Assembly (NCBI RefSeq): GCF_027921745.1 | Contig: NC_079238.1 | Coordinates: forward strand, 2,356,001 to 2,420,000 | From: Schizosaccharomyces osmophilus | Taxonomy: Eukaryota | Direction of reading: 5' to 3' | Length of the DNA stretch: 64,000 nt | In this document: piece after piece, positions 1-64,000 of the stretch | How the letters are laid out: the number at the start of each line of letters is the position of its first letter | Numbering within the stretch: position 1 is the first letter of the stretch | Notes under the pieces: generated by a model | Told to the model about the DNA's origin: nothing | Database searches by the model: none | What the model saw: the letters and a program-made list of their open reading frames with translations, nothing else | Made by a program: the position numbers and the translations under genes

Positions 1-607
1 AGTTTTGGACGAGATACTGGTACCCGTTCATCACTGTATTGTTGGCCATTCTCTAAACAATGCTAATAGACTTTTGAGTCATCCTCAGGCTTTCGGGCAA
101 TGTACAAAATGGATTAAGGACAACCTACCTGGTGTAACTGCTGTGCCAGTTAATTCGACAAGTCACGCAGCAGAAATCGCATCTAATGATCAAACGGGCT
201 CTACGCTAGCAATTTCTAGCCAGTTCTGTGCAGATGCATACAACTACAAAGTGTTGGTGAAGGACGTTGAAGATGATCAAAATAACTGCACCAGATTTCT
301 TTTATTAACTTCTCGTGTTTCCAACACAATTCCGATTGCGCCCGAATGTACAAGAGAAAAAAAGACATTTTTGCAGTTCACAGTCTCTCACACAAAAAAG
401 CTTAATTATATTTTTCAAATGCTTCTTCAAGAAAACTCAGCTTTTACGAACTTGGTCACACGTCCCTCTTGTCAAAATCCTTGGACATACGTATACTTTA
501 TAGAGTGCGTCGGTTTGTCACAAACACTTCTGTTACGAATTGAATCAGTTTGTGATGAATTTAGTTTTATGGGAAGTTACGAAAATAAGACTACAAAAGT
601 AGTTTAA
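1..607 (+). CDS. pha2: Prephenate dehydratase, 3' part (5' end lies outside the window)
   Basis: SHPQAFGQC, STSHAA and N.TRFL motifs of prephenate dehydratase; ACT-like C-terminus (LVTRPS...WTYVYFIE); TAA at 605-607. Confidence 0.9.
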   Translation, partial: VLDEILVPVHHCIVGHSLNNANRLLSHPQAFGQCTKWIKDNLPGVTAVPVNSTSHAAEIASNDQTGSTLAISSQFCADAYNYKVLVKDVEDDQNNCTRFLLLTSRVSNTIPIAPECTREKKTFLQFTVSHTKKLNYIFQMLLQENSAFTNLVTRPSCQNPWTYVYFIECVGLSQTLLLRIESVCDEFSFMGSYENKTTKVV

Positions 608-891
608 CAATACCCGGAGAGTTCAAATAAGAGTTGAGAATAAAAGTTAATATTTGCAACATAGAAAAATAAATTGCAGTCATTAGTCAAATATAAAAGA
701 AAGAAAATTCAAACAAAAGAGTATTGGTATAAAAGGATAGCTTTCAAATTTATAGTCGAAAGCGTACATCAAAATAGATAGATAGACTGAATGATGGTCT
801 TTTGAAAGTTCAAGCAAGGGTCATTATAACAATAGTGAAAACATGCAAAAATCAAGAATAAACGTACATGTAATCGTTAACAGTTTTTGCT

Positions 892-2340
892 TTAATCTTT
901 TTTATGTTCATTAAAGGCTTCTTGTTCCTCCCCATTTAAAGCGGTTTCCTTCTGAGATTCGTCGGAACCATTTTGCTTTGCTTCCGAAGGAGATTCATTT
1001 TTTTCGTTTTCGACAATTTTGGGTGAAGATTCTTCTTTGGCATCTTCGAAGACTTGTGCTTTGGTCTTTTCCTTATCCTCAGAAGCCAAATTTGATGGTT
1101 TGCTATTCTGAGGCGCATCCATTAAGCCAAGATCTTCCTCCTCGGCTTCTTTCTTCACCAAATGGTCATCATCTTTCGAATAACCATAAAGTGGAACGTC
1201 TTCCAAACCACTTTCCAAAACGGCAGTTGAAGAGCTCAAGTCTTGGTCATTAGAACTTCCTTGGTCCTTTGGAGTAACAGAGGTATTCTTGGACTCTTGT
1301 TTCTTATGTTTTCTCTTTTCGGCCTTACGGGCTCTATACTTTAGAATATCGAGATAGGACCATTGTTCACGGGGAGGACCGTAGATAAGACGCAAGGAGT
1401 TATCTTCCTCATCTACCACCCATTTTCCGTTCTCCATATCGTAAGCCACAATGGCTAAGAAGTCGGCCCAAGAACGGGCAATGACATATTTAGTATCTTG
1501 GTCACGACCGAAGAGAATCACTTGTCCCCAATGCCCAGCGGGACCTGGAGCAAGGTCTACAGCAATGTTATTACCGACAAAATCCTTGGCGAGTGGAATC
1601 CAGCCAGGATGAGCATAAACGCATTGAACAGCACCAGGTGGAAAAGAAGATTGACGGGAAGCGACGGCTTGGTCGATCTTTCCAGCTATAGTGGCTTCAG
1701 CGTAAGACTGAGCAACACGACGCCAAAGCTCAGATTCCTCTTCAATTTCCTCAATATCCAATAATGTAACACCGAATAAGATTCCGGTGAGATGACCACC
1801 ACGATCTTGGCCATCGTGGATATACATACTTTCTCGAACGTCACGAGGTAAAGTGCACTCCAGTTCATACTCAAGGCTGTCAACATCAGCGGCGGTAGCG
1901 CCTGGACATAATTGGCAGTACAGCTCATAATAGTTTTCTTCAGCCCATCGGTCAACGCGTCTCCAAGACTCAGAAACGGGAGCAGGCAAGTTAGCAGTTC
2001 CGTTAGGGTTTATTTCTTGCATTTGGATTTCCATTGCATTGTTGGCAAGTTCATTGGAACGACTTCCCGGAACGTAAGGAACTTTTGTGGGAGCTTGGGA
2101 ATTCGTATTCGAGAGGTTTTGAGTAGAAGTACTCCTGCTGTCGCTCAAGAGTCCAGTTTGACTAGCATTAACGCCAGAATACCCAGAAGTAGCAATGGAC
2201 TGTAAGGGAGTAGGAAGTCTTGAATTTTTGTCACGTCGACTGGGGTTAAATGCAGGATCAGCATGTCTGTTGGCTGTTGTCAAAGACTGGAAAAAAGAAG
2301 TGACTGAATCAGCCACGGAAGAAAACGCGTTTTTTGACAT
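892..2340 (-). CDS. smi1: Cell wall assembly regulator, SMI1/KNR4 family
   Basis: 482-aa ORF with HDGQ, HPGWIPL and GNNIAVDLAPGP.G.WGQVILFGRD.DTK motifs of Knr4/Smi1; acidic disordered tail. Confidence 0.92.
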   Translation of the reverse strand: MSKNAFSSVADSVTSFFQSLTTANRHADPAFNPSRRDKNSRLPTPLQSIATSGYSGVNASQTGLLSDSRSTSTQNLSNTNSQAPTKVPYVPGSRSNELANNAMEIQMQEINPNGTANLPAPVSESWRRVDRWAEENYYELYCQLCPGATAADVDSLEYELECTLPRDVRESMYIHDGQDRGGHLTGILFGVTLLDIEEIEEESELWRRVAQSYAEATIAGKIDQAVASRQSSFPPGAVQCVYAHPGWIPLAKDFVGNNIAVDLAPGPAGHWGQVILFGRDQDTKYVIARSWADFLAIVAYDMENGKWVVDEEDNSLRLIYGPPREQWSYLDILKYRARKAEKRKHKKQESKNTSVTPKDQGSSNDQDLSSSTAVLESGLEDVPLYGYSKDDDHLVKKEAEEEDLGLMDAPQNSKPSNLASEDKEKTKAQVFEDAKEESSPKIVENEKNESPSEAKQNGSDESQKETALNGEEQEAFNEHKKD

Positions 2341-2977
2341 TTCTTTAGGATTAGTTTAGACAAACAAAAAAATCAAAAACAACTAGAGAATTCGTGTCTC
2401 AACAGCGAAGAGAAAGGGAATAAGCACAAAAAGAAGGTGCGAGGGAAAGGAAAATTTTCTTCAGGAAACACAACGTATGCGATACGATGTAAAAGAAAGA
2501 TTGAAGTGCTTCCTAGAAATGATTATCTTCAAAAACGTAAAATGGAATGTTTTCAAAGATATACCAGCAAAATCAATTATAATGCAGCAGAAGATCAGAG
2601 GTACTGGGAGGAAGAGTAGAGGTAATACTTGTCTATGAGAAAATAGCTCTCGTTTTAGCAGCCCTCGAAAGTACGCGTTGGAACACGTAATATAGTAATT
2701 ATTGGAAAAGTCAAAAAGCAAAACTTGCGATGAAATACAGCTCGAAATCAACCATCCAAAAACACGTTCTCCTATGCTAATTACAATTCCTCAACATACC
2801 AGGAAGATTATTTGCCAGTAGAGCTTGGTTACGCTAACGAAATAGATTATTACTCTAATAGTAGTACAAAAAAACATCAGCAAACTAGCAGGTTTCCTAT
2901 AAATACATTATTCAGCGCCTTCATATCCATGACACTGCCGTGAAAGAGTTCCAAACCAATTTCAAAAAGATTGTAGT

Positions 2978-3959
2978 TTAATACAAACGGTAGGGTTTAC
3001 CCATCGTAGACTTAATAACCAAGGAACCAATGTTTTGCCAGCCTTTCTTAAGCAAAGAAACCAAGAAGTTAATGGAAAGCATAATATTGGCAATCAATTG
3101 ATCTTCAGTCATTTCGACATGTCCAACAGCAACACCCAAACAAAGGACCTTCTTCAGTTGAAATTTGATGGTAGACTTAACTTCAATAATCTTTCCATAC
3201 AAATCATCATTGTGAGAAACGGGAGTAGGGAATTTACCGGCTATAGCCATCGAGTTAGTAAAAACTCTTCCTTGTCAATGTAATCATTGAAAGGTGGGGC
3301 CTGCGGTTTCCTACGCTCCTTTCAAACTCTACTACTAAGGGAGAACCTTCCTTTTTTAATCTACAGTTTTCCAAAGGAAGATTCTATAGCCCTCGAGTCT
3401 ACATTATGTTTCACAAACAGTACACAAACCACAAGCACTGTGGTTTGTAGTTCCATCCGAACATTTGATGCTACAAGTTTTACAAGGAGAACGTAAGCAA
3501 TGAGAAAGCACAAGACGAGTATAAAGCCCGACCCTTAGCTTCTCATCAACCGTTAGCTTTACACCACTTACCTTTAGATAAACCAGGACCTAACAAACGA
3601 GGGATTTGCTTGATGAGGACTTCGGAAGCAACGAAAGCATCGTACTTCTTAGCCAACTTCTTAACAAGCTTCTTGTTCTTGTTAAGCTTTTTCAAATCGT
3701 CGACGGACATAGCATCAACACCTCCATGCTTAGCACGGTCCAAATCGTGGGCATCACCAAGAATGCAAAGAGCCATGTTAGGACGGGGAACATTGGGCAA
3801 CTTGATAGTACCAGAGAAACGCTTATCACGTTGAGGGTCGTAGTTCTTCAAACCAATTTGAAGTTCTACGGTCTCAGTGAAATGGCGCCTCTTTTGTTCG
3901 GAACCTTTCAAAATACCTTCTATGTTGGTACGAACATTGGCTCCCGATACCTTCGACAT
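2978..3959 (-). CDS. rpl102: 60S ribosomal protein uL1 (L1/L10a); join(3959..3572,3240..2978), 216 aa; 331-nt intron at 3241-3571
   Basis: MSKVS...[19 protein letters not shown]...GPGLSK|AGKFPTP...KSTMGKP. GTAAGT donor, TACTAAC branch and TAG acceptor give a 651-nt CDS. Paralog number assigned from synteny. Confidence 0.95.
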
Positions 3960-4036
3960 TTTCAAATTTTTTTTTTGGTGTTGTTGACGTTTGAAACCGA
4001 AAATCTGTTTCACTTGTAAAACTGTCGGGTTGGTCT

Positions 4037-4044
4037 TGTGACTG
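4037..4044 (-). promoter_or_regulatory. Homol D box (CAGTCACA) of the ribosomal protein promoter
   Basis: Exact CAGTCACA on the minus strand ~80 nt upstream of the rpl1 ATG; canonical fission-yeast RP core promoter element. Confidence 0.85.
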
Positions 4045-4242
4045 CTTCATTCGCCTAACGATAAACGCTCTACATCATTAATATACAATTTGTGTCACTT
4101 AGCGTGGATAATGTAAGTAAATAAATAAATAAATTCGATAGCTATGCTAAAAATTTGGTTTCGACTTTTAAAATACATCCTGTACGGGTTTTCCAAACCA
4201 TAACTGAAGATGTATGTAAATAACTAGTCTTCCAATACTTCT

Positions 4243-5118
4243 TTAAAAGGATATAACTTTAGAAAAGGAAGGTTTAGAGGAAGGGGGTGGGCGAGGGTGG
4301 ACCGAGCGATTGTAAGCAGAGTAACCATACTTTGCGTACAGCCAGCCAAAAACACCTCCTCCCAAATGAGCTGCATGATCGAAAAAGGTGTACTGGGCAA
4401 ATCGTTTAGAAACAAGACCCCACGTGTCAAAAGCCATTAGACCCAATAGTGCTACCCCAATTTTGATGGGAATAAAGGGTAGGAAAATGATGGAGACGGA
4501 TGCGTTTGGGAAAAAATACGCTGTAGCAGCAGCAATGGCATATATGGCTCCACTAGCACCCAGGGATCCTGGATGGGCCTTGACACCATAGCGCAGACGG
4601 TTATGGAGCAATGAAGCTAGGTTAGAGAACAATATGGATGAAGTATAGAACGCTAAAAACTGATTTTTTCCAAATACATCAAGGATCGCTGGAGCAAAAG
4701 AATAAAAGGCCATCATATTGAAAAGTAAATGCCAACCAGATTGATGGCTGAATGCGGATACAATAATAGAGGGTAAGTTTACAAAAGTGGGATTCATTAC
4801 AGCGTATTTTTCAAGGGCTCTGTGAAATGCAGGGATTCTCCATAAAGCGAATATACCCACATTTATACCTATAATCGAATAAATGACACTTCGGTTCGAC
4901 CTGCGATCAATAAGGCTTCGAGAATTCCAGGCGCTAGGCTTTTTTTGTTTATCCAAGTATTGCGCTACATAAAAGGTAGCTGATCCTGTTCCAACTGCAA
5001 ATGTAAGTGGTTTCCACAAGGGCGTCGGTCGAACATTTTCTATCCTTATCCAAGGCCTGTAGTAAAATCGTTTTTGCCCAAAGGTCCGAAAAAGTTTCTG
5101 AGAAAAAGAAGAATTCAT
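4243..5118 (-). CDS. rbd1: Mitochondrial rhomboid protease (Pcp1/PARL-like)
   Basis: FSH...HLLFNM, GASGA (catalytic Ser) and AAHLGG (catalytic His); basic N-terminal presequence. Confidence 0.9.
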
Positions 5119-5926
5119 ATTCTGTAACCTATTAATGAATCCAATTCTTTACTATTTTACCTAGAATATGATGGACGTAAAATGAAGGAGTTCAACGAAA
5201 GAGGTAAAGGGGAAAGTTGAGGGTCATTGTAAAAACTGACGAGACCGTTTGTATTAAGAAAATCATAAATTTATATTTTATTCGTTTTTAAATTATTTTT
5301 TCCAATAAATACAAGCTAAACCGCCTACGACCATTTACGCCTAAAAGAATGTTGGTTCACAATACATCATGAACAAAGTATTCAAAGTCGAAGAAAGAAA
5401 CAAAGATATTTTTGAAATAAATGGTTTTCAAAAGAACATTGTAATAACGAATATTGAAAACTCATTTTTTTTGCAATTAGCCAAGTAAACGAATTTACAC
5501 TCGTCTTTGTTTACGCTCATAGACTACTAGCATAGAAAGATCACTTTCAGCGGTGATTCCTTTTTTCTTTCTATTTTAATGTTTTATTTAATTTATTGTG
5601 CTCTCTAACGATTTGTTCCATGGTTAAAACCAGACTCAAAAGTATTTTACTTTGTACATGTCTGTCATAGACACCGTTCAATGACTACAGTTTATGCCAA
5701 AGATTAAGAATTATACTAAGAACATTATTTCTGGCTAATATTTACATCCTGCATTTCTATATATCTATGTTATTTTATTTTATATTTGCTTTTTATAGGC
5801 TTTGTTTGTTTACACAAGTCCCCCACATGTATAATTATGTGGGGGACTTGTATTTCAAACTATGGGCAAAACACTCAGGCATTTGCCTCGACATCCATGG
5901 GTTTCGCATGCCTCTAGTAATTCGAA

Positions 5927-7478
5927 ATGGGATGTCCAAGCTGTGGATCAACAGCTTTTGAATCTGATGTAGCATCAGGAAATACATACTGGTAAGGAAA
6001 TGAATGAATTTTTTGAAATATACTGTGAAGAAAGACTAACAATGGATAACTATAGTTTAGAGTGTGGTGTTGTGGTTGAACAAAATGCAATTGTATCAGA
6101 AGTGACATTTGGTGAAGCCTCAAGTGGTGCAGCCGTAGTGCAAGGCTCTCTCGTCAGTCATGATCAAACACATGCTAGACCTATGGGAGGTCCATTTCGA
6201 AATCAAAGCTCCTTGGAATCCAGGGAAATGACCATTGCAAATGGACGCCGCCGTATCTCAGCTTTAGCAATCGCATTAAAATTGAACGAGCGACATGTTG
6301 AGGCTGCCGTTCGTTACTTTACTCTTGCGATTAACAATAATTTCATTAAAGGCCGTCGGTCGCAGTACGTTGTAGCTTCGTGCCTGTACATCGTTTGCCG
6401 TTATTCGAAAACATCACATATGCTTATTGACTTTTCCGATATGCTGCAAATCAATGTCTTTAAACTTGGCTCCACCTTTTTGAAGTTATGCCGCACCTTA
6501 GAAATTACACTACCCCTGTTAGATCCTTCCTTGTATATTAGTCGATTTGCTGCTCTTTTAGAATTTGGTCCAGAAACGTCTCGTGTTGCCAACGACGCAA
6601 TTCGCCTTGTTGCACGTATGAATCGAGATTGGATGCAGATCGGTCGCCGCCCTGCTGGTATTTGCGGTGCCTGTCTTTTAATCGCTGCCCGTATGAACAA
6701 CTTTAGAAGAAGTGTTCGTGAGATTGTACACGTGGTTAAAGTTGCAGATATCACCATCCAGAAACGTCTTGACGAATTTCGTATTACCGAAAGTGGTGAT
6801 TTATCAATCGCTGACTTTCGCAGTATTTGGCTTGAGGGTCAATCAGATCCTCCAAGTTTTGCGAAAAATCAAAAGACCTATGTCAACCCTTTTGATGCAG
6901 TATCGTCCTCTCCTCCTATAAAAGAATCACCGTCCCAAATAGAGAAAACAGACCCTCCGAACATACAACCACGGGAATCTTCGCCTGTAATGAAATCCGA
7001 AGAATTATCACAAAACGTCAAGGTAGGTTCTCAGGAACAGCAATCTAAACTGTTAGAGGAATCTCAAACTATTCGAAAAGAGGTTTCTGAAACTCTCAGA
7101 CAGGAGGATTTCAAAAAGCTTTCTTCCCAGGTAAATGTCAAGTTGAGCGAAGACGAGATTGTTTTAGGCGATGTAGATGATGACGAGATACAAGAAATAC
7201 TTCTCGATAAAGAGGAAGTAGAAACGAAGACTCAAGTTTGGATGGAATTAAACAAGGAATATCTAGCTGAAGAAGAAGCAAAGAATTTGAAAATTCAGGA
7301 AGATTTGAAGAAAGGAATTGTGAAACAACCTCGCAAGCGACGAAAATATCGTCCCAAGGATAGCACCAGTGATGGACTTGCCAATACTCCTGCCGAAAGT
7401 GCGAAAGAGATGATGCAACAAAGAGCATTTTCTAAGAAAATCAATTATGAAGCACTAGACATGTTATTTAACGAATAG
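5927..7478 (+). CDS. brf1: TFIIIB subunit Brf1; join(5927..5991,6056..7478), 495 aa
   Basis: Splicing GTAAGG..ACTAAC..TAG restores the Zn ribbon MGCPSC...YC/LECG; cyclin folds (GRRSQYV, GRRPAGICGACL); C-terminal SKKINY box. Confidence 0.93.
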
Positions 7479-7663
7479 GTATATTGCATTTTTGTAGTTT
7501 AGGACATTTAATCATTATGGGTTTAATAGTTAATAATAAGTTTTTTGGGCCTTTTATCTACCAAATCAAGAGCATTGTACTTTATAAATTCATTCGTAAA
7601 ACGACTTATAGTCTATAATAATAATAATCGTAAATACAGCATAAATTATAGCATTGTAGTATT

Positions 7664-8592
7664 CTAAGCAAGTCTGAGGGGCACTGTCGATCCAGTACTT
7701 CCCCGATAAATTTTTGGACCTCCCCTGAATCGTCGTGGTTGAGGAAGATAGCTATCGTCTTTGAAGTGAAACCTTCCATGGTCGTCAACTAAATATTTGT
7801 TAGTGAGTTGCAAATAAAAAAACTTTTGATCATACCTTTGTCTGAGCGATGTTGTAGAGTGTAAGAAGAAGCAGGTATTGGTGATGAAGGAGGATGACTT
7901 GGAGGAGGCGGAGGAGGAGGAGGAGGAAATGTTTGTGAATTTCCAGAGGAGACTCGTGAATTTATAGGCATATGCGAACCTAGGGGTGGAGCTGACTGTG
8001 GAGGCAATGGAGGTGCTTTGGATGGTGCAGATGGAACTGGAGGAGGAGGTGAAGAAGGCACGTTGGTAGGACTTGGCGAGGGTGAAGTTTTCTGGGGCAA
8101 CGAAGTAGGAATACGAGGAGCAGAAGCGGATGGAATAGAAGGTGCCGAAAGAGGAACAGGCGGTGCAGAATATGTAGGGGGAGGAGGGGGAGGAGAAGAC
8201 ATAGGTTTGGACGATATCGGAGGCTGTGGTGGAGACGCAGTGGAAGAAGCCTTTCCTACTTTTCGAAGTTTAGGCATTCCTTGTGAGAAGAGACCACCTA
8301 ACTTAGGAGCACTAGCAGGGACAGCGGGTTCATTTGATCCAGAGGAGCCAGAAGCAGGCATTGGAGGTGCGCCCGCTAATTTACTAGAGCGACCAGCTGC
8401 TTTTGAAGCGTCCCCGACAATACCACCGCCGCCAACGCTAGGAGCAGATCGATCATTTGTTTGTGCCTTTTTTAACTTTGTTCCTTTCTGAATGGAATTC
8501 AGTAAATCGGATCGATCTTTAGTTACGGGAGGAGGAGCGGGTACGGCTGCAGCAGGTGCTGGAGCTGGAGGGGGAGGAGGAGCCGGAGGCAT
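7664..8592 (-). CDS. vrp1: Verprolin/WIP; join(8592..7836,7788..7664), 293 aa
   Basis: N-terminal WH2 motif (DRSDLLNSIQKGTKLKK), polyproline tracts; a 47-nt intron leads to the WASP-binding tail (GRFHFKDDSYLPQPRRF). Confidence 0.92.
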
Positions 8593-8958
8593 TTTGCCAA
8601 AATTGTAAAAGTTAAGTCAGTCTAAATCCAAGAAACAATAAAAATCCCTGCGTCTATTTGGTTTTGCAAATAACAGTAAACGCTAAGGGGTATCACCAAT
8701 TTCAACAAGGTACAAAAGTCTGATACCTAAGAATAATTTATATTCAATAAGCAATTAATAAAGGAACTTTCTTTAATGTAGTATTGGAAATTGGCATCTA
8801 TATTGAAAAGAAATTGAGTCGATATCATGAGAAGTAGCATTGTTACCTTTCTTCTTATTGTAGATGCAAGCGTACCAAACTTAGACCTTTGCCAAAACCA
8901 CGGTGTTTTTAATTAATTTTGGTTGCAAATCCACTAGAATAGTATAAAATAAATTCTT

Positions 8959-10356
8959 ATGTCTGAGCCTGAAGTGAATTCTTCGAAAGAAGCAAATGAA
9001 GACTTGTTTGGGGGAAGCGACGACGAAAGTTTTACAAAAGACGAGGTTGAAACAACGAACAATGAATCCAACAACGAAATTTTGAATGAAAACGACGAAT
9101 TGAAAGACCATCAGAACGATCAAGAATTATTTTTTGATGAGGAAAGAAATCAGGAAAGTCCAAAGGAAAGGTAAGTAAACGTTGCAAAAAAAAAAGTATC
9201 TTTTTTCACAAGCAGAGGCTTTGGAGGAGACCAACGGGTAGCAATTTGCAATATTTTAGAATCTACAATACCTTGCAAGTAGGAAATGCTAACCTACGTA
9301 TGTAGCAAGCCTGTCAAAAAAATCTTAGAGTCTGAAATTCCTAATTTTCCGTCTCCTGCTCCATTAGATTCAAAAGCGTTTCATGCTCGGATACCAAACT
9401 TTATGTCGGTAGAACATGCTCCTTTTGACTCTGCAAAATACGCCATAGAGGCTGAAGCAGACGAAACATTATTGGCACACGATGTACAGTGGGGACAGCG
9501 TGTAAAGCACAAAGTGGATAATACTATTCGATGGCGCTTTGATGAATCGGGTAACCCCGAATCCAATACTCAGGTAGTCCAATGGTCAGATGGTTCTTAT
9601 TCTCTTCGCATTGGTAACGACATATACGATGCCCAGTCGAAGCTGATTACCCAGCCTACATTCCTCACTACTTCTCATGAAGCTCAGCATCTCCTTCGTG
9701 TCCAAGCGGCCCTCAAAAGAAGTTTTAATTTTCTTCCTTCCGCCATCAGTACGGCTACTACCTCCAAGCTTCCTTCTATGCGAATGAGAGGAACTCCACT
9801 GAGCAATAGAGGCGTTCAAGAAATTGTAACCGAGAAAGATCCTGAACTTCTTAAGCGCGAGGCTGAAAAATTTGAAGAAGAACGGAATCGTGCCCGGCGG
9901 CGTCTCGAGAAAAGAAAATATCTTAATAATTACAAAAATGGGATGGAAGAAGAAGAAGAAGATTTTACTTCCTTCGTTGGTCCTCGGGGTGCCTATTCTC
10001 AAAGAGACGAATCAGCCGAGCAGGATCGCATGGAGCGACTTAAACGAATTAAGCAAGAAGGGGCTGGAGAATATTACAATAACGAAGAAAATTATGAAGA
10101 CGAAGAAGATGAAGGAGCTCTTGATGATTTCATTGAAGACGAGGAGGAAGAAGAGGATGAGGAACCCGTCAATCAATCTAAACACTCTCCTTCCAAAAGG
10201 TCTGTAAGCCCTGAAAGCGAAAGAAATGAAAGAGAAAGTGCATCACCAGATAAGAAGCACGAAGCATCAAATGAAGCTGGTAATGAGTCGGGTGAAGCGG
10301 ACAATGCTGGGCAGCGTAGACCACGACGCCGTATCATTGAAAGTGATAGCGAATGA
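8959..10356 (+). CDS. leo1: Paf1 complex subunit Leo1; join(8959..9170,9306..10356), 420 aa
   Basis: DLFG N-terminus; NTIRWR...SNTQVVQWSDGSYSLRIG Leo1 core; GTAAGT/GCTAAC/TAG intron keeps the frame. Confidence 0.92.
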
Positions 10357-10688
10357 TCACTCTCAAAGTTAAAAGAACAAAAGAATATGTGTATACCTCC
10401 AATCTTCGTTCGTGATAGATTGTCATTTAATTTATTCTTCCGGAAATTGTTTCATAAGCTTTAGTATATGAAAGATACTATAATAGAAATGAAAGCAAAC
10501 ATTTATTATTTCGTTGTATATAAAACATTGGTTGAAATCTCGGTTTTAAAAATTAACTTTATGCAGAATTAGTATAAATCAGATGAGCGTTCATGAGTAT
10601 CTGGTCCAAATCAATCGCAATTGAGAAATATTACAATATAAGATCATTAATCTATTATAATTCTCATGGGCAGCAAAGAAGAGGATAT

Positions 10689-11552
10689 TTACCAAAGCGT
10701 ATCATATCTGGGAGTGCTGGAAGAGGAACCAGCTTGGCCAACCGCTACGAAAGAAGAGGGAGAAAACCTGTTCGGACTAGCTACTTTTGATCGTTTCATA
10801 TTCATTTCTAGTTCGTTTCTGTGGGATGCTAATTTTTTTCGCTGTTCAAGATCAGCGATTTCCTGCAGTTCTCTAAATTTTTCTTTCCGCTGTTGATTTT
10901 GGCGCTGCTTTTTCGTTTGAGGTATTGAAGAAGACACTGATTTTCTTCCATTTTTAGATTTAGAAACGATTTGGAAACCATCATCGGAATCATCATCGTT
11001 ATTCCTCGAGTCCGAAGAGGGAGTCTGCATCACCTTTACAGTCTCTTTCAATTTTAAAGAAGCTGGTGTACTGGAACGCGAATAACCAATATTTTCGGGC
11101 TCTTCATTTTGTTTTTCCGACTTCGTTGAAGCTACCGGACTAGAGCTAATGTTCTGCTCATGCTGAAGATCATCCTTTTTCGAGACATTCTCTTTTCCTT
11201 TAGCATTTTGTTGCTTGCGTGGTGGGTTAGAGATCGTGTCTTCTTTCTTCTCACTAACATAAGCAGCTTTGCTTGGCTTTTCAGATTCCGCTTTCACAGT
11301 TTCTGAGGACAAACTGGTAGGCTTTCCTAGAGCAACCTTCTTTTGACTTTCGTCAGCCTTTACAAACTCTTCTTCTTTCGAAGTGGCCTTAGAGGACTTC
11401 TTTTTCTTTTTGTTAACTTTTAAATTTCTACGGGACTTCAATTCACTCTTTCCATTCGATGGTTTTTTAGATTTCTCAGTAATCTTTTGATAAAGGTAAT
11501 AAGAACCTCCTAATAAAATTCCCCATTGAATGAAAGCTGCAGTATAGCCCAT
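10689..11552 (-). CDS. Uncharacterised protein, N-terminal membrane anchor plus Lys/Ser-rich tail (position of S. pombe SPBC13E7.07)
   Basis: 287-aa ATG ORF; hydrophobic aa 3-21; TKKQRQNQQRKE coiled segment; synteny. Confidence 0.8.
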   Translation of the reverse strand: MGYTAAFIQWGILLGGSYYLYQKITEKSKKPSNGKSELKSRRNLKVNKKKKKSSKATSKEEEFVKADESQKKVALGKPTSLSSETVKAESEKPSKAAYVSEKKEDTISNPPRKQQNAKGKENVSKKDDLQHEQNISSSPVASTKSEKQNEEPENIGYSRSSTPASLKLKETVKVMQTPSSDSRNNDDDSDDGFQIVSKSKNGRKSVSSSIPQTKKQRQNQQRKEKFRELQEIADLEQRKKLASHRNELEMNMKRSKVASPNRFSPSSFVAVGQAGSSSSTPRYDTLW

Positions 11553-12123
11553 TGCTTTTTGTTATAATTCCAATTAGTGGAGTTGATGTTGGAAAAGTGC
11601 CGTGCTCTTGGTAGGTGGGTTGGATGGGGAATGGTCCTACCTGAGTCAATCACAAACAATCAGAAATTTCCCAGAAAATCTTTTGAGAAACCAGGAAATG
11701 TTAAATACTATAAAAAAAGTTTGTTTGAACATAATACCTTTACTTCCTTTTAAACTTGGAATGAAGGTCGCGTACCTCATGTAGACAATCATTCATGCTT
11801 TAGGTGGCTCTAATATATCCTTATTTTAATTCTTCTGAAGATGTTTATAACCGTACTGCGTACGAAAGAAGTCTACCTACCATTATTGAAACGTTAAACA
11901 TGAATGACGGCGAATATCAAAACTGCTTCCTTTCCGTGAGTTCATCAAACCGCAAAAATCATTCGTTGAAAATAAGAATAATATAAATATAAATATGAAT
12001 ATACATATACATATCAAAGCAACAGCTAGGGGATTCTTGGAAGTACAGCAATGATCTTGATATGGTCCATACATGTTACCAAACTTTGGAATAGTCGTTA
12101 TTTATAAATCGTGAATTAGTCCT

Positions 12124-13158
12124 TCATCCAAATAAACCGGCGTCCTGTCCTCTGTTTATGGGTTGCTTGTAATCCAGTTGGTCAGAAATAAGTGCATAAC
12201 CATGGGTCAAGCCATCGATTAGTTTCTTGTTTTCTTCCTCAAGCTTTCTAGTATACTTCAAAGAACTCTCCAATTCATCCGTTAATGATTCCAGATCCTC
12301 TACGGACACGTATCTTTTCTGATTTAACAGTTCTTTAACAAGACGAATCTGATTTTGCAATCTTGCATCCAAAACAACCGCATTTTGTTCAAAGCATTTT
12401 ATAAGCGAATCCGGGTATGATTTATAAAGGGGACGAAGCAAAGCTTCTAACGACGAAACTGTATCATTCAAACACCTTTGGAGCTTCTGATTTTGGTTCT
12501 TAATATTCTGGAAAAACAAGGAACTTCCTTCATAGTCTTCATGTTTTGAAACTTTTTGTAGCTCACTTTCTTCATTGTCATATGTCACTGGTAAAATAGG
12601 AGCGTTTACATGCGATTTTTGTGGTTCCTTTATAATCAAAGAACAATACGAGTTATTTCCTTTCCGTCGCTTTATTGAATCATAGTTTCCTCGCAATGAT
12701 TCCATCTGCTGTTCACGTTTCTTGAGTGACATTGACAGTTCTGCTTTCATAGCGGCTTCTATCTGGCTCTTTTTGTCCAAGGAATTCATAGTATGTTTAT
12801 TTTCTTTTTTTAAAAATTTGTTCTCCTTTTCCAACATATTAATTCTATCCTCTTGGACCTGTCTCTCCTTTAAACTTTGTTCCAAGTTTCGTTGCAATTG
12901 TTTTGATGATTCCAGATTCTTTCTAAATTCAATAGAATCAGTTTGAATCCTTTCTAACAACTTTTCTTTTTCTTCAACATCAACTTCGTTTCTTCTCAGT
13001 AATTGATACAAAACGTTCACAACCCGACATTTGTCTTTAACATCGTCTGAAAACCGTACTTTCTCGTTTTGCAGAATCCCATTGTCTTTTAGTTTATAAT
13101 TAACATATTGAATTGATTCCTTTAAATTCGTGGAATCGCAAAATACATTAGTAGCCAT
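12124..13158 (-). CDS. msd1: Microtubule-anchoring coiled-coil protein Msd1 (SSX2IP/ADIP-like), 344 aa
   Basis: First ATG of the frame is at 13158 (MATNVF); N-terminal 'IQYVNYKL...G...VVNVLYQLL' plus a long coiled coil; synteny. Confidence 0.78.
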   Translation of the reverse strand: MATNVFCDSTNLKESIQYVNYKLKDNGILQNEKVRFSDDVKDKCRVVNVLYQLLRRNEVDVEEKEKLLERIQTDSIEFRKNLESSKQLQRNLEQSLKERQVQEDRINMLEKENKFLKKENKHTMNSLDKKSQIEAAMKAELSMSLKKREQQMESLRGNYDSIKRRKGNNSYCSLIIKEPQKSHVNAPILPVTYDNEESELQKVSKHEDYEGSSLFFQNIKNQNQKLQRCLNDTVSSLEALLRPLYKSYPDSLIKCFEQNAVVLDARLQNQIRLVKELLNQKRYVSVEDLESLTDELESSLKYTRKLEEENKKLIDGLTHGYALISDQLDYKQPINRGQDAGLFG

Positions 13159-13307
13159 TTCTTGTATGAAAGCGTCGTTTACATTGCATAAAAATATGAG
13201 AACGAAATATCGCTCCAACAATACAGCAAAAGAAGAGACAAGCCCTCGACCTGAGAGAATGATATAAAATAGGGTTTCATTATAAACTATTAAACTGTCA
13301 TGAATTC

Positions 13308-15822
13308 TTATAAACATTCTAGTATCGTTTTCAGGATGTAAACATTCGCTGCGAAAAAGAATAAACCAGATAGCCATAATTCAATAAATACAGAGTTTCC
13401 AAGCATTTCTAGACGATACGCATTTAAAAGCCACATCGCCTGACTAGCTATCCACAGAATTAGGCAAACCAACCCTTTTTTGCTGATAAGTTTTGAATTT
13501 GGCAAAATTAAGGGCAGAAATATTAGATACCAGAGGAAATACTAAAAAATTGTTAGCCAAAAAAATAACAGTAGAACTTACTTGACTCGTGCAAACTTTG
13601 TTGAATGTTACAAAAGCAAATGTCTGTGCGAAAAGTGTACCAGCAAGAGTTTGTTTGGAATATACAGCAGCAATCAAAACACAAAGTAAAATTTGTGGAA
13701 AAAATGCAAGGAATGAAGAGAGTTTCTGCTTAGAGGCTGACTCAAAATAAAGACTCAAATGATGAGCTGAAAAGTTATGCCTATGATCTGTTCGTCCAAG
13801 ATGATATATATATGTGTGCTCTAGAAAAGGCCTTCCATAAATGATATACATGAAAAGATTACACAAAGTGAAGGCTAAAAGGGACCCAATTAATACCTTG
13901 AACTGGTTGACAGAAAAAGAACCGGCAACTCTTTTCAACAGTGGTCCTTGCTTCCATGGGTTTGCATAGTAAAATAAAAATGCGATTCCATAAATAAATG
14001 GATAAATTTTAAAATGTACCGAAAAGCCAAGTAAGAACCCTGCTAACCACACACGTTTTCGTTCTAAGAGTAAGATGAGTGCAACACTTAAGACTCCTAA
14101 AATTGCTTCACAGTTTCCTCTTGTACTAATTACAGCGACAAGTGGATTTAGTATCCAAAAGGAAACATATAGCAGTGATTTACCTAAAGACAGTTTACGA
14201 TTCAGAATTTTAATAATAATCCAACCAGCCAGTATGTCACAAAGGGAAAACATATACTTTCCCCAAGATGGAAACCCATATTGAGTTGGCAACAAGATAA
14301 TAGCCAAAAGAGGAGTATATCGATATGTATCCCGCATATAAGGTGACTCACCCAGAGAAACATACCTTGCTGCATCAGTGAAGACAAAATAGTCAACATC
14401 GGTGTATTTGAGTGTAGATTTACTATCATGCCAATTTCCATAATTGATAAGAATAACCCGTATGATGAAACCAACTATCAGAAGACAAGTCGACTTAGAT
14501 GGACAGTAAGCATGGAAGTAATAGGATACAGAAAATCGTTGGAAAATAATATCCTTTAAAAATCTTATATTCTGATGCCGGCGAACACTTGATGGCAGAG
14601 AGAAAATGTAATAAAACAGGGCTTCTTTCACCTCCGGTGTTAAAGCATCTACAGTGCTTACTTTAGAAGAAGAAGAAAGTGTTTCTTGAGACGTTTGAGA
14701 AGGAGATGAACGTAGAAGCGCACATTGGTGGGCAATGGAATATAAGTGTTTTCTGTCATCTTCTGTAATGTCTGCTTTCGACCATTCAAGAAGAGAATCG
14801 AGAATTCCCCTTGCAAAAAAAGATGAAGCGTTTTTATGGTCAAAACTTTTCATAGAAGTTACTCCTTTCATTAACTTCGCTTCTGTTTCAGGTGATATAT
14901 GGGAATTCTTTAGATCATTGTCTATTGCTTTCGGATTCGTCTCCCTAACATATATGCTGATATTTTCCTTTACTGATTTCCCATGTAGGAATTTCAATAG
15001 CCAAGAGCATAAAAAAGACAATCGCAGTTGTAGAAAGGGCTCCAAATGAATAGAAGCAGCGTATTCATAATCGAGAGAAAATTCTTGACAAATGTTTTTT
15101 GTACTTTCAAATAAAGCATGGCGGGAATTTATAACAAGTTTCTCTTCATCATTTTGCTTCAAGATATCAGAAATTTCAAACGCAGTAACGCTACACAACC
15201 CTTGAAGCAAATTCAATGAAAAGCTAGCCAGAGGAAAGTAGTTGGATTTCAGAAAAGGGGAGGATATAAGTACGGACTTTGATTTTTGCATCTGCACAAA
15301 CACAGCATAAATTGAACATAAGGTTATGCATTTGAGTGCAGCAAACTTGGGCGCGGTAATACGGAAACAAAGAAGGAAACCAAGTAAAGAGCACAGGAAA
15401 AATACAATACTTCCCCAAGGCAGAATTAAAGGATTATATGCGGAAGCACATACAGCAGTACATGCCAATCCAATAGTCAAGTAAACAAGCCGTGTAGTGG
15501 AAACATATTTTTGTGGAGTATAATAATTCTTCCGTTTTATAAAAACGTAGACAGACGAAGTAATTAATAAGTGTCCAAACTGACTAAAATATTCTTCCAC
15601 TGGCACCTGAGCAATCGTAAATAGTATTTTTCGAGGTACGATTGATATCAATTTCAAATGAAGGAAAAAGGAAATTATAGCCGAGTAGTAGAAAGAAAGG
15701 CACAAACATGTGAACCATTGTTGCCTCCATTTCTTGAACAACCAGCTTGGTCGAAGCACAAGCGCGATTCCAAGTAGAGGAAACAAATAATAATAAACAA
15801 AGAACTTTAGATATGTTTCCAT
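13308..15822 (-). CDS. gpi14: GPI mannosyltransferase I (PIG-M) with a long N-terminal extension; join(15822..13582,13541..13308), 824 aa
   Basis: KYTDVDY.VF.DAA, YRYTPLLA, STRGN, HFKIYP, R.DHRHNFS and FNKVCTSQ|YFLWY PIG-M motifs; 40-nt GTAAGT..GCTAAC..TAG intron. Confidence 0.93.
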
Positions 15823-16419
15823 TCAATTTTACGATAATAGGTCTCAGGACAATAGGCCATTGATATATGCCCTTGTAAACAAATACTATGGATGATCTAG
15901 CAAGTTTGTTTTGGCTTAATAAGGAATAATATTCAGTTAGCTCAGTATCAACGATTAGGAAACTATGCTATAACCCGTTATAATATGAACACTGTATTAA
16001 AGTGCTAAGATCCCAGTTTGGTAGAATTACAATTTTTTGATGAAGGACGGTTGAATTCTGCTTTCGTTTGCTTTGTGATTGAGTAAAAAATGATACGAAT
16101 AAGAGAAAAATAATACTATTAAGCAAAAACAAGAATACTCTTCAAATGAAGATTCACATCCAAGAATACTTGAACGCCTTTGCTTAAGTGAAAAACCTAA
16201 GTGTTAATATATTATTCATAGACTATAAGTCATAATCGATGAGAAGGGAGCTTGTTAAAAAAAGTAAAAAGATAGAATAACGTTGTAAGCAATTACCCAA
16301 AGAAGAGAGTCTTCATAAAACCCTTAAAATCAAACGAATCGATTATATCGGCCTCTGTGCTTACATGTTTTCCCACAATAGCGATGACTTAGAAGAGAAG
16401 GTTATTCATAGACAAGAGT

Positions 16420-16923
16420 TTATTTTAAAGCACCAGAAAGGGTTTCCAAAACTCCTACGCGAATCGAAGCTTCAGCAGCAACCTTTTCATCCGAGGAGGC
16501 AGCTTCAGCTCTGTACTTTTCGAGCAATTGAGCAACGACAGAAGATGAAAAGTCCTCCAACTTAAAAGCTTCGGGAGAAGTTACAGAAAGCTCATTCGAG
16601 GGTTGTTGGACAGCAAAACCACCAGAAACGAAGTATTTGGAAACAGCGTTGGATTCATCCGTGATCTGAATAACACCAGGACGTAAGCATTGAACCATGG
16701 GTACGTGATCTTTCAAAACACCCATCTCACCATCCTCAGTGGGAAGATCAACCTGAGTTACAGGTACTTTGTCAAAGACGGTACGGTAGGGCAAAGCCAT
16801 CGAAAGAATCAACTTTTCATTTTTTTGAGCAGCTTGAGCATATCCACGACGAGGAATTGCTGCAAATTTAAAAATACCAGGAGAAAATGGAACCCGACGG
16901 AAAGCGTTCATAAAAGGTTGCAT
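16420..16923 (-). CDS. atp16: Mitochondrial F1-ATP synthase delta subunit
   Basis: Presequence, then QVDLPTEDGEMGVLKDHVP...L.PGV...YFVSGGFA. Confidence 0.95.
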   Translation of the reverse strand: MQPFMNAFRRVPFSPGIFKFAAIPRRGYAQAAQKNEKLILSMALPYRTVFDKVPVTQVDLPTEDGEMGVLKDHVPMVQCLRPGVIQITDESNAVSKYFVSGGFAVQQPSNELSVTSPEAFKLEDFSSSVVAQLLEKYRAEAASSDEKVAAEASIRVGVLETLSGALK

Positions 16924-17490
16924 ACTGAAGAGTGTTTGGTTGAAGGGAAGTTGTTTGACGGGCCCACCAACGACCGATGGTTCTACAACTAAAAAATGTA
17001 CAGACGAAAGAACTCGAATTAGTTTCGTATTAATCTTTAGTTATTTTTTTTTTAAAAAATGGTATTTCTGAAAGCATCATGTGGATGGTAGAGCATTGGA
17101 ACACGCATGGGTTTTGAAATTTTTGAGAATAGAATAGTATTATTTTATTGATTTGTTTTTCTCTTTAATGATAAAATTAGACTATCCAAGTAGTTTTTTT
17201 TTTTGGGTCGAAGACTCGAAATGAATCAGGAACTGGTAATGCACAGAAAAGCAGCTACTAGATTGAAAGTAATGGACACTTGTAAGAAACTTTGAGAGAA
17301 AATTTACACAAAGCATATCTTATCCTTTTTAATCGCCCTAGTCTTTAGTATTTCAACAATGACTATTCCATGCAGGGTATATCTCAATACCAGTAAGTTA
17401 TTGAAGGAACTTTGAGGAACTGTGTCGCTAGAACAAACAGAAAAAGAAAGCTCTTCCTTACTAAAACACAATCAATTAATATTATTGTTA

Positions 17491-17521
<31 letters not shown>

Positions 17522-18423
17522 CGTTACGCATCATGTACTTGGAGATACGACAAATGCAACCATTATTAACGGCATGAAAGCTGGAGCCTTTTTGGTCATC
17601 GCCAGTGACTCAATTTATAGAAAATACGAGGTAATGACAGAGGCGTTATTTTGTCTTTCTCGTTCAAACTTCACATTCAGGCATCTATTATGAGCCTATA
17701 AAGTCTGCTTAAGGAGGATCGCATAAATCTTCCACAGCAGATATTCAGTCTCAAACAAAATATACCGTGGAAATGAACAAAAAAAGTACAAAAGGAATGA
17801 TTAATTCCGTTTAATTCACGAAATGCGAATCGGTCAAATCATATTAATCCAGGATCAGGCTCTTCGTTGCGTATCTTTTCTCATAAAGTAAGAATGCTTT
17901 TTTCTAATGAACCAAATGAACTCTTATGTGTTAGTAGAAAGTTGTATGAAATGCTTGACTTTCCTGTCATTTCAGTTCTTCCAAAAGAGATCAATTTATT
18001 TACAAAGATACAAAATGATAAATTGTTATTGTACAATATAAACAGTAAAAGAAAAGAAGAAAATACCTAAATTTCTTGCATTTGATTCCATTAAATTGGA
18101 AAAACTGGCTTACATATCGCTAAACCGACTGCAGAGTGGTGAATGCCTACCGGTCCGACTTCCTCCCTCTGCCAACTGGTATAGTCGCTAGAAGTAAAAT
18201 TTCAATATTTGACGCTGGTCGTTTGTATTACTCTTTCAGCACGTTCTTTTTTCGTCAATCTTTTCTACCGGGAAGGTTCACTATCGAGTTTCGTTGGGTG
18301 CAAGGAAGGAATTTAGCATTGAGAGATTCGGGGTTTGACGGAAGGCCTACGAATAGCTTTGCTTGGTTTCCATTATTTTCCTTTTTCAATTTCCAAATTC
18401 AGCTGAATAATATTTCGAGTTAA

Positions 18424-20598
18424 ATGGAAGCTTTCAAACGAGGACAAGAAGCTGGTGTCAATGTTCTTGATGGACCGTTACACACCAAGCTTTCTAACGT
18501 GAATTCTAGTGTCTGCTCGGGAGATATGGCTGACTCTTCGCTCATATCTACTGTCAATGTCTTGGACGCCTACGACTTGTCTGATAGCTCACCGACGATT
18601 CAGTCACCAAGTACCTCGACCCCGTTAAAGCTCTCAGATGATTCCATTTATGATAAACAAAGGCTTCCAGATAATGTGAGCATCGGTGATGCTCATACAG
18701 ATAAGGAGAAGCATAAAAATGATAGTCGTCAAGAACACTCACCAGTTGAAGATCATCAAAACTTTTCTTCCGAGTTGCAAAATATTAATCAATGGTTCCA
18801 ATGTCTTTCCATGTCTGACCGCGAACAAGTTCTTAAACAGCTCTTACAAAGCTATCCCGCTAAAGACGCCGCTAGGTTATTTTCTCATTCCCTTTCTTCA
18901 TCTCCGTCTCGTAAGTCGTTGTCGAACAATTTGTCGGTTGGTTCGTCTTCATCTTCTCCTTCTTCCGTTGATGTGGAGGCTCCTTTATTGTCGGATTCTC
19001 TTTCCTCATTAACAGCAACTTCAAAAACCCCAATGAAGCAACCTTCGGCATCTTTGAACCATATCCAAACCAACTCTTTTTCTAACAAACAACATGCTTT
19101 ATCCACCGCTCTTTCATCCGCATCTCCTCTAGCTGTTAGAAATCCACCAGCTTCTTCTAATTACTTCGCGCAGGATCGCGATCTGTTAACAAAAAACCGT
19201 CTTTCAAAAGCAATTGCATATTCTTCCATTAATCCTTCTGCTTCTCCTATTTCGACAAGTCCTAAAAGCAATCATAATGCCATTGCTAACAATGGAACTC
19301 CTAAATCATATTCTTTAACCAATAACGCTTTTCATAAGCAAGCCAATTCTGAATTGTTTTCAAGTGCATCAAAAAAGACACCTTTCGCACCTAATGGAAC
19401 TCCTTCAAAACCTTCGTCATCCTTCTTTGAAACTCCAAACGCCAATATTTGGGATTCTCATGATCGATCTGCTTTCTCGGCTCCCCCTGCTCCTTTTTTT
19501 CCATTCGGCGTTTCACCACATCTAAATGAAGAATTATCTCCTCGTGGACGTTGGCAGAATTTCACGTATTCTCCGCCTCCTCCTCCCCCTCCTCCAGATC
19601 TTCTTACTGCGAATTCAAATCAACGTTCCATCCCCGAAAAATCCCATCTTTTGTACCGTTCCAACCAGATAGGACCACGTTCTCGATTGGAAACACGTCC
19701 GTCTGGTGCTGATGGAAAACCTTTGCTTTCCTCTTCCTTACGTTTTTCTCACGTTCCTGGTGCTTCTGAAACATCTTCTCGCAGTAGCACTCGACTGGAG
19801 AATCCTAACGCGCAACCAAGTACCCCCTTAAGTAAACAAACCTATGTCAATGATCTTCCCCATACGATAACACCTGTCCCTTTCACTTCATTGTCATATA
19901 ATCCGGGTGCTGAAAGTGAGCGTTCGTATAGGAAAAATGGGTTTTGGCTGAATAATTGGAACTCTCCTGCTTTTATGCATTCTCCACTTCTCCAAGATGC
20001 TAATAACCCTTACGCACAGTTAACGCCGTCTGCAAATTCTACATATTCTGCTAATTTGAATAATTCAAACTTTTCAACGCCTGTGGGGATGCATATGTGT
20101 CATATGCCTTACGCATACTCTTCTTATAATGATCCTGAAGCTGGTGATGCTGTGCATGGAGCATCACAAAACTATACCAGTTATGTTAAAACGCCAAAAA
20201 CTTCCCTCAAAACCAGGAAATCTATGTCTAATTTAAAGAGTACCGAAAAACAATATACTAATGAACTTCCACAGGATATTCCGAGCTGGCTCAGAAGTCT
20301 CCGTTTACATAAATACACTAATAATTTGAAAGACACCGATTGGAATGGTTTGGTATCTTTAACAGACGAAAACCTACAAAGCAGAGGAATTCATGCTTTA
20401 GGTGCAAGGAGAAAGCTATTGAAAAGCTTTCAAGACGTTGCTCCGTTAGTTGGCGCAAAACCGGCATTAGAAAATTCCGATATTGAAGGTGTTGACAATC
20501 AGAAAAATGATAGTTTCAACTCGGTAAATCAGGACGAAGAAGATAAACGATTTGGTGATCATGATTCTCGATCCTCTGAGTGTGCTAACGATAGCTGA
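18424..20598 (+). CDS. vts1: Smaug-family SAM-domain RNA-binding protein
   Basis: [13 protein letters not shown] (SSR1-like) and C-terminal [14 protein letters not shown]...[13 protein letters not shown] domain. Confidence 0.92.
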
Positions 20599-20806
20599 TG
20601 CTCGTTTACTCATTCTTTTTATTTTAAAGAGAGTGGGTATAGATTTAAAGTAAATGAAATTTTTTTAATGACAATTTGATAGCAGTTTTTGTATGTATCA
20701 ACTAACCAAAGGATATGTAACATATTCATGGAAAAAAGAGCACATGTCGAAAGTCTTTAGAGTATTCATACAATCTGTATTATTTAGTCATACTAAGTTA
20801 ATATGT

Positions 20807-22384
20807 TTAACTGTCTAGGTCGCGTCTCATAAGAAAGGCATCAGAATCACCGTCAGCAAATCGCTTATAAAGCTTTGGTACACGCTCAATTATCTTGAAA
20901 CCACGCCGAGTATACCAATCAACACTATCTTCATTAGAACATCGAACGTGTAAAGTAATTGCGTCCAAAGCTAATCTGTGGGCTGAACGATTTGCAAAAT
21001 CCAAAAGTAACGAACCAATTCCTAAATTTCTGTAAGGGGCTAGAACTGAAAATGTAGCTATGTAAAGTAATTCGTCTCTATTTTTAACGCAACTCAGGCC
21101 TCCTACAACTTTGTTTTCAAAGAGAGCCACGCGTGAAAGTTCATTGTCTTTTAGGATGTTCTTATAGAATGTTTCGCTATAATTTGTATTCAAAACAACT
21201 TGATTCAGCCGTTTAAATGAGTTAATGTTTTCATTCGTTAACTCAACGAGTGAATACCTTGAAATTGGTTTATTAGAAGCTACGGAATCAACAGTAGTAT
21301 CTGAAGAATCTGGTTGTCCAATTTCTTTATCCTGTTTTTCCTGTGGTAAAATATCATCACTAACCAAGTTTTCCTTTGAAATCGGTTGGAACCTATTAAC
21401 CTCCTTCGGTTGGATGCCATGGGTTTCTTCCTGTTTTCTTTTCTTCAAAAGTAAGTTCATTTGTTTATCAATGGAAAACAATCCCTTGGTATCTGCACCG
21501 CATTGTACACAAGTAGGAGTCTTTCTGTAGCGTTCTACGGCACAATTTTCACAAAAGTGATGCTTGCAAACCGTTACAATCGGGTCTTTGTAGTCCTTTT
21601 TGCAAATCAAACAAACAAATGGGATTTCCTCTTCTTTTTCGTTTTTTGGAACGCCGTCCACATTTTTTATACCCTTACGGAATTTGGATTGTGCTTCATT
21701 CCATTCTTGATCTAATTGCCAGCCAGCTTTGTAGTCTTCTCTCATGTGCAGAAACTTACAAGTATCACCATAACCGCAAAACCCTGTCAACTTGTAGTCT
21801 TTACAGACGTCTGGTTGATAATCTATCACTGTAATCGTACGGATTGCAGCCGACGATGGCGACGGACGGACTGGTCCAGTCTGTGCTTTCTTGCTTATCG
21901 GTTCCTTTTTAGGTAAAAATTTTGAATAGTCGTTTTGCGATTGAAACAAGTCTGATGACAATGTACATTGCTTCTTAAAATGAGCACTCTCTTCATCATT
22001 TGAAGATTCGTTTGGGATGATAACTGTGGATGTGTTCATCTCATCGCCATGCACATTCAAGTTGGCAGAGTATTCTACGTTTATGTCTTTTGATATAGAA
22101 GAATTTTGATCTTCCTTCTTCTTGTAATGATCCGAAGATGCATCAGGAACCATTCGGGCTTGCTTTTTTTGCTGGGATAGTAAGTAGTCCCTCGTAGATC
22201 GAATGTCGTCCACTTCGTCCTCATCTTCATCTGAATGATCTGATTTATTTAGAGTATTTGATTCAACATTTGGCTTTTTTCGCTTCAAACCTTCTCTGTC
22301 CCGACCTTTCCTCTTTTGTTGAAATATGGGAACAACCCCATTGTTCTGTTTAGTCTGTTCTTTATAATTATCGCTTTCCACCAT
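20807..22384 (-). CDS. cwf24: Spliceosomal CCCH/RING protein Cwc24/RNF113A fused to a C-terminal GNAT acetyltransferase
   Basis: DYQPDVCKDYKLTGFCGYGDTCKFLHMREDYK (CCCH); CLIC...C.HHFC..C...C..C (RING); GNAT motif A PYRNLGIG. Confidence 0.93.
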   Translation of the reverse strand: MVESDNYKEQTKQNNGVVPIFQQKRKGRDREGLKRKKPNVESNTLNKSDHSDEDEDEVDDIRSTRDYLLSQQKKQARMVPDASSDHYKKKEDQNSSISKDINVEYSANLNVHGDEMNTSTVIIPNESSNDEESAHFKKQCTLSSDLFQSQNDYSKFLPKKEPISKKAQTGPVRPSPSSAAIRTITVIDYQPDVCKDYKLTGFCGYGDTCKFLHMREDYKAGWQLDQEWNEAQSKFRKGIKNVDGVPKNEKEEEIPFVCLICKKDYKDPIVTVCKHHFCENCAVERYRKTPTCVQCGADTKGLFSIDKQMNLLLKKRKQEETHGIQPKEVNRFQPISKENLVSDDILPQEKQDKEIGQPDSSDTTVDSVASNKPISRYSLVELTNENINSFKRLNQVVLNTNYSETFYKNILKDNELSRVALFENKVVGGLSCVKNRDELLYIATFSVLAPYRNLGIGSLLLDFANRSAHRLALDAITLHVRCSNEDSVDWYTRRGFKIIERVPKLYKRFADGDSDAFLMRRDLDS

Positions 22385-22898
22385 TGTGTATGGACTCAGT
22401 ATTTTTGTTTATACTACAGTCAAAAAATACTGAATAGAAGAATCAAATTTCCAAAGTTCACCGTTACGTGTATCTTCCTCAATCTAAGTTCTCTGCTGGG
22501 TTCTTAATAATTGCTGTTGAGGAATAAAAAAAACTAAAAGCTCATAATTTATTCAAAATAAATGCTCCTTTTTCCTAATTAGTGGAGTTTATTGATACAA
22601 AAATGTAAATGGTTTTAGTTAAGTTTTAATGGTGCTTTGAGTCTATGATTATATGGTGGCCAAAATACTGCCAAGTAAGAACTAATCCCTTTTGGTTGAT
22701 TCTATCCATTTCTTTTTGTTTTTCTCTCTTTCATATGGTTAAGCTTGTACAGAGAGACCAATTGAAGATGAAATACATCTGAGAATTCAATGCAACTTTA
22801 TGCTGAGTATCAAAAGGTTTTTCAAAATTATATTGAAATTACTTTCTATATAATACAATTAAAGTGCTTTCATTATTTACATAGACTTTTTTTTTCCA

Positions 22899-25535
22899 TT
22901 AGTGCCTGCTATCATCAACTGAATGCTGTAACCAAGGGGCTTCTAATTGACCATTACCGTTCTTCACAGGTCTTTCCATGGGGCGATTTCTGCTATTCCT
23001 TTCATTTTGGATCTCATAGGTCTTCATTTTTCTCAAGGTGAATGGCGACGGTGATCTACTTTTCTCACTTGTTTCTCCGTAATACCTTTGATTGTAATTT
23101 GAATCTCTGGCCCGTTTCGTTCTTCGATAAGGAGAAGGCGAAAATGGACGGTTCCGTCTATACGTTGGAGGCGAAGGGGAATAAGAAAGAGATCGCGAAC
23201 GATATCTGCGACGTGAAGCATGTCTGTCTCTGCGAGGAGAAATCGAACGAGAATAAGACCTTCCTCTGCTCGGTGAACGCGAGTAACTTCTTTCACTGAT
23301 CGATCTAGAGAGCGATCTCCTAGGAGCACGTCCTCTGTAGCGATCAGATGGACGATATGTTGACTTACTTGGCCTCCTTCTCGTAGGTGTTTGGGAACGC
23401 GATCTCTCTCGTCTAGAATCGTACGAAGATGATCGGCTTGATGATATGGACTTGGATCCTCCGTAACTGGAATACGACGACCTCGAGTAAGAACGATTTC
23501 TGTCTGAATAAGGATATCCGCTTCTTCCACGCTCGATGTCATCTCTTGAAATTCGCGATCTACCAGGACTTACCTCGGCAACAGAAGGAGAATATGAACG
23601 CCCTCTAGATCTTGGTGGACTAACAGAACGAGAAGAAGATCTGCTACGAGAATAATCCGATGAATACGGCGAGCGAGAACGTGAATATGAAGATTTAGAT
23701 GTATAGCTTTCCGCATCAGATGCGTCATCGGCTTTCGGAGCGGGCATCGTCAACAGGTACTCCCTCATTTCTTCAGTTAAAGCTCCCAAACCAATAGAAG
23801 TGAAATAATTAATGGAAAACCGAACATTGCGAGCTTCATCCGTAGGAAATACACCATGCAGATAAGGTACTAACTCTGGATCGTGGAATCTACTTATCAA
23901 TGTTTTTAAACCAATTGCTTCCAAAAGTTCTTGAAACAAAATTTTTAGAAAAATACGTGATGACGCGGTTGTATCATCTTCAGTTAATCGAACGCTCTCA
24001 AACACAGACCATGGAATGGCATTGGTGCTCAGAAGATTTCCAAAAAACAAAGCGATATTCCGCAACCGGTTCGTCTCATATCTGTGGATGGTAGTGTAAT
24101 AATTTTTAAATGTTTGCTCAAAAGTTGTGCGCCATGTTCGATTGAGCTTGCAAAAACGCTCACCAATCAAACCATAAAATTTTTCATAAGTTCTCTCTTG
24201 ACTATTGCATTCAATAATCATGTTGCACATCTCTATTTCCTGACCTTCCGGTAACTGTACCTTTAATAGCTTATGGCAACATTCCTCAAAGTCGACAGAT
24301 GACATAATTGTAAGATAAATGGATTTTCTTAAATTAACGATATCCGTATTCGTTTGGTCAACAATCTTAGGTTGCACCTGTCCAGCAGGTTCATCTTCCT
24401 CAGATTCCTCACTACCTTCTTCGGATTCTTCGTCGCTTCCTTCTTCTTCTTCGGATTCTTCATCTTCTCCTAAAATTTCACGTTTTATGAAACCATATCT
24501 TGACTCATTTTCTTCAAAATCTTGATCAAAACGAAAGACTCCCAAGGATTCCTGTACATCCAATTCATCATCCAAACTAATAAAATGGGTGATCTGATCC
24601 TCTTCTTCAACTAAATCAAGCTGACTGGGTATAGTGGGATTATCTTTAAATTTATCTTTCCTTGCTTGGAATAATACTTCAATAATAAATTGAACACGTG
24701 GTTCAAGTCGATTCTCGTGCAATATTGTGCGAAGCCTTTCAAATATGCCATTGAAAGCCCTAGATGAGATATCAGAAAGGTAAGCACCGACTTCTCGAAG
24801 AAATCCTGATGCAATTTCTATAGAATCGCCAGTGGGTCTTTCCAAAAGAACAGCAAGGATCTGTAAGCCAACAATTTCGTGGGCTATCTTGTGATTAATC
24901 AAATGGGCAATAAAGTTCGTTGAACTCAGGCACATAGTTTTATCATTTCTGCGAAATGATTTTCGAAATTGAACAATAAGGCGCGTCAACAGTAGCTCTC
25001 CGACTTGCGGGAGTTTTGTATTAATTACGGCCGTCATTGCAGCATAGACTGGAGTAAAGGGGAGCGAAGCAGCCTGTGCTTTCATAATACTTCGGCAATA
25101 CAAAGCGCGTCCTCTGATTAGATTTACTTGAAATAAATCGGGAATGATTTCTTTGATATTCGATTTATTCACTTTGTTAACAAGTCCATTAATTGATTTT
25201 TTCAGTCCCTCCCATTGTAACCTTTGGTATTCTTGTGAATTTTTATCAGTAATTTGAGCTTGAAGAGCTCTTAATTTTGCAGGAGGAACATAAGTTCCAC
25301 CTGTACGGGTATTCATCATTTTTTGAAGAGCTACCTTTGGATCCACTTCTAACTTAGCGGTTTGGCGGCCCTCAAAATCCCGCTGAGCATCTGTTCGTCT
25401 TGGTATGTAATGTCTGTCTTCCCAACTAAGATCCTTTTCTTCGTCGTTTCCATTATTATGATGGTTATTCCTTTCTCTAGGCGTTGCATCCGCCATCTCC
25501 TTGTGATCTTCAAACTTTTGCAATGTTTCTTGCAT
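22899..25535 (-). CDS. cwf22: Splicing factor Cwc22 (MIF4G + MA3) with RS-rich tail
   Basis: TGGTYVPPAKL, WEGLKKSINGLVNK and RFSINYFTSIGLG motifs. Confidence 0.95.
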   Translation of the reverse strand: MQETLQKFEDHKEMADATPRERNNHHNNGNDEEKDLSWEDRHYIPRRTDAQRDFEGRQTAKLEVDPKVALQKMMNTRTGGTYVPPAKLRALQAQITDKNSQEYQRLQWEGLKKSINGLVNKVNKSNIKEIIPDLFQVNLIRGRALYCRSIMKAQAASLPFTPVYAAMTAVINTKLPQVGELLLTRLIVQFRKSFRRNDKTMCLSSTNFIAHLINHKIAHEIVGLQILAVLLERPTGDSIEIASGFLREVGAYLSDISSRAFNGIFERLRTILHENRLEPRVQFIIEVLFQARKDKFKDNPTIPSQLDLVEEEDQITHFISLDDELDVQESLGVFRFDQDFEENESRYGFIKREILGEDEESEEEEGSDEESEEGSEESEEDEPAGQVQPKIVDQTNTDIVNLRKSIYLTIMSSVDFEECCHKLLKVQLPEGQEIEMCNMIIECNSQERTYEKFYGLIGERFCKLNRTWRTTFEQTFKNYYTTIHRYETNRLRNIALFFGNLLSTNAIPWSVFESVRLTEDDTTASSRIFLKILFQELLEAIGLKTLISRFHDPELVPYLHGVFPTDEARNVRFSINYFTSIGLGALTEEMREYLLTMPAPKADDASDAESYTSKSSYSRSRSPYSSDYSRSRSSSRSVSPPRSRGRSYSPSVAEVSPGRSRISRDDIERGRSGYPYSDRNRSYSRSSYSSYGGSKSISSSRSSSYDSRRERSRSQTPTRRRPSKSTYRPSDRYRGRAPRRSLSRSISERSYSRSPSRGRSYSRSISPRRDRHASRRRYRSRSLSYSPSPPTYRRNRPFSPSPYRRTKRARDSNYNQRYYGETSEKSRSPSPFTLRKMKTYEIQNERNSRNRPMERPVKNGNGQLEAPWLQHSVDDSRH

Positions 25536-25818
25536 ACTATTTCATTAAAATACCAACTTCAACTTTTTCTTCTTCTAATATGCACAAACTAACAAGAATA
25601 CCATAGATGTTGTGAACTTCGTTTATTACCCGTCCATGAATACGCTACTTATCGTTATGTAATATCGTTATATATGCTTAGGCGAATACTTCGCGAATGA
25701 ATAGTACATATTTAATAAACATAATATAGCTTAGAAATGGTTAGTAAAAAATAAAAAATGGTAAAATTTCAAAAAGAGATAACATTCTTTCATGACCAAA
25801 CATCATAAATGAGTTCAG

Positions 25819-26801
25819 CTAAGCTACTTTAGCCAAATCACCAAGGGAATTAATATAATAATCAGGTACGACAGGAGCATCCTTCTCAAGAAATTCGTTC
25901 TCCTGGCTCACACCTGTGAGAACTAAAAGAGAGCCACCTAAACCGGAGTTCTTAGCAAATTGAATATCCGTGTTAAGGCGGTCACCAACGAAACAAGCTT
26001 TTTTGCGGTCAAAATTGACGCCTGCAACGATAGCCTCCATCATCTCATCATTGGGTTTTCCTAAGACTTTAGGAGTACGGCCAGTGGAGAAAATCAATGG
26101 GTAAGAAATGGAACCGGATCCTGGGAAAAAGGTACCATTCGTAGGGAATGTAGAATCTTGATTCGTCAAAAGGAAAGCACAGTTAGGATCTTGCAAATAT
26201 TGGTAGGCCATGCAGTATTTAAGATAGGTGACATGTCTGTCCATGCCACACAAAACAGCACCGACAGAAGGATCGGGTCGGACGTTATTTAAATCGTCAG
26301 AGTTAACAGCGCGTCTTAAAGAAGCATCAGTACCACCAGTATGTTTAACACCAACACGGTCAAGTTCACTTTCAATGCCTCCTTCACCAAGGACGAATAC
26401 CTTTTTGTCTTCAGGGAGCTTCAAAACCTTCTTTACATAAATGGCAGATGAATAAGCACTAGGATAAATTTCTTCTAGCTTTGCTTCAATTTCATGTGCA
26501 TTGATTTTCTTCTTGTAATCTTCTCTAGACTTGGTAGAGTTGTTTGAAACAAAGAAAACGTGTTTGCCTATTACGAACGGTTATCATACAGTATTCAACA
26601 TTCCTCATACCTGAAGAGCGCAATAGCTCCATGGTCTTCTTAACTCCTGGTAAGGGTTCGTTACCGTTCCAAAGAACGCCTGAAATTCTGTTAGTATTAA
26701 GCATGTACCATAGACAACGTACCATCGCAGTCAAACAAGAACACGTCGAATTTGTCTAGGAACTCTTGATATTGATCGGGCTTTTCAAGTTTAACAGCCA
26801 T
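25819..26801 (-). CDS. pho2: HAD-IIA 4-nitrophenylphosphatase; join(26801..26723,26679..26611,26567..25819), 298 aa
   Basis: FLFDCD|GVLW, VSNNSTK, GKP and GDRLNTDI motifs; two 43-nt introns restore the frame. Confidence 0.92.
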
Positions 26802-27422
26802 TTTTGAGGATATAGTATAACTGAAAGTGGTGGTGGTGATCAAAAAAATCCGAGACACGTAGCCAAGAAATATAAACGGTACCTGTGACATAAGCTTCAG
26901 GTCAGATACTAGAACTTATTACACCGCCCTAATAATTTCAGTTATGTCCCTGGATATTATAATCCAAAAGAATATATAGCAATGAACGGCATGCAGAGTA
27001 TATTTGTATGCCAAAAAAGATGGTCTATCCATCATTCAGTAAAGATTTGCTAGGACACTGTAATTATGCGAATTGTCCCTATTATGACTTCAGGTCTGGG
27101 TAGTTCCTTCCTTGTTCTGGTAAAAACGACGACCAGTTAGTTAATCAAGGGCTTACTTCTCGCATATAAAGAACCATTGTCACATTTACTGAGGCTATTT
27201 ATAACATAACTTTGTATCATGGAAGACTATTACCAATTCTTTCTAAAATCATCGAATTTCAAAGTCATATTTCTACATCGCGTTCTTATTGATATGGAAT
27301 AATACATATTCATTAGAGGATGATTGGTTTTGTTTATTCTCAGGATAAATATAGTTTCATGAATTCCTATTATGTACACGTCTCAACCCTATTAATAAAA
27401 AAAAAAAGACAGAGATCACTAA

Positions 27423-29438
27423 TTAGGTAGCACTCAACCCTAAGCAGTAATTCCTCTCAGTGAATTGTAAATCATAAACAATCGTTTCTTTCGTTTTAAA
27501 GTTGTACAATAAATTGTCTTCAGCAGATTCCGCTTTACTATTTAAGCCCTTAATATCCCAAACATTGACATCGGTATCAGCACCTCCAGTTGCCAGAGTC
27601 GTATTATCGTACGAAAATGCAAGGGAGTAGACTGGACTCTGATGTTTTTCAAACACTTGTAGTTTGCAGCCAGTACGTAAGTCCCATAAATGAACAAATC
27701 CGGTATCATCCGCAGATGCCATTAATAATCCATCGGGTGATAAGGCTATTGACGACACAGAGGAATTTTGTCCTGTGAAAACTCGTACAGTGTTACCGGT
27801 ACGTATATCCCATAATCTACAAGTATGATCGCTTGATCCAGTAGCTATGTAGTTTGCATTTTCATGAAAGGAGAGACACTATAGTAAACAGTTAGCAAAT
27901 ACATTAGCATGAACAGAAAAATACATACATCGACATCGTTTTGATGACCGACGAAAACTCGGAGAGGGGCAGTGTGCTCGATACTCCACAAACGAACAGT
28001 CTGGTCATGAGAAGCACTAGCATAATAATAACCATACGGGGAAAAGCAAATGTCCCAGACAGGTGCATTATGTCCTGCGTATTTGACAAGAGTGGTTTGG
28101 GTGTCTTTGCTCCAAAGACGGTTAAACCCATCTTCTGAACATGAAAGAACATATTCATTATCTGGAGAAATACTAACGCCAAATACTGGTCTTGTATGTC
28201 CTATAAGTTTAATTGTATCCAGGGGTTCGTTTTGATTGCCCACTAAAGCTGTATGAAGTTAGCGCTATGTATATCAACTATGGCTTACCCTGAGGACCGA
28301 GATTATTTGACATGTGTAGTTGAACTGAGGAATCTGCATACGCTGTTGCAAACATGGAAGCATCAGGAGAAAATTTTGCACAGTTTAGAGACGAATAGGT
28401 ATTATGCATAGTATACATGAAAACACTTGGTGGGGTGCCATCTTTTCCTAGTTGCAGCGAGTTACGCCGATTGTCTAAGGAAGAAACATACGCTTCAATG
28501 TCTTTTATGCGCAAAGAGGGTAAAGGTAGATCGGGTGGCACACTATCGATGTTTTCAGCAATACTCTTCTGTTCTTTCTCGAATAATTCTTCTAACGTTA
28601 ATGACGGATGGGTAGTAGCAAGAAATGGCTTTTCCTGAAGACCTTTATCCCGTTCTTCTAGTACTGCTTTGATTTCGGGAAGTAGTTCTTCGGGTATTTT
28701 TCTCTTTCCAAGATAAATATTTTGCTTGTTGTAGTCAAACAACTGTTCTGAATGACCAGGAATTCCTTCGGGTTGCTCTTCAACAACTATGCTTTTCTGA
28801 TCAGCATTTAGCTCAAGTATAGTTTGAGCGTCCGGTTTCGAAGGTTCATTTGTTTTCGCATATATTATTTTGATATCAATGTACTGATTTAAAAGGCGGA
28901 TTATAATTCCACTTCCATTAGCTTCATTGTCAAAAAGAAACTGAACCAGCAAGTCAAAGGTTGCTTTCGTTAAATTAATTCTATATTTATTCTTTCTGTA
29001 CAATTGGGAAATTTCGCTTTCGTCTGCATCGGAGTTTGTCTTCAGTTCATCAAGTAAACGAATGTCATGACCATGTAAAACTTCATGCTCTACACGAAAA
29101 GAGTCAAAAAAGAATGTTGCCATTTCTTTTTCTTTTTTTTGTAGTAAGTCTAGATAAGAATGGACAAACACTGGATAAAGTGTCTTTTGGAGTTTAGGCT
29201 TGTAGAGATCTAAAGTCCCATCGATCCAATCTCTGAGAAGAATGTATACCTGGATATAAGTTTCTGGTGCACCGATATTCCAATCTTGTTGCTCTTCCGG
29301 AATTGCACCTACACTAGAGATTTCCAACCTCAGCATTGCCTCTGTCCTAGAATACCCTTTTCTATACAGGTAATCGAGGACAATTTTATTCAAATCCGAG
29401 GTGGAATTATTAGAATTATACGAGCCAGGTTGTGCCAT
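27423..29438 (-). CDS. taf73: TAF5-like WD40 protein (Taf5 paralog); join(29438..28289,28248..27929,27878..27423), 641 aa
   Basis: LisH ([17 protein letters not shown]), NTD2 ([11 protein letters not shown]) and WD40 repeats; two short introns keep the frame. Confidence 0.9.
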
Positions 29439-29979
29439 AGTGATCTATTATTATTTCCATACGAACAAGCCGGTATGTAAGTATTTCTCACTTTCTTCGT
29501 TCCTTAAACCTTTTTTCTTGTTTTAAGTCTCTCTTTCGCTCCCAAAAAAGATAAAAATTTAAATGAAATAGTAATTATAAACAGTTAACAGAAAAATTAA
29601 AACATTAACCCAAATATTCTGCTAACACCAACTTGGTGTTGTGGTAACTTGTTCAGGTTCTGACAGTATGCAGTCTGCACTTAGTGCTGTGTGCAAGAGC
29701 AATAAAGCTGATAAAAAATATTTTTCATTTTCTAGCTGAAGACTATGTAGATTACAGGATTCATTTTTTGGTAAAAGAATAAGAACTACTCTGAAAGCCG
29801 CTCGTAAATCAAATTGCTCAGTTGATGAAGTTTCGCAAGACTCGTATTTGCAACGAACTAGCCTTACTATGATCACTGATTAAATAGTATCTTTTCTTGT
29901 ATTATTTTCAATACTTACTTAATTTTCAATTGTGCGTGAAATCGTGTTTTACAGTCGAGTGATCAAAAAGTTTGTATTA

Positions 29980-30618
29980 ATGTTTAATTTTCGATATCCT
30001 AATCTCCTTTTCCTGGCTCTTCCGCTTCCTGAGTACTATCTCAAAGATTCGTATGAGACGTTTCGAAATTTCCTTGGAGACTCCTTTTTAAGCAAAGGCT
30101 ATCGTGGGCCTCGAGTTTCCCATTTGACTATTGGAATGATCCCGGTAAAGTCAGAGGAGGATGTGCTTCGTTCTATAGACCACTTAAAGGATAACGCCCA
30201 GAATATTCAAAAAGCTTATGGAAACGAACTGCTAAAGATCGATTTACAGGGGACCTCTTATTTTGGTAAATCGCCTGAAGAAGCTCGCGTCTTGTATGCA
30301 GTACCTCAAGAGCAGCACGGAAGAGTTTGTGTTCAAAGATTTTGCGAATATCTTCGAGAATCCTTTGAAGATGTCGGCATTTTCAGTAAAGACAATCGTC
30401 CCTTAACATTACACTGCACATTGTTAAACTCAAGATATATGAAACGAGGAAAGAAGCGCTTAAAGCACTTTGATGCAAATCCACTGTTGGAAAGATTTGT
30501 ACACTATCCTTGGGCACAAAACATTAGCTTATCAAGGCTGTGTATTATGAAGACTGGTGCCGTTGGTCCACCTGGAGACATGTATTATGAAGAGATTGAT
30601 TCAATTCCATTGCATTGA
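29980..30618 (+). CDS. 2H phosphoesterase, ASCC1/AKAP7-like, 212 aa
   Basis: Two HxT motifs (SHLTIG, LHCTLL) plus FLALP, VLYA and FDA motifs typical of the ASCC1 C-terminal domain. Confidence 0.82.
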   Translation: MFNFRYPNLLFLALPLPEYYLKDSYETFRNFLGDSFLSKGYRGPRVSHLTIGMIPVKSEEDVLRSIDHLKDNAQNIQKAYGNELLKIDLQGTSYFGKSPEEARVLYAVPQEQHGRVCVQRFCEYLRESFEDVGIFSKDNRPLTLHCTLLNSRYMKRGKKRLKHFDANPLLERFVHYPWAQNISLSRLCIMKTGAVGPPGDMYYEEIDSIPLH

Positions 30619-30675
30619 AATTCCCTCTTGTTTGTTTTGTGTCTGTTTACCAGTCGAGTATGTGGTCAAGTCAAA

Positions 30676-30686
30676 GTAAACAAACA
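30676..30686 (+). promoter_or_regulatory. FLEX element (Mei4/forkhead site) GTAAACAAACA
   Basis: Full FLEX consensus ~175 nt upstream of the next ATG; an inverted core TGTTTAC also lies at 30644-30650. Confidence 0.65.
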
Positions 30687-30860
30687 ATCGAGGAAGCAAT
30701 ATAAAAGGTATGAATTTCCATCTAGATTTTACAAGATAAATACAAGTGTCTATAAAATTTTGCTCTCAAGTTGCTACAAAGGAGGCTGATAAGTATATTT
30801 ATTTTGGAGGTGTTACATATTGCTTATTTAACGGTGGTATCTTTATGACCGATATTTCCA

Positions 30861-31374
30861 ATGGAAAAATCATCTTGTGGTATGATTAATTTTCTGAGGT
30901 TTATTAACTAGATGTCCTTTAGCCAGCTCATTGTCAAGGCATATTATCAAGGAATCCGGGTTCAATGCTCCTGTAATGAAATCGAAGCATAAGCGTACGA
31001 TTTGAATATATTTAATTTATTTTGTAAAAGCTAACATTATAGTTGCTTTAAAGGCTCATGAGGAGTATATACAGAAGCGGAACGCTCAAAGCCAGCAAAA
31101 TGCTCTTCGGTCAAAACCTGTAGATGTAAAGTTAAGCAAGGATAATCGAAAACAATATCAAAAACCCGACTTTCAATTTTCTGCAAAAACAAAACAGCAG
31201 AATTGTCGGCCATCAGACTATTATCCTGCATATGGCATGAAGCAACCGGAATCTGCACTAGCCAATGGATATTCTAAACCGCAATCATCAAAGCAGATTA
31301 ATGGTGTTTGGTATCCACCGTCATATTCGGTACCTCCCCACTATGGAATTACCTACCCATTGGCATATTATTAA
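30861..31374 (+). CDS. mug98: Small lineage-specific protein, probably the mug98 ortholog; join(30861..30879,30923..30994,31043..31374), 140 aa
   Basis: Absent from the ORF track. GTATGA and GTACGA donors plus TAG acceptors give MEKSSCASSLSRHIIKES...GITYPLAYY*. Upstream FLEX site; name from synteny only. Confidence 0.65.
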
Positions 31375-31836
31375 ATGGTCAGCAATTTTGAAAGTTTTCA
31401 TCTAATACTGTTTCCTTTGTTTCAAAAATAATTTAAGCAACCTTGTCGTTTTTTCCTTTTTCTGTCATGTTAGCTTTTTATGGTCGTCAAACTGTGTAAT
31501 AATTATCTTCATCACGATGCAATTGGTGCTTGCCAGATTTCAATTAATGTTCCTTTTACTTTACCCATAAAATACGGTTATAGTCTTTAGAATGCTTACA
31601 AATATTGGGCTTTCTGCTTTTCTGTTTTGTATACTGAATTTCGGACAGTACCAAATAATAAAACACCTTTAGTCAAAACTTTTCTCTTTTTATACAAATG
31701 AATTAAGTTGTTTAAAACTATTATATCTTCATATTCCAATTAGTTATTCTTATTTACGATTGTATTTTCCTAACTTAATATTATACTAGCTCGTATATCC
31801 ATAGGCAAATACGTCTACCATTTAGGAATAAAAGGA

Positions 31837-32793
31837 ATGCTTAGACAGACGTTATTGACAGCTCGTGCACAAGTATTTAAACATGGATTGTCAGTAGCAA
31901 ATAGAGGATTTTCTTACTTAACGCTGCTAAGGCCAAAGCGAAGGTTTACTAGTGGTATTTTGATGGAACAACTTGCTTTGAAGTTGGATTCGGAATTAGG
32001 ATTTGTGAACCAGGTTTTACGAGAAACAACACCAAATAAAGAATATGAAAATGCTTTACGCTCGTTTACCATTCACGAGAATCCTCTGCTAAATTACATT
32101 GCGGCTACCAAGGAACTGGAAAATGAAAGGTATAATCATCATACTCATGTTTGGTATACAGGAGTCAAACAGACTGAATTGGGAATAAGTCTTTAGCTTT
32201 GGAGAAATTTTGTTACTAACTAGGCTTTCAGAATACGAATTACAGTTCCTGTTTACAGTGCGAGGGCTTCTTATACGGACAGAAATATTGTGAAGCAAAA
32301 CGACGAAGGAGAAGAAAAAAATGGCGAATCGGATGAATTAAGCTACTTTCAGCAGTCTATACCTACTTATGTACAGATAACCAATGTACGTACCAGTTTT
32401 ACTCGATGAATTCTTCAATATGGTTGTTCCTCTCCTTACTAACAACGAATATAGAATGAGGGAACTTTGATTTGTTCACTAATTTTAAATAAGGACGAGA
32501 TTCTCTTTGACAGTCTTTTGTATGATCAGAATAAGGACTCGTCCGTCGCTTCTACCGATCTTGCCCAAGCGTTGAGAAAGAGTTCCAAGTATCGTGGACG
32601 TAAGGCAAACAAACTTCCTGATCTATTAAAATCTTCTCTTCTAGCATATCTGGAAGAAAATGAAATTACAGCGCAAGTCATAAGGGCGTTGATTTCAAGA
32701 ATCTGGCGTAAGGAAAATCTGTCATACAAATCATGGCTAGAAAATATTTTACGCTACGTTTTATTTCAAGATCCTTCTAAGTCAGCAAGTTAG
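31837..32793 (+). CDS. Divergent mitochondrial Mam33/p32-family protein; join(31837..32129,32232..32385,32455..32793), 261 aa
   Basis: Presequence-like N-terminus; LDSEL, ENERIRITV and C-terminal YLEEN.I...KE..SY.SWLENI..Y resemble Mam33; the introns keep the frame. Confidence 0.7.
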
Positions 32794-33018
32794 ACCTCGA
32801 TTTTCTAGCCCAATGGCTACCTCCCTAAATTACCATTATATGGAAAGCCTGTTTGTTACCTCATGCACAGACTACCAAACACAGTGAATGCGATGTACTT
32901 GGTGTGGCACCTAGAATAGAAACGAAATAGTCGGGTGTTTTTTATTTATATCGTCTACATTTTTTTTAAAGTTCTTATCCTGTAAGACTTCTGGTTTTTG
33001 TTGGTATTATCTGCAATA

Positions 33019-34542
33019 ATGGCAGTATGCAAATTCTTTTTGGAGAGTATGGATTCTATTCTAAATTTCTATTGCTAATCAAGGAAGATCGCTGCCGTAA
33101 TGGAAGCAATTGTAGATTTGAGCATGTATATCCTCATTTAAAGCCTGGTACGAGTTCGTACATTTTTCGTTCTGAAAACGCGGCACCCCGTATGTCTTAA
33201 AAGTTTAATGTTCTTTTAAATGATTAGCTAACATGAAGCAGCTAAATGGGCAGAAGGAAAACATTTGAAGAGGGCCGAATTGGATCGGTATCTTCCTATA
33301 GCTAAAACTGCTGGCTTCATTTCTACAAACTTGGAAACGGAAAAGCCTTTATGGCCATTAACGTGTTATGGTGTAAAGGATTTTTTCCCTTCGTTATACA
33401 ATGGCGATGTTTCTCCAGAGGAACTGAGATTGTGGTTTTATCAAGCACGAGCAGTTAATGCGATTCCTCAGTATGAGCAACGTCAAACAGAACTAGTAAA
33501 TGACATTAATCATAAGCAAAAGACTGCTTTGACAAATCGCGAAGGTGCTGTTAATGAAATGAGAAACCGATTAGTGGGCAAGACGGGAGCAAAATCCATA
33601 TTTGATACGACACCAATTAACAACACGTTGCCAAATAATAATGCTTCTTTTGGTCCATTTTCAAACCAAAACAAAAATCCGTTTACTAGTTCGACTCCTG
33701 CATTCGGATTTCAACAGAATCAACCGACAAACAGTGGGTTCGGCGGTACGAGTGCCACTCCTACTACGTCTGCATTTGGTAGTCAAGTTAATGCTTCCCC
33801 ATTTGCTTCTAGTAATAATACGCCAGCAGTTCCTAGTTCGTTTTCTGGTGGTGGATTTGCCCAGAACGCACCGAGTCATCCTCAATTTGGTGTTAGCGGC
33901 TTTGCAAACCAAGCTCCTTCATCATTCGGTGGTTTTTCTAATAATCAGCAACCGGCCTTTGGTCAATCATTGTTTGGTCAACCTAGTCCTTTTCAAACTC
34001 AAGCAAATAGCTCTGTAAATACGCCAAAGGCTTTTGAACAGCCCAAAAATCCTACCAGTCCTTCTCCTTTTGGTACCCCCAATGCGCCGGTGTTTGGACA
34101 AACAGCTTTTCAACAGCCGACTAATCCGGTATTGCAAAATACTCAAGTGCAAAACGATGCACCCAGTGGATTTCAAGATCCAAACCAAGGCCAAAGTCCA
34201 TCAAGCATCTTTGGTTCGTTTCAAAACACAAATACTGCACCTTCTGGTTTTGGTACGGGAGGCCAGAATCAGCAATTTGGATTTGCTCAAGCGGCCACAG
34301 ATCAAGGTCAAGGACTAACGAACAGTAGTTTTATGAACAAACCTGCTGGTAATAATAGTTTTGGTTTTCAACAACAGTCATCTGCTCCAAGCTTTCCTTC
34401 AGCTTCTTCTACTATGCATACAAACACAAAAGCGTCTGAAGTACCTTCTAATTTTCCACCGGAATTTATTCAGCAATTTCAAGCAGCTGAATTTACATTG
34501 GGGAAAATCCCTACTGTACCACCACCACCGCAAATGTGTTAG
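33019..34542 (+). CDS. amo1: CCCH/FG nucleoporin Amo1 (NUP42/NUPL2); join(33019..33046,33088..33189,33242..34542), 476 aa
   Basis: CKFFLENRCRNGSNCRFEH zinc finger after splicing; WPLTCYG and DVSPEELR motifs; FG repeats; C-terminal F.LGKIP..PPP. Confidence 0.9.
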
Positions 34543-34988
34543 TTTTGATTGGAACTTGGGAAATAGACAGTTGGAAACAAATTGAAGATCTGATTACAAG
34601 AAAATGTATTTGATATCGTGTCGGAAGATGTATAGTATACTACAATAATAGTAACCTCATAAGAACATAACTTTTCATTATCATAAAGGAGTGTTTTGGC
34701 GCCTCATATTTTATTTCTATTGATTTAATGCTCATTTACACTAATACTGAAATGCTTATAAATAATGTTGTTATTATCTCTCGGTTCATCTATATTTAAG
34801 TAGACTACATAATTGGTCATAATAGGAAGTCCTTCGATGAGTTATACTTTCCACTACAAAACTCCCTTGTATTTTAATTTCGGGCTTTTTCGTTTTATAA
34901 AGCAGTAGAGGTTTAGTACTTTGAAAAATATTGAGTCTCTTCACCTGCTTAATTGGAAAAGTAGTAGTCAAGTAAGCAATTTGCAATT

Positions 34989-36815
34989 ATGAGTTTAAAC
35001 TTATCATACCTTGTTAATCCTCCTACCGAAACTGGATCATCAATTCCTGCTGATACCGACCATGCCATATCTGTAACTCTACCAACATGGCAAGCTAACG
35101 TTGGATATGAAGAAGGGGATCCTGACGTTGCTACAAGGATGCAGACAGGCTATCCTAGATTTTTTATAAATACGTTTATTAAGGAGTGTGCTGCCAAAAT
35201 AAAAAGGTTACCTGAAGTTCAAAAGCTAAACTTGAGTAATTATGATACAATGCTTTACCCGTCCATGGCGATTGCTCAGCAATGTGTCGAGTTTATAGCT
35301 AAGAAAGCGCAATTGGAACCATCAACTCTTCCTATGGTTGATGCTTCTCAATCTTTAAAGTCACATCTGAAGACTCTAGGATCTCATCATAATAAGGACA
35401 TTCATATCCCTGATGTCTTTGCTGTTTTATTTCCTTCCGATCGGTTTAGCGTAGCTAAGCAGTTTTGGCAGCATACTGGTGAAGGTATTTCCAGCCGAAG
35501 AGCTGCTTGCTTTTTGCAGGCATTCCAGTTAATTCAAATTGTTGCAAAAGAGGGCTCCTATAAACAATCGTTATTACATCTAAAAAGCAAAAGTAGAAGC
35601 AGATATGCTTCTACTCATGATATGGAAGCGTTACAAAGTTGGATGAGTGACGATAATCAGTCAAATGAAGCTGAAATGACCGATTTAAGCCGTTACCTAG
35701 AGGAGCGATATGGCCGTAACTTAGATTTAAGCTTGGCAACTTCCGCCAAAATTGTTTTAAGAAGGCGAATTGCTGGAACTCTCGAAGAGGAAGTTGACTT
35801 GAAAAAGACCCTTCCCAATGAAAAAGAAAGCGAGTTGAGACAGATTCAAGGCTTGACCCATGAAGATGTATATCTTTTCCCTACTGGCATGAGCTCCATT
35901 TACAATGCTCATCGCATCCTTAGAAATGTATTGAATGGTACCAGGAAAAGCGTTTGTTTTGGATTTTGTTATGTTGATACTTTAAAAATTTTAGAGAAAT
36001 GGGGAGCTGGCTGTTATTTTTACGGACTCGGCAACGCTTCTCAGCTGGACGAATTTGAAAAACTCTTGGAAAGTGGAGAAAAGGTTTTGGGCCTATTCTG
36101 TGAATTCCCTTCTAATCCTTTATTAAATACTCCTGATCTTGTTCGTATTCGACACCTTGCAGACAAGTATGACTTTGCCGTTGTTGTGGATGAAACAATT
36201 GGAAATTTCCTAAATGTGGAAGTGCTTCCCTATGCTGATATGGTTGTAAGCAGCTTGACGAAAATATTTAGTGGAGACAGTAATGTCATGGGTGGTAGCT
36301 TAGTTTTGAATCCATTAAGCCGTTTATATGGAAAATTGAAGGAGGGAATGGCGAAATTGTATGAGGATAACTTCTATGATGAGGACGCGTTAACCTTGGA
36401 GAGAAACAGCCGTGATTTCGCCGACAGATCTAAGGTCATAAACCAAAACGCTGAGGTTATATGTGAATTATTACGGAAGAGTCCGAAAGTGAAGCAGCTA
36501 TACTATCCCAAATACAATCCTTCTTCAAACAACTACGAAACTTGCAAAAGAAAGAATGGTGGTTACGGAGGATTATTATCCGTTGTTTTTCATGATCCAT
36601 CCAATGCACGACGCTTTTATGATCACATTGGTGTTGCAAAGGGGCCTTCTCTAGGAACCAACTTTACATTGGCTTCTCCCTATACTATCATCGCTCACTA
36701 TCAAGAATTAGATTGGGCCGAAGAGAACGGCATCAATAGAAACCTGGTCCGTATTAGCGTTGGCATGGAACCAAAAAAGCATCTATCCGCAGTATTCTCA
36801 GAAGCTCTAGACTAG
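34989..36815 (+). CDS. Cystathionine gamma-synthase (Str2-like, PLP-dependent)
   Basis: [33 protein letters not shown] (PLP Lys) and [11 protein letters not shown] motifs. Confidence 0.9.
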
Positions 36816-37114
36816 CGCAACTATACGTTTACTTATTTTTCTACATGATAGTGTCTTATGAACGAAATGAATGTAATAATGTTAAAATCCTTAAACCTAT
36901 TATGATGATGCCTTCAATATTTGACATTTAATGATGGATGTTTGAATGATTTAGTTAATTTTTTTACTAGCAATTATTATCGTAATAAAATAAAAATAAA
37001 AATAAAAAAAAGATTTCCTATTTTTCAGTTGTTTAATTGACGGGGTACCACATTCATCTCTCCTCCATTTTGGATTCTGATTTCAGCGGTACCTTTCTCG
37101 TTATTACTTTAGAA

Positions 37115-37516
37115 ATGCCAGATTCGGACCCAAATACACCTCCAGTTTCAAGGCAATATGAGCCTGAATTATTGTCTGAATATCCTTCTTTAGTTTTTGA
37201 GAATCACCTACTCACCTCACCTACTAGTCCTACAGAGGAAGTACGCGGCAGTTCTTCATACTACAAGCGTTCTCGGCGCTTAAAAAATGAAGAAGCAACT
37301 ATAGAAGATGATAATGATAGCACTGTAAGACTCATAGACACAGAGCTAGAAGAACTGTCTCCTGGTGGTGAACTAATACATTGTTCCTGTCACTTGCTTA
37401 GTAGTGTTTGTACCCAGTTACAGACCAATGTGGATAAACTGAACGAAAGCCATAAAAAAGCGTTAAAGCGTATAGAACAATTGGAAGAAATTGTTGAAGA
37501 ATTAAGAAGAAGGTAA
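37115..37516 (+). CDS. Small hypothetical protein with C-terminal coiled coil, 133 aa, immediately upstream of atg9
   Basis: ATG in good context (AGAAATG); protein-like composition; heptad-like tail LQTNVDKLNESHKKALKRIEQLEEIVEEL; position recalls S. pombe SPBC15D4.08c. Confidence 0.6.
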   Translation: MPDSDPNTPPVSRQYEPELLSEYPSLVFENHLLTSPTSPTEEVRGSSSYYKRSRRLKNEEATIEDDNDSTVRLIDTELEELSPGGELIHCSCHLLSSVCTQLQTNVDKLNESHKKALKRIEQLEEIVEELRRR

Positions 37517-37565
37517 AAGTCGCCAATGAAAGAACAAAGGATTGACTTTTTTGACGAATGAAAAT

Positions 37566-39698
37566 ATGTATTATTTACCAAGGCGAAAGGAATTGCTGTT
37601 AAAAGCAGCCGGGGATATAGAGGCACAGGATGATATTCCTAATCATCCTGAAACATTGGAAGCGTGGCAGGAGTCTCTAGACAGTGATGATGAAAATCCT
37701 TTACTACGTTCAACCATTGAGCAACATTCGACGACGGGACCTTCGAACTCAGCATCTAAAGGAACTTTAAATGATCCAAGGTTTGGCACCAAAAAGTATT
37801 CTGAATTATCGGAGACTAGCGAAACCAATAATCCTACGAGTTTTGAGTCTTCAGCACAGCAAACAGTAAAACCAAAACATGGCATTCGTTCTGTCGAAAA
37901 TTATATGAACCGTCAACCTCCAGCTGTTTCGTCCTCGATGAGGGCTTCTTCCTCGCCAAACGAAGGACTTGGAAAAACCGACAGGGACAAAGTATCAACT
38001 GCATATCCAAATAAATCAGTACAAATTCAACTTCCAAGGAATGAGTTTTCTGGTGCAAGGACTTTATGGAATCGTTTAAGTCCTCATGATCGTGTTCTTT
38101 GGCGCTGGGCGAATGTTGAAAACTTAGACAACTTTCTGCAGCAAGTGTATTCTTTTTACATCGGAAAAGGATTCTCATGTATGTTTGTTCAAAGGTTGTT
38201 TCAGATTTTAACCATATCATTTGTTATTGGCTTCACTACCTTTATTACTAGCTGCATCGACTGGTCTGCGGTAATTCCCCGTGGATCTTTGGCTAACGCT
38301 ACGAAGTCGCATTGCATTGCCCAAATGTCTCCTTTGGATACACTTTTTCTGTGGCTGTTTATGAGTTTTTTGGTTGCTCTGTGGATATATTACCTTACTG
38401 ACATCCCAAGGTTATGGCATATTCGAGAATTTTTCATTCATGCGCTAAAGGTTTCAAGTACAGATATGGCAACCGTATCATGGCAGCGGGTATTGTATCG
38501 TTTGTACAAGCTAAGAAACGTGAATGCTTTAACCGCTGAAGATGGTCGAGTGGTATCTCTTTATAATATGAAACGTTTAGATGCACAAGCAATTACAAAT
38601 AGAATTATGAGAAAAGAAAACTATTTTATTGCTTTAATCAATAACGACGTTATTGATCTTGAGTTACCTCTTTTGAGAAAAAGGATACTCACACACACAA
38701 CTGAGTGGAATATTAATTGGTGTATTTTTAATTTCGTTTTTGATGACCAAGGTCAAATACTTGAGACATTTAGAAACGTTAATTCTCGAAAGCGCCTTGC
38801 AGAGGAGCTTGGACGTCGCTTTATCGTAGCTGGGTTTTTAAATTGCTTATTCTCTCCTATCGTTGCCGTGTACTTGTTGGTGCATAACTTTTTTCGATAC
38901 TTTGATGAATTTCATAAGAATCCTAGTTTACTGGGGATACGAAGGTATACACCTTTAGCCTTATGGACGTTTCGCGAATACAATGAACTCCCCCACGTTT
39001 TCGATGAGAGAATCAGTAAAAGTTATGAATATGCTTCCCATTATGTATCCCAATTTCCTGATTTCAATGTTATCAGATTCGTAAAGTATGTTTCCTTCAT
39101 ACTTGGAAGCTTCACAGCCGTACTGGTGATAATGACCCTTTTTGACCCAGAAATAATGATGACATTTGAATTGACAAAGGATCGTACCGTCATATTTTAC
39201 TTGGGTATATTTGGTTCTCTAATTGCTGCTCTGCGTTCTTTGATTCCGGATGAAACGCTTGTTTTCGATCCAGAAAAGGCTTTACGTAAAGTAGCTTATT
39301 TCACTCATTATCTGCCAGAATGGTGGCAGAGAAACATGGATAGCAAATCCATTCAGCAAGAATTTTGCTCCCTGTATACCTATAGAATAGTTAATGTTCT
39401 ATGGGAGATTCTGGGGATTCTCTTGACTCCTATATTGCTTTTTTTTACCTTCCCTGCATGCAGTCAAGAAATAGTAGACTTTTTTAGAGAGCATACTGTG
39501 CATGTTGAAGGGGTTGGGTATGTTTGCAGCCATGCTGTATTTCAGTCTGATCCTCAATATGGCTCAGTAGCAGCGATGGTTAATTCTCGAAAAATAAATG
39601 CTACTTTTCAGAACAAACCTGAGATGTCGAGAATAAATTTTTTACAGAACTTGAATCCTAAAGTGACTGAACAAACTTCTGATGAGTTCTTGGATTAA
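37566..39698 (+). CDS. atg9: Autophagy lipid scramblase Atg9, 710 aa
   Basis: W.WANVENLD.FL, NRIMRKENY, FREYNELPH and VEGVGYVCS motifs; first ATG of the frame at 37566. Confidence 0.93.
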   Translation: MYYLPRRKELLLKAAGDIEAQDDIPNHPETLEAWQESLDSDDENPLLRSTIEQHSTTGPSNSASKGTLNDPRFGTKKYSELSETSETNNPTSFESSAQQTVKPKHGIRSVENYMNRQPPAVSSSMRASSSPNEGLGKTDRDKVSTAYPNKSVQIQLPRNEFSGARTLWNRLSPHDRVLWRWANVENLDNFLQQVYSFYIGKGFSCMFVQRLFQILTISFVIGFTTFITSCIDWSAVIPRGSLANATKSHCIAQMSPLDTLFLWLFMSFLVALWIYYLTDIPRLWHIREFFIHALKVSSTDMATVSWQRVLYRLYKLRNVNALTAEDGRVVSLYNMKRLDAQAITNRIMRKENYFIALINNDVIDLELPLLRKRILTHTTEWNINWCIFNFVFDDQGQILETFRNVNSRKRLAEELGRRFIVAGFLNCLFSPIVAVYLLVHNFFRYFDEFHKNPSLLGIRRYTPLALWTFREYNELPHVFDERISKSYEYASHYVSQFPDFNVIRFVKYVSFILGSFTAVLVIMTLFDPEIMMTFELTKDRTVIFYLGIFGSLIAALRSLIPDETLVFDPEKALRKVAYFTHYLPEWWQRNMDSKSIQQEFCSLYTYRIVNVLWEILGILLTPILLFFTFPACSQEIVDFFREHTVHVEGVGYVCSHAVFQSDPQYGSVAAMVNSRKINATFQNKPEMSRINFLQNLNPKVTEQTSDEFLD

Positions 39699-40090
39699 CT
39701 TGCTTTTACATGGCATTTTCCCGTACAACATATTCAATTGGGAAGCGTATATATGCAGGGTGATCATTACTACACTCAAGGGTTTTCAAGCTTTTTTATG
39801 AGTCCTTGTGTCTTTTTTAATAATTATATCCTTCCTGGCGTCATGTCTAGCTACGTTTATGATGGTTTTTTTTTTTTTTTGTTTTACGCAACTAATAATA
39901 TGATTTTTATGACTTTAAATAAAGTAATATAGGCTTTGATAATCACGGTAAGATGCAAAGAGAACATCAATACATTAAAATCATAGCTGGATATCATGTG
40001 CTTAATTACATATCTAGTTTTTTATTCTCTTGTATACAAATTGATGAGTATTCCTTTCACAGTAACCATTCCTGCTTCTGTATAGTGGCA

Positions 40091-40616
40091 TTAAGGGTAT
40101 AATATATAGCGAAACGCATCTGTACCGTTCAAATAATATCGGTAGAGCCTTTTGTACCTGCAAAAGCCTAGTCGTTCATAGAAAGACATTGCTGCATCAT
40201 TATCTACTTCAGTTTCTAAAACAATTTCTTGGGCACCCTTTTCGATCATGACATTTAAACTCGCCTTTGTTAGTAGAGTTGCAATACCCTTTCCTCGGTG
40301 AGAATCTTTGACGGCCAGCATAGCGATATAGCCTCGAAGACTTTGTCCACGATGAATATCTTGTTTGCTTATAACAGCACCAACCATCTGCCCATCGAGC
40401 AAAGCAACAAAATTGTATTCAGGCCTAAACAAAAGACATGTAAGTTTACAGCAACAAGTCGAGATAACTTGGAAAGATGAATTCCTAGTTTGAAGCTTAC
40501 CATTGATGCACGAAATACCGATACACATATTTGCTATAAGGCTCACTTAAATCTTTTTTTATAAGTTGGCAGACTTCTTCCAAATATTTATGATGATAGG
40601 GAACAATATCAACCAT
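40091..40616 (-). CDS. naa30: NatC catalytic subunit Naa30/Mak3; join(40616..40501,40424..40091), 149 aa
   Basis: DLSEPYSKYVYRYFVHQW|P, RGYIAMLAV and RLYRYYLNG.DA motifs. Confidence 0.93.
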
Positions 40617-40994
40617 TGCTAAAATTGAGTTTCGTCAGCCAAAACGGCAGTTTGGCAGTGTCATTGAGATATTTTGTAATACATTTGAGTCACACCAAGC
40701 ATGTACTACTTTACCTTTGTAAAGAGAATTACAAGTAGCAGCTTCTTATATGAATAAAGGATAAAGGAATAAGGCTACTTCTTTATTCATTGAGTTTAGA
40801 TCAAAGGAAAATGTGTTTCCCGGCATCGTATTAGCAAGCATAGTTCAAATGATAGATGGCAAAGGCAGCACAGCATGTCAAAGAGTTTCCAACAAAATAA
40901 AATACTGTTTATTAATTTACTATAGATAACTATCGAAGAATTGATGGACATAACGATCTGCCATGAGTTAAATAATAGAGTCAAGACATTCTTT

Positions 40995-42224
40995 CTATGC
41001 CAAAAATGGGGGGATGCGATTAAGATTCTTGCCGATTAAAACAGTAATAGGTTTCAGCTCTGCACCAGAATCTAGTTTTGCAGGCTTTGGTAGAGGTAAT
41101 ACTTCAAAAACTTCACGGACTCCCTGCATTACATGCCACGAACCATCTTCCTTCTCAAGTAAGGCTTTGCTTCGATATATCATATATTCTTCGCCTTCAC
41201 CAGTTTCTAAACAGAACCATAAAATTCCGCGTATCCATTGTAGCCATCGTTCATAAACATCAGCAGACATCCTCCTTGGTAGTTCAAATGTCCGACTTGT
41301 TATACTAGTTACAGGCGTCTTACTCGTACATACTTTGTCATGTCCAACATCATGGCAATTGTGAGTATGGGGAGTCGAAGGAACCAGAAACTTTTGAAAG
41401 TCCTCGCTTTCTCGATATGCGTTCAGGTTCAGGATTTCTTGAATATCGTGAATCCGCCCATAGCTTGTTTCACAAACCTTGGCGAGGGGATTGATGGAGC
41501 GGACAACATGGTAAATTCGCTCTAGTTCTGTCGTGTCTACTTTATCTGTTTTGTTTAGGACAAGACAATCAGCATGGCTGATCTGAATGCTACCTATTTC
41601 GGTGCTATCGTTGAGGATGTTGTCAAGGTTTTGACAATCGATCACCGTTACAACACCGTCCAGCTGTACATCGCTACCCAATGCATCGTCGAGCCAAAAC
41701 GTCTGGGCTAAGGGACCTGGATTGGCAACCCCGGTGGTTTCAATCACTATGCTGTCAAACTTTCCTTTCTGCTCCATCAGTTGTTCGATTGCTTTGATAC
41801 CACTGTCTTTCACAGTACAACACATACACCCGTTCGATAGACTAACCCATTCTTCATAAAGCTCTTCTCCACCAGCTTCTTCCATTAAGTTTCGTTCTAA
41901 GTCACCGGAGTCTCCGACTTCGTTCATTAAGACGGCGACTCGCTTTCCCTGCGCATTTTCAAGAATGCATTTCAACAGGGATGTTTTCCCTGCACCTAAG
42001 AATCCAGTCAAAATCGTCACGGGAACTGGTTTATAACCGACATTCCCTTGATCAGACTTTGATGGTGAACTTTCGTTTCCAATACCTGAAGCAACAGCTT
42101 CCTTTCCAATGGCGTCAAGCTCCTTTTCGTCAAGGCATGCTGGTTCTTTATTTCGTTGTAATTCATCCTTACCGATGACTGATTCATCCACTAGCAACGG
42201 AGGTTCCTCTGTTTCTTTGGACAT
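40995..42224 (-). CDS. COG0523/CobW-family Zn-chaperone GTPase (Zng1-like)
   Basis: TGFLGAGKT Walker A, GCMCC metal motif, ETTG, NKTD, His-rich linker and QGV CobW_C motif. Confidence 0.92.
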   Translation of the reverse strand: MSKETEEPPLLVDESVIGKDELQRNKEPACLDEKELDAIGKEAVASGIGNESSPSKSDQGNVGYKPVPVTILTGFLGAGKTSLLKCILENAQGKRVAVLMNEVGDSGDLERNLMEEAGGEELYEEWVSLSNGCMCCTVKDSGIKAIEQLMEQKGKFDSIVIETTGVANPGPLAQTFWLDDALGSDVQLDGVVTVIDCQNLDNILNDSTEIGSIQISHADCLVLNKTDKVDTTELERIYHVVRSINPLAKVCETSYGRIHDIQEILNLNAYRESEDFQKFLVPSTPHTHNCHDVGHDKVCTSKTPVTSITSRTFELPRRMSADVYERWLQWIRGILWFCLETGEGEEYMIYRSKALLEKEDGSWHVMQGVREVFEVLPLPKPAKLDSGAELKPITVLIGKNLNRIPPFLA

Positions 42225-42550
42225 GGCTTCCTTTTACAGATAGTGTAGGGAAAAGAACGAACGAATCTTATGAATCTTACTTACCTATAGAAAGTCTATC
42301 AAATATACATTTACCAACAAATACATACTCCCTGGTATTCTCAACAGAGTAAAAAGCACACAGTACCCATTACTATTTTAGAAACATACAATTACAAATC
42401 TCATTCACTGTATCCATCTATTCTCATACTACTATTACTGAAGCTCAAAGGGATTGAATTTCAGCATCAACTGCAATTCAGCATGCCAAAGCTAACTCTA
42501 GGAAACAATAACTCCATTTCACACAACATTGTCATGAGAATTAGAGAAAA

Positions 42551-42700
42551 TGTCTCCTTAACAGAGACGAACTCAAAAATGATGCACTCGAATCTGACCG
42601 TAGCCAGTCCGCAACTGTTCGTCAGAGCTAAAGTGCAATGCAAAGACAAACAGCTGAGCTTCCACAATTCTTGAGCTGCGAAAACCCGTGCCAGGTAAGT
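42551..42700 (-). ncRNA. snu1: U1 spliceosomal snRNA (~150 nt)
   Basis: Minus strand starts ACUUACCUGG (5' splice-site complement), has the U1A loop CAUUGCAC, the Sm site AUUUUUG and a terminal hairpin GUCUC-UGUUAAG-GAGAC. Confidence 0.97.
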
Positions 42701-42751
42701 AAAGAACAAGAAGTGTAAAAACATTAATTTATACCATCTTAACGTAAAAAG

Positions 42752-42759
42752 CAGTCACA
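42752..42759. promoter_or_regulatory. Homol D box upstream of U1 snRNA
   Basis: CAGTCACA on + (TGTGACTG on the U1 strand) 52-59 nt upstream of U1 +1; Homol E-like AACCCTA (~42802) and GGGGTAGGG (~42845) lie further upstream. Confidence 0.65.
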
Positions 42760-43304
42760 AAGTAGTCACGTATATCATAATATGATATTTTATTGTTACG
42801 GAACCCTATGGAGAGCCGATGACCCCCCATTCGGTACTTTGTTTGGGGTAGGGAATTCATTTCCTTCCTGGCAGGAATACTTGGGGGTGGAATATGGGCA
42901 CATGTATGTGCTTTGTTTCATTGAGAACGAAAGGCAGTACTCCAAAAAAAAGGAATTGTATATATATATTTATCTATATAAAGTAATAAAATTGAAAATA
43001 AACATAAAGGAGAATTTTTCAAATAATAAATAAAAGAATCGAAGTTTATAAGGAGTATTCATAAAGTACATCTTGACAATTGCTATTGAATCCAAGTACG
43101 AGGGGCATGAAAGCCTCCATGGAAAGAAAAGAAAGACTTGATGAAGTGTAGCAGATCGATCCTTTTGGAGATCCTTCGCTGTCACATAAACTATATACTA
43201 TATTTTGACAGAACGGGAACTCCAACAAACGAAGGTCAAACTCGTTGCAGCTGCAGCCAAAAAAATGAAGCTCCAATATTATGTAGGAAAACTTAGCCGA
43301 CGTG

Positions 43305-44657
43305 TTAGATATTGTCTTGAGGATACACTAATGGAGCGAACCCATGTCGTATAATCAAGCCAAACAAGCCAACAGCGAGTTGGATTCCCATGATGCAAAG
43401 TGTTAAGTGATCTTCTCGCATAGGACCGAAATGATATAAAACGAAGTTGATGATTGTGAAATTTGTGCATCTAGTAGGCCTCTTCGTTTTATGATCCCAG
43501 TCAACACGAATAAGACGAAATGCTTCGAATACACGTATCGTTAGTAACGTTTTGGTAGGCAAAGGGACTCCTTCAGTAAATACCGTGTAAGAATTTTCTA
43601 GCAATCCGGTTTTCACGTTCAAGCGAGGGAGACGATGGCGAGGACATTCAACAAAACCAAATAACTGGGGTACTGAGAGTATAAAATTAAAGATCTGTGG
43701 GATGAAGAACAGCATTAACGTCTTGGAAAAATGTCCCAGAATACCCACAACAGCTAAAACCATTCCGGCGAAATAGCAAAACGTGTCTCCGACAAATACA
43801 CGGGAAGGCCACCAATTGTATTTTAGTAAACCGGCAGTGACTCCAAGTAAAGGAAGGATGAGATAGATGGATAGAAGATGAGCACGCACAGCTTCAGGGT
43901 TGCTTGGGTGAAAGACGTAAATTAAGTCGTTGCAAAGGACGACGAGACCTATCACAAATGATTGCCCCGCCTCCACGCCGTTCACGCCTGCAATAATGTT
44001 GATACTATTTGGACAGAAAATAGCAACCGCTGCCATGTAAATATAGTACAGAAATCCCAAATCTACGACAGTGCGTTGAAAAAATGGACGTAAAAGAGTG
44101 GGAACGGACACATAAGTGACTCCATAATCAACATAGTAAACTACTAGTAAAGGAATGGCCGCGATTGCTGGGAGAAAGAACTTATGGCGCCAACGAATAT
44201 CAAATAAGTCGTCAAATATACCAAGTAAAGAAATCGATAAAATGGAAATAACAGCAGATAAGTAAGCTCCTAGCTGGTCATGAGGAAACTGGACCTCAGC
44301 TACGGAAGTGTATCCGTCACTCAAGACTCCGAGTGGATTGTCTTGCTGGTTTCGAGATCGTTCAGGGACCAAGTACTTGTAAAATAGGACCGGGATAAAT
44401 AATATCATGCACATGAAATACACCATTGCAGAAACGGCTCCCATGGTTTCCGGAATCACGCGCTTCTCTACCTTGTTCATGTCTTTTCCTGAAAATCCTC
44501 GACGTATGAAAGCCGCTCCAACGCGAGGAATGAAAAACGCCGTTGCTTTATACGCAAGCACAGATAATCCTATATTGGAAAGCAGTGGTGAATGCTTTTG
44601 GCTTGCCATCAGTAAAAGGCCAAGGGCCCATATTCCTAGGCTAATAATCTTGCTCAT
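43305..44657 (-). CDS. gpt2: UDP-GlcNAc:dolichyl-phosphate GlcNAc-1-P transferase (ALG7/DPAGT1)
   Basis: GKDMNK, DDLFDIRWRHK, NSINIIAGVNGVE, FVGDTFCY and CPRHRLP motifs. Confidence 0.95.
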   Translation of the reverse strand: MSKIISLGIWALGLLLMASQKHSPLLSNIGLSVLAYKATAFFIPRVGAAFIRRGFSGKDMNKVEKRVIPETMGAVSAMVYFMCMILFIPVLFYKYLVPERSRNQQDNPLGVLSDGYTSVAEVQFPHDQLGAYLSAVISILSISLLGIFDDLFDIRWRHKFFLPAIAAIPLLVVYYVDYGVTYVSVPTLLRPFFQRTVVDLGFLYYIYMAAVAIFCPNSINIIAGVNGVEAGQSFVIGLVVLCNDLIYVFHPSNPEAVRAHLLSIYLILPLLGVTAGLLKYNWWPSRVFVGDTFCYFAGMVLAVVGILGHFSKTLMLFFIPQIFNFILSVPQLFGFVECPRHRLPRLNVKTGLLENSYTVFTEGVPLPTKTLLTIRVFEAFRLIRVDWDHKTKRPTRCTNFTIINFVLYHFGPMREDHLTLCIMGIQLAVGLFGLIIRHGFAPLVYPQDNI

Positions 44658-44928
44658 TTCAATTAAATTATTGTTTTAAAGATAAAGGGACTTATACATG
44701 TGCTTTCCTCCACTAAATCTCTACTCTTTCATATGTAAGAACTAATACTAGGTCTGCCGTAAACGCTACCTTTATATGCTACTGGTTAATGCAAAGTGGT
44801 GTCAAATGGATGAATCGTACTCGCAAAAGCTCCGTATTATAAGAAAGGAAACTAATTGTAGCAAAAAAAAAAGTCAATATGTATTTTCTGTCTAAAATTA
44901 TATACAAGATAAATAAATAAATTAGCGT

Positions 44929-47343
44929 TTAGGCAGGGATATGTTCTAGCAGGTAAGAGTATTGAGAAGTAATCCTTTGGATTTCTCTATGTTTTGCCGT
45001 ATGTAATATGATTTCCTTGAGTAGTGATCGCTTGTTTAAAGAAGAAGAAATGAAAGGATTCCAAATACGATCGCCGATTTTTACGGGAGTGGTGCAGCTT
45101 AAAGGGACTCGCAAGGGACCAAGTAGTTCACGACATAATTCATCCATTTTATCCTTCATTCCTTCCTCGGCAATTCGATTCGCATATAATAAAAGATTTT
45201 CATGAAAGTCAAACTTCAAACTTAGCTTTTCAGAACTCATAAGACGGTTTTCAAGATGCCGAATACTCACAACCATTTCGTAATTATCATAACCTTGACG
45301 GAGCATAGAGGCTTTAACAGTTCTTTGCAAGAATCTTCCTCTTCCAGCTTTGATAATTTCTTCATCCGTACATCGCTCTAAGAAGCTCATCGCACTTTCT
45401 TCTCGAGAATCTGTAACAAGTGAACCCCAGTACTGACTACCTATCATCCACCATCCTTCACTAACCCGTAGCCAGGAGCTCGTAATTGGACTGTATGCAA
45501 AAGCGTTTCCATCACTCATGACTGCAATTGGGGTACCCGTATCAGTTACAAACAACTGCTCTAATGAAGGACCTTTTGCAACTTTTGAATTTGAAAAATT
45601 CGCATGAAACAGCGGAAGCATACTAACAGGATTATGAACTGCCTTAGAGGAAATCACATCCCATGTGTAAAGTAAGCCATTGGAAGCTACACAGCATAGG
45701 TAGGATTCACAGCATTCCAAAAAGCATGGTGTCGAACCTACAACAAGAGGCGGCAACAGAAGTCTTCCATGAGGGCTAAAAACATGAACCGAAGCGTCTT
45801 CTGTTCCCGCAGCCCAAAACTTTTTCGTACCATTCGCAAGGACCACTGAAGAAGAAAGATATGTCACCCAGTCGGGATTGTTTTCGCCCTCATTCCCTGT
45901 ATAGCATTCTATCTTTGTACATTCCTGATGATTTCTAATCCGCATTGTCCCGAAGGATTTAGTAATTTCCCATTTCGGTTTTACCAAAGGATTGCCGATA
46001 CGGATTTGTGAAAACAATGTTGCTGGGTGAATCGATGCAGGGCGTAGAGTAACCTTTTTCTTAAGTACTTTTCTTTTCTTTACAGATGGAGGTGAAGAAG
46101 GGGGAGAACGGACTTTTGGGACCTCGGTGGTTGTATTTGGTAAGGGCGCAGAAACTATAACAGTGGGCTCTAATGTGTTTTTGGGTCCATATGGCTTTTT
46201 CAAAAAGTTGCAGTTTGATAAGTCTTCTGGATATTCAATTTGATCCATCTTTGGACCAAATTCAGACTCTTCAAACCTCAATAAACAAATATGTCCATCT
46301 AATGACACTCCGTAGAGTTCAAACCCGCTATTCGACCATTGTATGTCACAAAAGGCAGCAAGTGTAATGTTTTTAATGACGAGTACTGGACGTGCGCATG
46401 CTGTGTTCCAAATGCAAATACATCCGTCGTGGGCCGCACTAGCTATGACTGATTTTTGAAATGGATCACTGAACAAATAGGGATTGAATGATGTGCATTC
46501 TAAAGACTCTTGATGGCCAACCAAGCTGATGTCGAATGTCCACGAGTCTCGTTGAACAATAGCAATTACGTTTATTCCTTCATTTATAGCATTGACTGCG
46601 GCAATGTGGGCTCCATCAGGAGACCAGCTTAAACGAAGATAACGGCTGTTAATGGGCATATGTTCAAAAGGCTTAGAGATGTTTTTCTCCAGAGCAAATG
46701 TTGCTAATCTCCAAATTTTCAAAGAGCGGTCTAAACTATGTGATGCCAGATATTGGCTTAGAGGATCAAAGGCAAGCCCGCAAATAAAAGAATGGTGTCC
46801 GTCTATCACTTTTAAAAGACTGTATTCAAAGACTTTATTATAGTTTGAGTGCTTCTTTTCAGTGGACGAATTTTCGGGCCCTTCCTCCATCTGAGATTCC
46901 AGCTTTTCTGTGGTATGGCCATTCTCAGACATATTTGGCATTTCTTTTTCTTTACGCAAATAAATAGATATGCTCTTCCACGCCGTCGCCAGCAAGTTAG
47001 CTTGTTGACTCCAGCAAAGTTCGTAGGCAGGCCCAGCGATCGTTTGCAAAGGCGAATCCCATGTCTCTACTTCATAAAGGAACGTTCCGTCTTCCGTAGC
47101 AATTCCGAGGTATCGACCATCCTTTGAAAATCGGACGCATGTCACGGGAGCTGGGAATTGTAGTTTAGCGGAAAAGCACTCTTCTGTTAAAGCGTTTACG
47201 TTTTCGTTGGATGAAATCTCAGGAAAAAAGGTAGTTGGTAAAATATGAACAAAATTTACTCCTGCAATCGCTATATATATTTCTGAAGACGTAATAGAAT
47301 ACAAAGGCTGGGTTTCTTTCAATCTAGCAGCATAAAGTCGCAT
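44929..47343 (-). CDS. slm9: HIRA histone chaperone subunit
   Basis: WD40 N-terminus (RLSWSPDG, WTFDISLVGH), basic B-domain-like segment and HIRA C-domain (GRLLLPP, HLENRL); name from synteny. Confidence 0.88.
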   Translation of the reverse strand: MRLYAARLKETQPLYSITSSEIYIAIAGVNFVHILPTTFFPEISSNENVNALTEECFSAKLQFPAPVTCVRFSKDGRYLGIATEDGTFLYEVETWDSPLQTIAGPAYELCWSQQANLLATAWKSISIYLRKEKEMPNMSENGHTTEKLESQMEEGPENSSTEKKHSNYNKVFEYSLLKVIDGHHSFICGLAFDPLSQYLASHSLDRSLKIWRLATFALEKNISKPFEHMPINSRYLRLSWSPDGAHIAAVNAINEGINVIAIVQRDSWTFDISLVGHQESLECTSFNPYLFSDPFQKSVIASAAHDGCICIWNTACARPVLVIKNITLAAFCDIQWSNSGFELYGVSLDGHICLLRFEESEFGPKMDQIEYPEDLSNCNFLKKPYGPKNTLEPTVIVSAPLPNTTTEVPKVRSPPSSPPSVKKRKVLKKKVTLRPASIHPATLFSQIRIGNPLVKPKWEITKSFGTMRIRNHQECTKIECYTGNEGENNPDWVTYLSSSVVLANGTKKFWAAGTEDASVHVFSPHGRLLLPPLVVGSTPCFLECCESYLCCVASNGLLYTWDVISSKAVHNPVSMLPLFHANFSNSKVAKGPSLEQLFVTDTGTPIAVMSDGNAFAYSPITSSWLRVSEGWWMIGSQYWGSLVTDSREESAMSFLERCTDEEIIKAGRGRFLQRTVKASMLRQGYDNYEMVVSIRHLENRLMSSEKLSLKFDFHENLLLYANRIAEEGMKDKMDELCRELLGPLRVPLSCTTPVKIGDRIWNPFISSSLNKRSLLKEIILHTAKHREIQRITSQYSYLLEHIPA

Positions 47344-48293
47344 GTTGAGCTTTACATCGGCGGTGCCTTCAAATTTTATTGAATGGCATGTAAAGGAGCC
47401 TATGAACTCGATGAGTTTGAGCCGACCGGTTTAGGCTTTGCTTTCGTTTGTTGGGCGTTCGTTATAATAGTTGTGAGTGTAAAATTCCCTGTCCACTATG
47501 TTGTAAGGGATTTGAAAGAAATGTAGTTTATTCAGGGAATGGCTCGTTAGAGAAGTGCCGATTTCGATATCAGATGGTGGACCAGCGGCGTAACGACGAA
47601 CACTCTATGCACGGTTAATATTCATCAGAGATCGATTATTGCTACACGGTATTATGAAGGAAGAAATTTTTTTTTTTTTTTTTTTTTATACTGTTGCTGT
47701 CCCTACTAGAATCGCATACACATATTTACGTAAAGAAGAATAGAACCCGCAAGAAAGTAAAAAGAACAAAGAAACACTAGATTCTATTAAAAAAGATATT
47801 TTGAACCCTCATAACTCATATGAAACCAAAACCCATATAGCAAATGAAAAGGAAGAAGTGCGAGTAAACACAAAATTGTAAGCTATACAAACGAAATAAA
47901 ACAACCAACGTTGAAGAATGACAAAGCCATAAAACAATTTGGTAAGCAATTGATACCAAGTAGTGTGAATACACCAAATCCAAATTCAGAAAGCGCTATA
48001 GTTATTTACATATTCATCTCATGGATTAGTGAGAGTTTTGAACCATGGATAACTCACGTGAAAGGTAAAGTAGTCGTAAAGAGAAACTTTTTTTTTTTTT
48101 CTATGTGAATACATTATTTTCAAGGCAAAACAAAAAAGAACGAAGCAGAAATGTATAAGAATGTCGACTCTTCGGACGAAATATAAGTACAAGAGAAACA
48201 AAATCATCAATGTTTGAATGATGTTTTATGGGAGGATTCACAAGGATCCTGGAGCGTCGGATGGTGGAGTATTTGTGTTTTCTCCATTGTTTT

Positions 48294-50021
48294 TTAAACG
48301 CCAATGGACAAACTAGAGGAATTTGCGTGAACAGCATCCTGAGAAAAGTTCGAGATGCTTGCCTGAAGTTGTTTTTCTTCACAAGATTTAACGCATTTAT
48401 CGACCTTTACTTGCAGTTCGCTCAAGTTCATAACGCTTCGGACGGCAAGCAAGCAGGCTCTTGCAATGTGGATGGCAGGAGTCGGATCGGGATGGTGCAA
48501 AATGAACTCTACCCATTGGGCCAAAGAATTTGGAGAAACAAAGACAGCATGGATCATCAACAAGGCAAGGCGGGGAAGGTCGGCCTTATCCACGGGACAG
48601 TTGTTATACCAATTTGAAAACTCTGGTTCTAAACCAGGCTCATGGCAAAGAGAACGGAGGCCAAGATTAAACAAAGACTCATCAAGGACAGCGGTGGGAG
48701 TGGTAGCGGGAGGTAACTCGGCCTTGAGGAGAGCGAGGCTGCTCATTTCGGGGTGAAGAGGTCTTACAATACCGGCGAGGACGACTTGGCGGATAAACAT
48801 GCGACGAAGCAAATAGGTGATAATTTCATCGCTTGGACTCGTCATCAAAGAAGCATCAAACTTGACGACCTGATCGACGGCAAAGTTGAAGAGCTGAATA
48901 TCGCATTTGGGAATGTAAAGTTGGGTAACAGCCAAAAGGACTAGAATAAGAAGGCTCTCTGTGGTAGTGATGTTGGTAAGGGTGACGCGGGCCTGGCGAG
49001 AAAAAGCGATGGCATCGTCGGTCAAGTGACGCTTAGCACTAGCGAAAGCATAGAGAGCGACACTGATGTTTGGATTGCGTAAAGCGAGTTCAGGGATTGT
49101 GGAAGACCAATAGATGCTAGAGAAGGAAGAATAGGGACTAAGAGGAGGAAAATAGCAAGAGTCCCAAAGGCAGAGAGAAGGAGCCACGGACTGGATGTAG
49201 TAAAGAAAGGTAGGATGGGTGGGCTGACCGGCCATACCATGGGGAGCGGGTTCAGAAAGCAAGCTAGAGACGGGAATTCTGCGGGCGGCAGTGAGAGCGC
49301 CGGTAGGACGAGGGAAATGAGTGTACCCTTCGCATTGTCTCTTGGATTTGATGCAGTTGTAGCAGATAGGCTTGCGCTCGTCGCACTTAATTCTGCGTTT
49401 GCGACAAGTAAGACAGCCAGTTTTTGTGCGTTTCCGAGCTTGGCGTTTGACAAGGCTGCTATTGCTTACACCGGGGGGTGAGGTGGTGCCTTTGCCGGTT
49501 CCGTTGGAGGGGTTGACGGAGTTGGAGAGGGAGCCGTTGAGGGCGGAATTCTTTGAGAGGGAAGGAGAAACGGGAAGAGGGTCGTTGGGAGAAGGAGAGG
49601 CGATAGTGGCGGGATTGGGAGAATGGACGGCGTAGGCAGAGGGATCATGGTTGGTGGTGGGAGGAGGAGCAGTAGAAGGAGCCGGGAAAGGGCTGTTGGA
49701 GTATGCGGCAGCGGGATTGGAAGAAGAGGAGACCACGGGATGTTGTTGGAGGTAAGGAGAAGAAGCATGGGAGGCAACATTTTGGTAGTTGGGAGCGGAA
49801 GAGATGGGAGGTAAAGAAGCAAGAGAAGGAGCAAGGACAGTGGCAGAAAGAGGAGGAAGTTGAGTAAGCATGGAAGGATGTTGCTGAACGTGGAACATGG
49901 GGGGAGCGCCTTGTTGGTAGGTGGGGTATGTGGTGTAAGAAGCATTTGGATTTTGGGAAGCAGCAGAGTGCATATGGTCAGCAAGAGGAGGTTGATGAGG
50001 AGAATTGGAAGAACGATTCAT
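48294..50021 (-). CDS. gsf1: Zn(II)2Cys6 transcription factor (flocculation repressor), ~575 aa
   Basis: RKRTKTGCLTCRKRRIKCDERKPICYNCIKSKRQCEGY; Pro/Ser-rich N-terminus; first ATG of the frame at 50021; name from synteny. Confidence 0.85.
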   Translation of the reverse strand: MNRSSNSPHQPPLADHMHSAASQNPNASYTTYPTYQQGAPPMFHVQQHPSMLTQLPPLSATVLAPSLASLPPISSAPNYQNVASHASSPYLQQHPVVSSSSNPAAAYSNSPFPAPSTAPPPTTNHDPSAYAVHSPNPATIASPSPNDPLPVSPSLSKNSALNGSLSNSVNPSNGTGKGTTSPPGVSNSSLVKRQARKRTKTGCLTCRKRRIKCDERKPICYNCIKSKRQCEGYTHFPRPTGALTAARRIPVSSLLSEPAPHGMAGQPTHPTFLYYIQSVAPSLCLWDSCYFPPLSPYSSFSSIYWSSTIPELALRNPNISVALYAFASAKRHLTDDAIAFSRQARVTLTNITTTESLLILVLLAVTQLYIPKCDIQLFNFAVDQVVKFDASLMTSPSDEIITYLLRRMFIRQVVLAGIVRPLHPEMSSLALLKAELPPATTPTAVLDESLFNLGLRSLCHEPGLEPEFSNWYNNCPVDKADLPRLALLMIHAVFVSPNSLAQWVEFILHHPDPTPAIHIARACLLAVRSVMNLSELQVKVDKCVKSCEEKQLQASISNFSQDAVHANSSSLSIGV

Positions 50022-50049
50022 ATTGGCGAGAAAAAGGGTGTGGATTTTA

Positions 50050-50650
50050 AAAAAAGGAAAACAAAAAAAAAAAGGAAAAAAACAAAAGACAAGTAATGAA
50101 ATGAAAAAAAAGTCGAATAAAAAAATGGTTGATGATCGCCTTGTTACCAAAACAAGGAGAAAAGAAACCAAAAAGAGAAAAGAAAAAGGAAACCGATCAA
50201 GAAGAATTCTTTAATAAAAACAAAAAGAAAAACAAAACCTCTTGAACGGGGTTGGAACAATCGCAAAGTGGGGGAAGAAGAAACAAAACAAAACAAACCA
50301 AACCAAGACAAAACAAAACAAAACAAAACAAAAAAAAGGAACGACGCGACGAAAACAAACAAACAAACAAACAAACACAAATAAAAGAAGAAAGCAGTGA
50401 GTTTATCAACGAAAACAAGACGCTTCCAAAGAGATGTAGAGGGAATCAACAATCAACAATCAACAGAATAAATCGAAAAGAAAACAGACAACAAACACAC
50501 ACACACAACAAAAGAAAAAGTAAACAAAAAAAAAACAATTCAATTCAACCAAAAGCAACCGAAAGCAATCGAAGAAGAAATTGAAATTGAAACTTGTCGC
50601 TGTAAGTTATGAGACAAGACGAAGAAGAAGAAAAAAAAAAAAAAAGGACT
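50050..50650. repeat. Low-complexity (CAAAA)n/(CAAA)n/A-rich tract; U-rich on the gsf1 strand
   Basis: Runs such as AAACAAAACAAAACAAACCAAACCAAGACAAAACAAAAC at 50281-50330 and (AAAC)n at ~50353-50376. Confidence 0.8.
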
Positions 50651-51983
50651 TGACTTCGTTTGGGAGGAAATTTAAGAAATAAAATACTCGGGAGAAAAGG
50701 AACTCGAGAAAACAGGGAAACGAGAGAATTTAAATAAGAGGGATTCGCGGGGCAGAAAAGAGAATTGACGAGATGGGATGCATGGATAAAGCCGAATGAA
50801 CGACTGGAAGAATGACATCAAATGATTATGAATAAGCATTCAGTCATTTCGTAAACGCAAACGTTCCGCTGGGTCTAGCCAATGAGAATCGAGGGGTATT
50901 CGGCTTGGAGAAACGAAGGAAATGTCCGGATTTTCTATCGACTCTTCCTCCGAGGGGAAGGGAAATGCACGGTGACAGAAACAACGCAAGGCGCAGGGCA
51001 GGGCATAGAGGAGAGCGAACGAAACGTCGGTACGACCGAGGAATGTCGGTACGAATGAAAAAGTTATCGAGTTGTTTGGGAATGGCAGATGGGAGATGGC
51101 GGATGGTATGGATGAGAGAGGGTCGTATCGAAAGGAAAGAGAGAATTGATATGAATACAATTTTGTTTTGTTTTTGAATACAATTATTGGATGGTTTTCT
51201 TTTTATATTATATATATATATATACATCAGGATGGGCTGAATCATCAGGATGGACTGAATGGAATATTATTATTGAACAAAAAAAAAAAAAAAAAATTGG
51301 ATGGTTGTTGATGCAATCGATGAATTGGATGGATTCAGTGGAAGAGTTGAATGAATGGGAAGAAAAGCAATAACCAGTTATCCGAGGAGAAAAAGAGAGA
51401 GAGAAAGGCAATGTGAAGGGCGAGAAAAAGAAGGAGAGAGGACAAAAATAGCGCAAAACATAATTAGCGCAAATGAAAAAGAATTCTCCGAGGACGAATA
51501 AATCCAAGAAGAAAAATGAAAATTTGTTGACAAAAGGGAAAAAATGACTTTTTTTTTTTTTTCAATTTATTATTTTTTCACTTTATGTTCATTTCTTTAT
51601 ACTTGGGTTACTTGGGTTTCTTCGTTGGATTCTTCGTTGGATTCTTCGTCCTCGGATTTTGTTTCCGAATCACATCAATAATGATAAAAAGGAAAAAAAC
51701 AAATAAAGAAAAGTAAAAACAAATAAATAAAATCTACAAATCAAAATAAACAAATCAACAAAATGAAAAAATGAAAAAATCGCTGCTTCGCATCCTTTTC
51801 CCTCAGTCGAGTCGTTTTCTCTCTCTTCGCGATTTGAAATCGCAGTTCCATTCCACTAGGTTTTGTCCTCTTGGATTGGAATCTCTATTATCGAATTAGA
51901 TTTCCCCCTTGCATTTCGTAAACCTCGGTCGGACCGTCGGCTGAAGGCTTAGTTGGTTCTGACTTTTCTTAGCGATTGCTTTT

Positions 51984-51990
51984 ACGTCAT
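51984..51990 (-). promoter_or_regulatory. CRE/M26 heptamer ATGACGT (Atf1-Pcr1 site)
   Basis: ACGTCAT on + within the 3-kb gsf1-klp9 divergent intergenic region. Confidence 0.45.
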
Positions 51991-52501
51991 AGAAATCAAT
52001 TAATCCGGCTATCCATTTGATTCCCACTTCTCCACAACATTCGTCCGTTACGAGGTTGAAACGTGCGAGGCATGAAATAAGCAAGCGTCCTTGGATTACT
52101 TGGGTATCATCACCAAACGCAATTGTTGTGACCTTTTCCTTTCTTGGTCCATCAATCATCGATCCATTGATTTCTGTTTTTTTTTTTTCTCCATTGCTTT
52201 TACTTTCGATTGAATTCTTTCCTTTTCCTTTTCCTTTTTCTTTTTCTTATTCCCTTTTCCCTCTTTTTTTGTTTATCGCTTTATCGCGGATCCCCACTTA
52301 CCCCTCTTTGCAAACTCTCTCTTTCGACTTGCTCTCCGCGTTCAATTCATTCGTTCTTTTCCAACCTTATCCGACCCTGGGTTTCCCCCTCTTTTTGTTG
52401 ACCTGCCTCGGTGATTACAGCCATCACTGGATAAAGCCCTAAGATTATAGATAAACAAAAGGAAAACAAAAGAAAAACAAAAAATTCAATCCAAAGTCCA
52501 A

Positions 52502-52533
52502 GCAAAAGCAAAAGCAAAAGCAAAAGCAAAAGC
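52502..52533. repeat. (GCAAAA)5 microsatellite
   Basis: GCAAAA repeated five times, then GC; the complementary unit (TTTTGC)3 occurs in the klp9 intron. Confidence 0.85.
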
Positions 52534-53108
52534 GTTTGTGTATGTGTATCCTGTGATCCCTTTCACCCAAGCCCATCCTTTCCTCTCGTTCCTCTCGTTC
52601 CATTTCCAAATGTTGTTTTTTTCTGTTCTCATTCTACATTCACACTTGGGTTCGGCTTTTCTCCATACATTCGTTTCGATGCCGAAAAGTTTATTCCTTT
52701 TCAATTCCTACTTTTCACATGGAAACATGAATTGTCTTTTCCCTCTCATTGTAGCTCTCTTTTCTTTCCTTTCCATCAATTTTTTGCTTGTCACCGCACA
52801 CTCTCCGCTGCCTACCTGCTAGCTCATCTCTGCTAGCCTCACACTTCCCTCCCTCCTCTCGTCCATCTTTTCTTCTTCCTTTTTAGGTTTCTTACTCGTT
52901 CTTACAACTCCTTCTCTCTTCTTATTCCTTATACGAACCTCTAACGTTTTTTTACGCACCCTCTTCTCTCTTCTTATACCGTTTACACATCTCCTACGAC
53001 TCCTTACGCACCCCATCTCGTCCACGCAATCCCTCGTTCCTCTCCACCAAGTCAGGTGGTCTCTCTCTTTCCTTTTGTAAACATGAATCTTATCCAACCC
53101 ACCGGCCT

Positions 53109-55091
53109 ATGATTCAGGTACGCCGCGGCTTGGTCTCTTGTCCTTGCATTCCTTTTGCTTTTGCTTTTGCTTTTCCTTTACTAATCTTCCTGTAGACCTT
53201 TTTGCGCGTGAAAAAGGCTCCTCTCCAGCCCGAGGATGCCTCCCAAACATATGGTTTCGTTACCATTCTCAATGACGATGATGTCGTTTTAGAGTCCCCA
53301 GAAGACTCTCATGCTTTTCGCGTTTCCAAAGCTAAAACTTCCGAAAAAACTTCCTTCTCCAAAGTTTTTTCCCCTACTTGCTCTCAATGGGACGTCTTTG
53401 TCTCCATCTGTGCTCCTTTGCTCTCCCAGTCTCTCTTTCACATGAACGATGCCCTCTTGTTTACCTTGGGCGTCTCTGGCGCTGGCAAAACTTACACCCT
53501 CTTTGGTCCCCAAGATCATCCTGGCGTCGTTTACCTTGCTCTCGATGCCCTCTTCTACAATATCCGTGGCCGCGAAGCCAGCTTTCCCGTCGTAGAATCC
53601 ATTCGCTCCAAGCTCGACAAGTGTAAAGTTCTAGAGGGCTCCAAGTATCTGAAACATGAACCTTCCCATCCAATCCAACTCCCCTCTCCCGACGCTTATG
53701 CCTCTCTTTTCCCACAAAAACTCGATCCCTCCTTTCAGTATGCAATTTATCTCTGTTTTCCTGAAATTTATAACGATCGCATCTTTGACTTGCTCGAAAA
53801 GGCAAGCTTCTTTGGCCATCGCCACGCTCTTTCTTTGAAAAAGTCTTCCTCCTCCGATAAAAAATCTGTCGCTGGCATTCAAAAGGTTTACGTCGCTAAC
53901 CCCCATGAAGCTTTTCAACTCGTCCATAAAGTTTTGCAATTGCGAAAGTCCACTTCCACAAAGGCTAATTCCGTCTCCTCCCGCTCTCATCTCGTCGTTT
54001 CCATCGAGCTCTTCCGCTTGCAACCCGCAAAAAATCACATCGAAAGCTGTCAACTTGATTTGGTTGACCTTGCTGGCTCTGAACGAACCCGTTCCGCCGA
54101 AACTTCTGGCTTACTTCTCCGAGAAGGTGCTAGCATCAACAAGAGCCTTTTAACCCTAGGCCAGTGTCTCGAAGCCTTGCGTCGTAAACATGATGGAAGG
54201 CAACACATTATCCCCTTCCGTCAAAGCAAATTAACCGAGCTGCTCTTCCATTCCGGTCATTTGTCCGGCACTGCTAGAACTTGCATGCTCGTCAACATCG
54301 ACCCTCTGGGAAGTTTCGATGAAAACGCCCAAGTCATGCGCTACAGTGCAAACGCCCGTGAAATCATACCTACACAATCCTCCTCTTACACCGACAATTT
54401 TATGTCTCCGTCCCTTAATCGTACCGCTACGCAATCCAAGTCTACACATTCGGAAGCAATCCAAGTACAAAACGAACAACTACAAAGAGAAAATGAATCT
54501 CTTCGGCAGCTCCTCGCTGACGCTGACGCGGAAATGGTAAATTTGGAGTATGAAATTCGCGAACAAATGACCCGTGAAATGGAGGAACGAGTATCGCAAG
54601 TGGAACAAACATTCTTAAATCGAATGCTTGAGGAAACCGCTCAAGGCATTGAGTATACAGATCAGAAAATTGAAAAAATGGGTGAATGGGTGCGCCGATT
54701 GCAACAGGGTAACAAGGAGAAAGATGAGTGCGTCGCCCATCTGGAACATATCATCGAACAGTTGCAAGAAGAGAATAGCATCGAAGAGAAACCTGCTCTT
54801 CAGGATACCAGCAATGTGCACTATATCGATAATAATCGTCGTTCTTCTCGTAAACTACACTACGAAGATAAACAAGCTATTGAAGAAGCTCACAGTCTTC
54901 ATACCAAAAGGAAACTTTGGCCTGAGCCCACTTTGCTTCAGTCGTCTGAAACAGAGGAGGAAGAAGGCAAAACTGAAATTAGCCCAAAGAAGAAGTCGCC
55001 ATCTCCGCTGAAGCCTCTTAGTCCTTCAAGGCGACCCCCATTAACTAAGATGTATAGTCAAACTGGCGACGTGGATATCAACCAACTATAA
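53109..55091 (+). CDS. klp9: Kinesin-6 motor; join(53109..53117,53196..55091), 634 aa
   Basis: 9-nt first exon MIQ joined to TFLRVK; GVSGAGKT P-loop, SSRSH, DLAGSER and IPFRQSKLT motifs; coiled coil. Confidence 0.92.
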
Positions 55092-55326
55092 TGTTCCTTC
55101 TTTACGATATATTGACGTCTTATTTGAAGACGATTGGTTTACTTTTTTTCAAAATTGATTCACGCTAATGAACTCGTGTTATGCTCTACTTGATTTCGAT
55201 GAATGAATAAATGTTAATTTCTTATTTGCGTAAAATCATTAATAGAGAATGAGAGTAAATGCTTTGTTTCACTTCCATACCAAAAACTTCTCGAGTTAAA
55301 GCCGTTTGTTTGTTACTCGATTCAAA

Positions 55327-56313
55327 TTAGTGCAAAAGCAAATCCAAAATTCCATTGATTCCGTTTGGGTGATTGTCTACATCCTCTTGTGATTTTATGT
55401 TTTCTTTAGACAAAGCACGGACAATCACATCCTGATCAAAGCCAAAATTCTGCAAGCTTTGAACAACCTTTGGATCAATCCCATTGTAACTGTCGCTCGC
55501 CTCTTCCACATCGATAAATGCAGGAGGTTGTGCATAAAGTCTAACCCATTCTCTAGCAGTTTGAATGAATTGGTCGTAGTTTTGAATGTACACTTGGGCT
55601 ACCTGTGCATCTTGAGGATTTGAGGGTTCCGGGGTGCACAAAAGAGACTGTAAGCTAATCAATGCAGACTTTACGGTATACACGGGAGACCATTGATCTT
55701 TCAAAATGTCGAGACAAATAGCTCCTGTTTGAGAGGAGATGTTTGGATGGTAAATTTTTGTGTCAAACTTCATTTTAGGGGGACGAAAAGGATAATCTGA
55801 AAAAGTGTGAGAATATGCAAAGTAAAAATAAAAATAAAAACGAGATTTAGTTTCGAATTTATTCAATGTTCATACCAATCTACTCAAGTTAGTAAATATC
55901 TCATATAGAATACAAAGAGTACATACGGGAATTTCGACATCGACAGTGTAGTAACCACCTAATGCACAAGTACGTTAGGGTTCTTTTGTCTAAAAATAGG
56001 CCATATAGGATAATTGCCATTATTTTGTGGACGATCTTCTAATGAAACATACCTTCATAAGCAGTATCAGGCGGGCCCTTAAACATTCCCTTGAGTCGAG
56101 CTGTTTTAAAAGTTAGAAAGCCTATTATTTCAAAATTCAAGCAACATACATATGTCGGATTCATTCACGGTCCAAACTTGGATTCCAGCTTGTGTATCCC
56201 GACGTACATCTAAACAAGTTAGTAACAATATATACATATATATAAATTTATTTATATAGAATTTCATTACCGGCTAATTCTTTTCCGATTCTGCGAGAAC
56301 GACTGTCAGACAT
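55327..56313 (-). CDS. ubc1: Ubiquitin-conjugating enzyme Ubc1 (UBE2K-like, UBA tail); six exons 56313..56271,56209..56150,56100..56053,55958..55927,55879..55876,55796..55327, 218 aa
   Basis: Hand splicing gives [16 protein letters not shown]...[23 protein letters not shown]...[16 protein letters not shown]; total 657 nt. Confidence 0.92.
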
Positions 56314-56962
56314 GTTTGTAGAGGGTAACAGATAATTTTGACAGGTGAAGGAATGAAGCTAGGAATCGTTGAATTTTTACAAAAATCATCGTTCAATAGA
56401 ATATAGTTCTATCAAATTCATAGATAGAATAGAATAAAATTAAAATTGAATCTTTTTTAGTCATTCGTCTTGTACCTTACAAGAAGAAAATTTACCGCGA
56501 TTGTAGAAGAGAGTGTGGCATCCATCTAGGCTTTTTCTTAACGCGAGAGCTCTTTCTTTCTTTATTTTTCTTCTGTTGTTTAATTTTAATAATAAATTAT
56601 TGACTTCGTCATGATAACAAAAACACCCTCAATGAATGAATGATACTATGTAAATCAAACCTGCAAAAAAAAATACTAAAGCTGATACATTTTCACTATC
56701 TTCAATATTCAACAAGTATAAAAACAAATACAGATATTTCGATAGATGATAGATGTGTATTTTCTATGATTTTCTCTTGCGACCTTTTTTTTTTTTTTTT
56801 TCTGGTTTGTTTACATTTTAGTGCATCTGCATCATACATACGGTTTGGTTCGCAAAATCCAGTAACATACTCAAGTGAAACAAAAGGCGAAAGAAATTGT
56901 CAAATAGAGAAGACAAATCAAACCAACAACAATCCATTGAGTTTTGCTTTGAATCATTCCCA

Positions 56963-57448
56963 ATGCCTTACAGAAACGACAGAAAAAAATCTGCAAAAAG
57001 AAACCCAGATTCCATTATCCATGGCCGTGTTCCTAGCAAAAAGACGATCAAAAAACATTTAAGAAATGGAAAATATGTACGTCGTATTACCTAAAAAATA
57101 GTAAATGCTAGACTGGAACCTCGTAGAGAACAAAATTCTATAGTCTGCATTATGCTTACATTGGACTGTAGGAATAATGCGTTACTAACAACTGGTCATT
57201 AGTCTTTACAGCGTCTAGCTGAACAAGGAATCCATTTGGACGATGCTATGATGGGTAAGTACTACTGGCAAGGAAACCGATTGTGCCACTAACACATAAT
57301 AGAAATCGAAGCTGTGAGCGACAACAAAGAAAGGAAAAACAAAAACAAGCTTTTTGGCAATTCTGAAGAAGAACAACAGGATAACTTTATGAGTGTCGAT
57401 CAACCAGCGGGCAAGGGCACAATTCTCGGCGTTCCTCCATCTTTTTAA
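56963..57448 (+). CDS. alb1: Pre-60S shuttling factor Alb1; join(56963..57076,57203..57254,57303..57448), 103 aa
   Basis: SKKTIKKHLRNGKY and C-terminal GKGTILG motifs; two canonical introns (GTACGT/TACTAAC/TAG and GTAAGT/CACTAAC/TAG). Confidence 0.82.
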
Positions 57449-57635
57449 ATATCTATTTTCATACATATTGCAACTAGTTTTGGGTTTAAATAATATTGAC
57501 TGGGTTTGGATTTTTTGATAATCCTTCATAGACTAAAACATACAGATTCGTAATAATAGGCTTGACCTGTCATTAATTCTTTGTAACAAAATTCATGAAT
57601 CGCTTTCAATAATTCGTTCGTTCTCTAGCAATGCT

Positions 57636-59486
57636 TTAGTTGTTGAAAGGACTCAATATTTTTTGAAATACTTGCTTGCACTGTATTTTTGCACCCAGCT
57701 TGGAGCACAACAAAAAGTGTCCACTCAGTCTTCGGTGAAGGGAATATGTCTCCTCAGGAGGTGGTTGAAGTCGCAATTGCAGCATTAGTGGTATTTGCTC
57801 TTTTACACGTTCTGTAATCGTTTGGTGCCCAAAGTCATATATATCTGGGGCATCAAATGCAAACGGCTCAGCAAGAGTAAATATGGACTCCACATGTGCA
57901 TTTATCATTGCTTTCGATTCGTGTTTACTCAAATATCCTAGCTCCTCCGATAGTTGTTGACAAGCGTCCTTATCCCGTCTTGCACCAGCAAGCAAAAGTC
58001 GACAATATTTTGAAATAAACTCTTGGCTGTATTCAATAGAAGCTCCAAAATCCAAGAGCTCCAACTGGTGTGTGTGTGTATTATACAGAAAGTTTGACCA
58101 ATTAGGGTCAGTCTGCATACAATGAAAGTCAGCAATCTCTTTAAAACATAGCTCTGTTAAAATCGTTCCAATTTTGTTTCGAAGCTCTTGTGTATACACA
58201 ATTTTCCCTAATGCAATACCGTGTAGATACTCCAATGCTAACACTGTCGGACCAGATGCTTCCCTAAACACTTTGGGAACTCTCAAGCGTTGATCTTGTT
58301 TCAGAAGCATTCCAAACCTTTCCACAAAATCTGCCTCGCGCATGTAATCACACTCCAAGGCCAATTCTTTTCTGGCAGCTGCAATACTATTCTCCAGAAA
58401 TAAACCTTTAGGTAAAAGTCGAGAAGCCCTCAATAATATTGACAAATTATTTAAATCGGAGTCAATTGAATTTTTGACACCGGGATATTGGACTTTAACT
58501 GCAACTAAAGTACCATTGGAAGCCAATCTTCCTCGGTGAACTTGTCCTATAGATGCGGCCGCCATCGGACTTTTTTCAAACTCGGAAAAGAGGCTCTTCC
58601 AGTCTTTGCCCAGGTTTTGCGCCATCACCTTTTCAAGTTGCTTGTCAGGCATTGCATGGGCACTATCACGCACACGTTCTAGGATATGTGCAATGTGCCC
58701 AGGAAACATCTTGCTATCTTGAAACGACAACATTTGCCCAAGCTTTAGCGCTGCACCTCTCATTTGACTCAACTTGTTCACCAGTATTTCAATGTTCCTT
58801 TCATTAAGTAAAACACCGCCCTCTTCTTTACTAGATCCCCAAACTCGTTTTAATTTTTCCCCTACGGCGCCAACGGAGAGAGAAGTTGCAAGGCCTCCGT
58901 AATGCCAAAGTCTACTCCATTGTGAAGAAGGGACTTTTGAAGCCTTGAGAGGAATGCTAGGAGGCTTTTGAAATGCTTCCGTTTCTAACTCCTTCAAATG
59001 ATGTGCTTTTTCTTTCACTATCTCCTCATTTTGCTTACGCTCATAAAACGTATTTGACTGATTTGGTTTAATTGTAGGATTTACTTCAGAGCTAAGGGGA
59101 TCATTGGTTTTCGTCTGAGGTTTTCTGTCGCTAACAAAATTGGTAAGCTTAGGATCGTAATTCAATTCCTTCTTTTCATCCAGAATTGGAGTATGCTTTC
59201 CGTTCATAACTTCACCAGGCGTAAGTACTTCCGAATCCTTCGCCAAAGATTGCAAGCTTTCAGTAGCTTTTTTCGTTTCTTTTTCATGACAAGCAACCTT
59301 TACTTTATCATCTTCAATGTTTCCTACATATGATTTTGAAAGTACAGGTCCTTGTTTCTTCAGTGTTGAGGCATTTATAAACGGTTTTTGGTGATAAATC
59401 GACCTCCCGCTTTTCCAATATATACTCGCAACATTCTTAATTGCTGAACTTAGGGTAATGAATTCCCACAAGCCCGAATTACCCAT
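57636..59486 (-). CDS. abc1: ABC1/COQ8 atypical kinase (ubiquinone biosynthesis)
   Basis: MRGAALKLGQ (KxGQ), AAASIGQVH, VAVKVQYPG, QTDPNWSNF and DFGA motifs. Confidence 0.95.
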   Translation of the reverse strand: MGNSGLWEFITLSSAIKNVASIYWKSGRSIYHQKPFINASTLKKQGPVLSKSYVGNIEDDKVKVACHEKETKKATESLQSLAKDSEVLTPGEVMNGKHTPILDEKKELNYDPKLTNFVSDRKPQTKTNDPLSSEVNPTIKPNQSNTFYERKQNEEIVKEKAHHLKELETEAFQKPPSIPLKASKVPSSQWSRLWHYGGLATSLSVGAVGEKLKRVWGSSKEEGGVLLNERNIEILVNKLSQMRGAALKLGQMLSFQDSKMFPGHIAHILERVRDSAHAMPDKQLEKVMAQNLGKDWKSLFSEFEKSPMAAASIGQVHRGRLASNGTLVAVKVQYPGVKNSIDSDLNNLSILLRASRLLPKGLFLENSIAAARKELALECDYMREADFVERFGMLLKQDQRLRVPKVFREASGPTVLALEYLHGIALGKIVYTQELRNKIGTILTELCFKEIADFHCMQTDPNWSNFLYNTHTHQLELLDFGASIEYSQEFISKYCRLLLAGARRDKDACQQLSEELGYLSKHESKAMINAHVESIFTLAEPFAFDAPDIYDFGHQTITERVKEQIPLMLQLRLQPPPEETYSLHRRLSGHFLLCSKLGAKIQCKQVFQKILSPFNN

Positions 59487-59926
59487 GTCCTTTAACTATA
59501 ATCGTTTCTTAACTATTCATACAGTTAATGAAGAACTAGGTTCCGCTTTTGTAAAAAGATAGTAAAAGTAACTTTAAATGAGCTTTAATATTCAAACAAA
59601 TTGAACAAGCGTTGCTTTATCCTGAACAATTAATACCTTTAATCGCTAGATATATGGTGGAACAAGTATGAAACTAAGCACTCCTACACTTCGAATCTGA
59701 ATCATTCATTAACAATTCGATAATTTTTACGAATATATAATCCAACGCACAAGTAATGAATGAATGGAAATTTATTACAGGGAAAAATATCTTACTCGTT
59801 TGCTTTCCTCTTAGCAAAGCAATGTAATCATAAGTAGACGATTGATAAATAAATAATATTCACTCCAAAATTAGATGTGAAAATCAAATAAAAAACATAA
59901 ATGTAAACTCTAATAAGTACTTAAAT

Positions 59927-62900
59927 TTAATGTACAATCCAGTTCTTCCTCTGAACAACTATTCCTTCAATAATCATCGAAGGAAGACACTCTGATTTTG
60001 ATACAGCGGTAAAAAGTTGTCCTATTTGACCAACTCGAGCATACTGAGCATCAGAAGTACTATCAGAACCAGTAGTTTTCATATGGTCATTACGCAAACC
60101 AGCAAACGAGTGAAAGACATTTCTTTTCGCTAAGGAAGACACAGTCCTTTCCTTTGATTGATTATTCTGGTTCAACCTAGCAAAAACAGATGGACTAAAG
60201 CCGGGAGGTGGAACCGGATACCAGTTCGATGGGGCGGGTTTGATTATAGGAGTAGATGTATTAAGGAAAAATCCAGGAACAGCAGATTTATCTCCTTGGT
60301 TGTTCCGAGTTCTTCGATTTCCTTCTTGTAGTCTAGATTTTCTAGTAGTAATTAAAGCAGACGGCTCGAACTTATACGGCAAATGAGAAAACATAAGATG
60401 CTCCTGGAATTCTTCGTAGTTAGATAACCCTTTTTTGCATCCAGGAACTTTGCAATTATGCTGTATCTTTTCAAGATGTTCCCTAATGTGAGCGTCCATT
60501 TGTCCAGAACCTAAAGACAAAAAACACTGATTCCAGCAACATTTTAATGTGGAGCCCTCATCTGTACATTGAGTATGTAATTTTTTTATATGTGTAAACA
60601 AGTTTTCTAGAGAATGCAAATTGGCTTCACAACTAGTCCACTTGCACTTAAATTCGGTAAAACCCTGCGGAAGTGATTTTAACGAAGTATAGACTTTTTG
60701 CTTATCCGCCTCAATTCCTTCTAGTAAAATTGGTGTTTCCATGAGAGGAACATCTTGATTGATGTTAGTTGCTTTTAACTGCATTGATAAATCGGAAGCA
60801 GAGTTGTTCACATCGCTTGACGCATTTAGTAACTCATGACCAAGTGATTGAAAATCATTTGTGGGAAGATCAACTTCGGAAGATTCCGTGTTAACCGGTT
60901 GTAATGTGTCCTTCTCTATGTCAATGTGTTGAGATTTATTGATGAAAGAAGAATCCAAAGAAGGCTCTTTCTCTATTGAAAGCATATCTGACGTCTCTCT
61001 ACTTTTTCCAGCTTCTTCATTGAAAGAATTAGATGTACTCGACTGTTGGGCTGAATCGTCATTCAATAGCGTCTTGATATTTAACAATCCTTGGTTTTCA
61101 GGAATTCCAATTGTCAATAAAGTAGGATCAGAAGATGCATCAACACTTTCGATGGAACGTTTTTTTATATTTCCATCTGATTTGCTGTTCTGCTCAACAT
61201 TGACCTCTGATAATACTGCATCTCTAAATTGGTTTTCACTATCGGAAGAATCGGTAATTTGTATAGTTTGAGGCACATATGAGTTACGTGTTTTCTCGGC
61301 TTCGCTATTCGTAAGATTTGAACTTTGCAATCTGTCACCGGCTTCAACATCAATCTGAGAATTAGTCAATTTAATTACCTCGTCGTCCTTATTAGATATC
61401 AATGAATGTGATTTTTGGTTATTATATTCATCAACTTGCTTTGAAGAATCTTCAGTTCGAATAGGATCCTCTCGTCCAGGTAACTCTTTGTTTGGTTTTT
61501 GCGTAAACTCCTTTCTGTAAGTTTCTGTCTGTTCGGTTTCTTGGTCCCTTTGCTCATTAATAGGCTTCTCTATAACTTCAATCAAATGTTCGGTATCACC
61601 TGGAAGGATTGAATTTACATTGTGTTTAACATGTGCGACATCAATATTTTTAGCCAGATAGCTATCAACTGCAACGTTGCTGGTCTCTTTGGAAGCCTTG
61701 ATTGATGATAGATCAATGTTTTCAAGTGCAAAATCATTACTAGATTTCTTACTTTCCACGTGCGTTTTGACGCGCGCAGCTTTGGTGTTAGAATTCTGTT
61801 TTCGATTGTGAAGTAAATTCGGTCTGTAGTTAGAAAGGCTGAGCAAAGGAACGTCTTCGCCGACTTCGTTCTCTTGTGTTTGCTCAGTTTCCGGAAGCTT
61901 TTCTGCAGAAGGCGTTGGTACTTTAGTAGCAACTTTCTTAGACGTGCCAGGTTTTCTATTACCTGGTAGCTTATCAAACCTATCTAAGAGCTGATTATGG
62001 TTCGATGGGTAACTTTTTGACAATGAGAAACATAGCTTCTTGTCATCTAGAACTTGTACTCTATTTCGTTCACGTAAGCGTTCTGCATCTGAAGGAGACA
62101 AATTCAACTGTTTAATCGCTTTTTCCATAATTTCTTTGTTTTCCATGATTTCATCGTTGAAGCGACGATGCTTAAGAAATGAGCCATCAGGTCTAAAGCT
62201 AGAAGGCGAGAGCGATGGAAATTGTGAAGAAACAAGAGAAATTGCATCCCAATCAGCCAAATTTCGTAAGTCACCTTTCATGTTTGGTCCTAATTCTCCT
62301 TTTTCTAATTTATTTTCCATAAGCTTCAACTCAAGGGATAAATTCAATCGAGGCTTGTCGGGTTCGGATTTTGAGAAATCATTAGTGGAATATAAAATTG
62401 CACTACCAATATTATCAGGAGTCAAATAAGGAGAAACATCTGGATAAACTTTTTGAAAATTGAATTGAGAAGTAGACGGCTCTACAGCCTTAGGTGTTGA
62501 TGAGTCACCGTTGGGTAGATTTTGTGATACTTCTTGACTCGGTTGATGAGGTTTTGATGATGACTTACTGCTTAATGTAGAAGCCGGATATACTTGACTG
62601 GGCGGTTCATTAGGACGAACGTTACTATGTTCAAAAGACGGGGGTACTGACTCGTTCGTTACTCGATGTGGCCGATTAGGCCACAAAGGTACAGATTGGC
62701 TATTCGCGATGCTAGGAACGGAAAATCTATTTGAAGCTGTCGCATGTATCTTAGCATCTAAAGGATCTGAAGGAAGTGAAGAAAAAGGTCCAGGACGGTG
62801 AGATTTCTGATTTTCGGTAGAAGCGATATTTGTAGGATACGGTGGATTATTTGCTATACGATTTTCGAGAGGAAGCTGCTTTAATAGACTAGATTGATTA

Positions 62901-63442
62901 TTCACCGAAGACTGTGGTAAATATGTAGGAGAAGCTGTATTCAATTCATGGTTTCCTGGAGACTTAAAAGGCACTTCATTTCCACTGCTATTGCCTGTTT
63001 TTACTGGTTTTCCAAATGAAGTCGGTACAGCAGTATTCGCAACAGGGTTTGATAGAAAAGTAGATGAATATCCATAATGTTCAATGGATGCTGTACTTTT
63101 ATTCCCCGCCAAAACAGATATGAATTTAAGCAATTGCCTAGAGTAAATTTCAACGGGTGGTGGATTTACAAAAAAACCAGTCTTCAAGACCTCCTGAAAC
63201 ATGTTATTAATCACGGAAATATCGTTTATTGGTCCTTTCATTCTTGTGGCCATCAACCATGGCCGTAGTATTTTGTATCCAGAAAAAATGTAATGAAGAA
63301 CACCAGGAGGAACTGATGTATTAAATTGCATTTTGAGTTCCATTGTAAGAAGATGATATACAGAAAAGAAGTATATCAATCTCCTTTGTTGGATTTCATG
63401 CAATGCTTTTGCACAATTGGGATCATCTTCCTGCATAATCAT
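59927..63442 (-). CDS. clr1: SHREC complex scaffold Clr1 (C2H2 zinc fingers), ~1171 aa
   Basis: Long disordered ORF with three C-terminal C2H2 fingers (CKWTSC..H....H etc.); start taken at the first in-frame ATG (MIMQE) and uncertain; name from synteny. Confidence 0.82.
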   Translation of the reverse strand: MIMQEDDPNCAKALHEIQQRRLIYFFSVYHLLTMELKMQFNTSVPPGVLHYIFSGYKILRPWLMATRMKGPINDISVINNMFQEVLKTGFFVNPPPVEIYSRQLLKFISVLAGNKSTASIEHYGYSSTFLSNPVANTAVPTSFGKPVKTGNSSGNEVPFKSPGNHELNTASPTYLPQSSVNNQSSLLKQLPLENRIANNPPYPTNIASTENQKSHRPGPFSSLPSDPLDAKIHATASNRFSVPSIANSQSVPLWPNRPHRVTNESVPPSFEHSNVRPNEPPSQVYPASTLSSKSSSKPHQPSQEVSQNLPNGDSSTPKAVEPSTSQFNFQKVYPDVSPYLTPDNIGSAILYSTNDFSKSEPDKPRLNLSLELKLMENKLEKGELGPNMKGDLRNLADWDAISLVSSQFPSLSPSSFRPDGSFLKHRRFNDEIMENKEIMEKAIKQLNLSPSDAERLRERNRVQVLDDKKLCFSLSKSYPSNHNQLLDRFDKLPGNRKPGTSKKVATKVPTPSAEKLPETEQTQENEVGEDVPLLSLSNYRPNLLHNRKQNSNTKAARVKTHVESKKSSNDFALENIDLSSIKASKETSNVAVDSYLAKNIDVAHVKHNVNSILPGDTEHLIEVIEKPINEQRDQETEQTETYRKEFTQKPNKELPGREDPIRTEDSSKQVDEYNNQKSHSLISNKDDEVIKLTNSQIDVEAGDRLQSSNLTNSEAEKTRNSYVPQTIQITDSSDSENQFRDAVLSEVNVEQNSKSDGNIKKRSIESVDASSDPTLLTIGIPENQGLLNIKTLLNDDSAQQSSTSNSFNEEAGKSRETSDMLSIEKEPSLDSSFINKSQHIDIEKDTLQPVNTESSEVDLPTNDFQSLGHELLNASSDVNNSASDLSMQLKATNINQDVPLMETPILLEGIEADKQKVYTSLKSLPQGFTEFKCKWTSCEANLHSLENLFTHIKKLHTQCTDEGSTLKCCWNQCFLSLGSGQMDAHIREHLEKIQHNCKVPGCKKGLSNYEEFQEHLMFSHLPYKFEPSALITTRKSRLQEGNRRTRNNQGDKSAVPGFFLNTSTPIIKPAPSNWYPVPPPGFSPSVFARLNQNNQSKERTVSSLAKRNVFHSFAGLRNDHMKTTGSDSTSDAQYARVGQIGQLFTAVSKSECLPSMIIEGIVVQRKNWIVH

Positions 63443-64000
63443 TACCAACAGATTATATAGCGCCGTTGAGATGAGACAAAGCAATCAACAATAAGTGTCG
63501 AATGAAAAAAAAAATCATAGAAAAAGAGAATAAACATGGGACCAGCCCATATATAATACCTTTATGCCAAAGCAAATGACCTTGAACAAGGCGAAGAGAT
63601 AAAGTATAAAGTGCAACCGCCAGGAGAGGCGACTTGCAAGATTATATTGATTACTATACGAAGCTATATAATCATATAAACTGTTATTAGTATATTATAT
63701 AACTATAAAGAAATTAAATATTATAATTTGTAAACAAAGCAAAGATTATATAAAATTTAGAACTGCAACAAATAAACTTTAAATACAAAAATAGAATTGC
63801 GCTGTTGCTTTTAACAAGAATATAAAATTCAAAGAGAGTTGAGGCTTGGGACATTTGGCTGGTCTAAGCAGAAATGAATACTTTTCTGTATTCCCATTGA
63901 ATGAATTAAATTTCTGTACAGCACATCTTCTTATCCATGTAACAAAGTGACCCTAATCCACGAACGCTTGTTAGAAGGATTTAGATTATTGCTACATGAA

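Follow-up and report, generated by a model that had tools for sequence, protein, structure and literature searches.

Does the intron of the rpl1 gene harbor a mimic of the rRNA site of ribosomal protein uL1, and if so, which segment is the mimic and which step of splicing could it control? Feedback by uL1 through rRNA mimicry is textbook knowledge in bacteria and archaea. In the 64,000-nt stretch of Schizosaccharomyces osmophilus DNA analyzed here (the window), a preliminary description had drawn such a mimic, for feedback on rpl1 splicing, as a 39-nt hairpin at 3325–3287. The idea held up, as an overlapping segment, 3301–3245, fits it, but the element named was the wrong one. The element at 3301–3245 is real and conserved, is located slightly downstream of the drawn hairpin, and very probably represents the uL1 site as a predicted rRNA mimic.

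The rpl1 gene lies on the minus strand, as do all features below unless stated otherwise. Its coding exon 1 (3959–3572, start codon at 3959) matched solved uL1 chains, the best being 9rvu_HL, "uL1B" (E 1.3e-75), and joined to coding exon 2 (3240–2978) it gives a spliced frame of 216 amino acids in two exons. The 331-nt, phase 1 intron (3571–3241) begins with the 5′ splice site GUAAGU (3571–3566), contains the branch motif UACUAAC (3260–3254), the branch adenosine A3255 being predicted to pair with U3264, and ends with the 3′ splice site UAG (3243–3241). The intron ends were confirmed by a contig from a relative's RNA run (X22) that joins 3240 to 3572 with a skip of 331 nt. No other joint in the relatives' RNA runs had splice-type ends; the remaining joints were taken as paralogs or other organisms. 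Runs X22 and X14 both contained spliced as well as intron-containing contigs, the depth of which is no measure of retention, and DNA may be present. The intron contains a single 5′ splice-site match, and its retention would lead into an in-frame UGA (3548–3546) and a 137-aa product. The intron is strongly folded (3571–3236: z −4.29, 0 of 100 shuffles as good) and includes two long internal hairpins at 3471–3401 and 3547–3499.

The uL1-site consensus was taken from the E. coli rplK leader and 23S rRNA (rrlB), namely, GGGAG at 2123–2127, CG at 2161–2162, and ACC at 2173–2175, with a pairing scheme that we take to be that of the E. coli sites; a descriptor built on this scheme recovers both of them. 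The 39 letters of the drawn hairpin are indeed present inside the rpl1 intron, and their closeness to the branch motif was confirmed, at 26 nt upstream of it. Of the two helices drawn, the outer one formed in the isolated 39-mer (seven of eight pairs at probability 0.91–1.00) and the inner GCG/CGC helix did not (no pair above 0.1), while the short side drawn as GA shrank to one A, as G3318 pairs with C3294. Folding of the isolated 39-mer was at chance level (z −0.87; 35 of 200 shuffles as good). In its context the hairpin is not predicted: within the whole intron all eight outer pairs had probability 0.000, forcing it cost 6.7 kcal/mol, and its top probability over 10 sequence windows containing it was 0.26. 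In the whole-intron fold, its 5′ strand was instead found in a zipper with 3497–3475 and its 3′ strand in a hairpin of its own.

The reading of this hairpin as a uL1 site did not survive comparison with the consensus, 4 of the 10 positions being missed: where E. coli 23S has G2123, G2162, A2173, and C2175, the hairpin has A, A, C, and U, respectively. Its core is AGGAG, in place of GG(G/A)AG, and the hairpin was still unmatched when the descriptor allowed A as the first base; the first G of GGGAG is reported to matter in yeast (PMC7732827). The suggested Rfam comparison, run over 2000–5000, gave three chance matches (E 0.83–6.9), none on the drawn hairpin or on the element at 3301–3245. The two share 3294–3287 and are mutually exclusive folds, the drawn hairpin being an alternative that excludes the H77-like hairpin described below. 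The drawn hairpin overlaps the uL1-site element but is probably not the site itself.

The element at 3301–3245 is predicted to be a uL1-binding three-way junction and is located in the uL1 gene transcript, on its sense strand. It is closed by a helix of 3301–3298 with 3248–3245, which stops two bases short of the 3′ UAG, and its two linkers are 3 nt each, one ending in A3295 and the other starting with G3251. The H77-like hairpin (3295–3270; z −4.57, 0 of 200 shuffles; helices at probability 0.91 and 0.99 when the whole intron is folded) has a bulged C3274 and a loop at 3284–3281, and offers A3295 as the equivalent of 2173, C3294–G3270 as that of 2174–2124, and C3293–G3271 as that of 2175–2123. 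Two unpaired As separate it from the H78-like hairpin (3267–3251; probability 0.98 in the whole intron, −4.5 kcal/mol alone), in which G3267–C3252 corresponds to 2127–2161 and G3251 to 2162. This second hairpin contains the U-tract and the branch motif, with the branch adenosine A3255 in the stem. The consensus letters are thus found as GGAAG (3271–3267, the core equivalent to 2123–2127), ACC (3295–3293), and CG (3252–3251), and in this register 10 of 10 consensus positions agree, 2125 being A as in S. cerevisiae RPL1B.

Pairing of ACC with its partners (A3295, C3294–G3270, C3293–G3271) was predicted at probability 0.73–0.98 in 14 sequence windows, and the second helix (G3267–C3252 followed by G3251) at 0.89–0.99 in 13 of the 14 and at 0.45 in one. 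When 3316–3241 was folded locally, the minimum-free-energy structure was the three-way junction with its closing helix (z −2.85). Within the whole intron the closing helix is marginal (probability 0.00–0.23), and the full junction lies just 0.8 kcal/mol over the minimum. The order of parts is that of a tandem form: closing helix, NNA linker, H77-like hairpin, AA, H78-like hairpin, and GNN linker. It differs from the classical rplK-leader type, in which G2162 to A2173 form one closed loop, in that its long side leads into a third helix instead. With C3305/G3304, a closed permuted site can also be drawn that fits in its letters, but it would cost about 9 kcal/mol and was rejected.

A relaxed descriptor, combining the letters with a pair probability of at least 0.4, gave one match on both strands of the window (128 kb), the junction, and matched 3 of 3000 shuffles of the rpl1 intron; the tandem topology entered the descriptor after the window had been seen, so that neither the window nor the shuffle count is blind. 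Independent tests of uL1 likeness were provided by other uL1 loci and by a covariance model (R1). The other loci came from a metagenome protein scan covering 12 of 64 parts, from which the best 80 of 221 uL1 relatives were analyzed. Among these, the descriptor matched 14 loci in the sense orientation and 0 of 80 in the antisense orientation (100 kb per strand), many of the 14 being mutually related and hence not 14 independent events; the remaining 66 were without a match, and 144 kb of sequence flanking the 80 loci gave none either. The 14 comprised eight tandem, three permuted, and three rRNA-like forms, most of the matches lying over the start codon of ascomycete-like genes; the match in L053 is doubtful, being absent from its minimum-free-energy fold. 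Rfam gave one chance match on 10 of the 80 loci. None of the best 80 of 221 relatives resembled the fission-yeast rpl1 intron. Other fungi carry a short intron (about 50–120 nt) without a descriptor match at the same rpl1 codon, so that the position of the intron appears to be old, and both its length and its content seem particular to the fission-yeast lineage, as judged from these sequences.

In ascomycete-like rpl1 genes (the lineage being assigned by protein likeness), the tandem form extends across the start codon; its linkers are those of the window junction, its AUG falls within the H78-like loop, and once spliced it has a closing helix as well. Tandem hairpins spanning the rpl1 start codon were seen in L004 (272–342), L005 (10–85), L006 (1388–1464), L012 (1441–1525), L013 (747–816), L018 (1367–1445), L021 (716–791), L022 (1453–1528), L023 (1434–1525), and L031 (1151–1222), and likewise over the start codon in L003 and L070. 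The G2162 equivalent of L006 and L031 is immediately followed by a 5′ splice site, and in these two the closing helix would have to await splicing. Five of the ascomycete-like loci were scanned in Rfam and gave no family. The ten copies listed with coordinates were aligned, L062 and L040 being omitted as misaligned and L012, L022, L023, and L031 included though outside the final descriptor list. ACC, GGAAGAC, and GUCG were invariant in the ten copies, 86% of the cells were paired, and 3 of 15 pairs were changed on both sides. The share of cells paired and the covariation score were each reached by 0 of 500 shuffles; of five measures compared with 500 shuffles, three lay above all of them and two did not (equaled or exceeded by 207 and 52). 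Conservation of the H78-like arm is inflated in these copies, as the arm is partly coding.

R1 was built from these ten copies with the window excluded. On the window, it aligned 3303–3242 end to end (model positions 1–76) with all 15 pairs standard, and both partners were swapped relative to the R1 consensus in at least three pairs. The score was 13.7 bits (E 0.03, a weak value), ranking 2 of 22. The top match, 20699–20767 on the plus strand (14.2 bits, E 0.019), has most of its pairs broken and was read as chance. R1 also found three further loci, L003, L070, and L011 (E up to 4e-4). The support of R1 for the junction is modest in score, yet it falls in a uL1 gene and on the predicted element.

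Conservation was evaluated in relatives, of which DNA runs X7, X11, and X12 cover the rpl1 intron at about 90% identity. X11, X12, X14, and X22 (organisms D, E, and F) differ mostly in gap placement that tracks the contig strand, owing to which they probably represent one species, giving two independent relatives in all. Runs X5 and X6 (organism B) held exon pieces from other species and one identical 5′ piece, leaving the junction uncovered, and X24 held nothing matching the rpl1 region. In X12, 1 of 25 listed intron changes fell in 3333–3241 against 7.0 expected (P 0.003, the expectation having no neutral baseline behind it), and in X7 it was 1 of 17, a further 71 nt on the upstream side being so diverged that they could not be aligned; changes less than 30 nt from piece ends are unlisted in both counts. 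The sole change in the block, at 3281, lies in the H77-like loop and is tolerated as well by an extended form of the drawn hairpin. The drawn hairpin is thus conserved in relatives, as had been expected of it, but the conserved block runs on from it to the branch point and the 3′ splice site. The junction showed no covariation in the relatives, being invariant but for one loop base, and constraint on the branch point and the 3′ splice site explains part of this invariance. Paired changes elsewhere in the intron often break predicted pairs (8 of 14 in X12, 5 of 9 in X7); a 13-bp internal hairpin (3385–3342) carries one compensatory change (3380/3347) in one relative. The second rpl1 copy is intronless in all three DNA runs (X7, X11, X12).

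The intron also folds over a longer range. A zipper of three helices (probabilities 0.91–0.99) joins 3497–3475 to 3329–3310; its 3′ strand is invariant in the relatives, and 3503–3468, including the 5′ strand, has no listed change. Its pairing of 3329–3310 is predicted, from the modeled fold, to prevent invasion of the uL1 site. Within 3503–3445, a single change is listed in the relatives. The segment 3502–3493 is complementary to the 5′ splice site (3571–3562) and is predicted to form a 10-bp mask with it. When prefixes of the intron were folded, the mask had a probability of 0.59–0.93 with RNA ending between 3480 and 3320, and at most 0.07 from 3300 on. Speculatively, these models would fit a co-transcriptional timer in which the 5′ splice site is masked until the 3′ strand of the zipper emerges at about 3310.

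Among the known systems, the 5′ UTR of S. cerevisiae RPL1B, with a GGAAG core, a requirement for both stems and the first G, and a mobility shift by Rpl1 (PMC7732827), is a closer precedent than L10ARE, the element of nematode rpl-1 and vertebrate RPL10A. RPL1B resembles the rpl1 intron in involving a eukaryotic uL1, an rRNA-like motif with a GGAAG core and two stems, and regulation of one paralog (PMC7732827), but it is intronless and repressed at translation initiation (PMC7732827, PMC13232506), whereas in rpl1 the putative site lies within the intron, with the branch point in its second stem. The analogy with L10a autoregulation, which had been offered in favor of the drawn hairpin, applies as function only. 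As in the outcome proposed for rpl1, uL1 drives its own pre-mRNA to unproductive splicing through L10ARE, yet that element is described as having no relation to the L1 stalk, and it governs the choice between two 5′ splice sites (PMC4937301). L10ARE is placed between these sites, whereas a single 5′ splice-site match was seen in the rpl1 intron, whose rRNA-like element is located at the branch point.

With the bacterial and archaeal uL1 operators and 23S H77–H78, the junction shares all ten positions (A for G at 2125). Those uL1 sites are reported to be helix–junction–helix structures read mostly by domain I (PMC10931766, PMC2175363); in the rpl1 junction, a third helix replaces the closed long loop and both arms are capped hairpins. 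The operators target translation, whereas the proposed target of the rpl1 junction is splicing. A protein-buffered, intron-bearing paralog with an intronless partner is also known from S. pombe rps2202 and rpl30-2, where repression of splicing depends on the paralog (PMC4695336), although other proteins and RNA elements are involved. The zipper switch of S. cerevisiae RPL7B likewise resides in a long structured intron; its bound fold destroys the zipper (PMC12311795), whereas the bound fold predicted for rpl1 coexists with the zipper and contains the branch point. In yeast ribosomal-protein introns, zippers have been reported to bring splice signals together (PMC13232506).

We consider it probable that uL1 binds the junction, that the branch point is thereby blocked, and that the intron is retained. 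Segment 3301–3245 combines the ten consensus positions, a branch motif within the second hairpin, near-invariance, and an intronless paralog, as read from the sequence. Both the H77-like and the H78-like hairpin are predicted to form in the whole intron, where the zipper 3497–3475/3329–3310 would shorten the intron, bring its splice signals together, and block the competing hairpin drawn at 3325–3287. Protein uL1 from either paralog, when unclaimed by pre-rRNA, would bind the junction, as L1 operators and yeast RPL1B suggest. The branch-point hairpin is weak (−4.5 kcal/mol) and could otherwise be opened by the spliceosome; clamped by uL1, it would no longer allow the branch-point protein and U2 snRNA to engage. 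Translation into the retained intron would end after 137 codons, and nuclear surveillance or NMD would destroy the pre-mRNA. The intron-bearing rpl1 copy would then be the buffered paralog, in the manner of S. pombe rps2202 and rpl30-2.

Had the drawn hairpin 3325–3287 been the uL1 site, bound uL1 would free 3329–3310 from the zipper and 3502–3493 would mask the 5′ splice site. A forced drawn hairpin does yield the 10-bp mask, at a penalty (6.7 kcal/mol) within reach of a tight binder, and the X12 changes at 3564 and 3560/3505 preserve this mask, although the one at 3505 depends on alignment. Such a switch would parallel that reported for RPL7B (PMC12311795). The hairpin is also invariant in the relatives, but its invariance is accounted for by the zipper and the junction, and with 4 of 10 consensus positions missed, z −0.87, probability 0.00 in context, and no descriptor match, this account is highly improbable. 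Binding of uL1 to the junction might instead act on use of the 3′ splice site, on later spliceosome steps, or through recruitment of nuclear decay (Mmi1/exosome), which we regard as unlikely since uL1 would contact the very helix that contains the branch adenosine, making occlusion of that adenosine the most direct effect. The end of the closing helix two bases before the 3′ UAG is consistent with an action there, and an Mmi1/exosome route has been described for rps2202 (PMC4695336); the two Mmi1-type TNAAAC motifs in the intron (3482 and 3413), both without a listed change in X12, are at chance level, two or more occurring in 859 of 5000 shuffles.

It is similarly unlikely that the intron structure is a mere aid to splicing, or hosts a small RNA of the H/ACA type ending after ACA 3275–3273, and that the uL1 likeness is due to chance. 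The strong whole-intron fold (z −4.29) and a zipper of the kind reported for yeast ribosomal-protein introns (PMC13232506) would suit a splicing aid, but a hairpin covering the branch point would hinder splicing. As regards a small RNA, the preliminary description had noted neither C/D boxes nor an adjacent H box. The absence of CUGA was confirmed, the only C/D-type box in the intron being one C-like heptamer at 3287, whereas H-like ANANNA hexamers are indeed present (3362, 3357, 3354, and 3322). Those at 3362–3352 and the conserved ACA at 3275 flank a stretch of 80 nt, but the hexamers occupy the loop and the 3′ arm of the hairpin with the compensatory change, and the relatives lack the other ACA (3281); the H/ACA-type hexamers and ACA of the intron are located in predicted helices or loops. 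A chance likeness would leave unexplained a full consensus that is unique in 128 kb, is found in a uL1 gene, and recurs at other uL1 loci.

Neither the rpl1 intron element nor the start-codon form of ascomycetes was found described in Rfam or in the open-access literature by title and abstract. The main texts of two fungal RNA screens (PMC8216456, PMC5640933) report motifs for other ribosomal proteins only, and the supplement of PMC8216456 may list known structures. If the proposed mechanism is true, the rpl1 intron joins two known modes, the true rRNA mimic of bacteria, archaea, and RPL1B and the splicing control of animals, and the branch adenosine is built into the uL1 binding site, which would be a simple mechanism in a group used as a genetic model. 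Many eukaryotic uL1 loci were found to contain the uL1-site-like motif in its open three-helix form. Tentatively, and with some doubt as to whether all its parts hold together, one may suppose that a single portable rRNA-mimic junction is widespread among eukaryotic uL1 genes and has been rewired to different control points. It would sit on the branch point in fission yeast, on the start codon and the first 5′ splice site where genes are filamentous-ascomycete-like, and in the 5′ UTR where they are yeast-like; other genes would have it in 3′ UTRs, and another lineage would have a GUAAG in its long loop. In fission yeast, the branch point would then be the helix 78 of the mimic, and the timer would keep the 5′ splice site covered until transcription is about to reach the uL1 site.

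Further arrangements were observed among the uL1 loci. A motif of rRNA topology is present upstream of the coding region in L035 (103–165), L037 (79–144), L077 (1397–1458), and probably L024 (near 59). GUAAG occurs in its long loop in L035, L037, L077, and probably L024, which suggests a 5′ splice site inside the mimic in another lineage. The 5′ UTRs of the yeast-like genes L011 (1450–1500) and L007 (near 1482) contain a permuted closed motif, as against the open tandem form in the rpl1 intron, and this motif is probably of the RPL1B type; it was not found in the budding-yeast-like copy L010. In non-fungal-looking uL1 genes, uL1-site-like motifs were seen 3′ of the stop codon (L039, 2155–2237; L040, 940–1011) and in a 5′ UTR (L062, 11–70). 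Within the window itself, 3993–3932, around the rpl1 start codon, gave a weak R1 match (7.2 bits, E 4.8), with CACC followed by an A-run and without GGAAG; it may be a remnant of the start-codon site of ascomycetes or reflect no more than coding likeness.

What the first reader, a model, noticed from the sequence alone, without database searches (positions are those of the whole stretch)
14500..15822. Gpi14 N-terminal extension resembles a dead lycopene-cyclase/phytoene-synthase (CrtYB/CarRP/Al-2) fused to PIG-M
Seen: ~440 aa precede the PIG-M domain in one uninterrupted frame, with no Met near the PIG-M start. Known: PIG-M/Gpi14 is normally ~400 aa. Recognised from recalled sequences: METYLKFFVYYYLFPLLG...LRP and IAQVPVEEYF...LIT..VY match the first cyclase repeat of fungal CrtYB/CarRP (M..Y..vH.yytlP.lg...rP; vPlEEy.FF). 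RLVYLT...WGSIVFFLCSLLGFL...CITLCSIYAVFV...YFPL matches the second repeat with PxEE lost. ESTKNICQEFSLDYEYAASI...LRLSFLCSW aligns with the phytoene-synthase start (L.k.SkSFy.As..F...vR.dL..LY.FCR..DD) but lacks the DDxxD motif. Inference: a carotenoid-pathway relic, in a lineage not known to make carotenoids, kept as a non-catalytic membrane or isoprenoid-binding module on an essential dolichol-P-mannose-using enzyme, or released by proteolysis.
Basis: partly seen in the sequence, partly recalled or inferred. Interest (0 to 1): 0.85.

Follow-up and report, generated by a model that had tools for sequence, protein, structure and literature searches.

The report
Carotenoid enzyme fossil fused to Gpi14
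The fission-yeast enzyme Gpi14, which builds the GPI anchors that hold proteins on the cell surface, starts with 440 extra residues whose first half matches the pigment-making enzyme CrtYB and whose second half is predicted to keep its fold; six related fungi carry CrtYB fused to Gpi14 with its active-site motifs intact, whereas fission yeasts lost nearly all of those motifs and likely keep the remnant as a folded, non-catalytic part of an essential protein.

Summary
The minus-strand gene (15822-13308, one intron) is Schizosaccharomyces osmophilus gpi14, 824 aa, with 438 residues before PIG-M; the three other fission yeasts found have the extension too. Its first 197 residues align to unfused fungal CrtYB (HHalign 95.7%; 0 of 60 shuffles for residues 1-100). 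The next 210 residues show no sequence signal, but a model folded from fission-yeast sequences alone returns isoprenoid-synthase folds in 49 of the top 50 rows (Z 5.4-7.4, modest). Decisively, intact CrtYB-PIG-M fusions exist in Taphrina, Protomyces, Savitreella, two Saitoella and Neolecta, most sharing the junction motif. The fusion is therefore old in Taphrinomycotina. Fission yeasts kept one PxEE motif, lost the second PxEE, the conserved Asp positions and both Asp-rich synthase motifs, shed over 100 residues, and evolve the remnant 3-8 times faster than PIG-M. Origin: about 0.95. Present role is untested: most likely a non-catalytic structural leader (0.5); lipid sensing, separate products and residual catalysis remain open. 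No paper describing the fusion was found in six searches; one Saitoella annotation splits the gene.

The parts
15523..15822 (-). Start codon and degenerate lycopene-cyclase repeat 1 (aa 1-100)
   Evidence: HHalign 94.1% vs unfused CrtYB, 0 of 60 shuffles; ESM Atlas 27 of 30 hits Lycopene_cyc for aa 1-235
15592..15606 (-). V-P-x-E-E motif (aa 73-77), the only cyclase motif kept; V73, P74, E76, E77 invariant in four fission yeasts
15148..15522 (-). Degenerate cyclase repeat 2 (aa 101-225); PxEE and the Asp of D(S/T)xA lost
   Evidence: collinear but weak: 1.3% and 6.6%, 1 and 0 of 60 shuffles; motifs
14509..15147 (-). Phytoene-synthase remnant (aa 226-438), 213 aa against 318-350 in intact fusions; both Asp-rich motifs lost
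   Evidence: position and lengths; fold from fission-yeast-only model; not detectable by sequence
14500..14508 (-). Y-x-P junction (aa 439-441), at the place of the terminal Tyr of CrtYB, 35 residues before TDxDY
   Evidence: 15 of 19 fused proteins, 0 of 174 unfused PIG-M (motif chosen after seeing the alignment)
13582..14499 (-). PIG-M/Gpi14 domain, exon 1 part (aa 442-747)
   Evidence: PF05007 E 9e-59; Z 38 to C. glabrata Gpi14 9wno
14392..14400 (-). DxD motif of PIG-M (D475-V-D477)
   Evidence: role from PMC12653191 passages
13542..13581 (-). 40-nt intron
   Evidence: restores the database protein's tail
13308..13541 (-). Exon 2 (aa 748-824 and stop)

Best explanation
Fission-yeast Gpi14 is encoded in one frame with a 438-residue leader that descends from a carotenoid enzyme (CrtYB) likely fused to PIG-M once in an early Taphrinomycotina ancestor, and the leader is likely kept as a folded, non-catalytic structural part of an essential ER enzyme. 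Shown: the single frame, the cyclase homology, the intact fusions in relatives, the shared junction, the lost motifs, the faster rate. Inferred: (1) the ancestral protein joined a six-helix membrane cyclase, a cytosolic phytoene synthase and PIG-M, which fits because Gpi14's N terminus is cytoplasmic; (2) when fission yeasts lost pigment, the CrtYB half could not go as a gene because it held the promoter, start codon and first membrane helices of an essential gene; (3) it decayed at its active sites but kept helices and fold because PIG-M's insertion or stability had come to depend on a well-folded leader. Origin about 0.95; this present role about 0.5.
For: Intact fusions: 9 of 120 listed PIG-M hits carry PF00494; the 12 best of 41 hits to the Protomyces CrtYB half all carry PF05007; Neolecta added. 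Of 253 PIG-M rows, 15 have over 200 aa before the DxD; 14 are these Taphrinomycotina-type proteins. Cyclase homology vs unfused CrtYB 95.5-95.7%, vs PIG-M control profiles 0.1%. Fold: 49 of 50 top rows class I isoprenoid synthases from a model with no CrtYB in its alignment. Decay: of columns conserved in intact fusions S. osmophilus keeps 17 of 69 (cyclase), 7 of 70 (synthase), 124 of 144 (PIG-M). Rate against PIG-M: 2.7-3.7 and 5.9-7.6 in fission yeasts, 0.7-1.3 and 0.9-1.9 in intact fusions. One S. pombe RNA-seq transcription unit starts 74 nt before the ATG and covers leader and PIG-M with one intron (PMC4770384 supplement row, against ORF coordinates). gpi14 is essential with no paralogue in S. 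pombe (PMC3866870 supplement row). Gpi14 N terminus is cytoplasmic (PMC12653191 passage).
Against: No experiment shows a full-length protein; S. pombe Gpi14 has no protein value in the Marguerat table. Three of four fission yeasts have a Met 36-60 residues before TDxDY, so an exit route existed, which weakens 'trapped' and hints either at separate products or at a real function. Invariant E76/E77 and 11 lineage-specific invariant residues in the synthase remnant are more than a passive leader needs. The synthase part has no sequence signal, the model is low confidence (pLDDT 57.5), best Z is 7.4, Foldseek gave no hit at E<=0.001 and no decoy model was run. PIG-M trees put fused forms as a grade, not a clade (one clade not rejected, p-AU 0.086). 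One Saitoella annotation has two genes.
Confidence: 0.5

Rival explanations
1. The remnant was repurposed as a lipid or isoprenoid sensor: the six-helix part and the dead synthase pocket bind a prenyl diphosphate, dolichol or sterol and tune Gpi14 level or activity to the mevalonate supply.
For: In the mixed-alignment model aa 26-225 match Insig folds (4xu4 Z 10.1, rmsd 3.8, 157 aligned; 6m49 Z 9.1). PxEE of repeat 1 is invariant over a split dated at about 207 million years (date from PMC10085805 passage). New invariant E253, E261, R267, D303, W347, E400. The isoprenoid-synthase fold is predicted to persist. Gpi14 uses Dol-P-Man.
Against: The Insig match comes from a model built with intact cyclases, at pLDDT mostly 40-70, and Z under 13 for helical bundles can be a common arrangement. 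The remnant evolves fast (60-78% identity to S. octosporus against a 90.5% genome mean). The metal-binding motifs that hold diphosphates are gone. Most fungi run Gpi14 without a leader.
Confidence: 0.2
2. The frame is one gene but the products are separate: an internal start or a cleavage frees PIG-M, and the leader is a by-product or works alone.
For: Met near the PIG-M start in S. pombe, S. octosporus, S. japonicus and Saitoella. A JGI-type model splits Saitoella into 553 + 431 aa. A protease site between cyclase and synthase was proposed for Phycomyces CarRA (PMC3139582 passages).
Against: No Met lies between residue 324 and the DxD in S. osmophilus, nor within 95 residues before TDxDY in 4 of 14 intact fusions listed. 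The split Saitoella model leaves out 98 residues that hold conserved synthase C-terminal motifs, and a second Saitoella species is annotated fused. One transcription unit in S. pombe. The same paper says the cleavage site is not conserved and favours a single polypeptide.
Confidence: 0.15
3. Cyclase repeat 1 keeps a protonating activity and acts on some other membrane isoprenoid.
For: E76 and E77 are invariant. CarRP E78K gives lycopene with undetectable beta-carotene (PMC8803881 passage); that E78 is the second Glu of this PxEE is recalled, and fits PLEE at 74-77 in a Mucorales CrtYB.
Against: The TTPWDN block, the second PxEE and D(S/T)xA are lost; only 7 of 69 conserved cyclase columns survive in all four species. 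The S. japonicus model lacks the first helix. No carotenoid substrate is known in fission yeasts (recalled).
Confidence: 0.1
4. Only the cyclase half, or none of it, descends from CrtYB; aa 226-438 are an unrelated helical insert.
For: All sequence tests of aa 226-438 failed; Foldseek gave nothing significant.
Against: It lies exactly between cyclase and PIG-M, ends in the shared Y-x-P junction and its independent model picks the predicted fold class.
Confidence: 0.05

Closest known systems
PIG-M / Gpi14, GPI mannosyltransferase I (PF05007; C. glabrata structure 9wno)
   Same: C-terminal 385 aa, DxD, fold (Z 38), 40% identity to 9wno; essential single copy in S. pombe.
   Different: Preceded by 438 residues; usual PIG-M has tens of residues before the DxD.
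Fungal bifunctional lycopene cyclase/phytoene synthase (CrtYB, CarRP, CarRA, Al-2; TIGR03462 + PF00494)
   Same: Order cyclase repeat, cyclase repeat, synthase; PxEE of repeat 1; terminal Tyr; predicted folds.
   Different: No family model scores; second PxEE, WD, both Asp-rich motifs lost; synthase over 100 aa shorter; continues into PIG-M.
Intact CrtYB-PIG-M fusions of Taphrina, Protomyces, Savitreella, Saitoella, Neolecta (database records named either 'GPI mannosyltransferase 1' or 'bifunctional lycopene cyclase/phytoene synthase')
   Same: Same architecture and, in most, the same junction; the direct ancestral state.
   Different: They keep the catalytic motifs and T. deformans makes carotenoids; some models lack part of repeat 1.
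Insig / MvINS lipid-binding six-helix proteins
   Same: Fold match of aa 26-225 in one model (Z 9-10).
   Different: 6-7% identity; match probably reflects the cyclase family as a whole; no binding shown.

Membership tests
PIG-M/Gpi14 | PF05007 above its cut-off | tested here: met
   199.9 bits against 23.4
PIG-M/Gpi14 | Luminal DxD motif after the first helix | tested here: met
   TDVDY at 474-478; role per PMC12653191
PIG-M/Gpi14 | GT-C fold of Gpi14 | tested here: met
   9wno Z 38.0, rmsd 3.2, 373 aligned; Foldseek E 2e-16
PIG-M/Gpi14 | [quoted passage not shown] | not testable with these tools
   No assay; essentiality in S. pombe is consistent
CrtYB/CarRP/Al-2 | Homology to the two-repeat CrtY-type cyclase | tested here: met
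   HHalign 95.7% vs 21 unfused CrtYB, controls 0.1-1.4%, ESM Atlas
CrtYB/CarRP/Al-2 | TIGR03462 / PF18916 / PF00494 scores at cut-off | tested here: not met
   No hit for the window protein or three orthologues; intact fusions score
CrtYB/CarRP/Al-2 | PxEE in both cyclase repeats and the conserved Asp of each | tested here: not met
   Repeat 1 PxEE kept; repeat 2 PxEE, WD and D(S/T)xA lost in all four species
CrtYB/CarRP/Al-2 | Two Asp-rich Mg-binding motifs of the synthase | tested here: not met
   Absent at both aligned places; S. japonicus keeps two Asp near the first
CrtYB/CarRP/Al-2 | Class I isoprenoid-synthase fold after the cyclase | tested here: met
   49 of top 50 rows, Z 5.4-7.4, rmsd about 4-6.6; modest Z, pLDDT 57.5, no decoy model; family of a few rows (PbSS, Ord1, YisP, MoeN5) recalled
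CrtYB/CarRP/Al-2 | Phytoene synthesis and lycopene cyclisation | not testable with these tools
   Predicted absent from the motifs
Insig family | Six-helix Insig fold with lipid pocket | tested here: inconclusive
   Z 10.1 and 9.1 from a mixed-alignment model; no Pfam INSIG hit listed

The most novel reading that the evidence does not exclude
Early-branching ascomycetes run carotenoid synthesis and the first GPI mannosylation on one three-enzyme ER protein, and fission yeasts turned the pigment half into an Insig-like isoprenoid sensor with a dead synthase pocket that sets GPI-anchor output by the mevalonate and dolichol supply. The PIG-M tree even allows the fusion to be ancestral to all ascomycetes and split again in budding yeasts and moulds.
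Probability: 0.2. Interest if true: 0.9.

Novelty: new variant of a known kind. Interest (0 to 1): 0.72.

Why it matters
An essential gene of the model yeast S. pombe is half unexplained; this names that half and makes it testable by one deletion and a few point mutants. It is molecular evidence that fission-yeast ancestors carried a carotenoid enzyme, and a clean natural series from intact enzyme to pseudoenzyme. It also shows an undescribed-looking join of pigment and GPI pathways across at least four classes of Taphrinomycotina, which affects how crtYB can be regulated or knocked out in Taphrina, Protomyces and Saitoella, and gives a rare genomic character for the base of the ascomycete tree.

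Tried and rejected
Pfam, NCBIfam and PDB sequence scans of the leader: nothing significant. Sequence tests of aa 226-438 against synthase profiles: HHalign, own semi-global profile alignment with 116 natural decoys, hmmsearch with shuffles; all negative, the best being S. japonicus at the expected place, 20 of 300 shuffles. ESM Atlas on aa 225-440: no usable hit. Foldseek on the small model: no hit at E<=0.001. Internal repeat in the fission-yeast cyclase part: no longer detectable (0.14% vs 95% in unfused CrtYB). The mixed-alignment model's synthase match (4hd1 Z 8.6) was set aside as circular. No RNA holder was listed for the window, so no reads were laid. No whole genome is held, so phytoene desaturase loss and dN/dS were not tested. 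80 metagenome PIG-M loci: no fusion and no neighbouring crtYB; two hold a squalene-synthase-like frame on the other strand. Pneumocystis, Archaeorhizomyces, Novakomyces and S. cryophilus were not identified in any list. Papers: PMC2628649 passages gave nothing useful; CAGE supplement of PMC6393241 unreadable; one proteome paper not held; no gpi14 row in PMC6057490 supplements; locus tag not in PMC3648899 supplements, so TAPDE_005571 = CCG84997.1 is unproven. Three look-ups of earlier findings were empty. Rejected: gene-merging artefact in this window (no stop, no branch-point/acceptor pattern in the leader).

Full report
Observation. The window holds a minus-strand frame of 792 codons from ATG 15822. 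A 40-nt intron at 13581-13542 and a second exon to 13308 complete an 824-aa protein. A database protein 100% identical over residues 1-440 is S. osmophilus pig-M. Pfam PIG-M covers residues 565-749 and a solved Gpi14 aligns from residue 447, leaving about 440 residues in front. Met codons lie at 1, 178, 318, 324 and next 496. The orthologues of S. octosporus (824 aa), S. pombe (815) and S. japonicus (781) have the same leader.

The cyclase half. Pfam, NCBIfam and the PDB sequence search do not name the leader. A profile of the four fission-yeast leaders aligns to 21 unfused CrtYB proteins, none labelled Taphrinomycotina, with probability 95.7%, E 8.7e-9, residues 1-197 on 1-209. Control pairs with PIG-M profiles give 0.1-1.4%. 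By segment, residues 1-100 score 94% with 0 of 60 column shuffles as high; residues 101-225 score only 1.3% (1 of 60) against unfused and 6.6% (0 of 60) against fused CrtYB, in the expected register. Independently the ESM Atlas gave 27 of 30 hits in Lycopene_cyc clusters for residues 1-235 (score 0.90, 214 of 256 features); the tool notes that shuffled proteins reach 0.9 in 4 to 10 of 100 cases.

The synthase half. Every sequence test of residues 226-438 failed: 9 and 13 of 60 shuffles, 73-210 of 300, 17-236 of 300, no Atlas hit. I then folded residues 222-445 from an alignment of the four fission-yeast sequences only (pLDDT 57.5, pTM 0.57). Against 48,161 solved chains, 49 of the 50 best rows are terpene synthases, prenyltransferases or squalene/phytoene-type synthases, among them HpnC (4hd1, Z 6.2, rmsd 5.0, 156 aligned) and CrtM (2zco, Z 6.0); best Z 7.4, none at 8; the exception is Chlamydia CT622. 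The family of a few rows is recalled. These Z values alone are modest, the rows are not independent, Foldseek found nothing at E<=0.001 and I had no decoy model; the weight comes from the fold class having been named beforehand.

The intact fusion. Searching with the PIG-M part among proteins of 453-1442 aa, 9 of the 120 listed hits (of 860) also carry PF00494. Searching with the CrtYB part of the Protomyces protein, the 12 best of 41 hits all carry PIG-M as well and the rest are unfused CrtYB or bacterial-type proteins. A profile search of 1.84 billion representatives added one more. Named carriers are Taphrina deformans, Protomyces lactucae-debilis, Savitreella phatthalungensis, Saitoella complicata, Saitoella coloradoensis and Neolecta irregularis; nine further clusters are unnamed. 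They score with PF00494 and, where scanned, TIGR03462 and keep PxEE twice and both Asp-rich motifs; the Taphrina deformans, Savitreella and Neolecta models lack part or all of repeat 1. T. deformans makes carotenoids and its genome paper lists one cyclase/synthase gene without mention of GPI (PMC3648899, passages); that this is the fused record is my inference. Of 253 PIG-M rows held, 15 have over 200 residues before the DxD: 14 belong to this set and one is an Aspergillus model with zinc-cluster domains. A Y-x-P at the place of CrtYB's last Tyr lies 26-40 residues before TDxDY in 15 of 19 fused proteins, all four fission yeasts included, and in 0 of 174 unfused PIG-M; I chose the motif after seeing the alignment; the misses are T. 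deformans, Neolecta and the two Saitoella, which have it further up. This argues for one fusion event.

Results against. One annotation of S. complicata splits the locus into 553 and 431 aa; it leaves out 98 residues with conserved synthase motifs, so I read it as a prediction artefact, but Saitoella does have a Met at the PIG-M start. In a 32-row PIG-M tree the 12 fused rows form a grade below 13 unfused ascomycete-like rows (96/87 and 97/84 support); holding them together is not rejected (p-AU 0.086). So one origin in Taphrinomycotina, or an older one with later fission, both remain. The rows were a subset I picked, many unnamed. In a 27-row CrtYB tree the 8 fused rows group with one unnamed, probably exon-cut protein. 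Pneumocystis, Archaeorhizomyces and Novakomyces were not seen.

Decay. Fission yeasts keep V-P-x-E-E of repeat 1 and lose TTPWDN, D(S/T)xA, the second PxEE and both Asp-rich motifs; the synthase position holds 200-213 residues against 318-350. S. osmophilus keeps 17 of 69 and 7 of 70 columns conserved in ten intact fusions, against 124 of 144 in PIG-M. Identity to S. octosporus is 78, 65 and 60% for the three leader parts and 90% for PIG-M; the genome mean is 90.52% (PMC10085805, passage). Distances relative to PIG-M are 2.7-3.7 (cyclase) and 5.9-7.6 (synthase) in fission yeasts, 0.7-1.3 and 0.9-1.9 in intact fusions (the largest distances are saturated). Yet the leader has lasted across a split dated 207 million years (same paper), with 14 of 180 and 14 of 186 columns invariant in all four species, 11 of the latter differing from the intact consensus. 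dN/dS could not be computed.

One product? In S. pombe a single RNA-seq unit runs 3047906-3050425 with one intron at 3050194 (PMC4770384, supplement row); the ORF is 3047980-3050477 and the mRNA is at 0.77 copies per cell with no protein value (PMC3482660, supplement rows). The unit thus covers leader and PIG-M, though it cannot exclude a minor internal start and ends 52 nt short of the stop. gpi14 is essential and has no paralogue (PMC3866870, supplement row). Gpi14 has 12 helices with a cytoplasmic N terminus (PMC12653191, passages); CarRP is predicted to have six helices (PMC8803881, passages), another source says seven, and phytoene synthase is taken as cytosolic (PMC6350077, passages). 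A cytosolic synthase leading into Gpi14 therefore fits.

Mechanism. I commit to a non-catalytic, folded leader on which PIG-M insertion or stability depends (0.5). Rivals: isoprenoid or lipid sensor (0.2; Insig-like match Z 10.1 in the mixed model, and the invariant charges); separate products (0.15); residual cyclase-type catalysis (0.1; CarRP E78K abolishes beta-carotene, and its place in this PxEE is recalled); synthase part unrelated (0.05). That fission yeasts make no carotenoids is recalled; and 81 gave no direct statement.

Novelty. Both halves are known families; the join is visible in database domain lists, where records are named for one half or the other. I found no description in the held library: searches for gpi14/Schizosaccharomyces/lycopene cyclase (33 papers with two of three terms, 20 listed, none on this by title), the S. 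pombe gene id (0), Taphrinomycotina with phytoene synthase (2), PIG-M with phytoene synthase and fusion (0), gpi14 with pombe (5, listings only), fission yeast with pig-M and GPI (0). Subscription journals and unread supplements, notably the CAGE tables of PMC6393241, may bear on this. Verdict: a new variant of known kinds, real, with a well-supported origin and an open function; interest 0.72.

Noticed in passing
window 20807-22384, minus strand: 525-aa frame joining CCCH and RING zinc fingers to a GNAT acetyltransferase domain; recalled as the known fission-yeast Cwf24 fusion.
   Followed up: partly
window 12124-13377, minus strand: ADIP-domain coiled-coil frame (recalled as Msd1) whose first ATG overlaps gpi14 exon 2 by 70 nt, so its true start is probably further down.
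   Followed up: no
window 16420-16923, minus strand: ATP synthase delta subunit gene directly upstream of gpi14, about 600 nt from its ATG.
   Followed up: no
proteins P0270 and P0163 (unnamed ENA contigs): A CrtYB sister to the Neolecta one, ending in variable tails like an intron read-through, and a long-branch unfused PIG-M; possibly a further Taphrinomycotina lineage, fused state unknown.
   Followed up: partly
L066 and L074, minus strand: A squalene-synthase-like frame (motifs recalled as Erg9) lies within about 6 kb of a PIG-M gene in an unnamed fungus.
   Followed up: partly
model meab92cf04baf, aa 26-225 (window 15148-15747): The CrtY-type cyclase region matches Insig folds (Z 10.1 and 9.1); may hold for the whole fungal cyclase family.
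   Followed up: no
protein P0005 (S. japonicus): Its model starts about 38 residues later than the others, without the first helix, and its synthase remnant is the closest to intact ones (18-20% identity).
   Followed up: no
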